Assembly: GCA_965198095.1 (NCBI GenBank)
Contig: OZ240239.1
Location: 1,785,869-1,849,868, forward strand
Direction of reading: 5' to 3'
Length of the DNA stretch: 64,000 bases
Source: Candidatus Latescibacterota bacterium
Lineage (GTDB): Bacteria > Latescibacterota > UBA2968 > GCA-2709665
The notes beneath the pieces are model-generated. The model was not told the origin of the DNA and searched no databases. It worked only from the letters and a program-made list of their open reading frames with translations. Made by a program: the position numbers and the translations under genes. Below are positions 1-64,000 of the stretch, one piece after another; positions within the stretch are counted from its first letter, which is position 1; each line of letters opens with the position of its first letter.

Positions 1-68
1 TCTTTAGTTCACGGCATGTGAACAGAAAAACAGTGCATTTTAGCTGAGGTAATTCCACATTTCTCAGG

Positions 69-816
69 CTATGAAGGCAGGTCAGGCCTAGTGGATCTGT
101 GGCCTTTTCCGCCAAAGAAGGCCTGATAGATGAAGTCTCGCTCCGGGACCGCGCGACGCTCGAACTGTTCGAACAGCGCGCGATCATCGTAGGGTACGCG
201 ACACATTTTCAGCTTGTAGCGGTTTTTTTCGGCACGTAAGAATGGCAAATCGTGCGATCGGCTCCGTATGGCAACCCAGGGATCCTGGATTGACGTATCT
301 GGCCCGTCCCGCCAAGTCTGACGATGAATGGTCGTGACCATAGAATACGATGTCCGATTTCAGACCTGCGAAGAGTTCATCCAAATCAGACGGGTCGGGA
401 TCCTCGATGGCGGGCACGAAGCCCCTTTGGGACTCGCGAAGCCCGTAGTGGACGAATGAAATGCGAACGCCCTCACATACCTCTTGAATCAGATAAGGCC
501 ATGCTCCGACCACAGTTCGCAGCGACGGATCAAGACAGGAATGAACCCAGCGCTGGTGCGCCAATTCACCGTCGCTCATCCACGAAGGTCGAGGGTCCGG
601 AAGCCCGAACGAGAACCAGGCGTCGTGATTGCCCATAACCGGACGCACGCGAGGCGTGTTCAGGAGCAGGTCCAGGCATTCCGCCGGACAGGGACCGATG
701 CCGATGGCATCGCCGGTATGGAAAATCGCGTCACAACCCTCTCGCTGAAGGGCTGCAAGCGCGACTTGAAGGGCCGGCAAGTTGCCGTGCGCGTCGGTCA
801 GAACCGCGATTCTCAC
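69..816 (-). pseudogene. Metallophosphoesterase (calcineurin-like, YfcE/MPP type) with the reading frame broken at a 7-nt homopolymer
   Basis: ORF 184..816 carries the MPP motifs (LTDAHGN, HTGDAIGIGP, MGNHD, FYGHDH). The expected C-terminal part (KLKMCRVPYDDRALFEQF...) continues in ORF 69..341 in another frame. The frames join at the T7 run 223..229. Removing one T gives ...ARFAILTCRKNRYKLKMCRVPYDD... Confidence 0.7.
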
Positions 817-904
817 GTTGTCTCGTCCCGATTTCCGCTGACGGGCCGCCGGTCCCGGATTTCAAGCGGGTTCTCCTGTCTTCGGACGACAAGGCCGCCG
901 GCGG

Positions 905-1693
905 CTATTTCCTCCTGGGTGTATACAGCATCAGCGTGCCGATCTGCCTGTATCCCACGGCGGGATACAGTTTGGCGCCCGTGTGGCTGGCGGTGAGGAC
1001 GGCCAACTCGGAGCCGCCGGCGCGATCGTCGCGCAGCATCCGCGCCATCATCGCGCGCGCGATCCCAAGACGGCGAAATTTCGGATTCACATACATGTTC
1101 GAGCACCAGGTCGCCTGCCCGACGTCGATGCTGCGAACCCAGCCGACCGGCTTGCCGTCGACCAGCGCAACGTATTGACGCAGGGGGGAATCTTTCGCGA
1201 AATGTTCGGGCAGGACCTGGCGCGACCGGGCTGTCTTATTCAATCGTTCGGCCAGATCCCGGGTCGCGACGCGCGCGATCTCCACAGGTGCGTCGAAGCG
1301 CGGAATCCGTCTCAACTCGTGTATCATCACCGCCTCTGTTGCCCCAAGTCGATAGTTCAGCCTCCTGAAACCAGTTCGCAACGGCTCGTCGGATTCACCA
1401 ATACCGTAAAGCGCACACACGGCGAATCGGCCACGCGTATGTCCGCGGGCCACCCGGTCGATCATCTCCGGCGTTGCTCCGTGTGCGATCCACTCCTCTC
1501 TGCGGTAGCTCCCCCGTCTTCGCGGTGCGTCACGGACCACCCAAATCTCCCCGACGCGCTCTGCCAGATAGGGATGTGTAAAGCTGCGCGTAAAACAGAA
1601 CCCACGTACGAACACCTCCATCGCACGTTGTAACGACCCGGTCTCCGTTCCCATATCCCCCTCCGGATCCGATGCCGGCACGGCCCGGTTCAC
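905..1693 (-). CDS. GNAT family N-acetyltransferase with an N-terminal domain of unknown function
   Basis: The C-terminal part reads NMYVNPKFRRLGIARAMMARML...AKLYPAVGYRQIG, a typical acetyl-CoA binding Q/RxxGxG/A GNAT core. Clean 262-aa ORF. Confidence 0.7.
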   Translation of the reverse strand: MNRAVPASDPEGDMGTETGSLQRAMEVFVRGFCFTRSFTHPYLAERVGEIWVVRDAPRRRGSYRREEWIAHGATPEMIDRVARGHTRGRFAVCALYGIGESDEPLRTGFRRLNYRLGATEAVMIHELRRIPRFDAPVEIARVATRDLAERLNKTARSRQVLPEHFAKDSPLRQYVALVDGKPVGWVRSIDVGQATWCSNMYVNPKFRRLGIARAMMARMLRDDRAGGSELAVLTASHTGAKLYPAVGYRQIGTLMLYTPRRK

Positions 1694-1712
1694 TCGAAGC
1701 CCAAGCGCGCGG

Positions 1713-2204
1713 TCATAAGACCTGACTGTCTCTCATTGGAATGCCCCTGGCCCCGGCGAACGCCTTGAGCGCGGAGATCATTCGAGGTTTGACGGTCTGG
1801 TTGTCGCGATAGGTTATGACGCTGAAATCGATCTTCTCACGCCTTCCTTGTTTTACCTGAATTTCCACGCTCATCAATTGGATCCGAATGCCCGAAATCG
1901 ATGCCCAAGGAATTTTGCGGTGTCTGAAGAGCCCTCTATGAATCCCCACGTTCTCGTCACGTAACGAAATGACGTATCGGTTGAGATGCTGCATGAGAGG
2001 ACCGGAAGGCAGGATAATGATACCTGAGGCCAGTTGTAAGCCGCCAAGAATGGTGTCTCCCCGTGAGATATTAATGAGCCCGCAAAAAATCTGCAAGACT
2101 GCGATAGTGACCCAAAGGATTCGAACTTGACGGATTACAGGTACCGTGATCGAATGTCCGTTCTTCCATCGTTTTGATCTCCTGCTTGATACGTCCGCTG
2201 ACAA
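1713..2204 (-). CDS. Membrane protein with two N-terminal TM helices and a bacterial PH-like (bPH_2/YdbS-like) C-domain, paralogue A
   Basis: Two hydrophobic segments (ILWVTIAVLQIFCGLI, LQLASGIIILP) are followed by GIHRGLFRHRKIPWASISGIRIQ...VEIQVKQGRREKI. Strongly similar to the adjacent ORF 2259..2717. Confidence 0.6.
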   Translation of the reverse strand: MSADVSSRRSKRWKNGHSITVPVIRQVRILWVTIAVLQIFCGLINISRGDTILGGLQLASGIIILPSGPLMQHLNRYVISLRDENVGIHRGLFRHRKIPWASISGIRIQLMSVEIQVKQGRREKIDFSVITYRDNQTVKPRMISALKAFAGARGIPMRDSQVL

Positions 2205-2258
2205 CTGGGTGTTCGACGACGCTTGCGTTGCCTACTTCATCTAAGCGCTGGCCCGCGG

Positions 2259-2717
2259 TCATAAGGCCTGACTGTCTCTCACTGAAACCCCCTCAGCATC
2301 GACGAACGGACTGAATTCAGAGATCATTCTGTGTCTTACAGTCTGGTTTGCACCAAAACTCATTTCGCCGAAGGTGATCTTCTCACGCTTTCCTTGTTTT
2401 ACCTGAATTTCCACGCTCGTTGATCCGATTTGAATTTCTGAAATCGACGCCCAATCTATTCTGCGATGCCTGAAGATCCCTCTGCTAATTTCCAGACCGT
2501 CATCGTGAAACGCGATGATGTGCTTGTTCAGTTGCCTGGAAAAGAAACACCAAGACAAGATCACCACACCAAGTACCAGATACAAGCCACTCGAAAGACC
2601 GTGTCCCCGGCTCATAAACAGGATTCCGCCAACAATCTGGGCGACGCCAACGATGCCCAGAATGATTTGAACGTTACGGGGTGCAGTTACCGTGAGATCG
2701 AATGTCCGTTCTCCCAT
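2259..2717 (-). CDS. Membrane protein with two TM helices and a bacterial PH-like C-domain, paralogue B
   Basis: Same architecture as 1713..2204 (EISRGIFRHRRIDWASISEIQIGSTSVEIQVKQGKREKI). The 3' halves are near-identical at nucleotide level. Confidence 0.6.
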   Translation of the reverse strand: MGERTFDLTVTAPRNVQIILGIVGVAQIVGGILFMSRGHGLSSGLYLVLGVVILSWCFFSRQLNKHIIAFHDDGLEISRGIFRHRRIDWASISEIQIGSTSVEIQVKQGKREKITFGEMSFGANQTVRHRMISEFSPFVDAEGVSVRDSQAL

Positions 2718-2991
2718 CGTTTTGATCTCCTTCCTGATGTGCCCGGGAGATATCCGGCTCGGTTCGGGCAGACCCGGGTCCCAGTCTTTCCGCGATCCAA
2801 ACCTTGATGATCGACTGTCGCGTGACGCCCAGTCGCTTGGCTTCCTTATCCAGGGAATGGATCATCCAGATTGGAAAATCTACATTTACCCTTCTCCGCT
2901 CCTGGGCGGGCCTCCTCGCCTGCTCGAGATCCAGGGATTCGGTGATGATTTCTCCCTCATCAAACTTTCGATCCAGCTCTCTAGCTTTCAT
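2674..2991 (-). CDS. brnA: BrnA-type antitoxin (CopG/RHH family)
   Basis: MKARELDRKFDEGEIITESLDLEQARRP...VNVDFPIWMIHSLDKEAKRLGVTRQSIIKVWIAERL is a typical BrnA layout. ATG at 2989..2991 overlaps the brnT stop by 11 nt. The upstream part of ORF 2674..3087 is not used. Confidence 0.8.
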   Translation of the reverse strand: MKARELDRKFDEGEIITESLDLEQARRPAQERRRVNVDFPIWMIHSLDKEAKRLGVTRQSIIKVWIAERLGPGSARTEPDISRAHQEGDQNDGRTDIRSHGNCTP

Positions 2992-3250
2992 GGATTTCGA
3001 TCTCCTCCTTCCGGGAGCGGCGGACGGAAACGATCCGGATTTTCCTCTCGCGAAAAGTGACGATACCGGACCAGTAGCTTTTCTCAATCCTTCCGATCAC
3101 CAGAAATCTGGGTTCATCTTCGGTACGGGCCGGAATCTCAACAAAGTCGGGATCTTCCCAAAGGCGTTGGGCTTCGGCGAAGTCGATCCCGTGTTTCCTT
3201 CTATTTCTCTTACGCTTGCGTTCGTCGAACTCAAATGCTGGAGATGGCAT
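2981..3250 (-). CDS. brnT: BrnT-type toxin (DUF497 ribonuclease toxin)
   Basis: FEFDERKRKRNRRKHGIDFAEAQRLWEDP...RFLVIGRIEKSYWSGIVTFRERKIRIVSVRRSRKEE matches the BrnT pattern (FEWDxxKxxxNxxKHGxxFxEA...IRIISxR). Toxin-first order, overlapping the antitoxin. Confidence 0.85.
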   Translation of the reverse strand: MPSPAFEFDERKRKRNRRKHGIDFAEAQRLWEDPDFVEIPARTEDEPRFLVIGRIEKSYWSGIVTFRERKIRIVSVRRSRKEEIEIHES

Positions 3251-3334
3251 CGGTTGTTATTTATAGCGTAATCAATATATTATAAAATATTATAAAAATC
3301 ATGTCGAGAGAAATCCCAACTCGAAGGGCTATTT

Positions 3335-3353
3335 AGGTATATAAAGTATACCT
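3335..3353. promoter_or_regulatory. Inverted repeat AGGTATA-N5-TATACCT in the AT-rich brnTA upstream region (candidate antitoxin operator)
   Basis: Perfect 7-bp arms about 85-100 bp upstream of the brnT start. Neighbouring direct repeats TATTATAAAA x2 and TATAAT-like hexamers lie in 3262..3300. Confidence 0.35.
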
Positions 3354-3843
3354 TTTTTATACATATTTTGCAACGTAAATTGTATGGACGTTTCCGGGCA
3401 CCGCGGGACGCGGCGCCTTTGGCGTGGAATCAGGGCATGGTTTCGTGTTGTATCTTGAGTTTCGACCTTCGTCTCGTAGTTTGCAGGGTCAACCACAGTA
3501 TGCCGGGGAGGCCGTTTTCCGTGAGAGGCACTCACGTCGGACGTTAGGTAGGCGCCCCACCTCGGCCGTTCATACCGAGGAAAACCCGAGACCAATCGAG
3601 TCTGTATTTTCACGTTCGGCAGGGACGGACAAAGGTGGGAGACCGGCGCGATCAATATATCGCGGGAGGTCATCATGCACAAGGCAGGGGTACGACGTGA
3701 GTGCGGCCACGCTGGATGTCGTTGCAATGTGACCGTGGGCAGCGGGTTCCCCTATCTTCGGACGGGTCCCGACAGACAGGGGTTGTTTGTGCGGGCCTTG
3801 GTGTTTCCGCTATGCAGAAAGAGTAGATAGGAGGCCTTTTGAA

Positions 3844-4761
3844 ATGGATACCGGATTCATCCATGGGATTATCCCTGCTATGATTACCCCGATGACCGAG
3901 GATGAAGCGCTGGACGAAGGCGGGGTTGAGCGGCTGTTGGATCACCTGATCGACCAGGGTGTGCACGGGGTTTTCACGGGGGGGACGGCCGGGGAGTCCT
4001 GGGCGCTGACGGTAGAGGAGAAGCAAAAGCTCTACAAGTGGACGGTCAAGTACACGAACGGACGGGTGCCCGTTTATGTGGGAACTTCGGCCAATACCAC
4101 CCGGGAGGCCGTCCTGCTGGCTGAATGCGCGCAGGAGGCGGGAGCGGATTGCCTGTCGGTGTTGACGCCTTATTTCATCACGCCGGATGAGGAGGAGACG
4201 TTCGCACACTACGGAGCAATTGCCGGGGCCGTGGATTTGCCGGTTCTGCTCTACAACCTGCCCGCTCGAACGGGCAATCGCCTTTCGGCGGACCTTGTGA
4301 TGCGGCTTGCCGGGGCTTTCGAGAATATTGTGGGGATCAAAGACAGTTCCGGAGATTTCACGCAAACGCTTGAATACCTGCGGCGCGCGCCGGAAGGGTT
4401 CCGGGTGATTATGGGTCGGGATACGCTGATTTACGCGGCCCTGGTGCACGGAGCGGCCGGGGCGATTGCGGCCAGCGGAAACGTGGCGCCTGAGCTGGGC
4501 GTGGCGATATACGAAAGCCATGCAAAGGGAGACCTGGAGGCGGCGCTGGATTTTCAACAGCGTCTCTCGCCCTTGCGCCAGGCATTTGCTCTGGGAACAC
4601 ATCCGGCCATGCTCAAGGCGGGGGCGGAGCTGATGGGGCTGCCCGGAGGGCCTCCGCGCCGGCCTGTGAGCCGGCTGTCGGAGGCAGACCGCCGGAAGTT
4701 GCAGGAGGTGCTCGTCGAGATCGGCTGCCTGCGGGAGGCGATGGTCGGCAGGGTTCCCTGA
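3844..4761 (+). CDS. dapA: 4-hydroxy-tetrahydrodipicolinate synthase family lyase (DapA/NAL superfamily)
   Basis: GIIPAMITPMTEDEALDE...GVHGVFTGGTAGESWALT...VYVGT...LLYNLPARTG...IVGIKDSSGD (Schiff-base Lys context). ATG 3844 is preceded by AGGAGG. The ORF-track N-terminal extension from 3787 is rejected. Confidence 0.8.
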   Translation: MDTGFIHGIIPAMITPMTEDEALDEGGVERLLDHLIDQGVHGVFTGGTAGESWALTVEEKQKLYKWTVKYTNGRVPVYVGTSANTTREAVLLAECAQEAGADCLSVLTPYFITPDEEETFAHYGAIAGAVDLPVLLYNLPARTGNRLSADLVMRLAGAFENIVGIKDSSGDFTQTLEYLRRAPEGFRVIMGRDTLIYAALVHGAAGAIAASGNVAPELGVAIYESHAKGDLEAALDFQQRLSPLRQAFALGTHPAMLKAGAELMGLPGGPPRRPVSRLSEADRRKLQEVLVEIGCLREAMVGRVP

Positions 4762-5149
4762 GCCTGGGAGAGAAAGGGTTTGTTCTTCGACCGGGTCAAT
4801 CACGACATCCTGACGGGTCTGGTGGCGAAGCGGGTGGACGCGCATCCAAGCGACGCATTGCGCCGCAGGCGGTGGCGGAGGAACGTGATCGATCAAGAGA
4901 AGGATCAAGGCGCCTGCCACGAGCCCAATATCTGGTACCTTCATCAGACAGCATCTTAGCGACCGAGTCCAAGGCCTGCACTTCACGTCACACGTCCGTG
5001 CCCGCCTTCGTGGTCTGGCGCGGCTGTGGCATCGACGACAGAGGGTGATCCCACCGACAGCGTTACCACGTCGACGTCATCCCTGACAACGCAATCGTGA
5101 GTGACCGTCCTCCGCCTTGCGCGAGCCGGACTCGGAGAGTTCCAGACAG

Positions 5150-5725
5150 ATGACTTTGGACAACTTTGCGGGCCACAGTGTTCACTTGAAAACTGCACGC
5201 TTGAGGCTTCGGCCGTTTGAAGAGGCCGACTTTGATACGGCCGTGCCTTTTTACCGCGATCCCGATTTTCTAAATGCCATGGAAGGGGCGCCCCCTGAAG
5301 AACCCATGACAAGCGACGCCCTCAAACGGGCGGGCAAGGCGATGGTAAAACAGGGACTCCTGTTTGCGATCGTCGAAAAGGCGAGCGGGCGAACGATTGG
5401 CGAGGTCTGTTTACAGCGGATGAATTTGGAACGCGCGAAAATCGAGGGCGAGAAAGTGATGCGCTTACCGATCGGTATCTGGGACAGGTCCCTGTGGGGC
5501 CGGGGCTACGGAAAGGAAGCCGTGCGCTGCCTGATGGCGTACGCGTTCGAGGAATTGGGCGCTGACCGGCTCTGCCCGGTCGATGTCTCTGCCGGCAATG
5601 CGCGCTCAAAAGCGCTGTGGCGGTCGTGCGGACTGAGGGTCTCGAGGAAGGTGGATGGCGGGAAGACGCTGGACTTTGAGATCACAAGAGCGGAATATGC
5701 GCGGACTGGCCAAAGCCTCGCTTGA
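5150..5725 (+). CDS. GNAT N-acetyltransferase, RimJ/RimL-like (Acetyltransf_3)
   Basis: LKTARLRLRPFEEADFD...GIWDRSLWGRGYGKEAVRCLMAYAFEELGADRL...NARSKALWRSCGL. The start at MTLDNF is chosen over 5117. Confidence 0.7.
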   Translation: MTLDNFAGHSVHLKTARLRLRPFEEADFDTAVPFYRDPDFLNAMEGAPPEEPMTSDALKRAGKAMVKQGLLFAIVEKASGRTIGEVCLQRMNLERAKIEGEKVMRLPIGIWDRSLWGRGYGKEAVRCLMAYAFEELGADRLCPVDVSAGNARSKALWRSCGLRVSRKVDGGKTLDFEITRAEYARTGQSLA

Positions 5726-5875
5726 AAAGCGTCGAGAACCCATCCTTCCGGACTTGCGCACGTTCCGACTGGAACGTACCGTCGATACCGGGGATCGTCC
5801 GTCTCGCGCCGCACGTACGTGATACGGGTGAAGCACTGAGCAAGGCGCATCTTGGCTGCGTCTCGGAGGGCAAGC

Positions 5876-6796
5876 ATGAAAAGACTCACGCCGGCGGCAT
5901 TTCAGAGCGCGAAGACCTTCGTCCTGGATCAGGGGAGGGAACTGGACAGAAGGCGTTTTGAGTTTCACTTTGAAGCCGGGTCTGCCGATGCCGTCGTGGC
6001 CGCGCTGGCATCCTACCAGAACGACGACGGCGGTTTCGGCCACGGCCTGGAACCGGATGTCCGGACACCGGTTTCGTCTGCGATTGCGACCACGGTAGGC
6101 TTTCAGCTTCTCAGGGAAGTTCGGGCATCTGAGGACCGGGCGATCGTGCGGAAGGGAATCGGGTACTTTGTCGCCACGTACGACGAGTCCCGGCAGGCCT
6201 GGCCAATCGTCCCCCCGGAAGTGGATGACGCGCCCCGCGCACCCTGGTGGAATTACGGGAAAAGCGAGGAGGCCTTTGGCCGGTTTCGGGTCAACCCGCG
6301 CGCCGAGGTCGTTGGCTATTTGCACGACTACAGCGACGGCGTGCCAACGGAATTGCTGGAGACGACAACCGCCGCCGTTCTGGAACATCTGGACTCCCTG
6401 CCCGACGAGATGGAGATGCACGACATCCTCTGTTTGATCCGCCTCGCCGAGACCGAAGCGCTGCCGGACAGGGCTCGGGTCTGGGAGAAACTGGCCCGGG
6501 CGGCGGCGCGGGGCGTCGCCCGGGATAGAGCGCAGTTGGCCGGCTATGCGCTCAAGCCCCTGTCTCTGGTTTCCGCTCCGGAATCGCCTCTGGCCGCCGG
6601 GCTCGGCGACGAAGTGGAGATGAACCTGGACTTTGAGATCGAGCAGCAGGGCGAGGACGGCTCCTGGTCCCCGAATTTCTCGTGGGGAGATCCCGATTCG
6701 GAGGCGTGGCGGACGGCCGAGAAGGAATGGCAAGCCAGGCTCACGGTCGATACATTGAAGGCGCTGAGAGATTTCGGTCGCATCGAAACCGTCTGA
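5876..6796 (+). CDS. Uncharacterised protein with prenyltransferase/squalene-oxidase-like repeats (alpha/alpha toroid fold inferred)
   Basis: Motifs YQNDDGGFGHGLEPD and EQQGEDGSWSPNFSWG resemble terpene-cyclase/prenyltransferase repeat signatures. No TM segments or signal peptide seen. Confidence 0.5.
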   Translation: MKRLTPAAFQSAKTFVLDQGRELDRRRFEFHFEAGSADAVVAALASYQNDDGGFGHGLEPDVRTPVSSAIATTVGFQLLREVRASEDRAIVRKGIGYFVATYDESRQAWPIVPPEVDDAPRAPWWNYGKSEEAFGRFRVNPRAEVVGYLHDYSDGVPTELLETTTAAVLEHLDSLPDEMEMHDILCLIRLAETEALPDRARVWEKLARAAARGVARDRAQLAGYALKPLSLVSAPESPLAAGLGDEVEMNLDFEIEQQGEDGSWSPNFSWGDPDSEAWRTAEKEWQARLTVDTLKALRDFGRIETV

Positions 6797-6889
6797 GTCG
6801 GCCCGCGGTTCGGGAACGCCGAACCGTTGGCGGAAGGAAGGGACGACGGATTCCGTTCAATGGATGAGACGCACGGAGGGGGCACGGCA

Positions 6890-7438
6890 ATGCTGCCGGA
6901 ACGGATCGAGACGGACCGATTGAAACTCAGGCTGTATCGCCTGGAGGATGTTGAAGATATTCTGTTGTTCGCGTCCGATCCGGAATGGGCGCGCTACCTT
7001 GCGGTTCCCCAACCGTACACGAAATCGGACGCCGAGACGTTTGTGGCAGGTCAGCTGTTGCGGGACCGCAAAACAGAGCCATCCTGGGCGATCGAACACG
7101 CTGGATCCGTCATTGGCGGAATCAATATCGGGTTTGATGCTGATCATCGCGTTGGCGAAATTGGCTTCAGCATTGCCCGGAGTTTGTGGGGAAAGGGTTT
7201 GACTACGGAAGCCGCGGGTGCGGTGATAAACGAAGCGTTTTCCGTCTATTCAGACTTGAACCGCGTTCACGCACCGGCCGATGAGAGAAACGTCGGGTCC
7301 CTCCGGGTGATGGAAAAGCTGGGCATGCGCCGTGAAGGTGTCATGCGGCAGAATAGATATGTGAGAGGGGAATTTATAAACACTGCGTGGTGCGGCATAT
7401 TGCGTGATGAATGGAAGGTTTGTAAAAAAGGCAGATGA
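6890..7438 (+). CDS. GNAT N-acetyltransferase, RimJ/RimL-like
   Basis: MLPERIETDRLKLRLYRLEDVEDILLFASDPEWARY...SLWGKGLTTEAAGAVINEAF...NVGSLRVMEKLGMRREG. ATG 6890 follows GGAGGGGG. Confidence 0.75.
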   Translation: MLPERIETDRLKLRLYRLEDVEDILLFASDPEWARYLAVPQPYTKSDAETFVAGQLLRDRKTEPSWAIEHAGSVIGGINIGFDADHRVGEIGFSIARSLWGKGLTTEAAGAVINEAFSVYSDLNRVHAPADERNVGSLRVMEKLGMRREGVMRQNRYVRGEFINTAWCGILRDEWKVCKKGR

Positions 7439-7493
7439 AAGAGACGCCTCCTGGAAAGAGACCTTACGCCCCGGCGATGAAAGCGCTACAGAA

Positions 7494-8166
7494 ATGAGAA
7501 GCAGCCACGTAGACCTTTACAATCACGACGAGGACGCGGCCACGTATGATCAGGATGTGCTTCGGTCTGACGACCCCATCAGGGAGGGCTACGCCGAGGT
7601 CCTCGACTGGGTCGTGAAGGCCGCCGGTATCACCCCGCAATCGGCCGTTCTGGAATTGGGTTCAAGGGACCGGCAATCTGACCGTGCGGTTGCCAGCGTG
7701 CCGCTTACTCGTTTGTGTCGATGTCTCCAGGGAAATGAGCAAAATTGCGAAACAAAAGCTCCGTGGCATGTCCCACATCTCATTTTTGCAAGCCGATATC
7801 CTGGACTACTTCGGTGGCGATCCGCCCCCGTTCGATATCGCGTTGAGCACGTACGCCCTGCATCATCTCACGGAGGCGGAGAAGGAACACCTGTTTGACC
7901 AGCTCGCGGGACGACTCTTGCCGGGTGGCCGTGCGCTCTTCGGGGACCTGATGGTGAAAAGCGCAAAGGAAGAGCGGGTCCTGGCCGATCATTACCGCGC
8001 CATGGGTGACGACGCCACGGCGACGGCCATCGAAGAAGAGTTCCCCTGGCACGTCGACGCGTCAGTCAGCTACCTCGCCAGTCTGGGTCTCTCGGTAGAG
8101 ACGACCCGGTTGTCGAGTCTGTCCTGGGGAATCAAGGCCCAGCTGCCACAAGTCGCCGGCGTATGA
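7494..8166 (+). pseudogene. Class I SAM-dependent methyltransferase with a +1 frameshift inside motif I
   Basis: ORF 7404..7898 reads ...AVLELGS then goes out of frame. ORF 7684..8166 holds the rest (VCVDVSREMSKIAKQKL...DIALSTYALHHL...LLPGGRALFGD). Dropping one A at 7664/7665 restores VLELGSGTGNLTVRL, the canonical GxGxG SAM-binding motif. Confidence 0.75.
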
Positions 8167-8431
8167 CGGCACGGCTCGCGCTACAGTCGCGGAGCTTGCG
8201 CTGAGCCTGTCGAAGGACGGAATACTTCCACCGGAACCCATATCAATCCGGAGTAGCGTCAGCTGATTCCGCGTTCCACGAAACGCCTCCCCACGCACAC
8301 GACCGGGCCGGTCGCCACGGCCTCCCGGGGCCAATCGATGAGGGCCTTGACCGGCATTTGCCGGAATAAAATGCCAATGACCCTTGCCCTGATCCCAAAA
8401 TGCAGCGGTCTGCACGCGCGGGCAAATGGCG

Positions 8432-8460
8432 TTGACTTGCCCCTGTCGATCCCCTATATT
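8432..8460 (+). promoter_or_regulatory. Near-consensus sigma70-type promoter (TTGACT-17-TATATT)
   Basis: TTGACT at 8432..8437, 17-nt spacer, TATATT at 8455..8460. Lies in an otherwise non-coding 650-bp gap. Confidence 0.5.
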
Positions 8461-8488
8461 TGCCGTTACACGGAAAGGAGGTGGTCGA

Positions 8489-8524
8489 ATGAGCGATGAG
8501 ACCAGTGGAGGTGGCTGTAGTTAG
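8489..8524 (+). CDS. 10-codon ORF MSDETSGGGCS with a very strong Shine-Dalgarno (possible leader peptide or micro-protein)
   Basis: AAAGGAGGTG at 8474..8483 lies 5 nt before ATG 8489. TAG at 8522..8524. Sits about 20-30 nt downstream of the predicted promoter. Confidence 0.3.
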   Translation: MSDETSGGGCS

Positions 8525-8665
8525 ATGCGCTCGCCAGGAAGCGGGATCGCATCTCGTTTGGCAGCGCACCTGGCGAATCTAAACAGTCACCGAACGGCAC
8601 GCAATCCGTCCTTTTTGGCGGTCTTGGTTTTGGCGGACCGTGAGATGGATGCGGTCGAAAGATAT

Positions 8666-8722
8666 GCGTCGCACGGAGATGGACCGGGCTCCCGGTTTCC
8701 CGTCGTGCGACGCTTTTATTTT
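8666..8722 (+). terminator. Rho-independent terminator or attenuator upstream of rplM
   Basis: GCGTCGCACGG...(inner hairpin ACCGGG/CCCGGT)...CCGTCGTGCGACGC followed by TTTTATTTT. Confidence 0.6.
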
Positions 8723-8823
8723 CAACAGGTTCGGGGTGCTTATTGCTTGACAAACAGGGGCGAAATCGTATCTTTAGAAGCTGGTTTGCTCAACCCCCGG
8801 CCCAAGGAGAAAATCTGATTCAA

Positions 8824-9288
8824 ATGAAGACGTTCAGCGCCAAGAAGGAGGCTGTGGAACGGAGGTGGTACGTCGCGGACGCGAGCGGACAGATCCTCGG
8901 TCGGTTCGCGAGTGAAATCGCCGGGATCCTCAGAGGGAAGCATAAGCCGATCTACACGCCTCACGTGGACACGGGTGACCACGTTGTGGTGATCAATGCA
9001 TCGGGCATCAGGGTCACAGGCAACAACAAGCCGGTCCAAAAGACCTACGCCCGTTACAGCGGCTACCCGAGCGGTCTCAAGAAGCAAACGTTGAGCGTGC
9101 TGCTCGACAAGCGCCCGGAGTTCGTAATTCAGCATGCCATAAAGGGGATGCTGCCGAAGAACCGGCTGGGTCGAAAGATGATCAAGAAGGTGCGGATCTA
9201 TGCCGGCCCTGACCATCCACATCAGGCCCAGAACCCGGATCCGATCGATATCGGCTCGACCCGATTGCGTGGAGGGGACCGTGAGTGA
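8824..9288 (+). CDS. rplM: 50S ribosomal protein L13
   Basis: [59 protein letters not shown]... ATG 8824 follows AAGGAG. Confidence 0.95.
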
Positions 9289-9673
9289 ATTGATCGCCTC
9301 GGCGACGGGCCGCCGGAAGCGGGCCACTGCCTACGTTGAGATCTTCGCGGGGTCCGGAAAGATCACGGTCAACGGAAGAGAGGCCCTGGATTATTTGAAG
9401 CGCGAGACGCTCGTGATGATTATCGGACAGCCGTTTGGCGTCACCGAAACGACGGGCGCCTACGACATTGTCGCCCGTACCAAAGGCGGCGGCTTGAGCG
9501 GCCAGGCCGGCGCGATTCGCCTGGGAATCGCGAGAGGGTTGGTGGCGATTGACGAGGAACTTAGAAGGCCTTTGCGCTCCGCAGGCCTGCTGACACGGGA
9601 TCCGAGAGTCGTGGAGCGACAGAAACCGGGACAGCCCGGTGCTCGGCGCCGCTTCCAGTTTTCCAAGCGGTAG
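9281..9673 (+). CDS. rpsI: 30S ribosomal protein S9
   Basis: [12 protein letters not shown]...[19 protein letters not shown]...[31 protein letters not shown] 9281 overlaps the rplM stop, with GGAGG upstream. Confidence 0.93.
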
Positions 9674-9717
9674 GCTCGGGCTGCGTTCGAGACGGACTGT
9701 TGCTTGTTGGAGGTTGA

Positions 9718-10497
9718 ATGGCCGTTGCGACGATAAAAGAACTCCTCGGGGCCGGTGTGCACTTCGGACACCAGACCCGAAGGTGGAATCCGAAGATGAA
9801 GAAGTACATCTTCACCGAGCGCAACGGTATCTATGTCATTGACCTTCAAAAGACGCTGAAGCTGATCGACGCCGCCTACGAGGCCGTTCGCGATGCTGCG
9901 GAGAACGGTGAAGCAATCCTGTTCGTGGGCACGAAGAAGCAATCCAAGGAGATCGTCCGCCGAGAGGCCGAGCGGTGCGGGATGTTCCACGTCACGGAGC
10001 GCTGGCTGGGTGGCATGCTCACCAACTACCAGACGATACGGCAGTCCATCCGGCGTCTGGAGGCCCTCGACAAGATGAGCGGGGACGGCACGTACGAGCA
10101 TCTGACGAAGAAGGAAGTGCTTCAGCTGGAGGCGGAGCGCGAGAAACTTCAGAGAACTCTGAGCGGCATCCGGGACATGGGGCGCCTCCCGGGGCTCGCT
10201 GTTATTGTGGACACACGAAAAGAGAAGATCGCCGTCGGAGAGGCCAATCGATTGGAAATTCCGATCGTCGCCATCGTGGACACGAACTGTGATCCCGATG
10301 AGATCGCGTATCCGATTCCGGGCAACGACGATGCGATTCGGTCCATCATGCTGATCACCCGGACAATGACCGACGCCGTTCTCGAAGGCCAGAAAATGCG
10401 TGAGGAGCGGATCGGGCAGGCGTCCGCCGTGGCCGGGAAACCGGAGGCCGGCGCGATGGTGGGCACCGAGATTACCGAAATCGTAGATACGAGGTGA
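9718..10497 (+). CDS. rpsB: 30S ribosomal protein S2
   Basis: [46 protein letters not shown]... Confidence 0.96.
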
Positions 10498-10513
10498 TAT
10501 CTAAGGGCGGCTG

Positions 10514-11113
10514 ATGGGGATTTCTGCGAAACAGGTTCAGGCGCTGCGCCAGAAGACAAACGTCGGGATGATGGACTGCAAGCGGGCGCTCGAGGAGGCG
10601 AATGGGGACACGGAGAAGGCCGTTGAGATCCTGCGCACGCGGGGAATCGCCAAGTCCGAAGATCGGATGGGTCGGGTTGCCAGGGAGGGGGTCATTACGT
10701 CTTACATCCATACTGGAAACAAGCTTGGCGTCATGGTCGAGGTAAACAGTGAGACCGACTTCGTGGCGAGGACGGATGAATTTCAGGCGTTCGCCCGCGA
10801 TTTGGCCATGCACATCGCCGCGAGCGCGCCCCTGGCCGTGAGTCGAGATGATCTGAAGCCCGATCTGGTGGAAAGGGAGTGCGCGATCTACAAGGAGCAG
10901 GCTCTGAGGGAGGGGAAGCCCGAAGGGGTGGTTGACCGCATTGTAGAAGGACGCCTTGAGAAATATTTTGAAGATGCCTGCCTGCTGGAGCAGCCGTTTG
11001 TAAAAGATCCGGAGAAGACCATTAAGGACCTGCTGATGGAGCTGATTGCCAAGTGTGGTGAGAACGTCACGGTCCGGCGGTTCACGCGATTCGTGCTCGG
11101 AGAGGAAAGCTGA
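10514..11113 (+). CDS. tsf: Elongation factor Ts (short, about 200-aa form)
   Basis: ISAKQVQALRQKTNVGMMDCKRALEEANGDTEKAVEILRTRG...SYIHTGNKLGVMVEVNSETDFVAR... Confidence 0.93.
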   Translation: MGISAKQVQALRQKTNVGMMDCKRALEEANGDTEKAVEILRTRGIAKSEDRMGRVAREGVITSYIHTGNKLGVMVEVNSETDFVARTDEFQAFARDLAMHIAASAPLAVSRDDLKPDLVERECAIYKEQALREGKPEGVVDRIVEGRLEKYFEDACLLEQPFVKDPEKTIKDLLMELIAKCGENVTVRRFTRFVLGEES

Positions 11114-11121
11114 GGAAGGAT

Positions 11122-11679
11122 ATGGTCAAAGAGGTTCTCTCGGAGACCAGTAAAGAGATGCGAAAATCGGTGGAGGCCTTCCAGAACGAGATCCTCACCG
11201 TCCGGACCGGGCGGGCGAACGTGGCCCTCCTTGACAGCATTCGAGTGGACTACTACGGGTCTCGCGTGCCGATCAATCAGGTGGCCAACGTGGGCGTACC
11301 GGAATCCCGTTTGATCGTGATCCAACCCTGGGACAGGACGATCATCCCTCAGATCGAAAGGGGAATCATGAGTTCGAGCCTCGGCCTCGTTCCCAGCAAC
11401 GACGGGACCAACATCCGACTTCCGATTCCGCAATTGACGGAAGAACGTCGAAGGGATCTGGTGAAGGTTGTTCGGCAGATGGCCGAAGAAGGGCGCATCT
11501 CCGTTCGGAATGCCCGCCGGGCCGCGAACGACCTGCTGAAGGTGGCCCAGAAAGAGGGGGAGGTACCGGAGGACGAATCCAAGAGGGGACAGGGTGAGGT
11601 GCAAAAGCTGACCGACCAATTCGTGAAAGAGGTCGACCGGATTCTGGCGGAAAAGGAAGCGGAGATCATGGAAGTTTGA
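11122..11679 (+). CDS. frr: Ribosome recycling factor
   Basis: ...EAFQNEILTVRTGRANVALLDSIRVDYYGSRVPINQVANV...IQPWD...LPIPQLTEERRRDLVK... Confidence 0.95.
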   Translation: MVKEVLSETSKEMRKSVEAFQNEILTVRTGRANVALLDSIRVDYYGSRVPINQVANVGVPESRLIVIQPWDRTIIPQIERGIMSSSLGLVPSNDGTNIRLPIPQLTEERRRDLVKVVRQMAEEGRISVRNARRAANDLLKVAQKEGEVPEDESKRGQGEVQKLTDQFVKEVDRILAEKEAEIMEV

Positions 11680-11703
11680 GCACCTTTCACCCGCCGTGTG
11701 CAT

Positions 11704-11741
11704 CGCCGCTTCCGGGAAGACTGGAGGCGGCGTTTTTCGTT
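11704..11741 (+). terminator. Rho-independent terminator after frr
   Basis: CGCCGCTTCC-gggaagact-GGAGGCGGCG followed by TTTTTCGTTT. Confidence 0.65.
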
Positions 11742-11763
11742 TCGCGCGCCGCGTAGGACCGTT

Positions 11764-11792
11764 TTGACATTGTCCGAACGAGAATGTATATT
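11764..11792 (+). promoter_or_regulatory. Consensus-like promoter for dapL (TTGACA-17-TATATT)
   Basis: TTGACA 11764..11769, 17-nt spacer, TATATT 11787..11792, about 20 nt upstream of the dapL ATG. Confidence 0.55.
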
Positions 11793-11812
11793 CCGACGTT
11801 TCCGGGATCCCC

Positions 11813-13048
11813 ATGGCTCGCATCAACCAAAATTTCAACAAGTTGGTTTCAGGTTACCTCTTCCCTGAGATCGCGAGAAGGACTCAGGCCTTCGCGGCGT
11901 CGAATCCGGGTGTGGAGGTGATGCGCCTAGGGATCGGGGATACGACCGAACCGTTGACGCCGGCGGTGCTTTCCGCACTCCAAAGAGGGGTCGGGAAGCT
12001 CGGCTCGGCGGAGACCTACACCGGTTACGGGGACAGCTGCTCGGAAGGAAGTCTCGAACTGAGAGAGGCGCTTTCCACGCAATATCGAAAGCTGGGTGCC
12101 CGAGTGGACCCGGACGAGATCTTCGTCAGCGACGGGGCCAAGTCCGACTCGGCCAATATCCAATCGATTTTTAGCCTGGACAACGTGGTGGCCGTGCAAG
12201 ACCCGTCCTATCCGGTTTACGTAGACAGCAATGTGATGGCGGGCCGGACGGGGCGCTACGTGGAGGATCAGTACGAGGGGCTGGTCTACATGTCGTGCAC
12301 CGAAGAGAACGGATTTTTTCCGGAGCTGCCTGAACGGAAGGTCGACCTGATCTACATCTGCAGCCCGAACAATCCGACCGGTGCGGTGGCAACCCGGGAG
12401 GCCCTGGAACGTCTCGTGGCGTTCGCGCGCGCACACCTTGCCGTCATCCTTTTCGACGCGGCCTACGCGCCTTATATCTCGGACCCGAACCTGCCGAAGA
12501 GCATCTACGAAATCCCCGGAGCCAAGCACTGCGCGATCGAGGTGAACAGCTTTTCCAAGATTGCGGGCTTCACGGGCGTCAGGCTGGGCTGGAGCGTGGT
12601 TCCGGCCGACCTGGTGGCGGAAGATGCCGAGCCTGGGAAGCTGAGATCGATGTGGGCCCGAAGACAGAATACGGCCTTCAACGGGGCCTCCAACATCGTG
12701 CAGGAAGGTGGGCTCGGCGTCCTCACGGAGGCGGGACAGCGTGAGTGCCGGGCGCTCGCAAGCTACTACATGGAGAACGCGAGACTGATTCGACAGGCGC
12801 TCGAGGCCTTGGACTTCGAGGTGTTCGGGGGAAGGCACGCACCCTACGTGTGGATGCGGACGCCCCGTGACATGAGTTCGTGGGCGTTCTTCGACAAGCT
12901 CTTGAGCGAGGCGCACGTCGTGGGTACGCCCGGGTCCGGGTTCGGTCCGGGCGGGGAAGGTTATTTCAGGCTCAGCGCCTTCGGGCATCGGGAAGATGTG
13001 GAGCGGGCGGTCACGTGTATACAGGCGAATCTCAGGTTGTCGCCTTGA
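11813..13048 (+). CDS. dapL: LL-diaminopimelate aminotransferase
   Basis: MARINQNFNKLVSGYLFPEIARR...MRLGIGDTTEPL...YGDSCSEGS..LREA...NSFSKIAGFTGVRLGW (PLP Lys context). The N-terminal INxNYxKLxxGYLFPEI signature is characteristic of DapL. Confidence 0.85.
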   Translation: MARINQNFNKLVSGYLFPEIARRTQAFAASNPGVEVMRLGIGDTTEPLTPAVLSALQRGVGKLGSAETYTGYGDSCSEGSLELREALSTQYRKLGARVDPDEIFVSDGAKSDSANIQSIFSLDNVVAVQDPSYPVYVDSNVMAGRTGRYVEDQYEGLVYMSCTEENGFFPELPERKVDLIYICSPNNPTGAVATREALERLVAFARAHLAVILFDAAYAPYISDPNLPKSIYEIPGAKHCAIEVNSFSKIAGFTGVRLGWSVVPADLVAEDAEPGKLRSMWARRQNTAFNGASNIVQEGGLGVLTEAGQRECRALASYYMENARLIRQALEALDFEVFGGRHAPYVWMRTPRDMSSWAFFDKLLSEAHVVGTPGSGFGPGGEGYFRLSAFGHREDVERAVTCIQANLRLSP

Positions 13049-13076
13049 TCCGAATCGACGTTGAAGGGTGTGCTGA

Positions 13077-14024
13077 ATGATGGTGCGGGCGCTTCGATTT
13101 TCGATCGTACTGTTTCTCGTTCCGGCCGGCCTGATCGCAAAGGAGGCTGCGCCGCCCCAGGTGGCCCTCCAGTTCGTCGCTTCGTTCGGCCAGGAGGGAA
13201 GCGGCGAGCGGCACTTCCATCAGCCCGGGGGGATTGCCGTCGGACCGTTCGGCGTGGTTTATGTCGCAGATACGGGCAACGACCGGGTTCAGAAGTTTGA
13301 TTCGAAAGGAAACTACCTCGCGGAAGTGGGCGGGTTCGGCTGGGAGGACGCCCAGTTCAACGAGCCGGTCGGCCTGGCCACGGTCCGGGGGATCAAGATC
13401 CACGTTGCCGACCGGGGAAACAACCGGATTCAAATCTTTGGTTCTCACCTCCAGCTCCTGGCGGTCGTGGGGGGTCGGGACGTGGAAAGCCCGCTCCCCC
13501 TGGCTTCACTCGGCGGCATCGCCGTATCGCAGGACGGCGAGATTTATGTGAGTGACACCGACGCCGACCAGGTGATACAGATCAGCACCTACAAGGCCTC
13601 GGATCGAACGTTTGGCGGATACGGATACGGTTCTGGCAGACTGCGCCGACCTCTCGGGATCGCCGTGGGCGAGAACGGGGAGGTCTACGTGTGCGACAGC
13701 GAAAACGGGCGCGTCGCCGCGTTCGACGCATTCGGAAACTTCACGGGGAGTCTGGGTGACGGGTCACTTTCGGAGCCCAGCGGGGTCTGCCTCGGGCCCA
13801 AGCAGACGCTCTTCGTCGCGGACACCGGTCACCACCGGATCGTGGTGTATGACTTGAAGGGCATGGCCTACGTGGATCGGATCGGGGGCCCCAAGGCAGG
13901 GGATGAGCCTCGGACCTTCAAGCATCCAAGGGGGGTGGCGATGGGTCCCGACGACACGCTCTTCGTATTGGATTCAGGAAACAGTCGCATCCAGATGTTT
14001 CGCGTTCTCGTTCTGCGAAAGTGA
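13077..14024 (+). CDS. Secreted NHL-repeat beta-propeller protein
   Basis: Signal-like N-terminus (MMVRALRFSIVLFLVPAGLIA). Six repeats of the type GIAVGPFGVVYVADTGNDRVQKFDSKGNY / HVADRGNNRIQIF / YVCDSENGRVAAFD / FVADTGHHRIVVYD / FVLDSGNSRIQMF. Confidence 0.8.
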   Translation: MMVRALRFSIVLFLVPAGLIAKEAAPPQVALQFVASFGQEGSGERHFHQPGGIAVGPFGVVYVADTGNDRVQKFDSKGNYLAEVGGFGWEDAQFNEPVGLATVRGIKIHVADRGNNRIQIFGSHLQLLAVVGGRDVESPLPLASLGGIAVSQDGEIYVSDTDADQVIQISTYKASDRTFGGYGYGSGRLRRPLGIAVGENGEVYVCDSENGRVAAFDAFGNFTGSLGDGSLSEPSGVCLGPKQTLFVADTGHHRIVVYDLKGMAYVDRIGGPKAGDEPRTFKHPRGVAMGPDDTLFVLDSGNSRIQMFRVLVLRK

Positions 14025-14218
14025 ATGAAGCGGGACACGGATTCAGATACCGGGATATTCTGCCGAGAGGCAGGTATCCCTTTTTCATTCCACGCCTCCC
14101 TGCGTCCGTTTTTCCGAGTCGGCATCGGTCAGACGTCGCGAGACTTGCCGCGTGGCAGGCCGCATCGACGTTGACGGGCAGACCCTCTTCCGAGAGATCG
14201 GCGCCCGAAGCAGATCCC

Positions 14219-17200
14219 ATGGCACGACGTTCCCCTGACAGACGCCTCGCGTTCCTGCTTCTGCTCAGCCTGTACGGCGCAGCCTGGGGCGACGTCCGGC
14301 CGGAGGCGTCGGTCACGCTGTTCGACGCGGAGCGCACCTTCAGGGCGGACGGGAGTCGAGGTCCGTATCGCGTTTCCGAACGCCCGATTCTTGTCGGCTC
14401 CGAAGCGGTCTGGGTGGCGGGCCGCCGGCAGCAGCGGGGTCTGGATTACCTGATCGAGGAGGACAAGGCCCTGCTGCGATTCTTCGAGGATCTTGCGAGG
14501 GGGACGTCCATCACGGTGAGGTTCCGGCAGCTTCCTCAGGTGCTGCGCCAGGTTTACCGGCGACGGCAGGACGCCGAGCGGACGATCGAAGCGCGTCGCT
14601 CGAACGGCCGCGCCCGCAGCGTCAAACGATACCCGGCGAGGAAGACGACGACTCGGAAGGTCGTCGCGGAACCGAGGCTGGAGATCGGCGGGAGCAAGCG
14701 CATTCAGGTCTCCATGAGCTCCGATCGGGGTGCGGAATTGAACCAGTCGCTACGAGTCCAGGTCTCCGGAGAGGTCGCCGAGGGCGTGGAGCTGCTTGCG
14801 ATGCTCTCCGATAGAACGCTTCCGTTACATGCCGAGGGCCGCACCAAGAGCCTGCGAGAGATCGATCGGATCCATTTTCAGGTGAGGTCCAGATCGATCA
14901 AAGCAGGGCTCGGAGACCAGGATATCGTGTTTGACGAGACGACGTTCGGACGATATCGGAGACAGCTGCAGGGCGCCAGCATGGCGTTTGCGCTCCCGCA
15001 CGGGACAGTCAGGGCCTTTGGCGCCGTATCGAGGGGTCGATCGGTTTCTCGCCGCCTGGCCCCGGTCGAGGGCTATCAGGGCCCCTACCGGCTTTCGGGC
15101 GCCGACGCAGGAGACGCCTCCGTTGAGATCGTGCCCGGATCGGAGCGCGTCTACCTGAACGGACGGAAGCTGAGGCGCGGAGAAGGGCAGGACTATGTGG
15201 TGGACTACGAGCGGGGTCTGCTGACCTTTACGCCCTTCCGTCCGATCTCCCTGGAGTCTCGGATCACGGTGACGTATCAGTACGTGCACGACGGGCATAA
15301 GCGCCGGTTGATGGGGCTGCGGAGCGCCCTCGACCTGTCCGAGGGGCGGCTTCGGATCGGGACGACGTTCATCAGGGAGTCGGACCTGCCGATCGGGAGC
15401 GGGGAAGATCCCGGCCTGCCGTCTCGTCACAAGGTGACGGTGCTGGACGCCTCTTATGCACCGTTTCGGGGGATGAGGCTGGACGGTGAGGTCGGCTTGA
15501 GCGCCGGGCGTCCCGGCGCGCCGGAATCGGGTGTCCGGGATCGCCGAGGCCGCGCCTTCCGGTTTGGTGCCGACCTCGCTCCCGGGCCGCTGAGCCTGTC
15601 GGGGCTGGATGTCGGGCGTGTTCGACTGCGCACCGATTACCGACAGGTCGGATCGGGGTTTGCGGCGTTCGATCGAATCGATCCGGTGGAGGTCGAAGGG
15701 AAGTGGGGATGGCGCCCGAACGGGGAACGACAGGGCGAACGGTCTGGAGAGCTGGCCCTGGAATACGTGCCCCGGACCGGGATGAAGATGAACGTGAGCT
15801 ATGGGCGCAGAGACGGACACGATCCGGCATCGAGACGGGAGATCGGGTTCGACCTCTCTCGTGCAGGCGCTCCGAGGGTCAGCTATCTGTTTGAAGCGGT
15901 CTCGCGAGGGGTGGGAAGGCAGGTTCGCCAACGCGGAGAACTCTCCGGAACGATCCGGGGCGTCCGACCTCGCTTTCGCTTTCGATCCGAAACGGCGCTG
16001 GGCGAAGCGGTGGCCCACGCGTCGATTTTTTATGCCTCATCGCCTGGAGGCTTCGACGTGCCGGAGGGGGTGAAGACCCGGGAGATGAGGTGGGAGGTGA
16101 GCACGGGAGACGCCAAAAGATGGTCCTGGACGACCGATCTCGGGCTCAAACAGACACGACGATTGCGTGGCGCGTGGCAGGACAGCCTGAAGCGCTGGTC
16201 GCTTGTCAACCGGGTCAGTCTGAGGGGTTGGAAAGACCTTTCCCTGTCGGGATCCTACGGCCGAACCCGATCTCTCACGCCCCGAAGCTCCGATCGCGAT
16301 ACCGACCTGGCCAGCGTCCGCCTGTCCTATGCCCCCTTTTCCGGCGCACTCTCGCAGCAGGTCAGCTACCGGATATCGACGACCGGTACGCCCAGGCGCA
16401 AATCGGTCTTCGTGTTCGTGGGCCGGGGAAAGGGGCGTTATCTCTGGGAAGACGTGGATGGCGACGGGGTGAAGGACCACGAGGAGTTCGTGCCGGACGC
16501 CCACGGCGACTTTGATCCTTACTACGGGTTCGAAGGCGGGTTTCAACCGGTTCGTGAGGCAGCCCTCGCGCTTCGGTTCGAGGTTGCCGGCCGCCGTCTC
16601 TTGAGGTCACCTGGCGCGCCGTGGCAGCGTTTCCTGTCGGGGCTGTCCGCCGACCTCTCGCTGGAGGCCGCGCGAAAGGTCTTTCCGGGCGCGCGCGGCG
16701 CGGCCCCGTGGGACCTGACACGATTCCGAGCAGGGCCGGAGGTCTTCGACGCGTTCCGGGAACGGCGCGTGAGGCTGTATCTGTTCCGGCATCACCGGCG
16801 GGCCTCCTTCCGGATCAGTTCGAGAAGGCGCAGCGGCCTGGATCGTGGCCTTTCAGAAGACGGGCTGACCCATCTCTCGGAATGGGATGCGCGCGGCCGG
16901 CTTCGACTCGGCACGGGCCTCGATCTGGAGACCGGTTTCACCGACGGGCGGCGCCGTCGTGAAGGGACGGGACCGTTTGCCTACGGGATCGAATCGAGGG
17001 GCGTTTCCGTGCTGGGGCAATGGCGGATTGACCGGGGGTGGCGGACCGGCCTGCGCCTGGGGATGGGGTGGGACGAGGAAGATGTCCGGGGATTGAAGGC
17101 GCAGGTCTTTTCCCTGGGGCCGGAGCTCCAGCGGGCGCTGCCGGGAAGAGGCAGGGTCCGGGGGCGCCTGAACTGGGTGCGCGTCTCCAGCTCGGAACCG

Positions 17201-17380
17201 ATGCCCCTCTTCCTGCAGCTGGCCCAAGGAAATCGGCAGGGACAGAACGTGGTCTGGCGTCTCGGCCTGGACTACCGGCTGGCGAGGTATCTGACGGCAT
17301 TCGCCACCTACGACGGTCGGGTGCGGCCGGAGCGTCCGGCGATCCACACCGGCCGCGTTGAAATGCGGGCCACGTTCTGA
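14219..17380 (+). CDS. Large (1053 aa) uncharacterised secreted protein, predicted outer-membrane beta-barrel
   Basis: ATG 14219 gives a signal peptide (MARRSPDRRLAFLLLLSLYGAAWG). The C-terminus LDYRLARYLTAFATYDGRVRP...GRVEMRATF has alternating hydrophobic strands and a terminal Phe typical of OMPs. No family recognised. The ORF-track start 14021 is rejected. Confidence 0.6.
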   Translation: MARRSPDRRLAFLLLLSLYGAAWGDVRPEASVTLFDAERTFRADGSRGPYRVSERPILVGSEAVWVAGRRQQRGLDYLIEEDKALLRFFEDLARGTSITVRFRQLPQVLRQVYRRRQDAERTIEARRSNGRARSVKRYPARKTTTRKVVAEPRLEIGGSKRIQVSMSSDRGAELNQSLRVQVSGEVAEGVELLAMLSDRTLPLHAEGRTKSLREIDRIHFQVRSRSIKAGLGDQDIVFDETTFGRYRRQLQGASMAFALPHGTVRAFGAVSRGRSVSRRLAPVEGYQGPYRLSGADAGDASVEIVPGSERVYLNGRKLRRGEGQDYVVDYERGLLTFTPFRPISLESRITVTYQYVHDGHKRRLMGLRSALDLSEGRLRIGTTFIRESDLPIGSGEDPGLPSRHKVTVLDASYAPFRGMRLDGEVGLSAGRPGAPESGVRDRRGRAFRFGADLAPGPLSLSGLDVGRVRLRTDYRQVGSGFAAFDRIDPVEVEGKWGWRPNGERQGERSGELALEYVPRTGMKMNVSYGRRDGHDPASRREIGFDLSRAGAPRVSYLFEAVSRGVGRQVRQRGELSGTIRGVRPRFRFRSETALGEAVAHASIFYASSPGGFDVPEGVKTREMRWEVSTGDAKRWSWTTDLGLKQTRRLRGAWQDSLKRWSLVNRVSLRGWKDLSLSGSYGRTRSLTPRSSDRDTDLASVRLSYAPFSGALSQQVSYRISTTGTPRRKSVFVFVGRGKGRYLWEDVDGDGVKDHEEFVPDAHGDFDPYYGFEGGFQPVREAALALRFEVAGRRLLRSPGAPWQRFLSGLSADLSLEAARKVFPGARGAAPWDLTRFRAGPEVFDAFRERRVRLYLFRHHRRASFRISSRRRSGLDRGLSEDGLTHLSEWDARGRLRLGTGLDLETGFTDGRRRREGTGPFAYGIESRGVSVLGQWRIDRGWRTGLRLGMGWDEEDVRGLKAQVFSLGPELQRALPGRGRVRGRLNWVRVSSSEPMPLFLQLAQGNRQGQNVVWRLGLDYRLARYLTAFATYDGRVRPERPAIHTGRVEMRATF

Positions 17381-17430
17381 GCGCACGGATCGACCTTGGG
17401 AGATGGGCCGATTCGCGGACCCACAAGATA

Positions 17431-19185
17431 ATGAAACGGATCGCACGATACACGATGCAGCGAAAGATGGTCCTGACCCTCTGCGGTCTCGGCTTCGGGC
17501 TCGCCTGGAATGCGACCCCGATTTTCGGGCAGCCTCCCGCCCGGGCGGAAATTCTGTGTTGCGTGCGGGTTGAGGGGGCGCACAGGATGTCCGAGGATCG
17601 CGTGAAGGACTGGCTGCTGACCCGGCCGGGAGCCGCGTTGAACAGGCGGGTGCTGGAGCAGGATCTGGATCGGATCCTGAATGGCTATCGATCGGCGGGC
17701 TACTGGCAGGTGTCGATTCAGCGTCCGGAGGTCAAGCTTTCGGGAGGCCGAACCTCGGTCGTCTTCAGGGTTCGCGAGGGGGAGCCGACGCGGATCGCGT
17801 CGGTCGACCTGATTGGAAACCGTCAGGTCGCACGTGACGCGTTGATGGACGTGATGCGCACCCGACCCGGTATGCGGCTCCAGCAGAATCGTCTTGAAGT
17901 GGACCTGGAGGCGATTCTGAATCTGTACGAACAGCGAGGCTACCCCTATTGCGTACTGCGCCCGGACGTGTCCGTCAGGCCCGGGAGCGACGTGACGCAC
18001 GTGCGCGTCGCGATTGAAGAGGGCCCGTTCGTGCGGATCGACACGATTCTCTTCGCGGGGAATCACACCACGAAGGGAGAAGTTCTCGAACGCGAGACGA
18101 GGCTTCGGTTGGGCGAGTCCTACGACCAGCGACGCGTAGATCGGGCGGTGCAGAACCTGCGGAGGCTGCCCTACCTCCTGGCCGTAGAGCCGCCGCGATT
18201 GGACCGCGTCTCCTTTCCGGGTCGAACGGCGCTGGTCGTGGACGTCCGAGAGCACGGCGCGGGCCGGGTGGAAGGCGGTCTGGGGTATGCGCCTGACCCC
18301 CGGGGCGCGAGCCACGGACTGATGGGTCAGTTCGCAATCGACTTCCCCAGCTTCCTGGGGACCGGCCGGGGGATTCACGCCTCGTGGGGGCGTCGAGGTC
18401 CGGAGGCCTCGGACTTGGCGCTGCGGTATCGTGAGCCGTGGGCGTTCGGCTATCCCGTCTCGGGCGCGTTCCGTCTCCAGGTGCGAGAGCGTGCCGGCTA
18501 CGTGGAAAACGAACTGGGCGGCTCGGCCACGTTTTCGGCCACCCCGGCCCTCAGCGTCCGGATGGGGCTCCGCCGGGAGCGTGTCAAGCCTGGCCCGAGT
18601 GAACTTCCGGGCGAGATCGGGAGCCGGCTCTGGGGCGTCGAAGCGGGCGTGCGATACGACACTCGCGACGATCTGTGGAACCCGAGGTCGGGCGTCCTCT
18701 ACGTCGGGACGTTCAACTGGGGTATGGCCAGAAAGGGCGAAGACAGAAGATTGCGCCGAGAATACGCCGTTGCGCTGGCGCACGTTCTGCCCACGGGCCG
18801 GCGGTCCGTCACGGCGGTCTCGATTCAGACGCGAGGCGTGATGCAGGGCGGCGGCGTGCCTCCCGAGGCGCGTCTGCCCCTGGGGGGCAGCGCGACGGTC
18901 CGCGGCTACCGCGAGGAGGCCTTCCTGGCGACACAGGCCTCGTGGATGAATCTGGAGTGGCGCCTGCTCCTGGGACGGCGTTCCCGCGCGTTTCTCTTCT
19001 GCGACCTGGGCGTCCTGCGGGAGCCGGGGTCAGACGGAGATGCCGCGTGGATCTTCCCCGTTGGATACGGGGCGGGCGTTCGGGTCGAGAGCCGGATGGG
19101 CGTGATCGGGCTTGACTACGGCCTCTCCAGAGAAGAACGCCCGGGCCAGGGAAAGGTGCATCTGCGCGTGGCGAACGCATTCTGA
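17431..19185 (+). CDS. Omp85 family protein, three POTRA domains plus 16-strand barrel (BamA/TamA family, TamA-like size)
   Basis: POTRA-like repeats (VRVEGAHRMSEDRVKDWL..., IASVDLIGNRQVARDAL..., IDTILFAGNHTTKGEVL...). Barrel carries the L6 motif TVRGY and ends ...GKVHLRVANAF. Confidence 0.8.
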   Translation: MKRIARYTMQRKMVLTLCGLGFGLAWNATPIFGQPPARAEILCCVRVEGAHRMSEDRVKDWLLTRPGAALNRRVLEQDLDRILNGYRSAGYWQVSIQRPEVKLSGGRTSVVFRVREGEPTRIASVDLIGNRQVARDALMDVMRTRPGMRLQQNRLEVDLEAILNLYEQRGYPYCVLRPDVSVRPGSDVTHVRVAIEEGPFVRIDTILFAGNHTTKGEVLERETRLRLGESYDQRRVDRAVQNLRRLPYLLAVEPPRLDRVSFPGRTALVVDVREHGAGRVEGGLGYAPDPRGASHGLMGQFAIDFPSFLGTGRGIHASWGRRGPEASDLALRYREPWAFGYPVSGAFRLQVRERAGYVENELGGSATFSATPALSVRMGLRRERVKPGPSELPGEIGSRLWGVEAGVRYDTRDDLWNPRSGVLYVGTFNWGMARKGEDRRLRREYAVALAHVLPTGRRSVTAVSIQTRGVMQGGGVPPEARLPLGGSATVRGYREEAFLATQASWMNLEWRLLLGRRSRAFLFCDLGVLREPGSDGDAAWIFPVGYGAGVRVESRMGVIGLDYGLSREERPGQGKVHLRVANAF

Positions 19186-19455
19186 AAGGCGTGCGTCCCG
19201 GCGCTCCACGTCGGCGGGGATGACGCAGTTGCCGGCCGCTTCGCAAGCTTCCTTCACGACGCGCCTCCATGCATCGGACGCGGCGCTGATCACGTCCCGG
19301 CCCCGTGCGCTCCGTTTCGGCTGTCTGAGCGGGGTCCTGCGCGTTCCGGGCTCCGACCCTCCGAATTTCTCCTACGATAACCTCTCCGGGGAATTGTCTG
19401 CGGGCCGTCGAGGACGCAGGGTCCGCGTGCCGGGGATGGGTCGTTGAAGCGTCTG

Positions 19456-20184
19456 CTATCGTTTCGCAACCCGCTCGGCGATCGCGTCGATCATGCGCCT
19501 GCTTTCCGCCCGAGCTTCGGCCAGACCCTCCGGCGTCACCGATCCGCCCGTGGCGTAGTTGAGCACGACGGCTTCAGCCGCGGCGTACGGCTCCAGAACG
19601 TGGGCCAGGTCCGAGGCGATGTCGTTCGGGATCGTGGTGACCCCGTTCCAGTCGCCGTGGATCAGATCACCGGGGAAGACGGCGGTGCCGCCGACGCGAA
19701 CCTGGACGTTGATCTCCAGGGTGTGGGAATAGGCGTGGGCGCAGATGGCGCCGTTGCTGAAGGTGGGAAACCCGATCGCCCGGACCTGTTCCAGGTCTCG
19801 CGCGGCGCCGCTGGTCACGAGGCCGACCGCCCCGAAGGCCTGGAAGCAGGTGCACATGACGTCGCCGAACGTGGCGGCAACCGGAGGGTCGTCCAGGTCT
19901 TGATAGACCACGACCACCGGGCCGGGCAGGTCCTGGAAGGTTGCGACTTGCTTGTCGATCGTGGCGTAGACGTCACCCTCCCGGGACGGCACGTCGGACC
20001 GGTAGGTGGCCGTAGTCGCGTAGCCGACCATCGGCGGCATTTCCGGGAAGTTGCACTTGATGCGGCTGTCCATGTAGCCGGTGTTCTGGGGGCGGACCTT
20101 GAAGCATTCAATGGCGTTGCAGACCGTGGGCGTGTCGTATTTGCGAAGCAGGTCGAGGTCTTCCTTGGAGAGGCCGGTAGCCAT
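19456..20184 (-). CDS. RraA family protein (RraA / 4-hydroxy-4-methyl-2-oxoglutarate aldolase-like fold)
   Basis: YDTPTVCNAIE...VVVYQD...ATFGDVMCTCFQAFGAVGLVTSGAARDLEQV...FPTFSNG. Confidence 0.7.
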   Translation of the reverse strand: MATGLSKEDLDLLRKYDTPTVCNAIECFKVRPQNTGYMDSRIKCNFPEMPPMVGYATTATYRSDVPSREGDVYATIDKQVATFQDLPGPVVVVYQDLDDPPVAATFGDVMCTCFQAFGAVGLVTSGAARDLEQVRAIGFPTFSNGAICAHAYSHTLEINVQVRVGGTAVFPGDLIHGDWNGVTTIPNDIASDLAHVLEPYAAAEAVVLNYATGGSVTPEGLAEARAESRRMIDAIAERVAKR

Positions 20185-20328
20185 GTGTTGCTCCTTTCCG
20201 GGTGAGATGATCTTACGATGGGGCGGATGCGCGTCTCTTGGAGCGCATCGTCTCGTTAAGCGGAACTCGCCTGATGAGCCGGATCTTATGAGATGCCTGT
20301 CCGGCCTTTCGCGGTCTGCCGTCCGTCG

Positions 20329-21168
20329 TCAGGTTCTCTCCCATCGACTGGGGTCGATGCCCGGCGCCACGCTTTTCATGTCTGCCGGTTTGTGGCCGCC
20401 GTCGAAGACCCACTCGCGGGTGTTGCGGTCCTGGAAGAAGGGTTTCACGGCGTCGGGGAGCGCAGCCAGTTTTTCCGGATCCCACGGCTCGACTTCACGC
20501 AGGGGTCCAGCCCAGCCCGGACGGTAGGCGATGGCGAGCATGGCGCGGGGTTGGTCGCCGACGTTGGGGAAGTTGCCGTGGAAGACCCTGTGGTTGATGA
20601 AGCAGGCGCCGCCGGCCTTTGCGGTGACCATCAGCGCTTCGGGATGATCCTCGAACCGCCGGTAGGGATTGGCGTCGGCGTGGAAGGAGAGGTGGGAGCG
20701 GGGAATCACGCGGAACGGGGAGATTTCCGGCGTGAGGTCGTCCAGGTAGTAGAGGACGCGTACCATCGCGGGCACGCTGCCGAGGTAGCCGAAGATCTCG
20801 GAGCCGTAGGGCTGTCCGTCGGTGTGGAGGCTGATGCCGGGGTGCCCGGGCTCGGAGCGGGCGTAGTTGTAGTGCGAGAAGACGATCGTGTCGCCGAAGA
20901 GCTCGCGGAGGAAGGCGATCGTGGGTGGATAGGCGATGAGGTCGGTGAGCGCCCCGCCGAGCCACTGGAGGTCGCGCGCGCCCCGCTGACGCACGCTGTA
21001 GTCGGTATGGCGGGTCTCCAGGCTGTCCGTGATCGACTTCAACCGGGCGAGATGATCGGGCGGGAGCAGGTCGGGAATGACGACGTAGCCCTCGACTTCG
21101 AGCTGGCGGATGCGCTCGCCGAGGGTGAGCCTGGACCAGTCGCGGTCGTCGATTTTGGGTGATGGCAT
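20329..21168 (-). CDS. Phytanoyl-CoA dioxygenase (PhyH) family Fe(II)/2-oxoglutarate oxygenase, copy 1
   Basis: GISLHTDGQPYG (HxD) and FINHRVFHGNFPN (distal His). Start at MPSPKIDDRDW (21168). Paralogous to 21177..22019. Confidence 0.75.
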   Translation of the reverse strand: MPSPKIDDRDWSRLTLGERIRQLEVEGYVVIPDLLPPDHLARLKSITDSLETRHTDYSVRQRGARDLQWLGGALTDLIAYPPTIAFLRELFGDTIVFSHYNYARSEPGHPGISLHTDGQPYGSEIFGYLGSVPAMVRVLYYLDDLTPEISPFRVIPRSHLSFHADANPYRRFEDHPEALMVTAKAGGACFINHRVFHGNFPNVGDQPRAMLAIAYRPGWAGPLREVEPWDPEKLAALPDAVKPFFQDRNTREWVFDGGHKPADMKSVAPGIDPSRWERT

Positions 21169-21176
21169 ACGGGCTC

Positions 21177-22019
21177 CTAAGTTCGGTTCCACCGGCTCGG
21201 ATTCATCCCCGGCGCCCCGCGGGCCATACCGGCCGGTTTGTTGCCCCCGCCGAAGTCCCAGTGCCGCCTGTTCGGATCTCCATAGAGCGGCCGTATGTGA
21301 TCCGGGAGCTTGGCGACTTCGGCCTCGTCCCAGCGCGGGACCTCGTCTACCGGACCGGCCCAGGCAGGGCGATACGCGATGGCCAGCATCTCGCGAGACC
21401 GGTCGCCGGTGTTGGGATAGTTGCCGTGAAAGGTGAAGTGGTTCAGGAAGACGGCCGAACCGGCCTTCGCCGGGACCATGACCTCTTCGGGATGGGAGGC
21501 GTAGCGGGTGTAGGGATTCCGGTCGACGTGAAACGAGAGGTGGGACCTGGGGACGACGCGAAAGGGAGAGACGTCCTGCGTGAGGTCGTCCAGGTAGTAG
21601 AGCACCCGTACGATCTTCGGGCAGGTCCCCTCGTGGCCGAAGATCCTGGAGCCCCAGGGTTGGCCGTCCGTGTGCAGGCTGATGCCCGGGTGGCCCGGCT
21701 CGGAGCGCTGGTAGTCGTAGGAGACGACGAGGATTTCCTCGCCGCAGAGTGCCTTCAGGAAGGCGATCGTCGGGGAATGGGCCGCGAGCTCGGTGATCGC
21801 CCCGCCCACGAATTCGATGTGTGAGCAGCTCTGTTTGTAGACGCTGTAGTCGACGCCGACGGTCGGGAGTTTCGCCGTCTGGGCCTTGAGCTCAGCGATC
21901 CGGTCCGGTGCGAGCAGGTCGGGCATGACGAAGTAGCCCTCGACTTCGACCTGACGGATGCGCTCGCCGAGCGTAAGCCTGGACCAATCGCGATCATCGA
22001 TGTTCGGTGATGACATCAT
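21177..22019 (-). CDS. Phytanoyl-CoA dioxygenase (PhyH) family Fe(II)/2-oxoglutarate oxygenase, copy 2
   Basis: GISLHTDGQPWG and FLNHFTFHGNYPN. N-terminus MMSSPNIDDRDWSRLTLGERIRQVEVEGY nearly identical to copy 1. Confidence 0.75.
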   Translation of the reverse strand: MMSSPNIDDRDWSRLTLGERIRQVEVEGYFVMPDLLAPDRIAELKAQTAKLPTVGVDYSVYKQSCSHIEFVGGAITELAAHSPTIAFLKALCGEEILVVSYDYQRSEPGHPGISLHTDGQPWGSRIFGHEGTCPKIVRVLYYLDDLTQDVSPFRVVPRSHLSFHVDRNPYTRYASHPEEVMVPAKAGSAVFLNHFTFHGNYPNTGDRSREMLAIAYRPAWAGPVDEVPRWDEAEVAKLPDHIRPLYGDPNRRHWDFGGGNKPAGMARGAPGMNPSRWNRT

Positions 22020-22028
22020 GCCCTCCGC

Positions 22029-22640
22029 CTATCGTTGGCTATCCGTTTGTATTTCATTCGCCTCGACCGTATGGACGCGCCCGGCCAGGCTGTCCCGTCC
22101 CATTTCGATCCTCAGTGCGGAACTTTCCGTAACCACGGCCTTTACCGCGGCGTTGTCCACAAGAGACTTGAGTTGCGCGTCCCAGTCATCGAGGTTCTGG
22201 ACCTCGTCGAAGAAGAGATAAGCCTTCCGGCCGTCTCGCGCCAGTGCGTTGAAACGATCGTCCGTTATCTTCCGTTCAAACCAGTTGGAGATGGAGAGAA
22301 TCGGCGCCTCAATTCCTCGCAGTGAGGCCAATTCATCGAACTGGACCCGGAGGATGTTCGTGGGAGGCACACCTTCGTCAAGCAAGTCCGCGATGATCTG
22401 AAACTGTGCTGTCGTCTTTCCAACCTGGCGAGGTCCGCGCACCACGACAATCGGAGCGATCTCAGCTTCCAGAAGACGACGTATCTGTGCGACCAGGTGG
22501 CGGCGCGTCCTCGGCGGCGGGGGCATGGGCGCGTCCTCCCACCATGGGTTCAGACGACGTAAGTCAGCGGCCAATTGCGGCGAAATTCCATGATCAAGAA
22601 AAAGTGAGCCCTGCGTTCTCACCATTTTTGCTTCCCTCAA
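22029..22640 (-). CDS. AAA+ ATPase of the AAA_14/DUF4143-associated type, apparently C-terminally truncated
   Basis: LNPWWE... then Walker A VVVRGPRQVGKTT and Walker B YLFFDEVQ. Proteins of this type are, as I recall, about 400 aa with a DUF4143 C-domain. This one ends after 203 aa, 10 nt before the next gene. Confidence 0.55.
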   Translation of the reverse strand: MREAKMVRTQGSLFLDHGISPQLAADLRRLNPWWEDAPMPPPPRTRRHLVAQIRRLLEAEIAPIVVVRGPRQVGKTTAQFQIIADLLDEGVPPTNILRVQFDELASLRGIEAPILSISNWFERKITDDRFNALARDGRKAYLFFDEVQNLDDWDAQLKSLVDNAAVKAVVTESSALRIEMGRDSLAGRVHTVEANEIQTDSQR

Positions 22641-22956
22641 CCCAATGCTGGTTGTTTCGCCTACAAGCTGTACAGCTCACAGACCAGCCGGGCTATGTCC
22701 GCTTGCCGCGCGCTCGTTTCGACAGGCTCGACGAGCGCGACGAGCATTGCTGCCCCGGATCCCGGACCTGTCTATGCGAGCTTGTCGAGGTCGTCGAAGT
22801 GCGCGCCACAATGGCAATTTCCCGTCTTTCCTGACCTCGATGGAGACAGCTCTTTTCCGAGCGAGTCATATCATCCATCTGCCGGCTTGCCTGGCGGCTT
22901 TTTCTGTCCAACGGATAGGTGAAAGATAGCGAATTTTCCGGAAGGAGGTAAAACCA

Positions 22957-25230
22957 TCAGGCCGGCTTGATCTGCATCAGCGATGGCGGCGGGTGTGGGT
23001 TGAAGGAGAGGACGTCCATCGGGCAGACGGTGACGCAGATGCCGCAGCCGATGCAGGAACTGTTCGAATTGTCGAGCACCTCCTGCTTCAGGGCGAAGGA
23101 CATCACGTCGATCCCGACCAGGCAGTTTCGGGAGCAGTCGTTGCAGGCGATGCACTTGTCGTTGGCGGTGATGTGGTATCGACTGACGCCCAGCTTGACG
23201 TAGAGCTTGGACATGAGGTCCATCATTTTGGCGAGGGGGCACCAGTAGCGGCACCAGATCTTGCCTCCGAGGAAGGGATAGAGCGTGACCGGGAGGATGC
23301 CGATGAGCCAGACGTCGACCGAGATGCGGTAGACCGTCATGGAGAGGTCGGCCTGCGCGTAGAGCAGACCCCAGATATCCTTGGCCAGCATGAGGACGGT
23401 AACGGCGGCGGCCATGATGAGGACGGCCATGTTCATCCGCTCCCACTTCAGGGCGGCCTTGCCCTTCGGCGCCATGTGCCGCCACCGGTCCCCGAAGGTC
23501 TCCGCCAAGCCGCCGCATCCGCAGATCCAGGAGCAGTAGCGCTTCCCGTTGAAGAGGACGAAGATGGGGATGATGACGAAGGAGAGGAGCACACCCCAAA
23601 TGACCCAGATCTGATGCGGGTTGTAGAAGAAGGTGTAGAAGAAGAGCGGCCAGGCATAGACGATGCCGTAGCTGCGCCACGCCTGCTCGGAGAAGACGGG
23701 GTCGCTGGCCAGGTCGCCGACCCAGCGGAACCTGACGGCCCACTGAAACAGGAACTCGGGGATGATGAAGAAGAAGACAACCTGGAAACCGATCAGGCAG
23801 ACGAAGCGCCAGACCTGAAAGCGGTCGTTTCTGTCCAGGCCCCAGCGTTTCAGGGCCTGGATGCCGAAGACGAGCATCAGCAGCGTGTAGAGCACGGTGT
23901 ACCAGAAGCTCCACGGGCGATCGAGGAAGGAGAGCGCGGCGTAGCCCCAGTTCCTGAACGGCCAGAACTCCTCTCCGGTCCCCACTTTGACCCCGTAGAT
24001 CGTGTACCAGATCAGGAAGGAAAGGCAGAGCCAGGCCCACCGGTCTCCGGCACGGCCGAGGAGAAGGAGGGCGACGACGGAGACGCCGGCGAGCAGGAGG
24101 CCGGCAACCTCGGAGAGGGAACCGCTGGCTTCGGGAAAGAGATCGGTCTGCCCGCCCGCGAACCAGAGGCCGGCGAGGGCGGCGAGGGCGATGGCAAGGC
24201 TGCGGAGGAGCGAGCCGCTCCATTCATTCTCCAGCCGGATACCGAGCGATTTGAGGAAGGTGACCGGGACCTCCGATCCGATCAGGACGAAGGCGTGGTC
24301 GATCGGAACCGTCACCTCGGTGTCACCCTCGACGGACAGGAGCGCCGAGCCGTTGTCGAAACCCGCGACGTTGGAACTGAGGATGAGGCGGATCCTTCCG
24401 GCCTCGACGGCCTGATCCAGCGCGCTGCGGTTGTCCTTGAAGAGGCGGGAGAACGCTGCCGCGCGATAGGAGAGGATGACCCGGTTTTGCTCACTGAGCG
24501 TCAGTGCCGCTTCGACGGCGCTGTTGCCGCCGCCCACGACCAGGATGTCTTCACCGTGATAGTTGCGCGGGCTGTAGAGCCTGTGGTAGACCCGCTCCTG
24601 TTCTTCGCCCGGCACGCCGAGCTTGCGCGGGTTGCCTCGCTGGCCGGTCGCGAGGACGACCCGGCAGGCGCGATAGGTGGCCTTCGGCGTCGTGATCGTG
24701 AACAGGCCGAACTCCTTTGAGAGCCCGGTCAGAGGTTCTTCGGCGCGTACGTCGATCCGATTTTCATCCACGATCTGGTGCCACCGTTTGATCAAGTCTT
24801 CCTTTCGCGCCCCGTCCAGCCAGAGCTTGCCCTTCGGGGGCGCCGTATCGGGCTCTGCGTAAACCCATTTGCCTTCCGGGAAGTTTTCGATCGTGTTGGC
24901 GATCTTCCCCTTCTCCAGCAGGAGGCAGGACAGGCCCTTCTCCTTGGCGGCGAGTGCGGCATTGAGGCCGGCCGCGCCGGCACCGACGACGATCACGTCC
25001 AGAATGTCCTCGCGCGGCTTGCTCGGGCGAGGCAGGCCGGCGATGTGCTCGATCGTGTCGACGCCCTGCGCCATGGCCAGCTTGATCACGGGGGCGCCGG
25101 CCAGGTCCCCGACGATGAAGAGACCGGGGATATTGCTTTCCCGGTCTTTGGAGAGCTGTGGGCGTCGGGACGGGCCGTCCGCCGTCGCAAAGAGATGCGT
25201 TTCCAACCAGGTCTGAATCTGTCGAAACAA
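22957..25230 (-). CDS. Fusion of an FAD/NAD(P)-dependent pyridine-nucleotide-disulfide-type oxidoreductase with a polytopic NapH/YccM-like 4Fe-4S (polyferredoxin) membrane domain
   Basis: DVIVVGAGAAGLNAALAA (FAD), ILVVGGGNSAVEAAL (NAD(P)H), then about 8 hydrophobic helices. Cys motifs follow: CSWICGCGG, CRYWCPLAK, and a 2x[4Fe-4S] ferredoxin CIACNDCSRNC...CIGCGICVTVCP. Start uncertain: TTG 25230 after AAAGGA is chosen because ORF 25272..25925 occupies the upstream part. Confidence 0.65.
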   Translation of the reverse strand: MFRQIQTWLETHLFATADGPSRRPQLSKDRESNIPGLFIVGDLAGAPVIKLAMAQGVDTIEHIAGLPRPSKPREDILDVIVVGAGAAGLNAALAAKEKGLSCLLLEKGKIANTIENFPEGKWVYAEPDTAPPKGKLWLDGARKEDLIKRWHQIVDENRIDVRAEEPLTGLSKEFGLFTITTPKATYRACRVVLATGQRGNPRKLGVPGEEQERVYHRLYSPRNYHGEDILVVGGGNSAVEAALTLSEQNRVILSYRAAAFSRLFKDNRSALDQAVEAGRIRLILSSNVAGFDNGSALLSVEGDTEVTVPIDHAFVLIGSEVPVTFLKSLGIRLENEWSGSLLRSLAIALAALAGLWFAGGQTDLFPEASGSLSEVAGLLLAGVSVVALLLLGRAGDRWAWLCLSFLIWYTIYGVKVGTGEEFWPFRNWGYAALSFLDRPWSFWYTVLYTLLMLVFGIQALKRWGLDRNDRFQVWRFVCLIGFQVVFFFIIPEFLFQWAVRFRWVGDLASDPVFSEQAWRSYGIVYAWPLFFYTFFYNPHQIWVIWGVLLSFVIIPIFVLFNGKRYCSWICGCGGLAETFGDRWRHMAPKGKAALKWERMNMAVLIMAAAVTVLMLAKDIWGLLYAQADLSMTVYRISVDVWLIGILPVTLYPFLGGKIWCRYWCPLAKMMDLMSKLYVKLGVSRYHITANDKCIACNDCSRNCLVGIDVMSFALKQEVLDNSNSSCIGCGICVTVCPMDVLSFNPHPPPSLMQIKPA

Positions 25231-25271
25231 GTCAGACGTTCCTTTCAGATCGTTTGACCGGAGGGGAAGGG

Positions 25272-25925
25272 CTAGGGGTCGAGTCCGCTCCGTTCCACTT
25301 CTGACGAGAGGGCCGGGTTCAGGGCGGCTCCGCACGCCGGACACTGCTTCGCGGAGGGGTGATTCGCCGCGTTGCACGCGGGACACCGCGCCGGGTTGGC
25401 CGTGTTCGGAATCTTGGCCAGGTTCGGCGGCAGAGAAACCTCGCTATCCGGGCGGCGTCTCAGCGCGAGCAGCAGGCCGACGAGGTGGGTGGCCAGCCCG
25501 ATCGCAAACCACCTCGCGGGTGGGAGGCCTTTGCGCAGGGCAATGTGAGTACAGAGCGCCGCAGAGATCAGGCCTGCCGCCAACCATATACTCGACCATA
25601 GCCAGCCCGAGCCCATCGCCGTCTCGAGTATCGCGTCTTCCTGGAACAGGGCGCCCTTGGGCTTCAGCTTGGAAATATACTTCAGGGGATGCTGGAAAAA
25701 CGTTTCGACGTGAAGAGCGTCGACAGTGACGCGTTTGCCCCGGTAGATAAAGGCGATCCCGCCGTCGACCAGCTCGACGCCGCAGACGAAGCAACGGTCG
25801 CCCTGTTTGAGCGGAACCGGCTTCGTGTCGGCGATGTTGTCCGCGGAAAGGGATTGGAAGGAAACGAGGATCGAACAGGCCGCGGCCGCGGGCAGCATCT
25901 TGAATCTGAAACGGGTCGCGGGCAT
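25272..25925 (-). CDS. Membrane protein with an N-terminal Cys-containing periplasmic domain, two TM helices and a C-terminal double CPAC zinc-ribbon
   Basis: Signal-like MLPAAAACSILVSFQSLSA, then GDRCFVCGVELVDGGIAFIYRGKRV (YHS/TRASH-like?). TM segments GWLWSSIWLAAGLISAAL and WFAIGLATHLVGLLLAL. Ends CPACNAANHPSAKQCPACGAAL. Confidence 0.5.
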   Translation of the reverse strand: MPATRFRFKMLPAAAACSILVSFQSLSADNIADTKPVPLKQGDRCFVCGVELVDGGIAFIYRGKRVTVDALHVETFFQHPLKYISKLKPKGALFQEDAILETAMGSGWLWSSIWLAAGLISAALCTHIALRKGLPPARWFAIGLATHLVGLLLALRRRPDSEVSLPPNLAKIPNTANPARCPACNAANHPSAKQCPACGAALNPALSSEVERSGLDP

Positions 25926-26211
25926 TGCGATGGGCCTTCCCGGAATCGGTCGCCTGGTCGACCGGCCGTATCAGGGGCAGGCCAGAAGCGCCTGCCAAGC
26001 GCGTTTTGGACAGCACGCGTACAGCGTAGGGGGTTGACGGTCTCGCACGCGGTCGGAGAGGCCAACCGTTCAGCCCTCTCCGGCGTCGAGATGCGGTCTC
26101 ACCTATGATTCTAAGAAAATGAACCCACGCGTGCAAGCCCATTGTGACGATCCTGCGCGTGCGGGGACAGAACGCCACGCGCCCGGCGGAGATCGTGACC
26201 TCGAAAATCGC

Positions 26212-26240
26212 TTGACACACGTGATTCGCAACGGGATATT
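26212..26240 (+). promoter_or_regulatory. Putative promoter for the M20 peptidase gene (TTGACA-17-GATATT)
   Basis: TTGACA 26212..26217, 17-nt spacer, GATATT 26235..26240, about 55 nt upstream of ATG 26296. Confidence 0.4.
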
Positions 26241-26295
26241 GGCTCGCTTTTTCGTGTTTCGGCGGGTGTCGAAGATCGCGTGAAGGAGAACCGGG

Positions 26296-27648
26296 ATGCA
26301 GGTGGATTGGGATCGCGTGGGTCAGGAGGGTGTGGCCCTCTTGCGGGAGCTGCTGCGGTTCGACACGACGAATCCGCCGGGGAACGAACTGGCTCTGGCG
26401 CGCTATCTGGAGGACCGGCTGAAGGCGGAGGGCTTCGATCCACAGATTCTGGAGTCTGCGCCGAACCGGGCGAATCTGGTGGTCAGGATGAACGGGACCG
26501 GACGAGAACGCCCGATGCTGCTTTTGTCGCATACCGATGTCGTGCCCGCGGAACCGAGCCAGTGGACGCATCCTCCCTTCGCCGGGCACGTCGCGGATGG
26601 ATACGTATGGGGCCGCGGTGCGTTCGATTCCAAGCTGACGGTCGTCGTCGGCATTCAGGTACTTCGACTCTGCAAGCGTCTGGGCCTTCCGCTGGAACGA
26701 GATCTCGTCGTGGTTGCCGCCGGGGATGAAGAGATGAGGGCGACCTGCGGCGTCAGGTGGCTGGCCGAGCACCACGCCGACGTCTTCGACGCGGAGTTCG
26801 GGATCAACGAAGGGGGCGGGTATGCCGTCAAGGTCGACGGACGTCCGATCTATACCTGCCAGGTGGGAGAGAAAGGGAGCGCGCCGGTAGACCTGATCTC
26901 GACGGGGCGGCCCGGACACAGTTCCGTTCCGCACGACAACAACGCGATTGCGCACCTGGGCAAGGTCCTCCGGGCGCTGGGTGAACGGAAGATGCCCCAC
27001 CGGGTGACGAAGAGCGGCGGCGCCTTCATTCAGGGGGCAGCGGCGGCGCAGAGGCATCCGGAAGTGAGGGCGTTGCTGCTGAAGCTGCTGGTCCCTGAAG
27101 AAGCGGAGGCCGCGCTGAGGGCCCTCCCCGTGGATGAACCGACTCGGCTGATGCTGGATGCAACGCTTCGGAATACCTGCGCGCCCACGATGTTGAACGC
27201 CGGATTGAAGCGGAACGTGATTCCGTCGGAGGTCCGGCTGTCACTGAGCGGACGGACGCTCCCGGGGACGGACGAGGCGACATTCATGGAGGAGCTGAGG
27301 GAGATCGTGGGGGACGAGATCGAGGTCGAGATGAAGGGCCCGTTCAGTTCGGGGAACGAGTTCGATCACGAAACCGACCTGTTCGAGGCGATCCGGACCT
27401 CGTTGAAGCGGTTCGATCCGGAGGGGACGGTGGCACCCCATCTGACGACGGGCGGGACCGACGCCAAGTGGCTCGCCCACCTGGACATGCAGATCTATGG
27501 GTTCATTCCGATGCGATGGGAACCCGGTTTTCACTTTTACGAGCTCGCGCACGGCCACGATGAACGGATCTCGACGCAGAACGTCCGGTTCGCGACGCAG
27601 GTCGTGTTCGATACGGTCTGCCGGTTGAACGGATGCGACGTGCGTTAG
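26296..27648 (+). CDS. M20/M25/M40 family metallopeptidase (ArgE/DapE/CPG2-like)
   Basis: LLRFDTTNPPGNE...MLLLSHTDVVPAEPSQWTHPPF...GRGAFDSKL...AAGDEE... Confidence 0.8.
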   Translation: MQVDWDRVGQEGVALLRELLRFDTTNPPGNELALARYLEDRLKAEGFDPQILESAPNRANLVVRMNGTGRERPMLLLSHTDVVPAEPSQWTHPPFAGHVADGYVWGRGAFDSKLTVVVGIQVLRLCKRLGLPLERDLVVVAAGDEEMRATCGVRWLAEHHADVFDAEFGINEGGGYAVKVDGRPIYTCQVGEKGSAPVDLISTGRPGHSSVPHDNNAIAHLGKVLRALGERKMPHRVTKSGGAFIQGAAAAQRHPEVRALLLKLLVPEEAEAALRALPVDEPTRLMLDATLRNTCAPTMLNAGLKRNVIPSEVRLSLSGRTLPGTDEATFMEELREIVGDEIEVEMKGPFSSGNEFDHETDLFEAIRTSLKRFDPEGTVAPHLTTGGTDAKWLAHLDMQIYGFIPMRWEPGFHFYELAHGHDERISTQNVRFATQVVFDTVCRLNGCDVR

Positions 27649-27735
27649 AGCCGCAATGGAAGCAGCGAAGATGACCCGTGGGCACGTTGAACAGGATGAA
27701 TGTTTTTTTAACAGCAAGACGCCGGGAGTTTCGAC

Positions 27736-29031
27736 ATGAGAAGCCGTAACGGAATCCCATTTGGGGTCGGAGCGGTACGAATCTTCTCCGGGCGGGAGAC
27801 GGCGGAAGATCTGCTCGACATCGTGGAGAACAGTTTCCCAAGGATGGAAGCGGAGCTCGCGAGGGTGGGCCTGGACCCGGTCTGTGAGGTGCGCCTGGTG
27901 GGTCAGGTCTTAGACGGTCTCCTTGTCGAAGATGGAGACGGCTACGTTGAGACGCGCGCGCTCGGACGCCTCAAGGAACGGCTTGCAGACCGGCGGCTGA
28001 TTGCAGTGGGCATTTCAGGGACGTCGATGAAGGGGGGAACCGCTCGCGAGGACCTGATCGCGAGGAACGGCGTGTCGTGGGCGGAAGACCGAAAGTTCGA
28101 GACGATGCGCAAGGGGCTGCATCTGCTGCCGCATCTGCACAACGGAACGGTCCCACACCTCTTTGTGCAGTCGCTGGCGGGGATTATGCGGCGCGAGATC
28201 GAGGGACGGGAAGCGGAGTTGAATCCACGGATCGCGAGAAACGTCGCGCGCGTCGCGGCCGAGCTCTTCCGGCTGTCAGAGGCCTCGGGAAAGCAGCTGC
28301 AGCTGGGTCTGGACCCGACCCGGGGTCAGAGCCTGATGTACGCGCACGAAGTCGTGGCGTTTTGGGAGGAGCATCTGTCGGTCGAGGGCAGCGACCTGCT
28401 GATGGAGGAGCTCGGGGTGGGACCCGCAAAGGCGGACGAGATCCTGAGGGCGTCCGTAAAGATCCGGCTGGACGCCGGACACAAGCGAATGAATTTCGCC
28501 GATCCGACCGAGGAGGCCAAGACCTACGCGGATCACGGCATCGGTGTCTGCGGGATCAATTTGGGGAACTCCACCCGGATGGCGCGTCCGTCGGCAGACC
28601 CGAGACTTGAAGACTTTATCTCACACTACGCTGACGGATCGCCGATCCTCGTTCAAGTGCAGGGCAGGCGGGGAGACTGGCGCGGTTTCATCACGGAACA
28701 CCTGACCGACCTTCGCGAACGGCCCGACCTGATCGACGGGCTCGACGAGATGCGCATCCACGCCCATCTGCGGCTGGACCAGGACCGGGACGGGAAGTTC
28801 GGGTTCCCGCATCTGCGGGCCGAGGCGATGGACGACTTCCGGGGACTGTGCGGGTTCTACGGATCGCGAGGCCTTCCGATGCCGCCGTTCTACTCGCACG
28901 TGATCGACTACCGGGATGAGCGCGGCGAGCGTATTCCGACCCGCGAGCGGGATCAGCTTTATGAAGCGGTGCTGAATCAGGCCCTGTATGCGGGGGAACA
29001 GATCAAGGAACGGCCGGTGGTGGCGGGTTGA
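27736..29031 (+). CDS. Hypothetical protein (431 aa), family not recognised
   Basis: Clean ORF with GC-rich third codon positions and a GGGAG SD. No TM segments and no motif I can name. A vague resemblance to xylose-isomerase-like/EboE-type TIM barrels cannot be substantiated by eye. Confidence 0.5.
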   Translation: MRSRNGIPFGVGAVRIFSGRETAEDLLDIVENSFPRMEAELARVGLDPVCEVRLVGQVLDGLLVEDGDGYVETRALGRLKERLADRRLIAVGISGTSMKGGTAREDLIARNGVSWAEDRKFETMRKGLHLLPHLHNGTVPHLFVQSLAGIMRREIEGREAELNPRIARNVARVAAELFRLSEASGKQLQLGLDPTRGQSLMYAHEVVAFWEEHLSVEGSDLLMEELGVGPAKADEILRASVKIRLDAGHKRMNFADPTEEAKTYADHGIGVCGINLGNSTRMARPSADPRLEDFISHYADGSPILVQVQGRRGDWRGFITEHLTDLRERPDLIDGLDEMRIHAHLRLDQDRDGKFGFPHLRAEAMDDFRGLCGFYGSRGLPMPPFYSHVIDYRDERGERIPTRERDQLYEAVLNQALYAGEQIKERPVVAG

Positions 29032-29404
29032 GACAGGGACGTCAGACCCTTGCCACACGCGGCCGGGGGCAGGACAGAAAGCCAGACACGCGCTTCACGA
29101 GGGGTCGTTTACGCGCCCCGGGAATTCATCCCGGAAGGCGTCTGATTTTGCATCAAGGACAGTATATTAGATATAACCTGAATCATTCATAAATTTGTTG
29201 AAAATTTCCATCATTTTATGTGGAACAATCAGTTGTCCAATTTGAGCTGAAAAACTTTGTTTGGGTGCAATAACTGGAAAGCCCAGGATGCACGCAGATT
29301 GTTCAGATTTCACGAGTGATTCCGTCCAGATGCCATCGCGGCCGTGGCGTTCCGGCTCTCTAGCTGCTTCGGCGTTCCTCCTCCCAGGGGTTAGGGCCCT
29401 CTGT

Positions 29405-29494
29405 GGGACGGGGTCAGGGGCGGGGGCGGATGTGGGGGCGAATGGAAATTCGCGGAGTGGGGGGCGGGTCCCGCAGTGGGCATCAGGCGGGGGG
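29405..29494 (+). repeat. Dense G-tract cluster (G-quadruplex-prone on plus strand) inside an 830-bp non-coding island
   Basis: GGGACGGGG, GGGG, GGGGG, GGGGG, GGGGGG, GGG, GGG and GGGGGG all occur within 90 nt. Confidence 0.6.
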
Positions 29495-29860
29495 AGGAGT
29501 TCAGTCTCTTCTCGGCGCCAATCGTTTCCAGTGAGGCTGAGTCGCCACGGCCCGAGCCTCCCCGGCGTTTGAGGGGCCTGCCTGCGCCGCGTTGGGCGCG
29601 GCAGGTAGGCGCCCTTCTTTTGTCACCTTTTCTTGGGCGGGCAATAAAAGGTGAGTAAGAGTGACTTTCCTAACCTTTTTTATGAATTATTTAGGATAAA
29701 TAAAATAAAAACAATATAATTATGAAATCTTTCCTCTGCCGTCTTCGCCATGCCTTCCTGGCGTCCAGCCTCCTGCTCTCCACAGATGGAAGCGGAAAAA
29801 ACGATCGGTTCAGCGCTTCCGCGGCCATCCCGCCTCACGCCCGCCGACGTGCCGACCAGG

Positions 29861-31273
29861 CTACAACCCCATCTCGAGATAGGCCCGGGAGATTCTCTCA
29901 ATGGCCAGCACGAATGCGGCCGTGCGGAGATCCGGCACGTCGTCGCGGGCGCGATAGATGTCTCGGATTTGCTGATAGGCCTCGCGCATGGTGTCGTCCA
30001 GGCCGGAGCGGACCAGATCGATCTCATTGGGCCCCTGGACGAGTTTGGATCGAAAGCGCTCAGGAATCTTTTTTCCGGTCGCGTTTTCGACCGCGTCCAT
30101 CATGTTCTGCCCGCGCATCTCTTCGTGCCTGCGGCCCAACCTGCCGAACCGGATGTGAGAGAGATTTTTGATCCACTCGAAATAGGAGACCGTGACGCCT
30201 CCCGCATTCAGGTATGCATCCGGGATGATGACCTTTCCGTGCCGGCGAAGATAATTGTCCGCCTCATAGGTGACGGGACCGTTCGCGGCTTCAGCGATGA
30301 GGGATGCCTTGATCTTCGGCGCGTTTTCCGGCCTGATCTGGGCCTCGAGGGCGGCTGGGACGAGAATATCGCAATCGGCTTCGAGGAGGGCGTTTCCCGT
30401 CTCGACAGTGTCGGCGCCCGGGAAGTCTTTGACGCCGCCCGTCTCTTCCATGTATTTCGAGACCTCATCCACGGAAAGTCCGCTCTCGCTGAAGATGCCC
30501 CCGTCGCGCTCGATGATGCCGATAATGCGCGCATCATCCTCCTCTGAGAGAAATTTCGCGGCGTGGTAGCCGACGTTTCCCAGGCCCTGAACGACAATTC
30601 GTTTGCCACCGAGGCCGCCCTTCAGGCCCGCGTCGGAGACATCTTCGGGATGTCGAAAGAACTCTTGCAGGGCGTACTGTACACCCCTTCCGGTGGCCTC
30701 GACCCGACCGGCGATCCCTCCCTGGGTGATCGGCTTACCGGTCACGCAGGCGATGGCATTGATATCGCCGGGCTGAAGCATTCGATAGGTGTCGGCGATC
30801 CAGGCCATCTCCCTCGGTCCCGTTCCCATGTCCGGTGCGGGGACGTTGAGGCTGGGGTTGATGTAGGCCTTCTTGACCAGCTCCTGGGCGAACCTTCGCG
30901 TGATGCGTTCAAGCTGAAAGTCATCGAATCGCCAGGGCGCGATCGTGAGCCCCCCCTTCGATCCGCCGAAGGGGACATCCACGATCGCACACTTGTAGGA
31001 CATCAGCGCGGCGAGGGCTTCGACGTCGTCCTGCGTGACCGAGGGGGCGAAACGGACGCCCCCCTTGACAGGCAGGCGGTGCTCGCTGTGGACGGCTCGC
31101 CAGCCCGAGAAGACGTGATAGCTATCCTGAAGCTTGACGAAAAAACGGACCTGGTAGACGTTGTTGGTCGTCTTGATCTGCTCCGCGAGGCCGGGGGGCA
31201 GGTCGAGCGTAGCTGCGGCTCGGTCGAACATCAAGTCGACATTTTCCCGGAAAGAGACCTCCTGTTTCGCCAT
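29861..31273 (-). CDS. gdh: Glutamate dehydrogenase (Glu/Leu/Phe/Val dehydrogenase family)
   Basis: ...HRLPVKGGVRFAPSV...MSYKCAIVDVPFGGSKGG...VPAPDMGTG...VVVQGLGNVGYHAA... Confidence 0.88.
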   Translation of the reverse strand: MAKQEVSFRENVDLMFDRAAATLDLPPGLAEQIKTTNNVYQVRFFVKLQDSYHVFSGWRAVHSEHRLPVKGGVRFAPSVTQDDVEALAALMSYKCAIVDVPFGGSKGGLTIAPWRFDDFQLERITRRFAQELVKKAYINPSLNVPAPDMGTGPREMAWIADTYRMLQPGDINAIACVTGKPITQGGIAGRVEATGRGVQYALQEFFRHPEDVSDAGLKGGLGGKRIVVQGLGNVGYHAAKFLSEEDDARIIGIIERDGGIFSESGLSVDEVSKYMEETGGVKDFPGADTVETGNALLEADCDILVPAALEAQIRPENAPKIKASLIAEAANGPVTYEADNYLRRHGKVIIPDAYLNAGGVTVSYFEWIKNLSHIRFGRLGRRHEEMRGQNMMDAVENATGKKIPERFRSKLVQGPNEIDLVRSGLDDTMREAYQQIRDIYRARDDVPDLRTAAFVLAIERISRAYLEMGL

Positions 31274-31405
31274 CTTACCTCCATCAAAAGTAGCAGATCG
31301 GGCCGTTGTCGGCTTCCACTGGATCTGGACGATTCTCGCGTATCTCTGACGCTTACTTAAGACAAGCGGATTACGTCTTCAAGCGGCGTTTCGTCGACAT
31401 GGCCG

Positions 31406-32305
31406 TCATTTCTCCAGGATTTCTCGGAGAGCGGATGCGATGTCAGGATGCCTGAATACATAGCCCGAAGCCTCGAGGCGCTTCGGCGCCGCCCGCGTGC
31501 TGGCAAGCAGGAGGGCGTCGGCCATTTCCCCGAACGCGAGACGCGCGGCAAAGGCCGGCATGGGGAAAAGCGTGGGCCGGCCGAGGATCCGTCCGAGGGT
31601 CTTCGTAAACTCGCGATTGGTCACCGGGTTTGGTGCGACGGCGTTGATCGGGCCGCTCAGGTCTTTCTTGGAGATCAGGTGCTGAACGATTCCGGGCAGG
31701 TCGTGGATGGAGATCCAGCTGACGTATTGATCGCCGCCGCCGATCACTCCGCCCACGCCCATTCGGAACGGGACGTGCATCCTGGCAAGGGCGCCGCCGT
31801 CGAGGCTGAGGACGACGCCGATTCGCAAGTTGACGGTCCGGATGCCCCTTTTGACGGCGGGCTGAACGGCCGCTTCCCAGGCTTGGCAGGTTTCGCCGAG
31901 GAAGTCCGAAGCGGGCGTACTGTCTTCGGTCATCACCGCATCCCCCCGGTCGCCATAGTAGCCGATGGCGGAGGCCGCAATCAGGGTGCGGGGCGGAGAG
32001 GTCAGACCGGCCAGAGACTCGGCGAGGAGTCGGGTGCCGTTCACCCTGCTGTCTCGGATCCGCGCCTTCTTCCCATCGTTCCATCTGCCTTCCGCGATGT
32101 TCTCGCCCGCCAGATGGATCACGGCGTCCATGGCCTCCAGACCGGAGGTATCGATCTCGCCCGACTCGGGATTCCAGCCGACCTCCGAACCGTCGGATTC
32201 GGGCGCCCGCCGGACGAGGCGCACGACACGGTGCCTCTCGTTTTCGAGCTGCGCGACGATCGCGGAGCCCACCAGGCCGGTGGAACCGGAAATGAGAATG
32301 TTCAT
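31406..32305 (-). CDS. SDR-type epimerase family protein (YfcH/TIGR01777-like, DUF1731 C-terminus)
   Basis: MNILISGSTGLVGSAIV...VIHLAGENIAEGRWNDGKKARIRDSRVNGT...PKRLEASGYVFRHPDIASALREIL. Confidence 0.8.
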   Translation of the reverse strand: MNILISGSTGLVGSAIVAQLENERHRVVRLVRRAPESDGSEVGWNPESGEIDTSGLEAMDAVIHLAGENIAEGRWNDGKKARIRDSRVNGTRLLAESLAGLTSPPRTLIAASAIGYYGDRGDAVMTEDSTPASDFLGETCQAWEAAVQPAVKRGIRTVNLRIGVVLSLDGGALARMHVPFRMGVGGVIGGGDQYVSWISIHDLPGIVQHLISKKDLSGPINAVAPNPVTNREFTKTLGRILGRPTLFPMPAFAARLAFGEMADALLLASTRAAPKRLEASGYVFRHPDIASALREILEK

Positions 32306-32336
32306 GGGAACTCCCTCCGAAGTGTTGCGCTGCGCC

Positions 32337-32750
32337 TCAAAGTCGGTAGAGCATCAGGTAAACTCCCACGCCGCTGACGGAGACGAACATCCAGACGGGC
32401 CAGATCCAGCGGGCCAGCCTCCGGTGGGCGTCGAAACGTTCCCGCAGCGCGTGTCTGACCAGGAGCGGGACAAGCGGGACCATGGCGGCGGCCAGGATCA
32501 CGTGGGGGACCAGGACCGCGAAGTAGAGGGGACGGGTCCAGTCGAAGTGGGGGTAAGGGACCGAACCGACGCGGGCGTGATAGACCAGGTAGCTGGATAG
32601 GAAGAGGGCGGACACCCCGAGGGCTGAAAGCATCAGCCCTCTGTGAGCCTGAACCTTTCGCCGCTTGATCTGAATGAACCCCACGGCGAGCAGGAGGGCG
32701 CTCAACGTGTTCAGGATCGCATTCACCGTGGGGAGGTCTTGGACGTTCAT
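32337..32750 (-). CDS. DUF420 family membrane protein
   Basis: Four TM helices. LPTVNAILNTLSALLLAVGFIQIKRRKVQAHRGLMLSALGVSALFLSSYLVYH...HVILAA... matches my recollection of DUF420. Confidence 0.7.
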   Translation of the reverse strand: MNVQDLPTVNAILNTLSALLLAVGFIQIKRRKVQAHRGLMLSALGVSALFLSSYLVYHARVGSVPYPHFDWTRPLYFAVLVPHVILAAAMVPLVPLLVRHALRERFDAHRRLARWIWPVWMFVSVSGVGVYLMLYRL

Positions 32751-32978
32751 CTGGGCCCGGACGACGCGTTTGGATGAGAATCGCGTTCGCTATAGTACGC
32801 ATCTTTCGGGCCTTTTTCAATCACTTCCGGAGCGCAGGCTGTTGAGCCGTCTTGTTTGGGTTCGGGTCAGTGGTTATATTCATAGGTTTCTTGGGCGGCA
32901 GATTGACACTCGGCGCCGATTGGGTTGAGGTTCTAAATGAGGTCAGAGCGTCGATCGATTGACAGGGAGGATGAGACG

Positions 32979-33185
32979 ATGTCGCAAGGGGCCAACCCGT
33001 GGATGACGCCGAAGGAGGTAGAAAGGGCCTTGGGTCTCAGGAAATTCAAGGATGTCTTCGAAGATCTGATATACAAACGCCGGGAGCGGAGAGAGATTTT
33101 GGATCTTCTGATGGAAGCGACGGGCTGCAACGAGTTCTCCGCGGAGGATTTCCTTCGAGAGATCGTAAAGTCTCCACCGGAATAG
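32979..33185 (+). CDS. Small hypothetical protein (68 aa)
   Basis: MSQGANPWMTPKEVERALGLRKFKDVFEDLIYKRRERREILDLLMEATGCNEFSAEDFLREIV. ATG 32979 follows GGGAGGA. The earlier ATG 32937 is less likely. Confidence 0.45.
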   Translation: MSQGANPWMTPKEVERALGLRKFKDVFEDLIYKRRERREILDLLMEATGCNEFSAEDFLREIVKSPPE

Positions 33186-33291
33186 GTTCGCTTTGGCCCG
33201 GGCGAAGGAGCGCGCCAAAGGAGAAAGATTGTTCGCGATGGCGGTTTGACCCGGGGTCAAACGGGTGCTTGGTACGGGGGTCCACCGCTCA

Positions 33292-33345
33292 CGCCTGCCT
33301 GTGCGCCTGCCTGTGCGCCTGCCTGCGCCGAGTCGCCTGCCTCGT
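33292..33345 (+). repeat. Tandem 12-nt repeat CGCCTGCCTGTG (3 tandem copies plus a fourth after a 6-nt gap) with an inverted partner at 33358..33399
   Basis: CGCCTGCCTGTG at 33292 and 33304, CGCCTGCCTGCG at 33316, CGCCTGCCTCGT at 33334. Downstream, GGCAGGCAGGGCAGACAGG...CGCAGACAGGG is the imperfect reverse complement. Confidence 0.8.
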
Positions 33346-33471
33346 CGGCAGATAGGTGCTCGGCAGGCAGGGCAGACAGGTGTCCGCACGCAGACAGGGA
33401 AAATGGAGCCTGCTCCGGGTGGAATCGAGGGGATGCTGCGCATCCTTTCTGTTTCGCCTCGGCATCCGATT

Positions 33472-33493
33472 CGCCGCGCGATATCGCGCGGCG
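33472..33493. promoter_or_regulatory. Perfect 22-bp palindrome CGCCGCGCGATATCGCGCGGCG in the guaA leader
   Basis: Read directly from the sequence. Lies about 95 nt upstream of the guaA ATG. Confidence 0.6.
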
Positions 33494-33585
33494 ACCCGAA
33501 TCGTTCCGCTACTCGGAGGCCAGGTTGCAGAGAAGAGGTGATGCGACGTTCTGCATCCCGGCTTCGGATTCTTTTGGGTTCTTGC

Positions 33586-35385
33586 ATGCGTAGCGGCATT
33601 GCCGTCCTCGACTTCGGTGGGCAGTACGCCCACCTGATTGCAAATCGTGTGAGAAGACTTCGGGTCTACGCCGAAATCTTTCATCCGGCCGTCGATCCTT
33701 CCGAGCTTCAGGGGGCCTGCGGGCTCATCTTCTCCGGAGGTCCCGCCAGTGTCTACGATTCGGAGCCACCCGACTACAATCCCGATCTTCTCACTTCGGG
33801 ACGGCCTGTCCTGGGCCTGTGCTACGGTCACCAGTTGATCTGTCAGCAGCTTGGCGGAACGGTTTCCCCGGGTGAGATCCGGGAATACGGCTCAGCGGAG
33901 CTTCAGATCCGGCCGGGGTCGGCGTTGTTGGATGGCCTGGGTGAATCTCAGGTGGTCTGGATGAGTCACGGAGACGTGGTGGATCGCCTACCCGAAGGGT
34001 TTCGCGTTCTGGGCGAGACCGTTGCCTGCGCAACCGCGGCGGTCGGCGATCCGGATCGCCACATCTACGGCCTGCAGTTTCATCCCGAGGTGACGCATAC
34101 CCCGCGGGGCGTGGAGATCCTGGACAATTTTCTCGGGATTTGCGAGGCCCCTCGCACGTGGACGATGGCGAACTATGCCGAGACCGCGGTCCGCGAGATT
34201 CGAGAGAAAGCGGGCAGCCGGAATGTCTTTCTGCTCGTTTCGGGCGGCGTGGACTCGACCGTATCGTTCCTCCTCCTCAACCGCGCGCTCGGGCCGGACC
34301 GCATTCTGGGGCTTCACATCGACAACGGCTTCATGCGGAAAGGGGAGACGGCGGACGTCGGGGCATTCTTGACTCGCGAGGGATTCGAAAATCTCGTGAT
34401 CGAAGACGCGGTGGATGAGTTTCTGTTGAACGTGGAAGGGCTGGTGGACCCCGAGGAAAAGCGGCTGGCCATTGGCCGAACGTTCCTGGAGGTCAAAGAT
34501 CGGGTTCTGTCACGCATGGACCTCGACCCCGATCAATGGATTCTGGGACAGGGAACGCTTTATCCCGATACGATCGAGTCGGGCGGGACGGATCACGCGG
34601 CGAGGATCAAGACGCACCACAACCGAATCGATCTGATCGATGAACTGATCGCGACGGGGCGTGTGATCGAGCCCCTTGCCCAGCTCTACAAAGATGAGGT
34701 GCGCGAGCTGGGGCTCCAGCTCGGACTGCCTCACGCGCTCGTCTGGCGACATCCGTTCCCGGGCCCGGGGCTCGCGGTGCGCTGCCTCTGCTCGGCCGGC
34801 GACCCTCCCCGTGAGGATCTCTCCGAGGCGGAGGCGGTGGCCAAAGCGATGGCGGCGGAGTCGGGGCTGGACCTGAAAATTCTGCCGATCCGCAGCGTCG
34901 GCGTACAGGGAGACTTTCGGACCTATGCCCATCCGGCGGCCCTTTGGGGCGAGGCGGACTGGAAGACGCTGGAGGCGGTGTCCACCCGGATCACGAACCG
35001 TGTCCGGGCCATCAACCGCCTGATCTATCTGCTGTCGCCCGCGGAGCTGCCGAATCTGAGGGCGAAGCGCGCGCTGCTCACACGGCGGCGGCTGGACCTG
35101 CTGCGAGAGGTCGACGCGGTCTCAATGAAGGCGCTCGAGACGTGGGGCCAGGTGCGGGAGGTCTCGCAGATGCCCACCGTGCTCCTGCCGCTCACGTCTG
35201 ACGGTGTGCGGGAATCGATTGTGCTGAGGCCCGTCCAGACGCCCGATTTCATGACGGCGCGATTCTCCGAGCTTTCGATCGATCTGCTGGTCGGACTGGC
35301 CGAGGCCATCCTGGCGCGTGACGAGGTGGAGGCGGTGTTTTACGACGTGACCCACAAGCCGCCCGGCACGGTCGAATGGGAGTAG
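33586..35385 (+). CDS. guaA: GMP synthase (glutamine-hydrolysing), long 599-aa form
   Basis: GIAVLDFGGQYAHLIANRVR...GLCYGHQL (GATase), LLVSGGVDSTV (PP-loop), RHPFPGPGLAVR, C-terminal KPPGTVEWE. ATG 33586. The ORF-track extension from 33265 runs through the repeat region and is rejected. Confidence 0.9.
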   Translation: MRSGIAVLDFGGQYAHLIANRVRRLRVYAEIFHPAVDPSELQGACGLIFSGGPASVYDSEPPDYNPDLLTSGRPVLGLCYGHQLICQQLGGTVSPGEIREYGSAELQIRPGSALLDGLGESQVVWMSHGDVVDRLPEGFRVLGETVACATAAVGDPDRHIYGLQFHPEVTHTPRGVEILDNFLGICEAPRTWTMANYAETAVREIREKAGSRNVFLLVSGGVDSTVSFLLLNRALGPDRILGLHIDNGFMRKGETADVGAFLTREGFENLVIEDAVDEFLLNVEGLVDPEEKRLAIGRTFLEVKDRVLSRMDLDPDQWILGQGTLYPDTIESGGTDHAARIKTHHNRIDLIDELIATGRVIEPLAQLYKDEVRELGLQLGLPHALVWRHPFPGPGLAVRCLCSAGDPPREDLSEAEAVAKAMAAESGLDLKILPIRSVGVQGDFRTYAHPAALWGEADWKTLEAVSTRITNRVRAINRLIYLLSPAELPNLRAKRALLTRRRLDLLREVDAVSMKALETWGQVREVSQMPTVLLPLTSDGVRESIVLRPVQTPDFMTARFSELSIDLLVGLAEAILARDEVEAVFYDVTHKPPGTVEWE

Positions 35386-35510
35386 GGGGCCGGCATATCT
35401 CGGCGCTATGGATGGGCGGGGCACGGCTTCGGGTGATATGCTCCGGAGGGTCGCAGGGGTATCGGAATCAGATGACAAGCGTGCTGCCGTGATCTCCGGG
35501 GCCCACTTCC

Positions 35511-35849
35511 TCATTCACATCCGGGCCCTCTCGCTTCCCTGTCGGCGGTGTCTTGCGGGACGAGACCGGCAACAAGACCGACGGGGTCGGTCCGATGCCG
35601 AGCGAGCAGCTCCTGGAGCTGAGCGAGGACCTTTTCGCGGCTGGACAGTCCATACATATAGATTCTCATCGGACCGATCAGTTTGAGATAGTAGTGGTTC
35701 CCCGCAGAGTACGCCGTGGAACAGGCGCCCGGGTTCTGGGCGACGCGGAGCTGTTCTCCGAAGACCTTCCCAAATTGGGCGAGCAGCGGTTCCTCGTGAA
35801 GGTCTTCAGGAATCTCTGGAAACCTTGCGACCAGTTCTTGAAGTGTCAT
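35511..35849 (-). CDS. Hypothetical protein (112 aa) immediately downstream of the radical SAM gene
   Basis: MTLQELVARFPEIPEDLHEEPLLAQFGKVFGEQLRVAQNPGACSTAYSAGNHYYLKLIGPMRIYMYGL... ATG 35849 follows GGAAAGG and lies 38 nt after the extended radical SAM stop. Confidence 0.5.
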   Translation of the reverse strand: MTLQELVARFPEIPEDLHEEPLLAQFGKVFGEQLRVAQNPGACSTAYSAGNHYYLKLIGPMRIYMYGLSSREKVLAQLQELLARHRTDPVGLVAGLVPQDTADREARGPGCE

Positions 35850-35886
35850 CGGCTGCCTTTCCGTGCATTCGGGACGTGGGACGCAT

Positions 35887-37215
35887 CTACGCAAGAGCAA
35901 ACTGCTCCTCGGTCGGTTCCGCTCAGCAATACCAGGGCTCTGTCAGGTAGGGAACCGTCGCCAGGCATCGTTGGATCCCGGGGTCGTAATCCGGATGGGT
36001 GTGGGCCAGAGGGGGGTTCGCACCCTGCCAGACCGCCCCGAACGTCTCTCTCCTGGACGCCGTCCCGGCCAAACCCCCTTTGACGATTTCACTGACCTCC
36101 TCCTGCAGTCGATCGACCGCCGGGTCCGGATGCTTCCACGGGTAGCTCAGGCTCGCCGGATGGAAGGGCGCGATCACGTCCCGAATGTCGTCGAGCGCCA
36201 GGAGTCGGGAGCCTTCCGGGATCAGAAGACGAATGGCCAACTGAGCGGGTGAGACGTGCTCGATCAGCTCGAGGTCGCTGAGCGTTTGCAGGAAATCGGC
36301 GTAGCCGTCGCGCGTCGTCCAGGGCGAAAACGGGATGAACGTGGGGTTCAGAGTGATCCCGTGCGCTCGGCAGAGCTGGAGCGCCTGGAGAAAGTCTTCT
36401 CGCGTATGACCCTTTTCCAGCAGGAGGAGGACCGGATCGTCGAACGACTCCACGGCCGTCGTGATGATCTTGCAGCCTGTCTCTTTCAGGACGGCGAGCT
36501 GTTTTTCGTGCTTGAGGAGATGCTCCACCTTGATCGTCGCGTCGTAGGTGAGGCCCGGGAAGGCTTCGTGGAGGGTCTCAACCACCCGAAGCGCGTGGCC
36601 GATGCCGTTCAGAAAATCGGGATCCCCGAACGTGATGTGCCTGGCCCCCGCGGAGACCTGCCGGCGGATGTCCTCCAACACGATTTCCGGCTGAACGATC
36701 CGGAACTTGCCGTCGTAAACCGGGACGACGGGGCAGTGGCGGCAGAGGTGCTTACAGCCCCGGCTGGCCTCCGCATAGCCGACCTCTTTTTCTGAACCGT
36801 CGACGTCCTTGAGCCGGGCATAGCTGGAGAGGGGGGGCAGGCCGGTTCTGTCGGGGACCCGGTGCTGCTGTCGCTCCAAGGAGACGACCGGCTCCGGCTG
36901 CGGTCCTCGGATCGATCCTGAATCGCGGAGGGATTGAGCTAGGTGAAGGAGCCCGGCCTCGAATTCGCCCCCAAGGATCGTCTGGGCGCCCAAATTTCGA
37001 AGATAGGGTTCGTTCACGGAGGCGTAGAGCCCGTAGAAACAGATGTGAGCGCCGGGATTTTGAGCCTTTACGCGCTCCAGGACCGGCACGGCGAGGCGGG
37101 TTGCGGTGTGCATGGGGATGTAGAACGCGACGAGATCGGCTCGGCGCACCGCCGCTTCGGGCAGATCTTGCACCGAGAGGTCAGAGAGGGCGACCTCCAT
37201 TCCGACGCGCCGCAA
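35887..37215 (-). CDS. B12-binding-like domain / radical SAM protein with in-frame UGA (candidate selenoprotein, C-U-A-E-P tail)
   Basis: Radical SAM box SRGCKHLCRHCPV. The ORF track ends at TGA 35923..35925 (...EPWYC*), but the frame continues AEPTEEQFALA to TAG 35887..35889. The N-terminus probably extends upstream of 37215 (KVVLISTYELGRQPFGLASPAAW) without a canonical start codon. Confidence 0.65.
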
Positions 37216-37327
37216 CCAGGCGGCCGGAGAGGCCAGACCGAAAGGCTGACGGCCCAGCTCGTAAGTCGAAATCAGAACGACTTTCAGAGCTGGGCCGTCG
37301 GCCTTTCCGGCGCTGATGTGCGTTCCC

Positions 37328-37909
37328 CTATTTGGTCGGCTGATAATAGGGATTTCTTCCGTCTGCGTGCTCGGTAACGTCCATGATTTGCTCGATCTCC
37401 GGAACCGCCTCTTTGATCATTACTTCAACACCCTGCTTGAGTGTGACATCGACCATGCCGCACCCTTGACATCCCCCTCCGAACTGGACGTAGGCGACGT
37501 TGTCCTTAACGTCTACCAAAGAGATGAATCCTCCGTGGGAGGCCACGCCCGGATTGATTTTATCGTCGATGATCTGCTGAACCTTCTCCGCGGCCGTGCC
37601 CTTCAAGTGGGGCGGGACCCGGTTCGGGTTGTCTATTTTGAAACCCCTTCCGGTGAGCCCGTCCATGAAGTCGAGCTTAATGTCCCGGCAATAGGGCGCG
37701 CTGCCGGAATCGACGTAAATGTTGAAGCCCTCGAACGCGATGACTTCGTCGTCGGGGGTTTCCTGGCCCTCCGCAAGGAAAGCCAATCGGTAGTTCGCCT
37801 GGAGGGGAGACGTGGCCTCGGCCTTCACCCTGACGCCAAGCACTTTGGCATCCTGGCTTTCTATCAGCTTGGCGATCTCCCTCTGCGCAACCTCGGTAAC
37901 GGTAACCAT
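37328..37909 (-). CDS. nfuA: Fe-S cluster carrier NfuA-type (degenerate A-type N-domain plus Nfu C-domain)
   Basis: MVTVTEVAQREIAKLIE...NYRLAFL... and a C-terminal GGFISLVDVKDNVAYVQFGGGCQGCGMVDVTLKQGVE (CxxC Nfu motif). Confidence 0.8.
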   Translation of the reverse strand: MVTVTEVAQREIAKLIESQDAKVLGVRVKAEATSPLQANYRLAFLAEGQETPDDEVIAFEGFNIYVDSGSAPYCRDIKLDFMDGLTGRGFKIDNPNRVPPHLKGTAAEKVQQIIDDKINPGVASHGGFISLVDVKDNVAYVQFGGGCQGCGMVDVTLKQGVEVMIKEAVPEIEQIMDVTEHADGRNPYYQPTK

Positions 37910-37911
37910 CT

Positions 37912-38427
37912 CTATCCTCCGGCAGGTGGTAGGACAGCCTCACCTTGGCCGTCCCTTTGGGTCGGATGTTCCCGGTCGATCTTTTCTTGAATCTTCATCA
38001 GCGCGTAGAGCAGATCCTCGGGGCGAGGGGGACAGCCCGGGACGTAGACATCTACGGGAAGAAACTGATCTACGCCCTGAACGAGGGTATACGTGTTGAA
38101 GACGCCTCCGGAGGAGGCACAGGCCCCCATGGAGATCACCCACTTCGGATCGGGCATTTGATCGTAAATCTTCTTGAGCACGGGCATCATCTTGAGGGAG
38201 ATGCGGCCGGACACAATAAGCAGGTCAGACTGCCTCGGAGAGAAACGGACGGCCTCGGCGCCGAATCGGGCCATGTCAAACCGCCCGGAGAGCGTGGCCA
38301 TCATTTCGATTGCGCAGCAGGCGGTGCCGAAGGGCATCGGCCACAGCGAGCTCTTCCGCGCCCAGTTGATCATCCTGTCCAGCGTGGTCGAAATGACGTT
38401 CTCGCCCAGATTCGTCTCCAAACCCAT
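37912..38427 (-). CDS. NuoB-like protein (complex I 20-kDa/PSST subunit paralogue), orphan copy
   Basis: [16 protein letters not shown]...[12 protein letters not shown]...[11 protein letters not shown]...[15 protein letters not shown]: all four N2-cluster Cys positions are present. A second NuoB lies inside the nuo operon at 45882..46367. Confidence 0.8.
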
Positions 38428-38490
38428 CTCGATCTCCGATCGTCGGATGATGACGCGCTCAATACAAGATACGAAGAATCGGGAAACGCG

Positions 38491-38976
38491 TCAATTATCG
38501 ATGACTTGAAGGACCTCGCCCGCCATCTCCTGAAAGCATCCTCTCAGCTCGCGCTCCTCACGAACAAGCAGATCCTGGAGTGTAATGCGGCCGAGCACCT
38601 GGTCGATCGCGAACTGCACGGCGTTCCAAAGCGAACGGATGGAGCAGTCTACGGAGTGGGTACAGAGCTCCACGACCCCAGTGTGCTCGTCGCAAAAGTT
38701 CGGGCCGAAGAGCCTGCCGCCCAAGACCGTGAGGACGTCGCCGACCACGATCTGATCCACCGGCCTGGAGAGACGGTAGCCGCCCGTTTGACCCCGGGTG
38801 CTTTCCACGAAGCCCCCAATCCGCAAAATGCGCATCAGCTTCGCCACGTTGGGAATCGAAAGCCCCTCGGCCTGACTGATTTCCGGAATCGTGAGGCCGC
38901 GACCGACATCGAGTTCATTCCGTCCAATCTGAATGAGGCACCGCAGTCCGTATTCTTCCTGAGCGCTCAGCTTCAT
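38491..38976 (-). CDS. Rrf2 family transcriptional regulator (IscR/SufR-like, three-Cys cluster site)
   Basis: MKLSAQEEYGLRCLIQIG...LTIPEISQAEGLSIPNVAKLMRILRIGGFVESTRGQTGGYRL... and CDEHTGVVELCTHSVDC. Confidence 0.85.
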   Translation of the reverse strand: MKLSAQEEYGLRCLIQIGRNELDVGRGLTIPEISQAEGLSIPNVAKLMRILRIGGFVESTRGQTGGYRLSRPVDQIVVGDVLTVLGGRLFGPNFCDEHTGVVELCTHSVDCSIRSLWNAVQFAIDQVLGRITLQDLLVREERELRGCFQEMAGEVLQVIDN

Positions 38977-39003
38977 TCTCCAGTCCCCGTTTTGATCGAG
39001 CGT

Positions 39004-39585
39004 TTACAGCATGCCCAGCTCGAGTTTCGCGGCCTCGGACATCATATCCGGATTCCAGGAGGGCTCGAACACGAGGCTTAGAACGACGTCTTTCACGCCG
39101 GGCACGCTACGCACCTTGCTTTCCACCTCTGCGGGAAGGGTGGCTGCGGCGGGGCAATTCGGCGACGTGAGGGTCATCTTGACGTGCGCCATTCCAGACG
39201 GTTCGATCCTGGTTTCATAGATCAATCCAAGCGCATGGATGTTTACCGGAATCTCGGGATCATAGACCGTTTCGAGAATCTGCACGACCTTCTTTTCCAA
39301 CTCGGTGATGTCCAAATCCGGCTCGGGTGAGGCCTCCAACCGCGCCTTGCGGTCTGCAACCTCCTCCGACTTCTGGTCCGCATAGGCGGTCAACGCCTGG
39401 ATGTCGATCGGGGCCGTCTCTTCCTTCCGAGGCGTTTGATACGATTCCGCCTCTTCCGGCGGGCCGCCACGAGAGCCGAACACGCGATGCTTCAGCCGCT
39501 CGAAAAGTCGATTCGGAAATTTCGGGGCCACCTGTTCTCCTCCAGGCTGTTTTTTCGGGCTATTCCGTCGTCGCCGGTGCGCCAT
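39004..39585 (-). CDS. sufT: DUF59/SufT-type Fe-S assembly protein with an approximately 95-aa low-complexity N-terminal extension
   Basis: C-terminal domain VVQILETVYDPEIPVNIHALGLIYE...VKMTLTSPNCPAAATLPAEVESKVRSVPGVKDV. The start is uncertain and overlaps the sufU 3' end by 26 nt. Confidence 0.65.
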   Translation of the reverse strand: MAHRRRRNSPKKQPGGEQVAPKFPNRLFERLKHRVFGSRGGPPEEAESYQTPRKEETAPIDIQALTAYADQKSEEVADRKARLEASPEPDLDITELEKKVVQILETVYDPEIPVNIHALGLIYETRIEPSGMAHVKMTLTSPNCPAAATLPAEVESKVRSVPGVKDVVLSLVFEPSWNPDMMSEAAKLELGML

Positions 39586-40012
39586 TTCCGTGGAGCGCCG
39601 CTTTTAGCGTGTGCCAGGCCAGGGTCGCGCATTTGATTCGCGTCGGAAAGGCCCTTACGCCCGAGAACACGGCAAGCTTTCCCATTTCATCCAGATCCGG
39701 GGCGGCGTCATCATCGCCTGCAACGAGATCGTGGAACTTGCCGAAGAGGGCCTCGGCTTCCTCTACGCTTTGTCGCTTCAGAAGAGAGGTCATCAACGAC
39801 GCCGATGCCTTCGAGATCGCACAGCCGGACCCCTGGAAAGTAATCTCCTCGATCCGGTCATCCTTCAGCTTCAAGTAGACGTTGACGTGGTCGCCACAGA
39901 GGGGGTTGTAGCCTTCCGCCGATCGATCGGCATCTGCGAGCGCCCTGAAATTGCGAGGGCTTTTGTTGTGATCCAGAATGATCTGCTGGTAGAGCTCACG
40001 CAGGTCGAGCAT
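39560..40012 (-). CDS. sufU: SufU-type (IscU-like, zinc-dependent) sulfur transfer protein
   Basis: MLDLRELYQQIILDHNKSPRNFR...GYNPLCGDHVNVYLK...ITFQGSGCAISKASASLM...RIKCATLAW. The ATG lies 1 nt after the sufS stop. Confidence 0.88.
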   Translation of the reverse strand: MLDLRELYQQIILDHNKSPRNFRALADADRSAEGYNPLCGDHVNVYLKLKDDRIEEITFQGSGCAISKASASLMTSLLKRQSVEEAEALFGKFHDLVAGDDDAAPDLDEMGKLAVFSGVRAFPTRIKCATLAWHTLKAALHGNGAPATTE

Positions 40013-40013
40013 G

Positions 40014-41291
40014 TCAGAATATCTCCCGCACCTTATAGAGACCTCGGGCCAGGGCGTCGATGTCGTGCCTGGTGTTGTAGCACGCGATGGCTGCACGGGT
40101 GGTCGCGGAAATCCCGAAGCGCCGCATCAAGGGTTGTGCACAGTGATGACCGGCTCGGACAGCGATGCCTTCCTGGTCAAGAACGGTCCCGATATCGTGT
40201 GGGTGGATGCCTTCGACGACGAACGAAAGGACGCTCACCTTTTTGTCTGCCGTACCGATAAGCCTGAGATCCGGTATGTCCGAGAGGATCTGCGTGGCAT
40301 ACGAGAGGAGGTCCGCTTCATAGGCCGCGGCGTCGTTCAGACCGATCTCTGCCAGGTAGTCGATGGCCGCCCCGAGCCCGATTCCGCCGGCGATCTGAGG
40401 CGTGCCGGCCTCGAATTTATTGGGGGGCTCGGCGTAGGTCGTCTTTTCAAAGGTGACAGACCGGATCATACTCCCCCCTCCCTGGTAAGGGGGCATGGAC
40501 TCGAGGTGCTCCGCCTTTCCGTAGAGCACGCCGATGCCCGTCGGGCCGTAAAGTTTATGCCCGGAGAAGGCGTAGAAATCGCAATCCAGAGCCTGGACGT
40601 CGACTTCCAGATGAGGAACGGCCTGCGCACCGTCGAAAAGCACGGGGACGCCTCGTTCGTGGGCCAGGTTCACGATATCGGAAGCCGGATTGAGGGTGCC
40701 GAGGACGTTTGAAACGTGCGCGACCGAGACGAGCTTCGTTCGCGGGGTGAGCAGCTTTTCATATTCCTCCAACAACAGCTCTCCGCGGTCGTTGATCGGA
40801 ATGACGCGAAGCCTCGCGCCCTTCTCTTCACAGAGCATCTGCCAGGGAACGATGTTGGAGTGGTGTTCCATTTCGGAGATAAGGATCTCGTCGCCCGTTC
40901 CCACCTGCCGCCTGCCGAAGGTCTGTGCGACGAGATTGATCCCTTCGGTTGTGCCGCGCACGAAGACGATCTCCTTGTCGTGCGTTGCGTTCAAGAAACG
41001 CCCAACCCTGTGGCGCGCTCCTTCGTAGGCATCGGTGGCGACTTGGCTCAGGTGGTGCACCCCTCGGTGAACGTTGGCGTTTTCGAGCGCGTAGTAGCGA
41101 TGAAGGGCGTGGATCACGCGCCGCGGTTTCTGGGCCGTGGCCGCATTGTCCAGATAGACCAGGGGCTTGCCCCTTACCCGCTGCCCGAGGATCGGAAAAT
41201 CAGCGCGAACCGCTTCCGCGTCGAACGGTCCCGGTCTCTGGACCCGCGGGAAGGAGGGATCCTCCGCGAGGATGTGGGACGGCAGACTCAT
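40014..41291 (-). CDS. sufS: Cysteine desulfurase SufS (group II)
   Basis: VYLDNAATAQKP...ANVHRGVHHLS...FYAFSGHKLYGPTGIGVLYG...RAGHHCAQPL. Confidence 0.93.
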   Translation of the reverse strand: MSLPSHILAEDPSFPRVQRPGPFDAEAVRADFPILGQRVRGKPLVYLDNAATAQKPRRVIHALHRYYALENANVHRGVHHLSQVATDAYEGARHRVGRFLNATHDKEIVFVRGTTEGINLVAQTFGRRQVGTGDEILISEMEHHSNIVPWQMLCEEKGARLRVIPINDRGELLLEEYEKLLTPRTKLVSVAHVSNVLGTLNPASDIVNLAHERGVPVLFDGAQAVPHLEVDVQALDCDFYAFSGHKLYGPTGIGVLYGKAEHLESMPPYQGGGSMIRSVTFEKTTYAEPPNKFEAGTPQIAGGIGLGAAIDYLAEIGLNDAAAYEADLLSYATQILSDIPDLRLIGTADKKVSVLSFVVEGIHPHDIGTVLDQEGIAVRAGHHCAQPLMRRFGISATTRAAIACYNTRHDIDALARGLYKVREIF

Positions 41292-41303
41292 CTATCGTGG
41301 CCT

Positions 41304-42641
41304 TTACCCCTGAGGGAGGATTGGAGAACGTTCGAGCTTCGCCTTGACCCAGTCGTTCAGACGCGTCCGCACGGCGTCAATTCGGACGTTGTCCAGGATC
41401 TCGTCCGCAAACGCCTGGATCATAACCTGCCGGGCGGTTTCGGGCCCGACGCCTCGAGACCGGAGATAAAAGATGGCCTTTTCGTCGATCTGTCCGATCG
41501 TGGCTCCGTGAGAACATTTGACGTCGTCCGCGTAGATCTCGAGCTGGGGTTTCGCGACGACCGAAGCGTCATCGGAGAGAAGCAGGTTCTGGTTGGTCTG
41601 GTAGGCGTCCGTCTTTTGCGCGGTCTGATGGACGTAGATTTTGCCACGAAAGACCCCCTTCGACCTCCCGTTCAGGATGCCTTTAAAGAACTCGTGGCTG
41701 GTGCAGTGCGGCGCCACGTGCTCGATCAACGTGTGGTTGTCCACGTGCTCGGACGCGTCGAGCAGGTAGAAGCCGTTTACCGTCGCTTCCCCCCCCTCGC
41801 CGGCCAGTCGGGCGTTCACTTCGTTCCGGACGAGACGTCCTCCGAGTGAGATCGTGTGGGTGGAGACGTTGCTGGCGCCGCCCTGAGAGGTCTGTGTGGT
41901 GGCGACGTGAAAGGCCGCTTCGTTCTCCAGAACGAGTTTATAGTGATCGACAACCGAACCTTCCCCCGCTACGATCTCGGTGACCGCATTCGTGAAGTAA
42001 GGGGCGTTCCCGAATCCGACGTAAGTTTCAACGATCGAGAGCGCGCCGTGCGCTTCCGTAAGGACGAGGCAGCGGGGGTGGGAGACGATCGGCCGTTCGT
42101 CTGCGGTCGAAACAAAAAGGATGTGGACAGGCGCGTCGAACGCGACGTTCCTCGGAACGTGGACAAAGGCGCCGTCGTGGACGAAGGCGGTGTTGAGCGC
42201 GGTGAACGTCTGGGCTTCATAGTCTGCGTATTGGCCCAGGTGTTTGGACAGGAGGGTGTCTTCCGGGTCGAGGTCGGCGCTTAAGCTGCCCGCTCTGGCT
42301 CCGTCGGGCAGGTGCTCGAGCGACGAAAGCTCCGGGGCGTAGCGTCCGTTCACGAAGACCAGCTGGATGGCGTCGTAAGCGAACGGTTCGATCTGCTCCG
42401 GGCCCACCGCAACCGGCCTGCCTCTGAGCGCCGGTTGGAACCGCGTCGCGACGATGGGCGCCGCGTTCGTGTAGCGCCACGCCTCGTCGCCCGTCGTCGG
42501 AAAATCCAGGCGCTCAAACCGATCGGCGGCCTGCCTGCGCAGACTGCGGAGGGGGAAGCGGTCGGCTCCGTTCAGACCTCTCTCGAACGCCCTGTGGGCG
42601 GAAAGGTAGGCTTCTTTTGTTTGGGCCGCGGGCCGTGCCAT
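41304..42641 (-). CDS. sufD: Fe-S cluster assembly protein SufD
   Basis: N-terminal ...FPTTGDEAWRYTN... and C-terminal KPQLEIYADDVKCSHGATIGQIDEKAIFYLRSRG. Confidence 0.9.
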   Translation of the reverse strand: MARPAAQTKEAYLSAHRAFERGLNGADRFPLRSLRRQAADRFERLDFPTTGDEAWRYTNAAPIVATRFQPALRGRPVAVGPEQIEPFAYDAIQLVFVNGRYAPELSSLEHLPDGARAGSLSADLDPEDTLLSKHLGQYADYEAQTFTALNTAFVHDGAFVHVPRNVAFDAPVHILFVSTADERPIVSHPRCLVLTEAHGALSIVETYVGFGNAPYFTNAVTEIVAGEGSVVDHYKLVLENEAAFHVATTQTSQGGASNVSTHTISLGGRLVRNEVNARLAGEGGEATVNGFYLLDASEHVDNHTLIEHVAPHCTSHEFFKGILNGRSKGVFRGKIYVHQTAQKTDAYQTNQNLLLSDDASVVAKPQLEIYADDVKCSHGATIGQIDEKAIFYLRSRGVGPETARQVMIQAFADEILDNVRIDAVRTRLNDWVKAKLERSPILPQG

Positions 42642-42656
42642 GGTTGCGCTGTTCTC

Positions 42657-43430
<774 letters not shown>

Positions 43431-43449
43431 GCGTGTTCCTCCTGCTCTC

Positions 43450-44916
<1,467 letters not shown>

Positions 44917-45010
44917 GCGAAGGGTCCCTTTCTCCAAAGGTTGGAATGGCGGAGAAACCGGACGTTTCTTACGTTAACGCTCGTGGGCTGGTCCCGCCTC
45001 CAGACCCCAC

Positions 45011-45039
45011 AACATAACTTAACCACACTTTATTGTCAA
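45011..45039 (-). promoter_or_regulatory. Putative suf operon promoter (TTGACA-17-TATGTT on the minus strand)
   Basis: Reverse complement reads TTGACA (45039..45034), 17-nt spacer, TATGTT (45016..45011). About 90 nt upstream of the sufB ATG. Confidence 0.45.
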
Positions 45040-45176
45040 GTTTAAAAGTGGCGTCCGCGCCCTTCTCTAATTTTTTTTATAAGATAATGTTATAATTAGA
45101 CATATATCCTCTCACCGCAGGGTCGAAAAGGAGACCGGAGCGGGAGGCGCCCGGGCCGCCGTTAAGCGTTTTCTAC

Positions 45177-45206
45177 TTGACAGGCGCCCACACGATTAGG
45201 TATTTT
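45177..45206 (+). promoter_or_regulatory. Putative nuo operon promoter (TTGACA-18-TATTTT)
   Basis: TTGACA 45177..45182, 18-nt spacer, TATTTT 45201..45206, about 80 nt upstream of the nuoA ATG. Confidence 0.4.
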
Positions 45207-45286
45207 AAAATTCATTCCAAAATCTGCGTAACCTTTTGTTTTTTTCGGTATTTCCCTACTTCACATCTGGCTTTGAGGATCGTCTT

Positions 45287-45676
45287 ATGCTGTTTGATTA
45301 TGCTAATGTGTTGATATTTCTGGGCATTGGCGCCTTTTTTATCGTTTTCAACCTGTTTATGGGGAGTCTCATCCGCCCCAAGAACCCCTCGCCCGAGAAA
45401 CTGAGCACGTATGAGTGCGGCGAGGAGCCGGTCGGGGGCTCCTGGATCCAGTTCAACATTCGGTTCTACATCGTTGCCCTCGTGTTTATCATCTTCGACG
45501 TGGAGATCGTCTTCCTTTACCCGTGGGCTGTCGTGGTGAAGGACCTGATGGCCTACGGTTGGTTCGCGTTCGTGGAGATGATGATCTTTGTGTCGATTCT
45601 CCTCGTCGGTTTGGCCTATGCGTGGAAGAAGGGGGCGCTGGAGTGGGTGCGCGCCCAGGCCCCAAGCTCGCGTTGA
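45287..45676 (+). CDS. nuoA: NADH-quinone oxidoreductase subunit A
   Basis: ...[44 protein letters not shown]... ATG 45287 follows GAGGA. Confidence 0.9.
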
Positions 45677-45881
45677 GTTGTGGCCGTTGTCGAAGCGCTG
45701 AACACACGGCGCCGCGCCCATCAGTCTCCCACGCGCAATTCCGGAGTCTCGCGCGACTGACCGGTCGGCGTGTTGAGGCAGGCGCCCATCCGGGTCCTGG
45801 CTTCCCGCGACGCCGATACGCCGTTCCCCGTGACTCCAGCCCCAGCTTGGTTTCTTATCTTACTTAGGAGGTGAGTGAATC

Positions 45882-46367
45882 GTGGGTGTCGTTGAGGGCC
45901 GTTTTAACGACAACGTCATCGTGACGTCGCTCGATTACTTCATCAACTGGGCGAGGCTCTCTTCCCTGTGGCCGATGACGTTTGGGCTGGCCTGCTGCGC
46001 GATCGAGATGATGGCGACGGGTGCTTCCCGCTACGACTGGGACAGATTGGGGCTGATTCCCAGGGCAACACCCAGGCAGTCCGATTTGATGATTGTGGCC
46101 GGTACGGTCACGCTCAAGATGGCCACGCGCGTGAAGAAACTCTACGATCAGATGGCCGAGCCACGCTACGTGATCTCCATGGGGTGCTGCGCCACCTCCG
46201 GCGGGCCTTATTGGCAGCACGGCTATCACGTCCTCAAGGGTGTGGATCGGGTCATCCCGGTAGACGTCTACGTGCCGGGCTGTCCGCCGCGCCCCGAGTC
46301 GCTCCTCGAGGGCGTCTTGAAGCTTCAAGAGAAAATCCGCCATCAGTCGATTGCGAAGGTGGGATGA
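45882..46367 (+). CDS. nuoB: NADH-quinone oxidoreductase subunit B
   Basis: [16 protein letters not shown]...[12 protein letters not shown]...[11 protein letters not shown]...[18 protein letters not shown] start follows AGGAGGTGA. Confidence 0.92.
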
Positions 46368-46370
46368 GCC

Positions 46371-46841
46371 ATGACGCCTCAGGAGATTTTCGATCGATTG
46401 AAGACCAAGTTTGGAGACGCGGCCATCGACCTCGTCGACAACGTGGACCCGTTTATCCGGGTGAGGGCGGAGGCCATCGCGGCGGTCGGCGCGTTCTTGC
46501 GCGACGCCGAGGGGTTGAAGTTTGAATCTCTGATGTGTTTGAGCGGTGTCGATTATCCGGAGCATCTCACCGTCGTCTATCATCTGTGCTCTATGGCGCA
46601 TCGACACAGGATCGTGCTTAAGGTCGACGTTGAGCGGGAAGAGGCTCACGTTCCGACGGTAGAGCACGTATGGCGCGTGGCCAACTGGCACGAGCGGGAG
46701 ACTTACGACATGTTCGGGGTCGTGTTCGATGGGCACAGCGACCTGCGCCGCATTCTCTGTCCGGACGATTGGGAGGGGTTCCCGCTGCGTAAAGACTACG
46801 AGGTCCAGGAGTTCTACCGCGGCATCAAGGTTGAGGTGTAG
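46371..46841 (+). CDS. nuoC: NADH-quinone oxidoreductase subunit C
   Basis: ...LMCLSGVDYPEHLTVVYHL...ANWHERETYDMFGVVFDGHSDLRRIL... Confidence 0.9.
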   Translation: MTPQEIFDRLKTKFGDAAIDLVDNVDPFIRVRAEAIAAVGAFLRDAEGLKFESLMCLSGVDYPEHLTVVYHLCSMAHRHRIVLKVDVEREEAHVPTVEHVWRVANWHERETYDMFGVVFDGHSDLRRILCPDDWEGFPLRKDYEVQEFYRGIKVEV

Positions 46842-46842
46842 G

Positions 46843-48051
46843 ATGGCGGACGTCGAACCCGGCTTGCCGGAGGCAGAGGCCCGAATCGTTGTCGAGCGTC
46901 CCGGGATTCCTCCAACGTTCGATCTGGAGGACGATTCTCTGAAGAGCGACACGATGACGATCAACATGGGGCCTCAGCATCCGAGCACGCACGGCGTGCT
47001 GCGTCTCGAACTCAAGACGGACGGCGAGATCGTCGAAGCGGTGCGGCCGCACATTGGATATCTGCACCGCTGTTTCGAGAAGCACGCCGAGAACCTTCCC
47101 TATCCGCAGGTGATTCCGTTCACGGACCGGATGGATTACCTGGCCTCGATGAACAACAACCTGGGTTACGTGGTTGCGGTCGAGAAGCTCCTCGACCTCA
47201 AGATCCCGGAAAGGGTGGAATATATCCGGATCATCGTGGCCGAGCTGAACAGGATCGCCAGTCATCTGGTCTCGTTCGGCACATATGGCATGGACATCGG
47301 GGCCTTCACGCCGTTTCTGTTCGCGTTCAGGGAGCGGGAAGAGATCTTCGACCTGTTCGAGATGACCTGCGGCGCCCGAATGCTCTACAACTATATCTGG
47401 GTCGGCGGCGTGTCGCACGACCTGCCCAACGGATTCGTCGAACGAACGCGCGCCTTCCTGAGAAAATTCGACGGGAAGATCCAGGAGTACAACGACCTTC
47501 TTTCCCACAACAAGATCTTCGTTGGGCGGACGGCCAACGTGGGCGTGCTTCCCGTCGACAAGGCGTACAGCTACAACATCACGGGTCCGAACCTTCGCGG
47601 GTCGGGGGTGCGCTGGGACCTGCGGCGGGACGACCCCTATTCGATCTACGACCGGTTCGAGTTCGACGTCCCCTGCGGAAAAGGGGAGATGGGCACCGTG
47701 GGAGACTGCTGGGACCGGTACATGGTGCGGATTCGGGAGATGTCGGAAAGCGCCAAGATCGTGAGCGCCGCGCTGGATCAGCTGCCCGAGGGGGACGTGC
47801 ACGCCGCAGTGCCCAAGAACGTGCGCCCCCCGAAAGATGTAGAATGCTATTTCCGAACGGAGAACCCGAGAGGGGAGCTCGGGGTCTACCTGATTAGCGA
47901 CGGGTCGAACGTACCTTATCGGGTTCGGGTGAAGTCTCCCTGTTTTACGGCCATGAGCGTCTTCAACGAGATCAGCCGGGGACACATGATTGCCGATATG
48001 GTGGCCGTTGTTGGGAGTCTGGATATTGTGCTGGGTGAAATCGATCGCTAG
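46843..48051 (+). CDS. nuoD: NADH-quinone oxidoreductase subunit D
   Basis: MTINMGPQHPSTHGVLRLELKTDGEIV...PHIGYLHRCFEK...VKSPCFTAMSVF... ATG 46843. Confidence 0.93.
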   Translation: MADVEPGLPEAEARIVVERPGIPPTFDLEDDSLKSDTMTINMGPQHPSTHGVLRLELKTDGEIVEAVRPHIGYLHRCFEKHAENLPYPQVIPFTDRMDYLASMNNNLGYVVAVEKLLDLKIPERVEYIRIIVAELNRIASHLVSFGTYGMDIGAFTPFLFAFREREEIFDLFEMTCGARMLYNYIWVGGVSHDLPNGFVERTRAFLRKFDGKIQEYNDLLSHNKIFVGRTANVGVLPVDKAYSYNITGPNLRGSGVRWDLRRDDPYSIYDRFEFDVPCGKGEMGTVGDCWDRYMVRIREMSESAKIVSAALDQLPEGDVHAAVPKNVRPPKDVECYFRTENPRGELGVYLISDGSNVPYRVRVKSPCFTAMSVFNEISRGHMIADMVAVVGSLDIVLGEIDR

Positions 48052-48066
48052 CGCCGGAGACTGGGA

Positions 48067-49242
48067 ATGCAGGAGATTGCGAAGGATCTGATCGGTTGGG
48101 CGCCCTTCCTTGAGGGCGTGGAGGTGCTCTGGGTGTCCCTGGCCCTGGGCATCGTGGCGGGCGTGATCATTTTGACCCTCATCGCCGTCCTGGGAATGGT
48201 TCTGGTCTGGCTGGAGCGAAAGGTGTCCGCGCACATGCAGGACCGGCTCGGCCCGATGAGAGTCGGCGGTTGGCACGGCTGGTCTCAAACCCTCGCTGAC
48301 GGGATCAAGCTGCTGCTGAAGGAGGACATCATTCCGGCCGCCGCGGATCGATTCCTGTTCAAGCTGGCCCCCGCAATCGTGTTCGCGGGGGCGTTCGCCA
48401 TCTTCGTGACGATCCCGTTCGGCGAAAAACTGATCGTGAGCGATTTGAACATCGGCGTTTTTTACATTCTCGCCGTCTCTTCTCTGGGCGTGATCGGGAT
48501 TCTGATGGCGGGTTGGGCCTCCAACAACAAGTGGGCGCTGCTGGGCGCCATGCGTTCGGCGGCGCAGGTGGTCAGCTACGAGATCCCCGTTGCGCTCGCC
48601 CTGCTGAGCGTCATTCCCCTGGTGGGATCGCTCAGCATGCAGGAGATCATCGCGGCGCAGGCCGGCGGACTCCAGCACTGGTTTGTCTTCAGAAACCCGT
48701 TTACGTTTCTGGCCTTCTTCCTCTCTTTCGTCGCAACGCTGGCTGAAGTGAATCGGACACCCTTCGACATCCCGGAAGCGGAGTCTGAGCTCGTAGCGGG
48801 ATATCATACGGAATACAGCGGGATGCGATTTTCGTTCTTCTTCATCGCGGAATATGCCGCCATGACGGCGGTCAGCATCGTTGCGGCAACGCTTTTCCTC
48901 GGAGGCTGGCAGGCCCCCTGGGGCGGGTCGTTCCCGGGCGGATTCTTCTGGGTGATGGGGAAGGCGCTCTTCTTGGTTTTCGTCCAGATGTGGCTTCGTT
49001 GGACCCTGCCCCGACTTCGGGTGGATCAGTTGATGTACGTCGGGTGGAAGGTGCTCACGCCGGCGGCCTTCCTCTGTATGGTCGGATCGGTCGTCTGGGC
49101 CTTCGCTGCCCCGGAATGGCTGAAGTTTGCAGGCTCGACGGTCTTGATGCTGTTGATGGCGGCGCTGCTGCTTCTCCTGTTCCGCTCCGCGTCCCGGGGG
49201 CTTATGGAAGGGCGACACCAGCAGACGGAGATGGCTCGGTAG
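48067..49242 (+). CDS. nuoH: NADH-quinone oxidoreductase subunit H
   Basis: ...[42 protein letters not shown]...[27 protein letters not shown]... Confidence 0.93.
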
Positions 49243-49257
49243 CGAGAGGGGACGTTT

Positions 49258-49752
49258 ATGGGTCGGTATTTCAGGAACATCTACGATTCCGTTTTCTCGA
49301 TCTGGATCGGGATGAACGTGACGCTGAAGCACCTGTTCACGCCCTCCGTCACGCTGCAGTACCCGGAAGAGAAGTGGGAAATGCCCGAACGGACCCGCAA
49401 CCAGCTTTTCAACGACATGGACGACTGCATCGGGTGTGACCAGTGTGCGCGCGCCTGTCCGGTGGACTGCATCTACATCGAAACGGAAAAGGCAGGGCCG
49501 AACGAAGACCTGGGATTGACTTCCAAGGGAACGAAGAAGCGCCTGAAGCTGCTCAGGTTCGACATCGACATGGGGCTCTGCTGTTACTGCGGTCTCTGCA
49601 CCTATCCCTGCCCGACCGAATGCCTGGTGATGACGCCGAATTATGAAGCCTCGGTCTATGACCGTACAGACCTGATCTACCGGTACGCCCGCCCGGAGGA
49701 CTACGAAAAAATGCCCCAGAAGGAAGCGACTCCACGGAAGGTGACGGCCTGA
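49258..49752 (+). CDS. nuoI: NADH-quinone oxidoreductase subunit I (2x[4Fe-4S])
   Basis: CIGCDQCARACPVDCI...CCYCGLCTYPCPTECL. Confidence 0.92.
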   Translation: MGRYFRNIYDSVFSIWIGMNVTLKHLFTPSVTLQYPEEKWEMPERTRNQLFNDMDDCIGCDQCARACPVDCIYIETEKAGPNEDLGLTSKGTKKRLKLLRFDIDMGLCCYCGLCTYPCPTECLVMTPNYEASVYDRTDLIYRYARPEDYEKMPQKEATPRKVTA

Positions 49753-49759
49753 GCAGCCT

Positions 49760-50269
49760 ATGGAGCTTTCGACCTACGTCTTCTACATCTTCGCCGCCAT
49801 CACCGTCGGTTCCGCCTCCCTGGTCGTCTTCGCCAATCGTCTGATTTATGCCGTATTCGCCCTGCTCTTCACCTTTTTTGGGGTGGCAGGGCTTTACATT
49901 TTTCTGGATGCGGAGTTCCTCGCTGCCGCTCAAGTCCTGATCTACGTCGGGGGCATCCTCATCCTGCTTCTCTTCGGCGTGATGCTGACCCATCGGATCT
50001 ACGACCTCAGGCTGCTGGCTGAACGGGTGCAGTTCGTCCCGAGCCTGGTCGTCGTGGGCGCCGGATTTGCCCTGCTGGTTGCCGTCATTTACGACACCCC
50101 GTGGCCGACAACGGCCGCTGAACGGTCCGCCGGGACGACGACCGAGATCGGAAGGCTCCTGATGACCGATTACCTTCTGCCGTTTGAGGTCGTATCGGTC
50201 CTGCTTCTGGCGGCCCTCATCGGGGCGGTGGTGCTGGCCAGCAGAGAAGACGAAGAAGGTGAGCAGTGA
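49760..50269 (+). CDS. nuoJ: NADH-quinone oxidoreductase subunit J
   Basis: Five hydrophobic helices. ...AEFLAAAQVLIYVGGILILLLFGVML... Positioned between nuoI and nuoK. Confidence 0.85.
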   Translation: MELSTYVFYIFAAITVGSASLVVFANRLIYAVFALLFTFFGVAGLYIFLDAEFLAAAQVLIYVGGILILLLFGVMLTHRIYDLRLLAERVQFVPSLVVVGAGFALLVAVIYDTPWPTTAAERSAGTTTEIGRLLMTDYLLPFEVVSVLLLAALIGAVVLASREDEEGEQ

Positions 50270-50574
50270 TGATCGGGCTGGAGCACTACCTCGTCGTGGG
50301 CGCGATGCTCTTTTGCCTGGGCATCCTTGCCGTCGTCACCCGGCGAAACGCCATTGCCGTGCTGATGGGCGTGGAGTTGATCCTGAACGCCGCGAACGTA
50401 AACCTGGTCGCCTTTTCCCGTTTCTCGGATTCCGGGATCGATGGTCAGGTCTTCGCCATCTTCGTGATTATTCTGGCGGCCGCCGAGGCGGCCGTCGCCC
50501 TGGCCATCGTGCTGAACATCTACAGAAACTATGAGATGGTGAGTGTCGACCGTCTGAATTCACTGAGCGGTTGA
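50266..50574 (+). CDS. nuoK: NADH-quinone oxidoreductase subunit K
   Basis: ...LGILAVVTRRNAIAVLMGVELILNAANVNLVAFS...FVIILAAAEAAVALAIVL... Confidence 0.9.
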   Translation: MMIGLEHYLVVGAMLFCLGILAVVTRRNAIAVLMGVELILNAANVNLVAFSRFSDSGIDGQVFAIFVIILAAAEAAVALAIVLNIYRNYEMVSVDRLNSLSG

Positions 50575-50581
50575 GGGGAGC

Positions 50582-52630
50582 ATGCTTCCATACACCGTGC
50601 TTATTCCGGCTGTGCCGCTTGCCGCCTTTGTGATTCAGGTCTTCTTCGGACGGAGGCTGCCTCGCGGCGGGGACTGGGTGTCGCTTTCCGCCATCGTTCT
50701 CGCCTTTTGTCTTTCCGTGCCGGTTTTCTTTCTGGCCCTATCCGCTTCTGATCCCGACTTCAGGATTCCGTTCGACCGCTGGACGTGGCTGGATCTGGGT
50801 ACGACCCAAATTGCGATCGGCCTGCTCGTCGACAACATCACGGCGATCATGTTGATGGTGGTGACCCTCGTGAGCGGGCTCGTGCATTTCTACTCGGTCG
50901 GCTATATGCAAGGAGATCCGAGATACGCTCGATTCTTCGGGTTTCTCTCCCTGTTTTCCTTCTCGATGCTCGGCCTTGTGCTTTGTGACAACTTTCTCTT
51001 GCTGTATGTGTTCTGGGAGCTGGTCGGGTTGAGTTCCTATCTGCTGATCGGTTTCTGGTATGAAAAGCCATCTGCCGCCGCCGCCTGCAAGAAGGCCTTT
51101 CTGGTCAACAGGGTTGGCGACCTGGGCTTCTTCATCGGTATTCTGATCCTGTTCTGGAAACTGGGCGTGCTGCACTTCGATGGCGTCTTCGAAGGCATCG
51201 CTCAGGGCAAAGTCGGGGGCCCGCTTCTGACCGCGGCCGGGCTTTGCCTGTTCTGCGGGGCGGTCGGAAAATCGGCCCAGTTTCCACTGCACGTCTGGCT
51301 GCCCGACGCGATGGAGGGCCCGACGCCGGTAAGCGCCTTGATCCACGCGGCCACGATGGTCGCCGCCGGCGTCTATATGGTCACCCGCATGTTCCCGATC
51401 TTGACGCCCGATGCCCTCCTGGTCATCGCCTATATCGGCGCGATCACGGCGATGCTGGGCGCCACGATTGCCGTGGCGCAGTATGACATCAAGCGGGTGC
51501 TGGCTTACTCGACGGTGAGCCAGCTTGGATACATGATCATGAGCTTGGGCGTGGGGGCCTACGTGGCCGGCTTCTTCCATTTGATGACCCACGCCGCGTT
51601 CAAGGCCTGTCTCTTCCTCGGCTCGGGGAGCGTGATCCACGCCATGCATCACGCCTTCCACCAAACCGGCTCGCACGAGGATCCACAGGATATGCGGAAC
51701 ATGGGGGGGCTGAAGGCCCGCATGCCGATCACCTTCTGGACCTTTACGATCGCCACGCTCGCACTGGCGGGCGTTCCGTTCACCTCCGGATTTTTGAGCA
51801 AAGACGCCATTCTGGCCGGGGCGCTGGGGTTTGGGCTTTTCGATCATCCCACGCATCTCCTGATCCCGATTTTCGGTTTCGGGGCGGCCGGTCTGACCGC
51901 CTTCTACATGTTTCGTCTGATTTTCATGACGTTCTACGGGACGGCCAAGGATCGAAAGGTGGCGGAGCTGGCTCACGAGTCGCCGAGGGTGATGACAGGT
52001 CCCCTCGTCGTGTTGGCGGCCCTGAGCCTCTGGTTTTGGTACAGCCCGAGTCCGATCGGCGAGGGTTGGTTCCACACGCTGGTTCAACAGCCTCAGAGCA
52101 TCGCGACGCCGGAATCGCCTCCCGCGGCGTCGGCGGACGCGGAAGCGCACGCCAACGCCGCGCACCGGGCGCACTATCCAGCCATGGCCCTGTCGATCCT
52201 GATCGCCGGTGCGGGCATCGTCCTGGCCTACCGCCGCTACTACGGCCGTCAGTCCGAGATGATCGCGTGGGAAGAGACCCAAATCGGCCGCAACAAGCTG
52301 TTCCGGGCGCTTCACAACAAGTGGTATTTCGATGAAATTTACGACGCGACCGTCATCCGGGCGACCCTGGGCATCCGGAAGGCGCTCGACTGGTTCGATA
52401 AACGGGTGATCGACGGGCTTGTGAACGGGGCCGCCACGGTCACGAGAGGCATATCGTTTTGGGAGGGCCTGTTCGACGCCTGGGTCGTGGACGGCGCCGT
52501 GAATCTCGTGGGTCGCATCATTACCTGGGCCGGGGCCGGATTGCGGCGAATTCAGACAGGCCGGCTGCAGACCTACGTCGTGCTCGCGATGGCCGGGATC
52601 CTGGTGATCATGGTCATCCGAATCATCTGA
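50582..52630 (+). CDS. nuoL: NADH-quinone oxidoreductase subunit L
   Basis: ...FWELVGLSSYLLIGFWYEKPSAAAACKKAF...GKSAQFPLHVWLPDAMEGPTPVSALIHAATMV... Confidence 0.93.
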   Translation: MLPYTVLIPAVPLAAFVIQVFFGRRLPRGGDWVSLSAIVLAFCLSVPVFFLALSASDPDFRIPFDRWTWLDLGTTQIAIGLLVDNITAIMLMVVTLVSGLVHFYSVGYMQGDPRYARFFGFLSLFSFSMLGLVLCDNFLLLYVFWELVGLSSYLLIGFWYEKPSAAAACKKAFLVNRVGDLGFFIGILILFWKLGVLHFDGVFEGIAQGKVGGPLLTAAGLCLFCGAVGKSAQFPLHVWLPDAMEGPTPVSALIHAATMVAAGVYMVTRMFPILTPDALLVIAYIGAITAMLGATIAVAQYDIKRVLAYSTVSQLGYMIMSLGVGAYVAGFFHLMTHAAFKACLFLGSGSVIHAMHHAFHQTGSHEDPQDMRNMGGLKARMPITFWTFTIATLALAGVPFTSGFLSKDAILAGALGFGLFDHPTHLLIPIFGFGAAGLTAFYMFRLIFMTFYGTAKDRKVAELAHESPRVMTGPLVVLAALSLWFWYSPSPIGEGWFHTLVQQPQSIATPESPPAASADAEAHANAAHRAHYPAMALSILIAGAGIVLAYRRYYGRQSEMIAWEETQIGRNKLFRALHNKWYFDEIYDATVIRATLGIRKALDWFDKRVIDGLVNGAATVTRGISFWEGLFDAWVVDGAVNLVGRIITWAGAGLRRIQTGRLQTYVVLAMAGILVIMVIRII

Positions 52631-52683
52631 CGGGAACGCTTCGAATCGTGGATTCTGCACGATCCTGAAGGAGGACGTTGCGG

Positions 52684-54264
52684 ATGGATGTGTGGATCTT
52701 AACGCTCTTGACATTTTTGCCTCTGCTCGGCGCGGGGGCCATTCTGCTCCTGCCGGGCCGGATGTTGAGTCCGATCCGATGGACCTCCCTGGTCACGACG
52801 GCGGTCTGTCTGATTCTGGCGGTCTGGCTGTTTGTGACCTTTGATCGCGCAGAGCCCGGAATGCAGTACCGGGTACAGGTGGCCTGGATCCCTTCCTTCA
52901 ATATCGATTATCACGTGGGAATCGACGGGTTGAGCGTGACGATGGTCCTGCTGACGGCGCTGCTTTCGTTTCTGTGTATACCGGCTTCCTGGGGGGTCGA
53001 CAGGGGCGCGAAAGGCTACTTCGCCCTCTTTCTGCTTCTGGAAACGGGGATGCAGGGCGTGTTTGTCTCGCTCGATTTCTTCCTCTTCTACGTCTTCTGG
53101 GAGGTCATGCTCCTCCCCATGTATTTCCTGATCGGGATATGGGGCGGCCCCAGGAAGGAATACGCGGCCATCAAATTCTTCCTCTACACCCTGTTCGGAA
53201 GTATGCTGCTCCTGCTCGCGATGCTGGCTTTCTATTTCAACGTCACCGATCCGGAGACGGGCAGACACACGTTTAACATGCTCGTGATGATGGAGCAGGC
53301 GAACCACTCCGAGTGGCTCCGCGCCGGGATTGTTTTCGGACAGTCCGCACCCGTCATGGTCTGGATGGCGATGTTCGTCGCGTTCGCGATCAAGATTCCG
53401 ATGTTCCCGTTTCACACCTGGCTGCCCGATGCGCACGTGGAGGCCCCCACCCCCATCAGCGTCATCCTGGCCGGCGTGCTCCTGAAGATGGGCGCCTACG
53501 GGATCCTTCGGTTCAACTATCCGATGCTTCCGGAGACGACGACGGAACAATGGGTGAGCACGATGATCGCCGTATTCGGGGTGATCAACATCATCTACGG
53601 GGCACTGGTCGCGATGGCGCAGCGAGACCTGAAGAGCTTGATCGCCTATTCGAGCATCAGCCACATGGGGTTTGTGATGCTCGGGATGTCGGCGTTCACG
53701 CCGCACGGAATCAACGGCGCCGTGTTCCAGATGTTCAACCACGGGACGATCACGGCCATGCTCTTCCTGTTGGTTGGCGTGATCTACGATCGGGCACATC
53801 ACCGCTACATCGTCTTTCCAAGGGACTATGCGGATCCGGAGCTCCGCGGTGAGCTGGGATTCGGGGGGCTCTGGTCGCACATGCCGATCTACGGAAGCAT
53901 CACGATGCTTGCCTATTTTGCAGCGCTGGGCCTGCCGGGGCTCTCCGGGTTCATCAGTGAGGCGCTCTGTTTCCTGGGGGCGTTCCAGGTCCACAGGACA
54001 CTCACGATTCTGGGGACGCTGGGCGTGCTCCTGGGGGCCGCCTACATGCTCTGGACTTTCCAGCGACTGTTCATGGGGCCGCTCAACGAACGATGCCGTA
54101 GTCTGCCCGAAATCAACGGCCGGGAGATCTTTACCCTGGCGCCCCTCGGGGTGATCGTGGTGCTGCTGGGGTTCTATCCGGCGCCGGTCCTGAACCTGAT
54201 TGGCGCGTCGCTCGGGGAACTCGTGCGGGCGCTGGGCGCCCCGGCATCTCTGGCCGGATTCTAG
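52684..54264 (+). CDS. nuoM: NADH-quinone oxidoreductase subunit M
   Basis: ...FWEVMLLPMYFLIGIWGG...KIPMFPFHTWLPDAHVEAPTPISVILAGVLLKMG... ATG 52684 follows GAAGGAGGA. Confidence 0.93.
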   Translation: MDVWILTLLTFLPLLGAGAILLLPGRMLSPIRWTSLVTTAVCLILAVWLFVTFDRAEPGMQYRVQVAWIPSFNIDYHVGIDGLSVTMVLLTALLSFLCIPASWGVDRGAKGYFALFLLLETGMQGVFVSLDFFLFYVFWEVMLLPMYFLIGIWGGPRKEYAAIKFFLYTLFGSMLLLLAMLAFYFNVTDPETGRHTFNMLVMMEQANHSEWLRAGIVFGQSAPVMVWMAMFVAFAIKIPMFPFHTWLPDAHVEAPTPISVILAGVLLKMGAYGILRFNYPMLPETTTEQWVSTMIAVFGVINIIYGALVAMAQRDLKSLIAYSSISHMGFVMLGMSAFTPHGINGAVFQMFNHGTITAMLFLLVGVIYDRAHHRYIVFPRDYADPELRGELGFGGLWSHMPIYGSITMLAYFAALGLPGLSGFISEALCFLGAFQVHRTLTILGTLGVLLGAAYMLWTFQRLFMGPLNERCRSLPEINGREIFTLAPLGVIVVLLGFYPAPVLNLIGASLGELVRALGAPASLAGF

Positions 54265-54276
54265 CGTAACGGAGGC

Positions 54277-55803
54277 TTGGGTCTGTTGGCCAATGTTATC
54301 GAAAACGCGGTTGCCGTCAACTTGAGCAGCCTCTCGTATATCTGGCCTGAAGTGATTCTGACGGCGGCGATCATGATCATCGTGGTCGTTGACCTGATCG
54401 CCAAGGGCAAAAAGAAGGGGCTCATGACGGGGATGACGCTGGCGGCGCTCGTGATTTGCCTGATTGCCGTGGTCGATCTCTATGACGAAGCGCCGCGATC
54501 CCTGTTTCTGGGCATGGCCGCACTGGACGGGTTCGCCCTTTTTTTCAAGGTGCTTTTCGTGGCCACGACGATCCTCGTCGTCCTCTTCGGGCTTCAGTCG
54601 CCCGATGTCGGGGAGGCGCACATCGGAGAATTTTTCGCCATACTTCTTTCGGTCGTGTTGGGCGGGTTCTTCATGGCGTCGTCGACCAACCTGTTGATGA
54701 TGTACCTTTCTCTGGAGCTCGTGAGCCTGCCCTCCTTCATCCTCGTGGGCTACCAGAAGCGGGTGCAGCGCTCGAATGAGGCGGCGCTCAAGTACGTTGT
54801 CTACGGCGGGGTCTCTTCCGGGATCATGCTGTTCGGATTCTCTTTGATCTACGGCCTGACAGGTACGCTGGATATCTACGAGATCGCCTCCGTCTTGGCC
54901 GCCTCTCCGCCTTACGGCTTGACGCTTTTTCTGGGTGCCGCGCTGGCCATGGCCGGATTCGGCTACAAAGTGGCTTCCGTGCCGTTCCACTTCTGGTGTC
55001 CGGATGTCTACGAAGGGGCCCCCACCCCGGTCACCGCTTTTCTTTCCGTCGCGCCGAAGGCGGCCGGCTTCGCGCTGCTGGCCAGGTTCTTCTATCTGGG
55101 GTTGTCGGAGTATGACGGCACATCCGGGACCGTCATTGGCATCGCGTGGCCTCAGCTCCTCGCCGTCATCTCGGCCTGCACGATGACCCTGGGCAATCTG
55201 ACGGCCATCTGGCAGCGCAACCTGAAGCGCCTGCTGGCCTACTCGAGCATCGCGCACGCAGGCTACATGATGATGGGGATCGCGATGCTCTCGGCGTCCG
55301 GTCTCAAGGCGGTGATGTTCTATACGGCCGCCTACCTCTTCATGAACCTGGGGGCCTTTCTGGTCGTGCTGGTGCTGGCCGTCCGGATCGGGAGCGAAGA
55401 GATCCAGGACTACAACGGGCTGGGGTGGCGTTCTCCGTGGGTCGCGCTGGCCATGACGGCCTTTCTCTTTTCCCTGACCGGCTTGCCGCCTACGGCGGGG
55501 TTCGTCGGAAAGGTCTATCTCTTTGCGTCCGTGATCGATGGGGGTCTTTACTGGTTGGCGGTGGTGGGCGTGTTGAACAGCGCTGTCTCGCTTTATTACT
55601 ATGCCCGAATCGTCAAGGCGATGTACCTGGAACGCCCACTCTCGGACACCCGCGTGATCCTTCCGCGCTTTTCGGTCGGGATGCTCGCCTTTCTGTTCGC
55701 CGGAACGCTTCTGTTGGGGGTCTACTGGGCCCCGCTCGCAGATCTGGCCGAGCGTTCCACTGAACTGTTTCAAGCGCGGGCCGTTCGCGTGGTAACAGAA
55801 TAG
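54277..55803 (+). CDS. nuoN: NADH-quinone oxidoreductase subunit N
   Basis: ...LSLELVSLPSFILVG...KVASVPFHFWCPDVYEGAPTPVTAFLSVAPK... The start (TTG 54277 or TTG 54286) is uncertain. Confidence 0.9.
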   Translation: MGLLANVIENAVAVNLSSLSYIWPEVILTAAIMIIVVVDLIAKGKKKGLMTGMTLAALVICLIAVVDLYDEAPRSLFLGMAALDGFALFFKVLFVATTILVVLFGLQSPDVGEAHIGEFFAILLSVVLGGFFMASSTNLLMMYLSLELVSLPSFILVGYQKRVQRSNEAALKYVVYGGVSSGIMLFGFSLIYGLTGTLDIYEIASVLAASPPYGLTLFLGAALAMAGFGYKVASVPFHFWCPDVYEGAPTPVTAFLSVAPKAAGFALLARFFYLGLSEYDGTSGTVIGIAWPQLLAVISACTMTLGNLTAIWQRNLKRLLAYSSIAHAGYMMMGIAMLSASGLKAVMFYTAAYLFMNLGAFLVVLVLAVRIGSEEIQDYNGLGWRSPWVALAMTAFLFSLTGLPPTAGFVGKVYLFASVIDGGLYWLAVVGVLNSAVSLYYYARIVKAMYLERPLSDTRVILPRFSVGMLAFLFAGTLLLGVYWAPLADLAERSTELFQARAVRVVTE

Positions 55804-55823
55804 CTGGACGCGGCAGCGCACGG

Positions 55824-55859
55824 AAAAGGCCCCGCGGGCTTCCGTCCGCGGGGCCTTTT
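55824..55859. terminator. Bidirectional rho-independent terminator between nuoN and the convergent PqqD-like gene
   Basis: AAAAGGCCCCGCGG-gcttccgt-CCGCGGGGCCTTTT: perfect 10-bp GC stem flanked by an A4 run on one side and a T4 run on the other. Confidence 0.8.
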
Positions 55860-55880
55860 CGCAGTCAACCCGGAGACTCC

Positions 55881-56303
55881 CTATCCCCAGGCCTTTCCGC
55901 TCGGATTCCGGCGGCGCTTCTTCTTACGGGGAAGGTCTCCTTTCTCCACGATGAACCCGACCAGGCGCTTCTGTGCCAGCTTCTTCAGGTAGGCCAACAG
56001 CGAGATTTCGGCCTCCTTCTCGTTGATCTTGTGGTTCCGGCTGAGTCGTCGGATCATCGCTTCCACGGTCGTGCGGCCGTCACACATCTCCCAGACCTGC
56101 GTTCCAATCTGGTCCAGGATGAGAGTTCTCTGCTTCGGGATCCAGAAGATTTTCGAAAGGATCCGAACCTTCCAGTTGTCCCCCCGTTTCATGGTGATGC
56201 TCGCCTCACCGTCTTCGGTCTTTTCCCACTCCAGAAGGTCGTTTCGGGTCGGCTTGGAGCCGAACATCGCCTCGCGGCTGATCTTGGGTTGTCCTCTGAG
56301 CAT
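55881..56303 (-). CDS. PqqD family (RRE-type peptide-binding) protein with an N-terminal extension and a basic tail
   Basis: LILDQIGTQVWEMCDGRTTVEAMIRRLSRNHKINEKEAEISLLAYLKKLAQKRLVGF matches the PqqD pattern (LNxxgxxIWelcDGxxTvxEiixxL...dvxxFLxxLxxxgLi). Confidence 0.65.
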   Translation of the reverse strand: MLRGQPKISREAMFGSKPTRNDLLEWEKTEDGEASITMKRGDNWKVRILSKIFWIPKQRTLILDQIGTQVWEMCDGRTTVEAMIRRLSRNHKINEKEAEISLLAYLKKLAQKRLVGFIVEKGDLPRKKKRRRNPSGKAWG

Positions 56304-56315
56304 GGAGTGCCTGGT

Positions 56316-57131
56316 TCAGTATCCGAGCTTGCCGAGATATGCGCGCATGCCCTTGCTTCGTCTGGCATCGCTGCGAGGATCGTCGAGGAAGGGTTCGCCG
56401 GGGCAGCAGGCGATCCATCTGGAGAACCCGACCGCTTCCAGGGTCGCCAGGACGTCGGGAAAGTCTACGTTTTGCGCCTCGCCCACGTCGGCCCAGGTGA
56501 CGATGTAAGTCCCATCCTCTGCACGGGAACTCGACGCGAAATCCTGTAAGTGAACGTAGTCCAACTCGTTCCGGTAGTCGCGGATGGCGTCGGAGGGATC
56601 GTAGCCCCAGAGCTGGGCGTGGGAGACATCGATGCAGAGTCTGGTTTTGTCGACTTGCCGCATGAAGAAAGCCAGGTCTTCTTTGGAATCGATCGGCGTG
56701 TTCGTGTGGATGTGGTAGCAAACATCGAGCGCATATTGAGCCGCGTAGTCGGCCAACGCTTCAGCGCCTTCAGCAACGCGCCTGAGGTCTTCTTCCGTCG
56801 CCTGTCTGCCTTCAGGCTTCAGACCGCTCATGGCCATGAAGCAGTCGACCTCCATCTCCGCCGCATAGTCGATGCGGCGCATGTTGCGTTCCACCCCTTC
56901 CGGGTCTCGCCTTTCCGGGGGTGCGTCTGAGCTGAGCACGGCCAGCGGAAGGCCGACGTTCTTACAGATCCGTCGGAGTCGAGCGGGAGGGCCGAGCTGA
57001 TCCAACGGCAGGCGTCCTTCCCAGCCATCCCACCCTGCCTTTCTGACTTCTTCAAGCGCGGGTTCCAGGTCAGGATCCCGCCACCTGATCGTACAATAGG
57101 CGAACTTGAAGGACACGTTATCCCGACTCAT
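56316..57131 (-). CDS. Sugar phosphate isomerase/epimerase (xylose isomerase-like TIM barrel, AP_endonuc_2 family)
   Basis: FAYCTIRW...AGWDGWEG...YHIHTNTPI...IDVSHAQLWGYDP...YVHLQDF... The typical His/Asp/Glu metal-site spacing is inferred by eye. Confidence 0.65.
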   Translation of the reverse strand: MSRDNVSFKFAYCTIRWRDPDLEPALEEVRKAGWDGWEGRLPLDQLGPPARLRRICKNVGLPLAVLSSDAPPERRDPEGVERNMRRIDYAAEMEVDCFMAMSGLKPEGRQATEEDLRRVAEGAEALADYAAQYALDVCYHIHTNTPIDSKEDLAFFMRQVDKTRLCIDVSHAQLWGYDPSDAIRDYRNELDYVHLQDFASSSRAEDGTYIVTWADVGEAQNVDFPDVLATLEAVGFSRWIACCPGEPFLDDPRSDARRSKGMRAYLGKLGY

Positions 57132-58137
57132 CTTCCGAGTGACAGGGAAGCGCGTTAGAACAGGTATCCAGGTCTGGAACCGAGCCTCGATCCTTCCAGA
57201 ATGCGTGCAGGGTGAAGATCTTGTTCGAACGCTCGCAGGACCATACCCGGCCTTCGATGCTGAAGCGGGGCTGAACGTTCCAGACGGGCAGCGGGCGAAG
57301 CAGGCCCCGAAGTCGGCTTTTGGGTCGACCGTTCACCGAGAGCGCGGCGTGCGCCCTGACCGAGCCGTCTCCTATTTCAAAGTCGTAGTGGCGGAGGTCT
57401 TTCTTGAAGAATGCCCGGTACCAATCCGAAAGCGTCTGTGTCCGAAGCAGGACTTCCGCGAGGCTGACTCGGTCCACCTGAAGCAGGTTTCGATCGTTTT
57501 GGAAACAGAGTTTGATGTGACCCGATTTGAGTTCGTAACTTTCCAGCTCGTAGCCTGATGGGGAAGTGAACTCCAAATCGTAGAGCGCCCACAGCTTCGG
57601 GGCTCCGGGGGAGGTGTCGCGGACGGAGGTGAAGAGCTTCGGCAGGATCTCCCCCAAGTCTTCCTCCGGGCGCCCCATGACCCTCAGGAAGAACATCCGG
57701 TCGCTTCTGGGGCTGTAGCACGCCAGCGTCGTCACCCGAAATTCTGCTTCCCAGCGAAAGGACTCCGCGGCGCCCATGTCTGGCGGGCTGAGTACGGGGG
57801 AGCCCAGGTGACGTTCCACGTTCAGCCCCTTCCCCTGCTTTTGGGCCTTCTTGGCCAGCCCCTCAACGTAGCGATCCACGAGGCGTCCCAACGCGTCATC
57901 CCCTCGTGCCTCACGCCATTCCAGCTCGAGTCTGACGATTTTTCGGTCGTCCAGACGGACGCTCCCAGACTTTCGGTCTCCCACGATCTTGCCTGGATTC
58001 CAGTCCCGAGGAATGTCCAGGCACACACCTTCCCAGCCAAAGGGGGTCCACTCGGAATAGCGCAGTCGTTTCACGGCCCGTCTCCAACACAGCATGCGTT
58101 TGAGGGTTTCGGAACGTTTAAATATATCGACGTTCAT
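57118..58137 (-). CDS. Hypothetical protein (339 aa), apparent internal duplication, family not recognised
   Basis: Clean ORF overlapping the next gene by 14 nt. Two similar halves (FGWEGVCLDIPRDWNPGKIV...SGSVRLDD and LWALYDLEFTSPSGYELESYELKSGHIKLCF). No SD before the ATG. Confidence 0.5.
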   Translation of the reverse strand: MNVDIFKRSETLKRMLCWRRAVKRLRYSEWTPFGWEGVCLDIPRDWNPGKIVGDRKSGSVRLDDRKIVRLELEWREARGDDALGRLVDRYVEGLAKKAQKQGKGLNVERHLGSPVLSPPDMGAAESFRWEAEFRVTTLACYSPRSDRMFFLRVMGRPEEDLGEILPKLFTSVRDTSPGAPKLWALYDLEFTSPSGYELESYELKSGHIKLCFQNDRNLLQVDRVSLAEVLLRTQTLSDWYRAFFKKDLRHYDFEIGDGSVRAHAALSVNGRPKSRLRGLLRPLPVWNVQPRFSIEGRVWSCERSNKIFTLHAFWKDRGSVPDLDTCSNALPCHSEDESG

Positions 58138-58290
58138 CGAACTGTCAAGCCGTTTGTCAAAACAATAACCTTTTTCAGAACAGTTGTTTAAAGAAAAACT
58201 GGCCCAGAAACCCGGACGTCGAAACGAATCGTGGGACAGCCCTCGGTTTAAGGATCTCGCTGCCTTTCAATCGGTTTTGAAAATTCTGGC

Positions 58291-58319
58291 TTGACGGTTG
58301 CACTAATGTGCACTATATT
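58291..58319 (+). promoter_or_regulatory. lexA promoter (TTGACG-17-TATATT) with an embedded palindrome TGCAC-TAAT-GTGCA (58299..58312), candidate LexA operator
   Basis: Hexamers and palindrome read directly from the sequence. The palindrome sits in the spacer between -35 and -10, about 60 nt upstream of the lexA ATG. Confidence 0.6.
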
Positions 58320-58381
58320 CAGATGAGCACTTAATTCGATCACCCTTTGCCGCGGGCAAGCCCATCCCTGGGGATGCAACC

Positions 58382-59011
58382 ATGCGAGGAAAGCTGACGG
58401 CCAGACAGAGCGAAATCTATGAATTCATCGCAGAGTCGATTCGGAATATGGGTTATCCGCCCACGATCCGGGAGATCATGGGGGTCTTTCAGATTGCCTC
58501 CACGAACGGCGTCAGGACGACGTTGGCGGCCCTCGAGAAGAAGGGGTACATCCGCCGGAGGCCGATGCTCTCCCGGGGCATTGAACTCACCGATTACGTG
58601 GAGCGGGAGCTCCCACTATCGACCGAGGTCCGGGAAGTTCCCGTAGTCGGCCGGGTGGCCGCAGGCCAACCGATCTTGGCCCAGGAGAACTTGGACGGGA
58701 GGCTCGTCGTCGACCGTTCGTTTTTGACTTCCGACAAGGTCTTTGCCCTTCACGTGAGAGGGGAGAGCATGCGGAATGCGGGGATTCTGGACGGAGATTA
58801 CGTGCTCGCAAGACAGCAGGAGAATGCGGAGTCGGGAGATATCGTCGTTGCGGTAATCGGTGAAGAGGCGACCGTGAAGCGGTATTATCGAGAAGGGCGC
58901 AGGGTGCGTCTGGTGCCTGAGAACGAAGCGTTCGAGCCGATCGTCGTCGATGCCCACCGGGATGCCTTTCGGATCGCAGGAAAGATCATCGGTCTGATGC
59001 GTCGCTTCTGA
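58382..59011 (+). CDS. lexA: LexA repressor (S24 self-cleaving)
   Basis: LTARQSEIYEFIAESIRNMGYPPTIREI...VVGRVAAGQPILAQE (Ala-Gly cleavage site)...HVRGESMRNAGILDGD (Ser)...ATVKRYY (Lys). Confidence 0.93.
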   Translation: MRGKLTARQSEIYEFIAESIRNMGYPPTIREIMGVFQIASTNGVRTTLAALEKKGYIRRRPMLSRGIELTDYVERELPLSTEVREVPVVGRVAAGQPILAQENLDGRLVVDRSFLTSDKVFALHVRGESMRNAGILDGDYVLARQQENAESGDIVVAVIGEEATVKRYYREGRRVRLVPENEAFEPIVVDAHRDAFRIAGKIIGLMRRF

Positions 59012-59043
59012 GTCGTTCAACCCCTGTCGAAGACGCCAATGGA

Positions 59044-59073
59044 CCCTCCGTCCGGATGGACGGAGGGTTTTTT
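59044..59073 (+). terminator. Rho-independent terminator after lexA
   Basis: CCCTCCGTCC-ggat-GGACGGAGGG followed by TTTTTT. Confidence 0.8.
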
Positions 59074-59091
59074 ACGCCTGCGAGGCCACGC

Positions 59092-60207
59092 TCACCGGAG
59101 CGACTTGCGCAGGAATCGTTTTCCCGGGAGCTGTTCCACGAGGTCCGAGAGCTCAAGGCCGAGGAGGATGCCCAGGGTCTTTTCGACCGTAAGTCCGGCC
59201 TTGGAGGCGATGACATCTACGTGAAGCGGGGCGCTTTCGGCGAGGCAGTCGCGGACGTTTGTCTCCGCATCCGAAAGTGCCACCTCCGGAACGGACGGGC
59301 GGGGCGAGGCGGTCTCGGGTCCGGGGCGAGGCAGTGAAGGCCCGAGCTCCTCCAGGATGTGTTCGACCTGTTCCACCAGGACCGCACCCTGCCTGATGAG
59401 TCGATGTGTCCCAGTGCTTCGGCCGGAGTGGATCGGCCCAGGCACGGCAAAGACCTCTCTGTTCTGTTCCACGGCGTGGCGCGCGGTTATGAGGGCGCCA
59501 CTGCGTCGGCCTGCTTCTACGATGAGGACACCCAGGCTGAGGCCGCTGATGATTCGATTGCGACGCGGAAAGTTGTGGGGTTCCGGACGCGTGCCCAGTG
59601 GAAATTCGGAGACGACGGCGCCGCGCTCGCAAATTTTCTCGAACAGCCTCAGATTTTGCGGAGGATAGGGCATATCGAGACCGCTTCCAAGAACGGCCGC
59701 CGTGTGGCCGCCCACGGCCAAGGCGCCTCGATGGGCCTGCGTGTCGATGCCCTTGGCCAAGCCGCTCACGACCGTCATCCCGCGCATCGCAATTTGGGAG
59801 GCGAAGCGGTGCGCGTTGTCGCGGCCGTAGCTCGTGAAGGAACGCGAACCGACGACCGCCAGGGTCGGCCGATGCAGGAGAGTCATATCTCCTTTGACGA
59901 ACAGGACCGGGGGTGGCGCGTGGGTCTGCTTCAGGAGCGGTGGATATTCGGGGTCGGAAAACGTGAGAATCCGGACCTTTTTGGACGTCGCGATTTCGAT
60001 TTGGAGGGCGGCCCAGTCTTGATCCTTTTGGGCTGCGATGGCGCGGGCGACGCTGTCGGAAATGTTTGCGCGCCCGCACAGCTGGACGCGAGGTGCCTGC
60101 AAGGCCGTTCCCGGCGTGTCAAACTGGCGCAGCAGCTCCAAATAGGCCGCGGGGCCCAGGCCAGGCACGGAAAGCAGGGTCAGCCAATCCTGGAGATCTT
60201 GATTCAT
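59092..60207 (-). CDS. dprA: DNA processing protein DprA (Smf)
   Basis: ...VVGSRSFTSYG...VVSGLAKGIDTQAHRGAL...GSGLDMPYPPQN...NFPRRNRIISGLSLGVLIVEA..RSGALITAR... Confidence 0.9.
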   Translation of the reverse strand: MNQDLQDWLTLLSVPGLGPAAYLELLRQFDTPGTALQAPRVQLCGRANISDSVARAIAAQKDQDWAALQIEIATSKKVRILTFSDPEYPPLLKQTHAPPPVLFVKGDMTLLHRPTLAVVGSRSFTSYGRDNAHRFASQIAMRGMTVVSGLAKGIDTQAHRGALAVGGHTAAVLGSGLDMPYPPQNLRLFEKICERGAVVSEFPLGTRPEPHNFPRRNRIISGLSLGVLIVEAGRRSGALITARHAVEQNREVFAVPGPIHSGRSTGTHRLIRQGAVLVEQVEHILEELGPSLPRPGPETASPRPSVPEVALSDAETNVRDCLAESAPLHVDVIASKAGLTVEKTLGILLGLELSDLVEQLPGKRFLRKSLR

Positions 60208-61734
<1,527 letters not shown>

Positions 61735-61738
<4 letters not shown>

Positions 61739-62127
61739 GGCGCCGAAACCAGAACCAGGTGTCTGAGCTTCGCCACCGTCTTTTTTCCGATGCCCTTCAC
61801 GCCTTCCAGGTCTTCCACGCGTTGAAAGGGCCCGTGACTGTTGCGGTAGTCGACGATCCTGGCCGCGGTTCGGGGTCCGATTCTGGGCAGTCGCTCCAGT
61901 TCTTCAGCCGTTGCCTTGTTCAGGTCGATCCGCTGCGACGTTTCCTCCCGGGGTCCGGATCCGGATTTGGCCGGGTCCGTCGGGACCTGGACCGCACCCT
62001 TTCGGACTTCGAAGTCGGGAAGGCCGTCATCCATATAGTGATTCAGCAGCCGCACCCCGGCGCCCACGAGGAGCGTTCCGGTCAGCAGCAGTATCACGAT
62101 CCGTTCGTTTCGATTGAACGAGAACAT
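61735..62127 (-). CDS. comEA: ComEA-like helix-hairpin-helix DNA-binding protein with an N-terminal membrane anchor
   Basis: TM segment IVILLLTGTLLVGAGV, then IDLNKATAEELERLPRIGPRTAARIVDYRNSHGPFQRVEDLEGVKGIGKKTVAKL. ATG 62127 follows GGGGA. Confidence 0.8.
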
Positions 62128-62146
62128 CAAAATCCCCACGGGCGAA

Positions 62147-64000
62147 TCAGTTGAAACGGATTTCGCCCCAAAGCTTGAACCCCCATTCCTTGTTCGTGGA
62201 AACCCGGAGGCGATCCTCAATGTTCCTATGGTGAAATCTCGTGCCTCCAGTGAAGGTGTTGCTGAATTTGTATTGCGCCGCCAGATGGGCGGACCAGGTG
62301 CTCTGATCCTTCCGCATCACGGGCTCGGCCGGTTCGTCCTCAGACGTCGTCCTGGGTATTTCGGTCACCCGACTCGATCCTCTGGTGTAGTCCAAATCGA
62401 CGTTGATGTTGCCCTTAAGGCTCTCCAGGAACCCGGGCTTCCAGTAGTAAGTGAGCGTGCTCTTGAAATCTGACTGGTCGGTGATCGTCTTGCCGAGCAG
62501 CCGGGTCTGGAGGGGCGGCGCCTCATCTCCGACGTTGCGTTGATACCGCAGGTCGGTCCGCTCACTCTGATCGCCTCTGAAGTTCAAGGTCATCTTGTTC
62601 TTCAACCGGGCCGTCCACTGATAGAGCGGCCTGTAGATCGTGTTCCGGCTGTCGCTCGTGACGGAGAGCGTATCCAGCCCGCCCTCTCCGATTTGGGTAT
62701 GGGTCTTCGCCACGTTGAGCTGAAGACTGGAACTGGCCAGCACGGCACGTAGGAGGGGGAGCCGCTCCAGGCCTCGCCAGTTGGCCGTAAGGCGGGGCAG
62801 GGTGCGGGTCTCCTGTTCGGTATTCACGTTGCCGAAGTTGCGGTTGCGCGTGTAGCTGCCGGACGTCTGGACGCTGAGGCCGCCCGGGAATCTCAACCCC
62901 GTCGAGAACATTGCGTTGTCTTTGAGAGCCCGCCTGTCCACGCGGGTCACCCCGCTTGAACCGAATCGATCGACGGTTGTGGTGTCCGAGAACCCGAACT
63001 GAAACGGGAGGCGGGGCCTCTGCTTCAACCCGAACAGGTTGAACGTGCTGGTTTGTCCGACGGAAGTGGTCAGCGCCTGGAACGAACTGCCAACGCTTCC
63101 CACGACGCGACGGAGCGAGAACCCTTCGGTCCGCTTTCCCTTGAGCCTCCGGAACAGGAGGGGGAGGTTGAAGCTCGTCCGGGCGTTGATGCTCTTGCTG
63201 CCGTTGACGGTCAACCCCTTGCGTCGGCTCCCGCCCGGTACGGTCTGCCCGCCTGTTTCAAGCCGCTCCCGGTAGGTGGCGTTGTACTGGCTGCTGAAGT
63301 TGACCCAGGAGAGCAACCGGGTCGTGTAACCAAAGCCGAATTGCTGAGAACGGTTCGTTTCCCGCCCGAACTGGAGCCGGGTGAGGCCGAACCCGTTTCG
63401 CAGGTCGCGATTCAGTTCGAGGTTGTAGCTGGCATTCAGACTTCTCAAGGGTTTCATCGTGACACGGTAGACTTCGTTCATGCTGAATGTCTCTCGGCGG
63501 GTTTCGGTAAGATCCGAGGTGTCGCCCACGACCGCGGTGAAGGCTCGCTGGTCGTTCAGGTTGCGGCTGACGCGCGCCGTGTATCGGACGTTTTCGGGAA
63601 AGTAGAAGACCTCGGTTTGCCTCACCCGCTTGAACAGGGGCAGCCACTTGAAGATGCGCGCCCCCTTTTGCGTGGGTCTCAGCTCGTAAGCAAAGTTCCC
63701 GTTCAGGTTCTCCGTCTTGCGGATTCTTCTGCGGGTGATCGCGCCGCCCTCGGAGTTGTTCCTGGAGAGGCTCATGGACGCATTGATCCTGTCGAAGAAG
63801 AGAAGCGCGAACAGGCTTGGATTCCTGGGCGCGGGTCGCTTCCTGAGGGTGATGTTGAGCAGGGAGTTGGACTGAACATTGCTCTCGTCACGCTGCTGTT
63901 CCGAGGTGAGGACGACATCGGACCCGGGTCTGATGCGCGGGACCGACGCGGAGCGATTGTAGTTGAACCTCACCGGGATCGTGGCATTCCAGCCGCTCGG
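62147..64000 (-). CDS. C-terminal part of a very large outer-membrane beta-barrel protein (possibly SprA-like), 5' end beyond the window
   Basis: Open to the window edge. Beta-strand-rich, Arg/Asn/Ser/Thr-rich sequence ending ...KEWGFKLWGEIRFN. The stretch TLPRLTANWRGLERLPLL...LQLNVAKTH resembles my recollection of SprA (T9SS translocon), which I cannot verify. Confidence 0.55.
   Translation of the reverse strand, partial: PSGWNATIPVRFNYNRSASVPRIRPGSDVVLTSEQQRDESNVQSNSLLNITLRKRPAPRNPSLFALLFFDRINASMSLSRNNSEGGAITRRRIRKTENLNGNFAYELRPTQKGARIFKWLPLFKRVRQTEVFYFPENVRYTARVSRNLNDQRAFTAVVGDTSDLTETRRETFSMNEVYRVTMKPLRSLNASYNLELNRDLRNGFGLTRLQFGRETNRSQQFGFGYTTRLLSWVNFSSQYNATYRERLETGGQTVPGGSRRKGLTVNGSKSINARTSFNLPLLFRRLKGKRTEGFSLRRVVGSVGSSFQALTTSVGQTSTFNLFGLKQRPRLPFQFGFSDTTTVDRFGSSGVTRVDRRALKDNAMFSTGLRFPGGLSVQTSGSYTRNRNFGNVNTEQETRTLPRLTANWRGLERLPLLRAVLASSSLQLNVAKTHTQIGEGGLDTLSVTSDSRNTIYRPLYQWTARLKNKMTLNFRGDQSERTDLRYQRNVGDEAPPLQTRLLGKTITDQSDFKSTLTYYWKPGFLESLKGNINVDLDYTRGSSRVTEIPRTTSEDEPAEPVMRKDQSTWSAHLAAQYKFSNTFTGGTRFHHRNIEDRLRVSTNKEWGFKLWGEIRFN

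Follow-up and report, generated by a model that had tools for sequence, protein, structure and literature searches.

A predicted CUAEP-tail radical SAM selenoprotein related to ArsL, encoded beside a suf-nfuA gene string in a Candidatus Latescibacterota bacterium

In arsinothricin biosynthesis, the radical SAM enzyme ArsL splits SAM to give a 3-amino-3-carboxypropyl (ACP) unit that is joined to As(III). ArsL forms an ACP radical or an organometallic species. As(III), the substrate, is bound by its Cys-rich C-terminal tail (RCCLKC), which has no effect on SAM cleavage and carries no cluster. Proteins dealing with heavy metals have been noted to contain CU motifs (vicinal Cys-Sec). The family NF040546, 'CUAEP/CCAEP-tail radical SAM (seleno)protein', was named as uncharacterised in a 2022 preprint. 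It is an NCBIfam equivalog with a curated cut-off of 500 bits, contains more than 8000 database proteins and gives at least 595 matches among species-representative genomes.

In this work, we analysed a gene of this type carried by a 64-kb stretch of DNA, analysed as a whole and hereafter called the window. The features discussed below are the following, all on the minus strand:

35887..37323, minus strand: predicted CUAEP-tail radical SAM selenoprotein gene, maximal extent (NF040546 match, translation, junction alignment with relatives)
37216..37287, minus strand: conserved N-terminal segment (L)KVVLISTYELGRQPFGLASPAAWL, lying 5' of the first canonical start and absent from the 425-aa public call
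36733..36756, minus strand: radical SAM CX3CX2C [4Fe-4S] motif CKHLCRHC, box SRGCKHLCRHCPV (invariant across the NF040546 family)
35923..35925, minus strand: in-frame UGA, forming a predicted Cys-Sec pair with the invariant Cys just before it (Sec/Cys column in 79 related genomes)
35890..35922, minus strand: eleven tail codons, AEPTEEQFALA, predicted to be translated past the Sec codon (tail kept in Sec and Cys forms)
35893..35909, minus strand: predicted bacterial SECIS-type hairpin AGGAGCA-GUU-UGCUCUU (minimum-free-energy fold; conserved and compensated in TGA genes, decayed in Cys genes)
37328..37909, minus strand: nfuA, Fe-S cluster carrier (TIGR03341-type architecture; Pfam Fe-S_biosyn and NifU)
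37912..44937, minus strand: string of sufB, sufC, sufD, sufS, sufU, sufT, an rrf2 regulator and a nuoB paralogue (NCBIfam and Pfam matches)
35511..35849, minus strand: conserved gene for a 112-aa hypothetical protein, 37 nt downstream of the radical SAM gene (77 % identity with its positional counterpart in L085)

Read on the minus strand, the 3' part of the gene encodes ...VPYLTEPWYC, followed by TGA (35923-35925), the codons GCG GAA CCG ACC GAG GAG CAG TTT GCT CTT GCG and finally TAG (35887-35889), i.e. the frame stays open for eleven codons past the TGA and contains the C-terminal motif Cys-(Sec/Cys)-Ala-Glu-Pro (...PWYC-TGA-AEP...). The tail-extended protein scored 619.1 bits (E = 4.4e-186) against the NF040546 profile, above its cut-off, and the alignment spans the tail (query 3-464 against profile 1-467 of 468). 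The Pfam Radical_SAM domain (PF04055) matched with 58.4 bits, and the three Cys codons of the box lie at 36754-36756, 36742-36744 and 36733-36735. On the N-domain, the B12-binding model (PF02310) reached 26.2 bits against a threshold of 32.1, and because of this sub-threshold score the domain is called only 'B12-binding-like'. A preliminary description of this DNA, made from its letters, had likewise called the N-domain B12-binding-like. It had also proposed the C-U-AEP tail and the radical SAM box, and had pointed to a CUAEP/CCAEP family devoid of assigned function; these points were borne out, the last by the 2022 preprint. Judged by the profile match, the gene is a member of an already curated family, so that the observation is correct and not new.

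Within the family, the product deviates at just 5 of the 175 columns of at least 95 % conservation, which is inside the range of other members and fewer departures than in its closest relative; a pseudogene reading is accordingly not supported. Two more Cys residues, C83 and C272, are conserved family-wide. The product shares with the other members the full-length match, the C-(U/C)-A-E-P tail, the CX3CX2C motif, the alternation of Sec and Cys and the lack of an assigned function. While the protein itself is no different, the window copy lacks a canonical start and is split from the ATP-grasp gene that family members usually have as a neighbour. We consider it almost certain that the gene encodes a selenoprotein and belongs to NF040546.

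The second-best family, well ahead of the next (51 bits), is ArsL (NF040542), with 281.7 bits over residues 4-397, a score that lies under the ArsL cut-off of 450 bits. On these scores, ArsL is the closest characterised relative of the gene product. The two proteins are homologous over about 400 residues, comprising the N-domain and the radical SAM core, and both have a vicinal chalcogen pair close to the C-terminus (CC in ArsL, CU here). They differ in the tail itself, RCCLKC in ArsL as against YCUAEPTEEQFALA here, which offers two ligands and not three, one of them Sec. They differ also in context: arsM, arsQ and the ars operon are absent here, and no ars gene or methyltransferase was found among the genes up to 10 kb away (suf, nuo, nfuA, guaA and others like them), whereas the family has as neighbours an ATP-grasp ligase and Fe/Fe-S trafficking genes. 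A sequence search of the PDB returned distant radical SAM enzymes only and no ArsL structure. For a natural CCAEP member, the AlphaFold model (pLDDT 88.4) has as its nearest folds the two-domain radical SAM enzymes AprD4, MgmA, MiaB and the B12-binding TsrM and OxsB, with RimO also near; its last 30 residues have a lower pLDDT (73-82).

In order to assess the in-frame UGA, the corresponding column was compared across 79 related genomes. It reads TGA in 58 of them, TGC in 17 and TGT in 4, and AEP follows directly in 78 of the 79 (SEP in L079). Among the 58 TGA genes, the first and second positions of the codons after the UGA are invariant and the third positions vary, which indicates codons under protein-level selection and hence translated; their tail is of the same type as that of the Cys-form proteins. 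Eleven open codons are unremarkable alone, with a chance of (61/64)^11, or about 0.6. It is the comparative evidence, i.e. the profile match through the tail, the TGA in 58/79 genomes with AEP after it and the covariation in the hairpin, that lifts the tail and hairpin above chance. Elsewhere in the window, TGA is an ordinary stop, at expected lengths, for rrf2, sufS, an epimerase gene and the 112-aa ORF; recoding is therefore site-specific, and genome-wide reassignment of UGA is ruled out by these four neighbouring genes.

A search by tblastn with E. coli SelA, SelB and SelD, for which the positive control worked, found no selA, selB or selD in the window and 21 kb more of the contig (about 2 % of the genome), nor any homologue of the three proteins in 80 related loci. 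ARAGORN found no tRNA, and hence no tRNA-Sec, in the window and the second, 21-kb piece of the contig. When the window was scanned for TGA codons with coding-like flanks, ten candidates for further selenoprotein genes were obtained, none of which stood out; the two that were inspected resemble adjacent genes sharing one frame. Since the Sec/Cys column, the selected tail, a SECIS-like hairpin that tracks TGA and the use of TGA as a stop elsewhere occur together, SelB-type site-specific recoding fits: UGA 35923-35925 would be decoded as selenocysteine, and the product would be a full-length selenoprotein of about 466-478 residues.

The hairpin, of 7 bp and in that respect unremarkable by itself, begins at the 14th base past the UGA (13 nt between). 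Its fold z-scores (-0.34 and +1.1) make it no stabler than shuffled sequence; single-sequence folding, not being significant, was dropped as evidence and comparative data alone were counted. A single fixed pairing register for all genes diluted the signal because the family has two pairing registers, and splitting the genes by class resolved this. The apical-loop residues G24 and U26 are invariant in 58/58 TGA genes. The mean stem of the TGA genes has 5.7 bp and -7.5 kcal/mol, whereas that of the Cys genes has 2.6 bp and -0.9 kcal/mol (p about 1e-7, Mann-Whitney). In the hairpin class of the window, 158/160 inner pair cells are paired in TGA genes, with AU/GC compensations, as against 29/45 in Cys genes, where the three pairs beyond the two by the loop are paired in 11/27 cells. 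Compensated pair cells in TGA genes exceed all 500 shuffles, and no compensation signal was detected in Cys genes. The hairpin put forward in the preliminary description is the minimum-free-energy fold of its stretch; TGA genes keep it through compensatory changes, and Cys genes have lost it.

Like bacterial SECIS elements (e.g. that of E. coli fdhF), this hairpin lies in the coding region soon after the UGA, has its loop 20-23 nt downstream with an unpaired G and U, and overlaps codons whose decoding it would help. Unlike typical elements, it has a short stem (5-8 bp) and a loop of 3-5 nt, occurs in two registers within one family and fits no curated Rfam model, an Rfam search giving no match at E up to 1. 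From its spacing and G/U loop, it is expected to be a bacterial SECIS-type element. Over the same stretch, a Leu/Pro switch in the tail tracks a synonymous change of Glu codon.

The string upstream of the gene, from the suf genes and sufT through rrf2 and the nuoB-like gene to nfuA, was confirmed as previously read, and its order is repeated in L002, L003, L005 and L086; the short contig L087 has part of it, from sufU to nfuA, without the nuoB paralogue. The radical SAM gene had also been called the distal member of this string, which does not hold, as the 112-aa ORF follows on the same strand. This ORF has about 221 homologues, mostly of 112 aa, and no Pfam match. It was rejected as a dedicated partner, being found elsewhere in unrelated contexts and not beside the radical SAM gene; it is a lineage-specific neighbour and not a family-wide partner.

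Regarding the family as a whole, nfuA lies directly upstream of the ortholog in 8/80 loci with a full-length match and in 3/80 with a partial one, YggX is adjacent in 39/80 genomes, and adjacency of NfuA or YggX spans many phyla. Gene order suggests a tie between the radical SAM gene and Fe-S supply. One of the loci, L044, comes from a Nonomuraea strain, a culturable host. Of the 80 genomes, 51, belonging to several phyla, have beside the radical SAM gene an ATP-grasp gene (ATPgrasp_N + ATP-grasp_4 + LAL_C2), which is found in either orientation; in this genome it is intact and lies outside the window, 675 kb from the radical SAM gene. BacD and DdaF join unusual amino acids into dipeptides. 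These L-amino-acid ligases are the best named matches of the ATP-grasp neighbour, which shares their architecture and scores 68.8 against a cut-off of 850 for BacD and 54.9 against 840 for DdaF. What is newly found is this context, i.e. the adjacency to the ATP-grasp gene and to iron/Fe-S trafficking genes, together with an ATG to ACG change at the start of the window copy.

Based on these data, the enzyme would combine a Rossmann-like N-domain with a radical SAM barrel, which holds the CX3CX2C [4Fe-4S]-SAM site, and with a C-terminal vicinal Cys-Sec arm. By analogy with ArsL, the arm may capture a soft atom (metalloid, chalcogen or metal) and present it to the SAM site, where an ACP-derived amino acid would be made. 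The co-conserved ATP-grasp enzyme of L-amino-acid-ligase type would then ligate this amino acid. The Fe-S cluster would be provided or shielded by NfuA in this genome and by YggX in others. An NF040546 selenoprotein with ArsL-like chemistry is our preferred explanation as a whole, with a probability of roughly 0.6. Its specific chemical part, ArsL-like ACP transfer with a substrate-binding arm, is more tentative and falls short of even odds: the ArsL cut-off is missed, the third tail Cys is absent, no ars genes lie nearby, the choice between ACP and 5'-deoxyadenosyl cleavage is not predictable from sequence, and C83, C272 and the tail pair could ligate an auxiliary cluster instead.

The enzyme could alternatively perform ordinary 5'-deoxyadenosyl radical chemistry, with the Cys-Sec pair acting as a mobile selenenylsulfide couple that passes electrons and binds no substrate atom. 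A vicinal Cys-Sec close to the C-terminus is the defining feature of the redox arm of thioredoxin reductase, and in both thioredoxin reductase (GCUG) and MerA (CC) a vicinal pair on a flexible C-terminus could carry electrons or a soft metal to a buried active site; these enzymes differ from the gene product in having an unrelated fold and catalytic core, however, so that the likeness is one of principle only. The replacement of Cys-Sec by Cys-Cys in 21/79 genomes, typical of redox selenoproteins, the low pLDDT of the last 30 residues, which fits a mobile arm, and the canonical radical SAM enzymes among the nearest folds are all compatible with an electron-passing arm. We nevertheless regard it as unlikely, given that ArsL, whose tail binds substrate and leaves SAM cleavage unaffected, is the closest relative by a wide margin and that no conserved reductase partner occurs near the family genes.

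Less probable still is that C83, C272, C454 and U455 ligate a second Fe-S cluster, consumed or used as sulfur donor as in LipA, MiaB and RimO, and rebuilt by NfuA/YggX. These four Cys/Sec positions, additional to the radical SAM motif, are indeed conserved in the family, its nearest folds include MiaB and RimO, NfuA/YggX is adjacent in many phyla with the suf operon adjoining here, and NfuA is established as restoring the sacrificial cluster of LipA. Yet the Cys-rich tail of ArsL binds no cluster, vicinal residues are poor joint ligands, and Sec ligation of Fe-S clusters is no established pattern.

Whatever its chemistry, the window copy has an unusual 5' end. The preliminary description placed the gene start at 37215, which proved too far downstream: the codons for the KVVLISTYELGRQPFGLASPAAWL residues, invariant or nearly so in NF040546, occupy 37216-37284, and no ATG, GTG or TTG was found upstream of 37215. 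The P0001 protein starts at MEVAL. In the junction alignment, the ACG at 37321-37323, located 4 nt after the nfuA stop, aligns with the ATG of the closest (77 %) relative; other start candidates are ATC 37315-37317 and CTG 37285-37287. The conserved N-terminal residues are thus encoded, with ACG where the ancestral start was ATG, and full-length expression is not assured because no canonical start precedes them. An NfuA-radical SAM fusion via frameshift was rejected, the closest relative having an in-frame TAA just before its ATG.

The loss of the ATG and the shift of the ATP-grasp partner to a position 675 kb away, outside the window, could mean that this copy is poorly expressed or being lost. 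This seems improbable to us, as the ORF runs unbroken for about 466 codons and keeps its Sec codon, hairpin and tail, departures at conserved columns are fewer than in the closest relative and the partner gene itself is kept intact. In addition, the short gap after nfuA and a GGGGA placed 6 nt before ATC 37315-37317 may allow coupled or near-cognate initiation, and the ACG could be an assembly error. Finally, a plain stop at the UGA, the protein ending at ...EPWYC, agrees with the public gene calls and with the lack of Sec machinery in the window and 21 kb of contig, but is very improbable in view of eleven downstream codons that match the family tail, intact in Cys-form proteins, and vary at synonymous third positions only, and of a hairpin conserved only with the TGA codon.

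With respect to annotation, the public 425-aa call is truncated at both ends, and the true product would be about 40-50 residues longer. The hairpin data provide a clean example of RNA structure constraining the protein encoded over it. NF040546 is one of the few selenoprotein families without known function, and its sister family is that of ArsL, the sole canonical radical SAM enzyme for which aminocarboxypropyl transfer from SAM is known. As a speculative extension, which we hold to be doubtful, the Sec-tailed ArsL-like enzyme and its ATP-grasp neighbour, often with YggX/NfuA, may form a widespread two-enzyme module of soil bacteria (its hosts include Acidobacteriota, Methylomirabilota and Latescibacterota, among others). 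Such a module would make a hitherto undescribed amino acid or dipeptide derived from ACP, perhaps with a metalloid or chalcogen in it, and with the Cys-Sec arm holding the heteroatom during carbon-heteroatom bond formation. The pairing of the family with an ATP-grasp enzyme of amino-acid-ligase type and with iron/Fe-S trafficking proteins offers a concrete entry point for the search for its substrate.

On the minus strand of the window, the radical SAM open reading frame ends in ...ATVPYLTEPWYC, followed by TGA (35923-35925), 11 sense codons (GCG GAA CCG ACC GAG GAG CAG TTT GCT CTT GCG, i.e. AEPTEEQFALA) and TAG (35887-35889); the chance of eleven open codons after a UGA is about 60 %. The protein carries the radical SAM box SRGCKHLCRHCPV and matched Pfam Radical_SAM at 58.4 bits, while its N-terminal B12-binding match was sub-threshold (26.2 vs 32.1 bits). 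When the UGA is counted as a residue, it scores 619.1 bits against NF040546, the NCBIfam equivalog model for the CUAEP/CCAEP-tail radical SAM (seleno)protein (cut-off 500 bits), and the alignment includes the tail, since profile positions 1 to 467 of 468 were covered. The preliminary description had suggested this family and proposed an HMM search of the extended protein; the suggestion was right, and the search aligned the protein above the cut-off and through its tail. The gene is a mis-annotated member of a selenoprotein family already curated. A full-text literature search for CUAEP returned no further relevant paper.

A protein search gave at least 8000 scored relatives, and among the best 120 of these about 105 end at ...EPWYC, 14 reading on as ...EPWYCCAEPT(E/S/A)xQ(F/L/V)A... 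Orthologue DNA was taken from 80 species-representative genomes, out of at least 595 matching. In these related genomes the invariant Cys is followed by TGA in 58 genes, TGC in 17 and TGT in 4 (hereafter TGA genes and Cys genes), and AEP comes next in every orthologue but that of locus L079 (SEP). The orthologue alignment suggested earlier as a check thus contains a Sec/Cys column (58 TGA vs 21 Cys) and then a conserved AEP. Across the 58 TGA genes, positions one and two of the Ala, Glu and Pro codons show no change or a single exception (57/58), whereas variation is free at position three, a signature of selection on the translated peptide. TGA serves as the normal stop of four other window genes, namely the downstream 112-aa gene, an epimerase gene, rrf2 and sufS; a general reassignment of UGA was therefore rejected, and the recoding at 35923-35925 is site-specific.

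A hairpin had also been described at a distance from the UGA compatible with bacterial SECIS elements:

35893-35909, minus strand, hairpin AGGAGCA-GUU-UGCUCUU, minimum-free-energy fold of the 40 nt that follow the UGA

Taken as a single sequence alone, the tail codons and hairpin of the window are within chance expectation, and its fold has no extra stability over shuffled sequence (z = -0.34 for 40 nt, +1.1 for 91 nt). Across the family, the hairpin is possible in every TGA gene, beginning 13-14 nt past the UGA, with a loop (A)G(U/G)U(N) in which G24 and U26 (numbered from the U of UGA) are invariant. Two pairing registers occur, the window belonging to class I (32 genes, GAGC/GCUC-type stems). 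In this class, 158/160 cells are paired over the five inner pairs in TGA genes, with AU/GC compensations at pairs 20-30 and 18-32; the Cys genes have 29/45 cells paired, and 11/27 when the two pairs nearest the loop are left out of the five. For all genes together, mean values of the contiguous stem are 5.7 bp and -7.5 kcal/mol with TGA vs 2.6 bp and -0.9 kcal/mol with a Cys codon (Mann-Whitney p ~1e-7). With a single fixed register, the TGA set exceeded all 500 shuffles in paired and compensated cells, and the Cys set was not above its shuffles. In Bryobacteraceae, TGA genes keep ...GCTCTT... (Leu); the Cys genes carry ...GCTCAT... (His) instead, so their outer stem is broken. The hairpin, conserved in TGA genes and reduced in Cys genes, is on this comparative evidence a conserved SECIS-type element; an Rfam search found no matching model for it. 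At columns 18 and 32 of the family alignment A2 (window 35908 and 35894), base three of a Glu codon forms a pair with base two of a Leu or Pro codon: CTT (Leu) occurs with GAA and CCT (Pro) with GAG, so that an amino-acid switch in the tail is driven by pairing in the RNA. In the window itself, GAG and CTT occur together, which gives a G-U wobble.

The window contains no tRNA gene, and tblastn with E. coli SelA, SelB and SelD found nothing in the window, the 80 related loci or 21 kb more of the window's contig (window plus 21 kb being about 2 % of this 4,289,748-bp contig of an ENA/NCBI assembly). Absence of the Sec machinery from the genome nevertheless appears unlikely, because the tail is under selection and the hairpin is linked to TGA.

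The start of the gene had been placed at 37215, which does not hold: the codons of KVVLISTYELGRQPFGLASPAAWL, the N-terminal strand and loop that is invariant in the family, lie upstream, at 37216-37284 on the minus strand, and the first in-frame ATG/GTG/TTG, a TTG at 37215, lies downstream of them. The public gene call is of 425 aa, from MEVAL to the Cys. The closest relative (locus L085, 77 % identity) has TAA GGG ATG CAG... at the junction, and the window codon aligned to that ATG is an ACG, 4 nt past the nfuA stop. Near-cognate start candidates are:

37321-37323, minus strand, ACG
37315-37317, minus strand, ATC, with GGGGA 6 nt upstream
37285-37287, minus strand, CTG

Either initiation is near-cognate (or coupled), possibly helped by termination-reinitiation after nfuA, or the ACG is an assembly error. 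A decaying copy was rejected, as the window protein differs at 5/175 columns conserved at 95 % or more, vs 8 in its nearest relative.

The Fe-S assembly string described upstream was confirmed, with sufB, sufC, sufD, sufS, sufU, sufT, an Rrf2 regulator, a nuoB paralogue and nfuA on the same strand, divergent from the nuoABCD operon. Coordinates of two genes of this region are:

37912-38427, minus strand, second nuoB-like gene, between rrf2 and nfuA
35511-35849, minus strand, 112-aa conserved hypothetical gene, no Pfam or NCBIfam match

The nuoB paralogue, an odd stand-alone occurrence inside an Fe-S assembly operon, is 58 % identical to nuoB of nuoABCD and 93 % identical to the same-position gene in three related MAGs. 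From it to the radical SAM gene, gaps are of 2-4 nt and a terminator scan found no terminator-like site, which makes co-transcription plausible. Gene order is identical in three MAGs, two of Latescibacterota and one labelled Gemmatimonadota (SufB 85-86 % identical), and in one 8-Mb genome; a short related contig has a partial order, sufU to nfuA, lacking the nuoB paralogue. In loci L002 (~9900-9970), L003 and L005, from Latescibacterota-like relatives, the spacer between nfuA and the radical SAM gene is of ~80-100 nt vs the 4-nt junction in the window. By eye, this spacer has an inverted repeat then a T-run (GGCAGAC...GTCTGCCGTTTTTTT), which suggests a terminator between the two genes there; the simple terminator scan did not report it. 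The 112-aa gene, publicly called as 127 aa beginning within the selenoprotein tail, has about 221 database members, mostly of exactly 112 aa and ending in GPGC(E/Q), in Methylomirabilales, Calditrichota and others; their contexts are varied (twice near Rieske proteins), and this gene was rejected as a family-wide partner.

Among the 80 genomes, an ATP-grasp gene (ATPgrasp_N, ATP-grasp_4, LAL_C2) adjoins the radical SAM gene in 51, mostly co-directionally; among relatives of the window the two are convergent, and in a few genomes it lies upstream. YggX (Fe(2+)-trafficking/oxidative-damage protection protein) is adjacent in 39, and NfuA lies directly upstream in 8 (full-length matches) plus 3 (partial). 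The best named relatives of the ATP-grasp protein are the L-amino-acid ligases BacD and DdaF, below every curated family cut-off. In this genome the orthologue, P0252, shares 67 % identity with its counterpart in the 8-Mb relative and is encoded on the same contig, ~675 kb away (10001-11236 of the contig piece L092, record positions 1,821,278-1,822,513), with its usual neighbours DUF2953 and YtfJ/GerW retained. A pair still adjacent in the 77 % relative has been split here by a rearrangement. Rhodanese and molybdopterin oxidoreductase genes lie near P0252.

The second-best family was ArsL (NF040542; 281.7 bits over residues 4-397), the next reaching 51 bits. ArsL is a canonical-fold radical SAM enzyme: it splits SAM into methylthioadenosine and a 3-amino-3-carboxypropyl species, which it joins to As(III), itself bound by three cysteines of a C-terminal RCCLKC tail; deletion of the tail leaves SAM cleavage and abolishes product formation. 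Common to both families are the core and, close to the C-terminus, a vicinal chalcogen pair (CC in ArsL, CU here); the present one has neither the third tail Cys nor an ars context. A natural CCAEP member was modelled with AlphaFold (pLDDT 88.4, pTM 0.89, lower confidence in the last 30 residues), and the model resembles the two-domain radical SAM enzymes AprD4, TsrM, MgmA, MiaB and OxsB; a PDB search found no close solved structure. Besides the CX3CX2C triad and tail pair, C83 and C272 (counted from CTG 37285-37287) are invariant or near-invariant (alignments A1 and A4) and could complete a metalloid- or cluster-binding site; the conserved cysteines described for ArsL number just six, split evenly between cluster motif and tail.

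We infer the whole chemistry by analogy. The Cys-Sec arm would capture a soft atom and swing it across to the SAM site; there the aminocarboxypropyl unit would be joined to this atom by a carbon-heteroatom bond. The resulting amino acid would be a substrate of the ATP-grasp ligase, and NfuA or YggX would serve the Fe-S cluster. This is the reading that we prefer, with a probability of roughly 0.35. A thioredoxin-reductase-like redox arm coupled with ordinary 5'-deoxyadenosyl chemistry is an unlikely alternative reading of the tail pair. An auxiliary cluster on C83, C272 and the tail pair draws on the conservation of these extra cysteines and seems more doubtful still. The observation in the preliminary description was real and its selenoprotein interpretation is supported by the family match, the Sec/Cys column and the TGA-linked hairpin; that the UGA is a plain stop codon is highly improbable.

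As the family is already curated, there is little novelty in the gene itself. The remaining interest lies in the function of the family and its sister relationship to ArsL, in the conserved partnership with ATP-grasp and iron-trafficking genes documented here, and in the odd start codon of the window gene.
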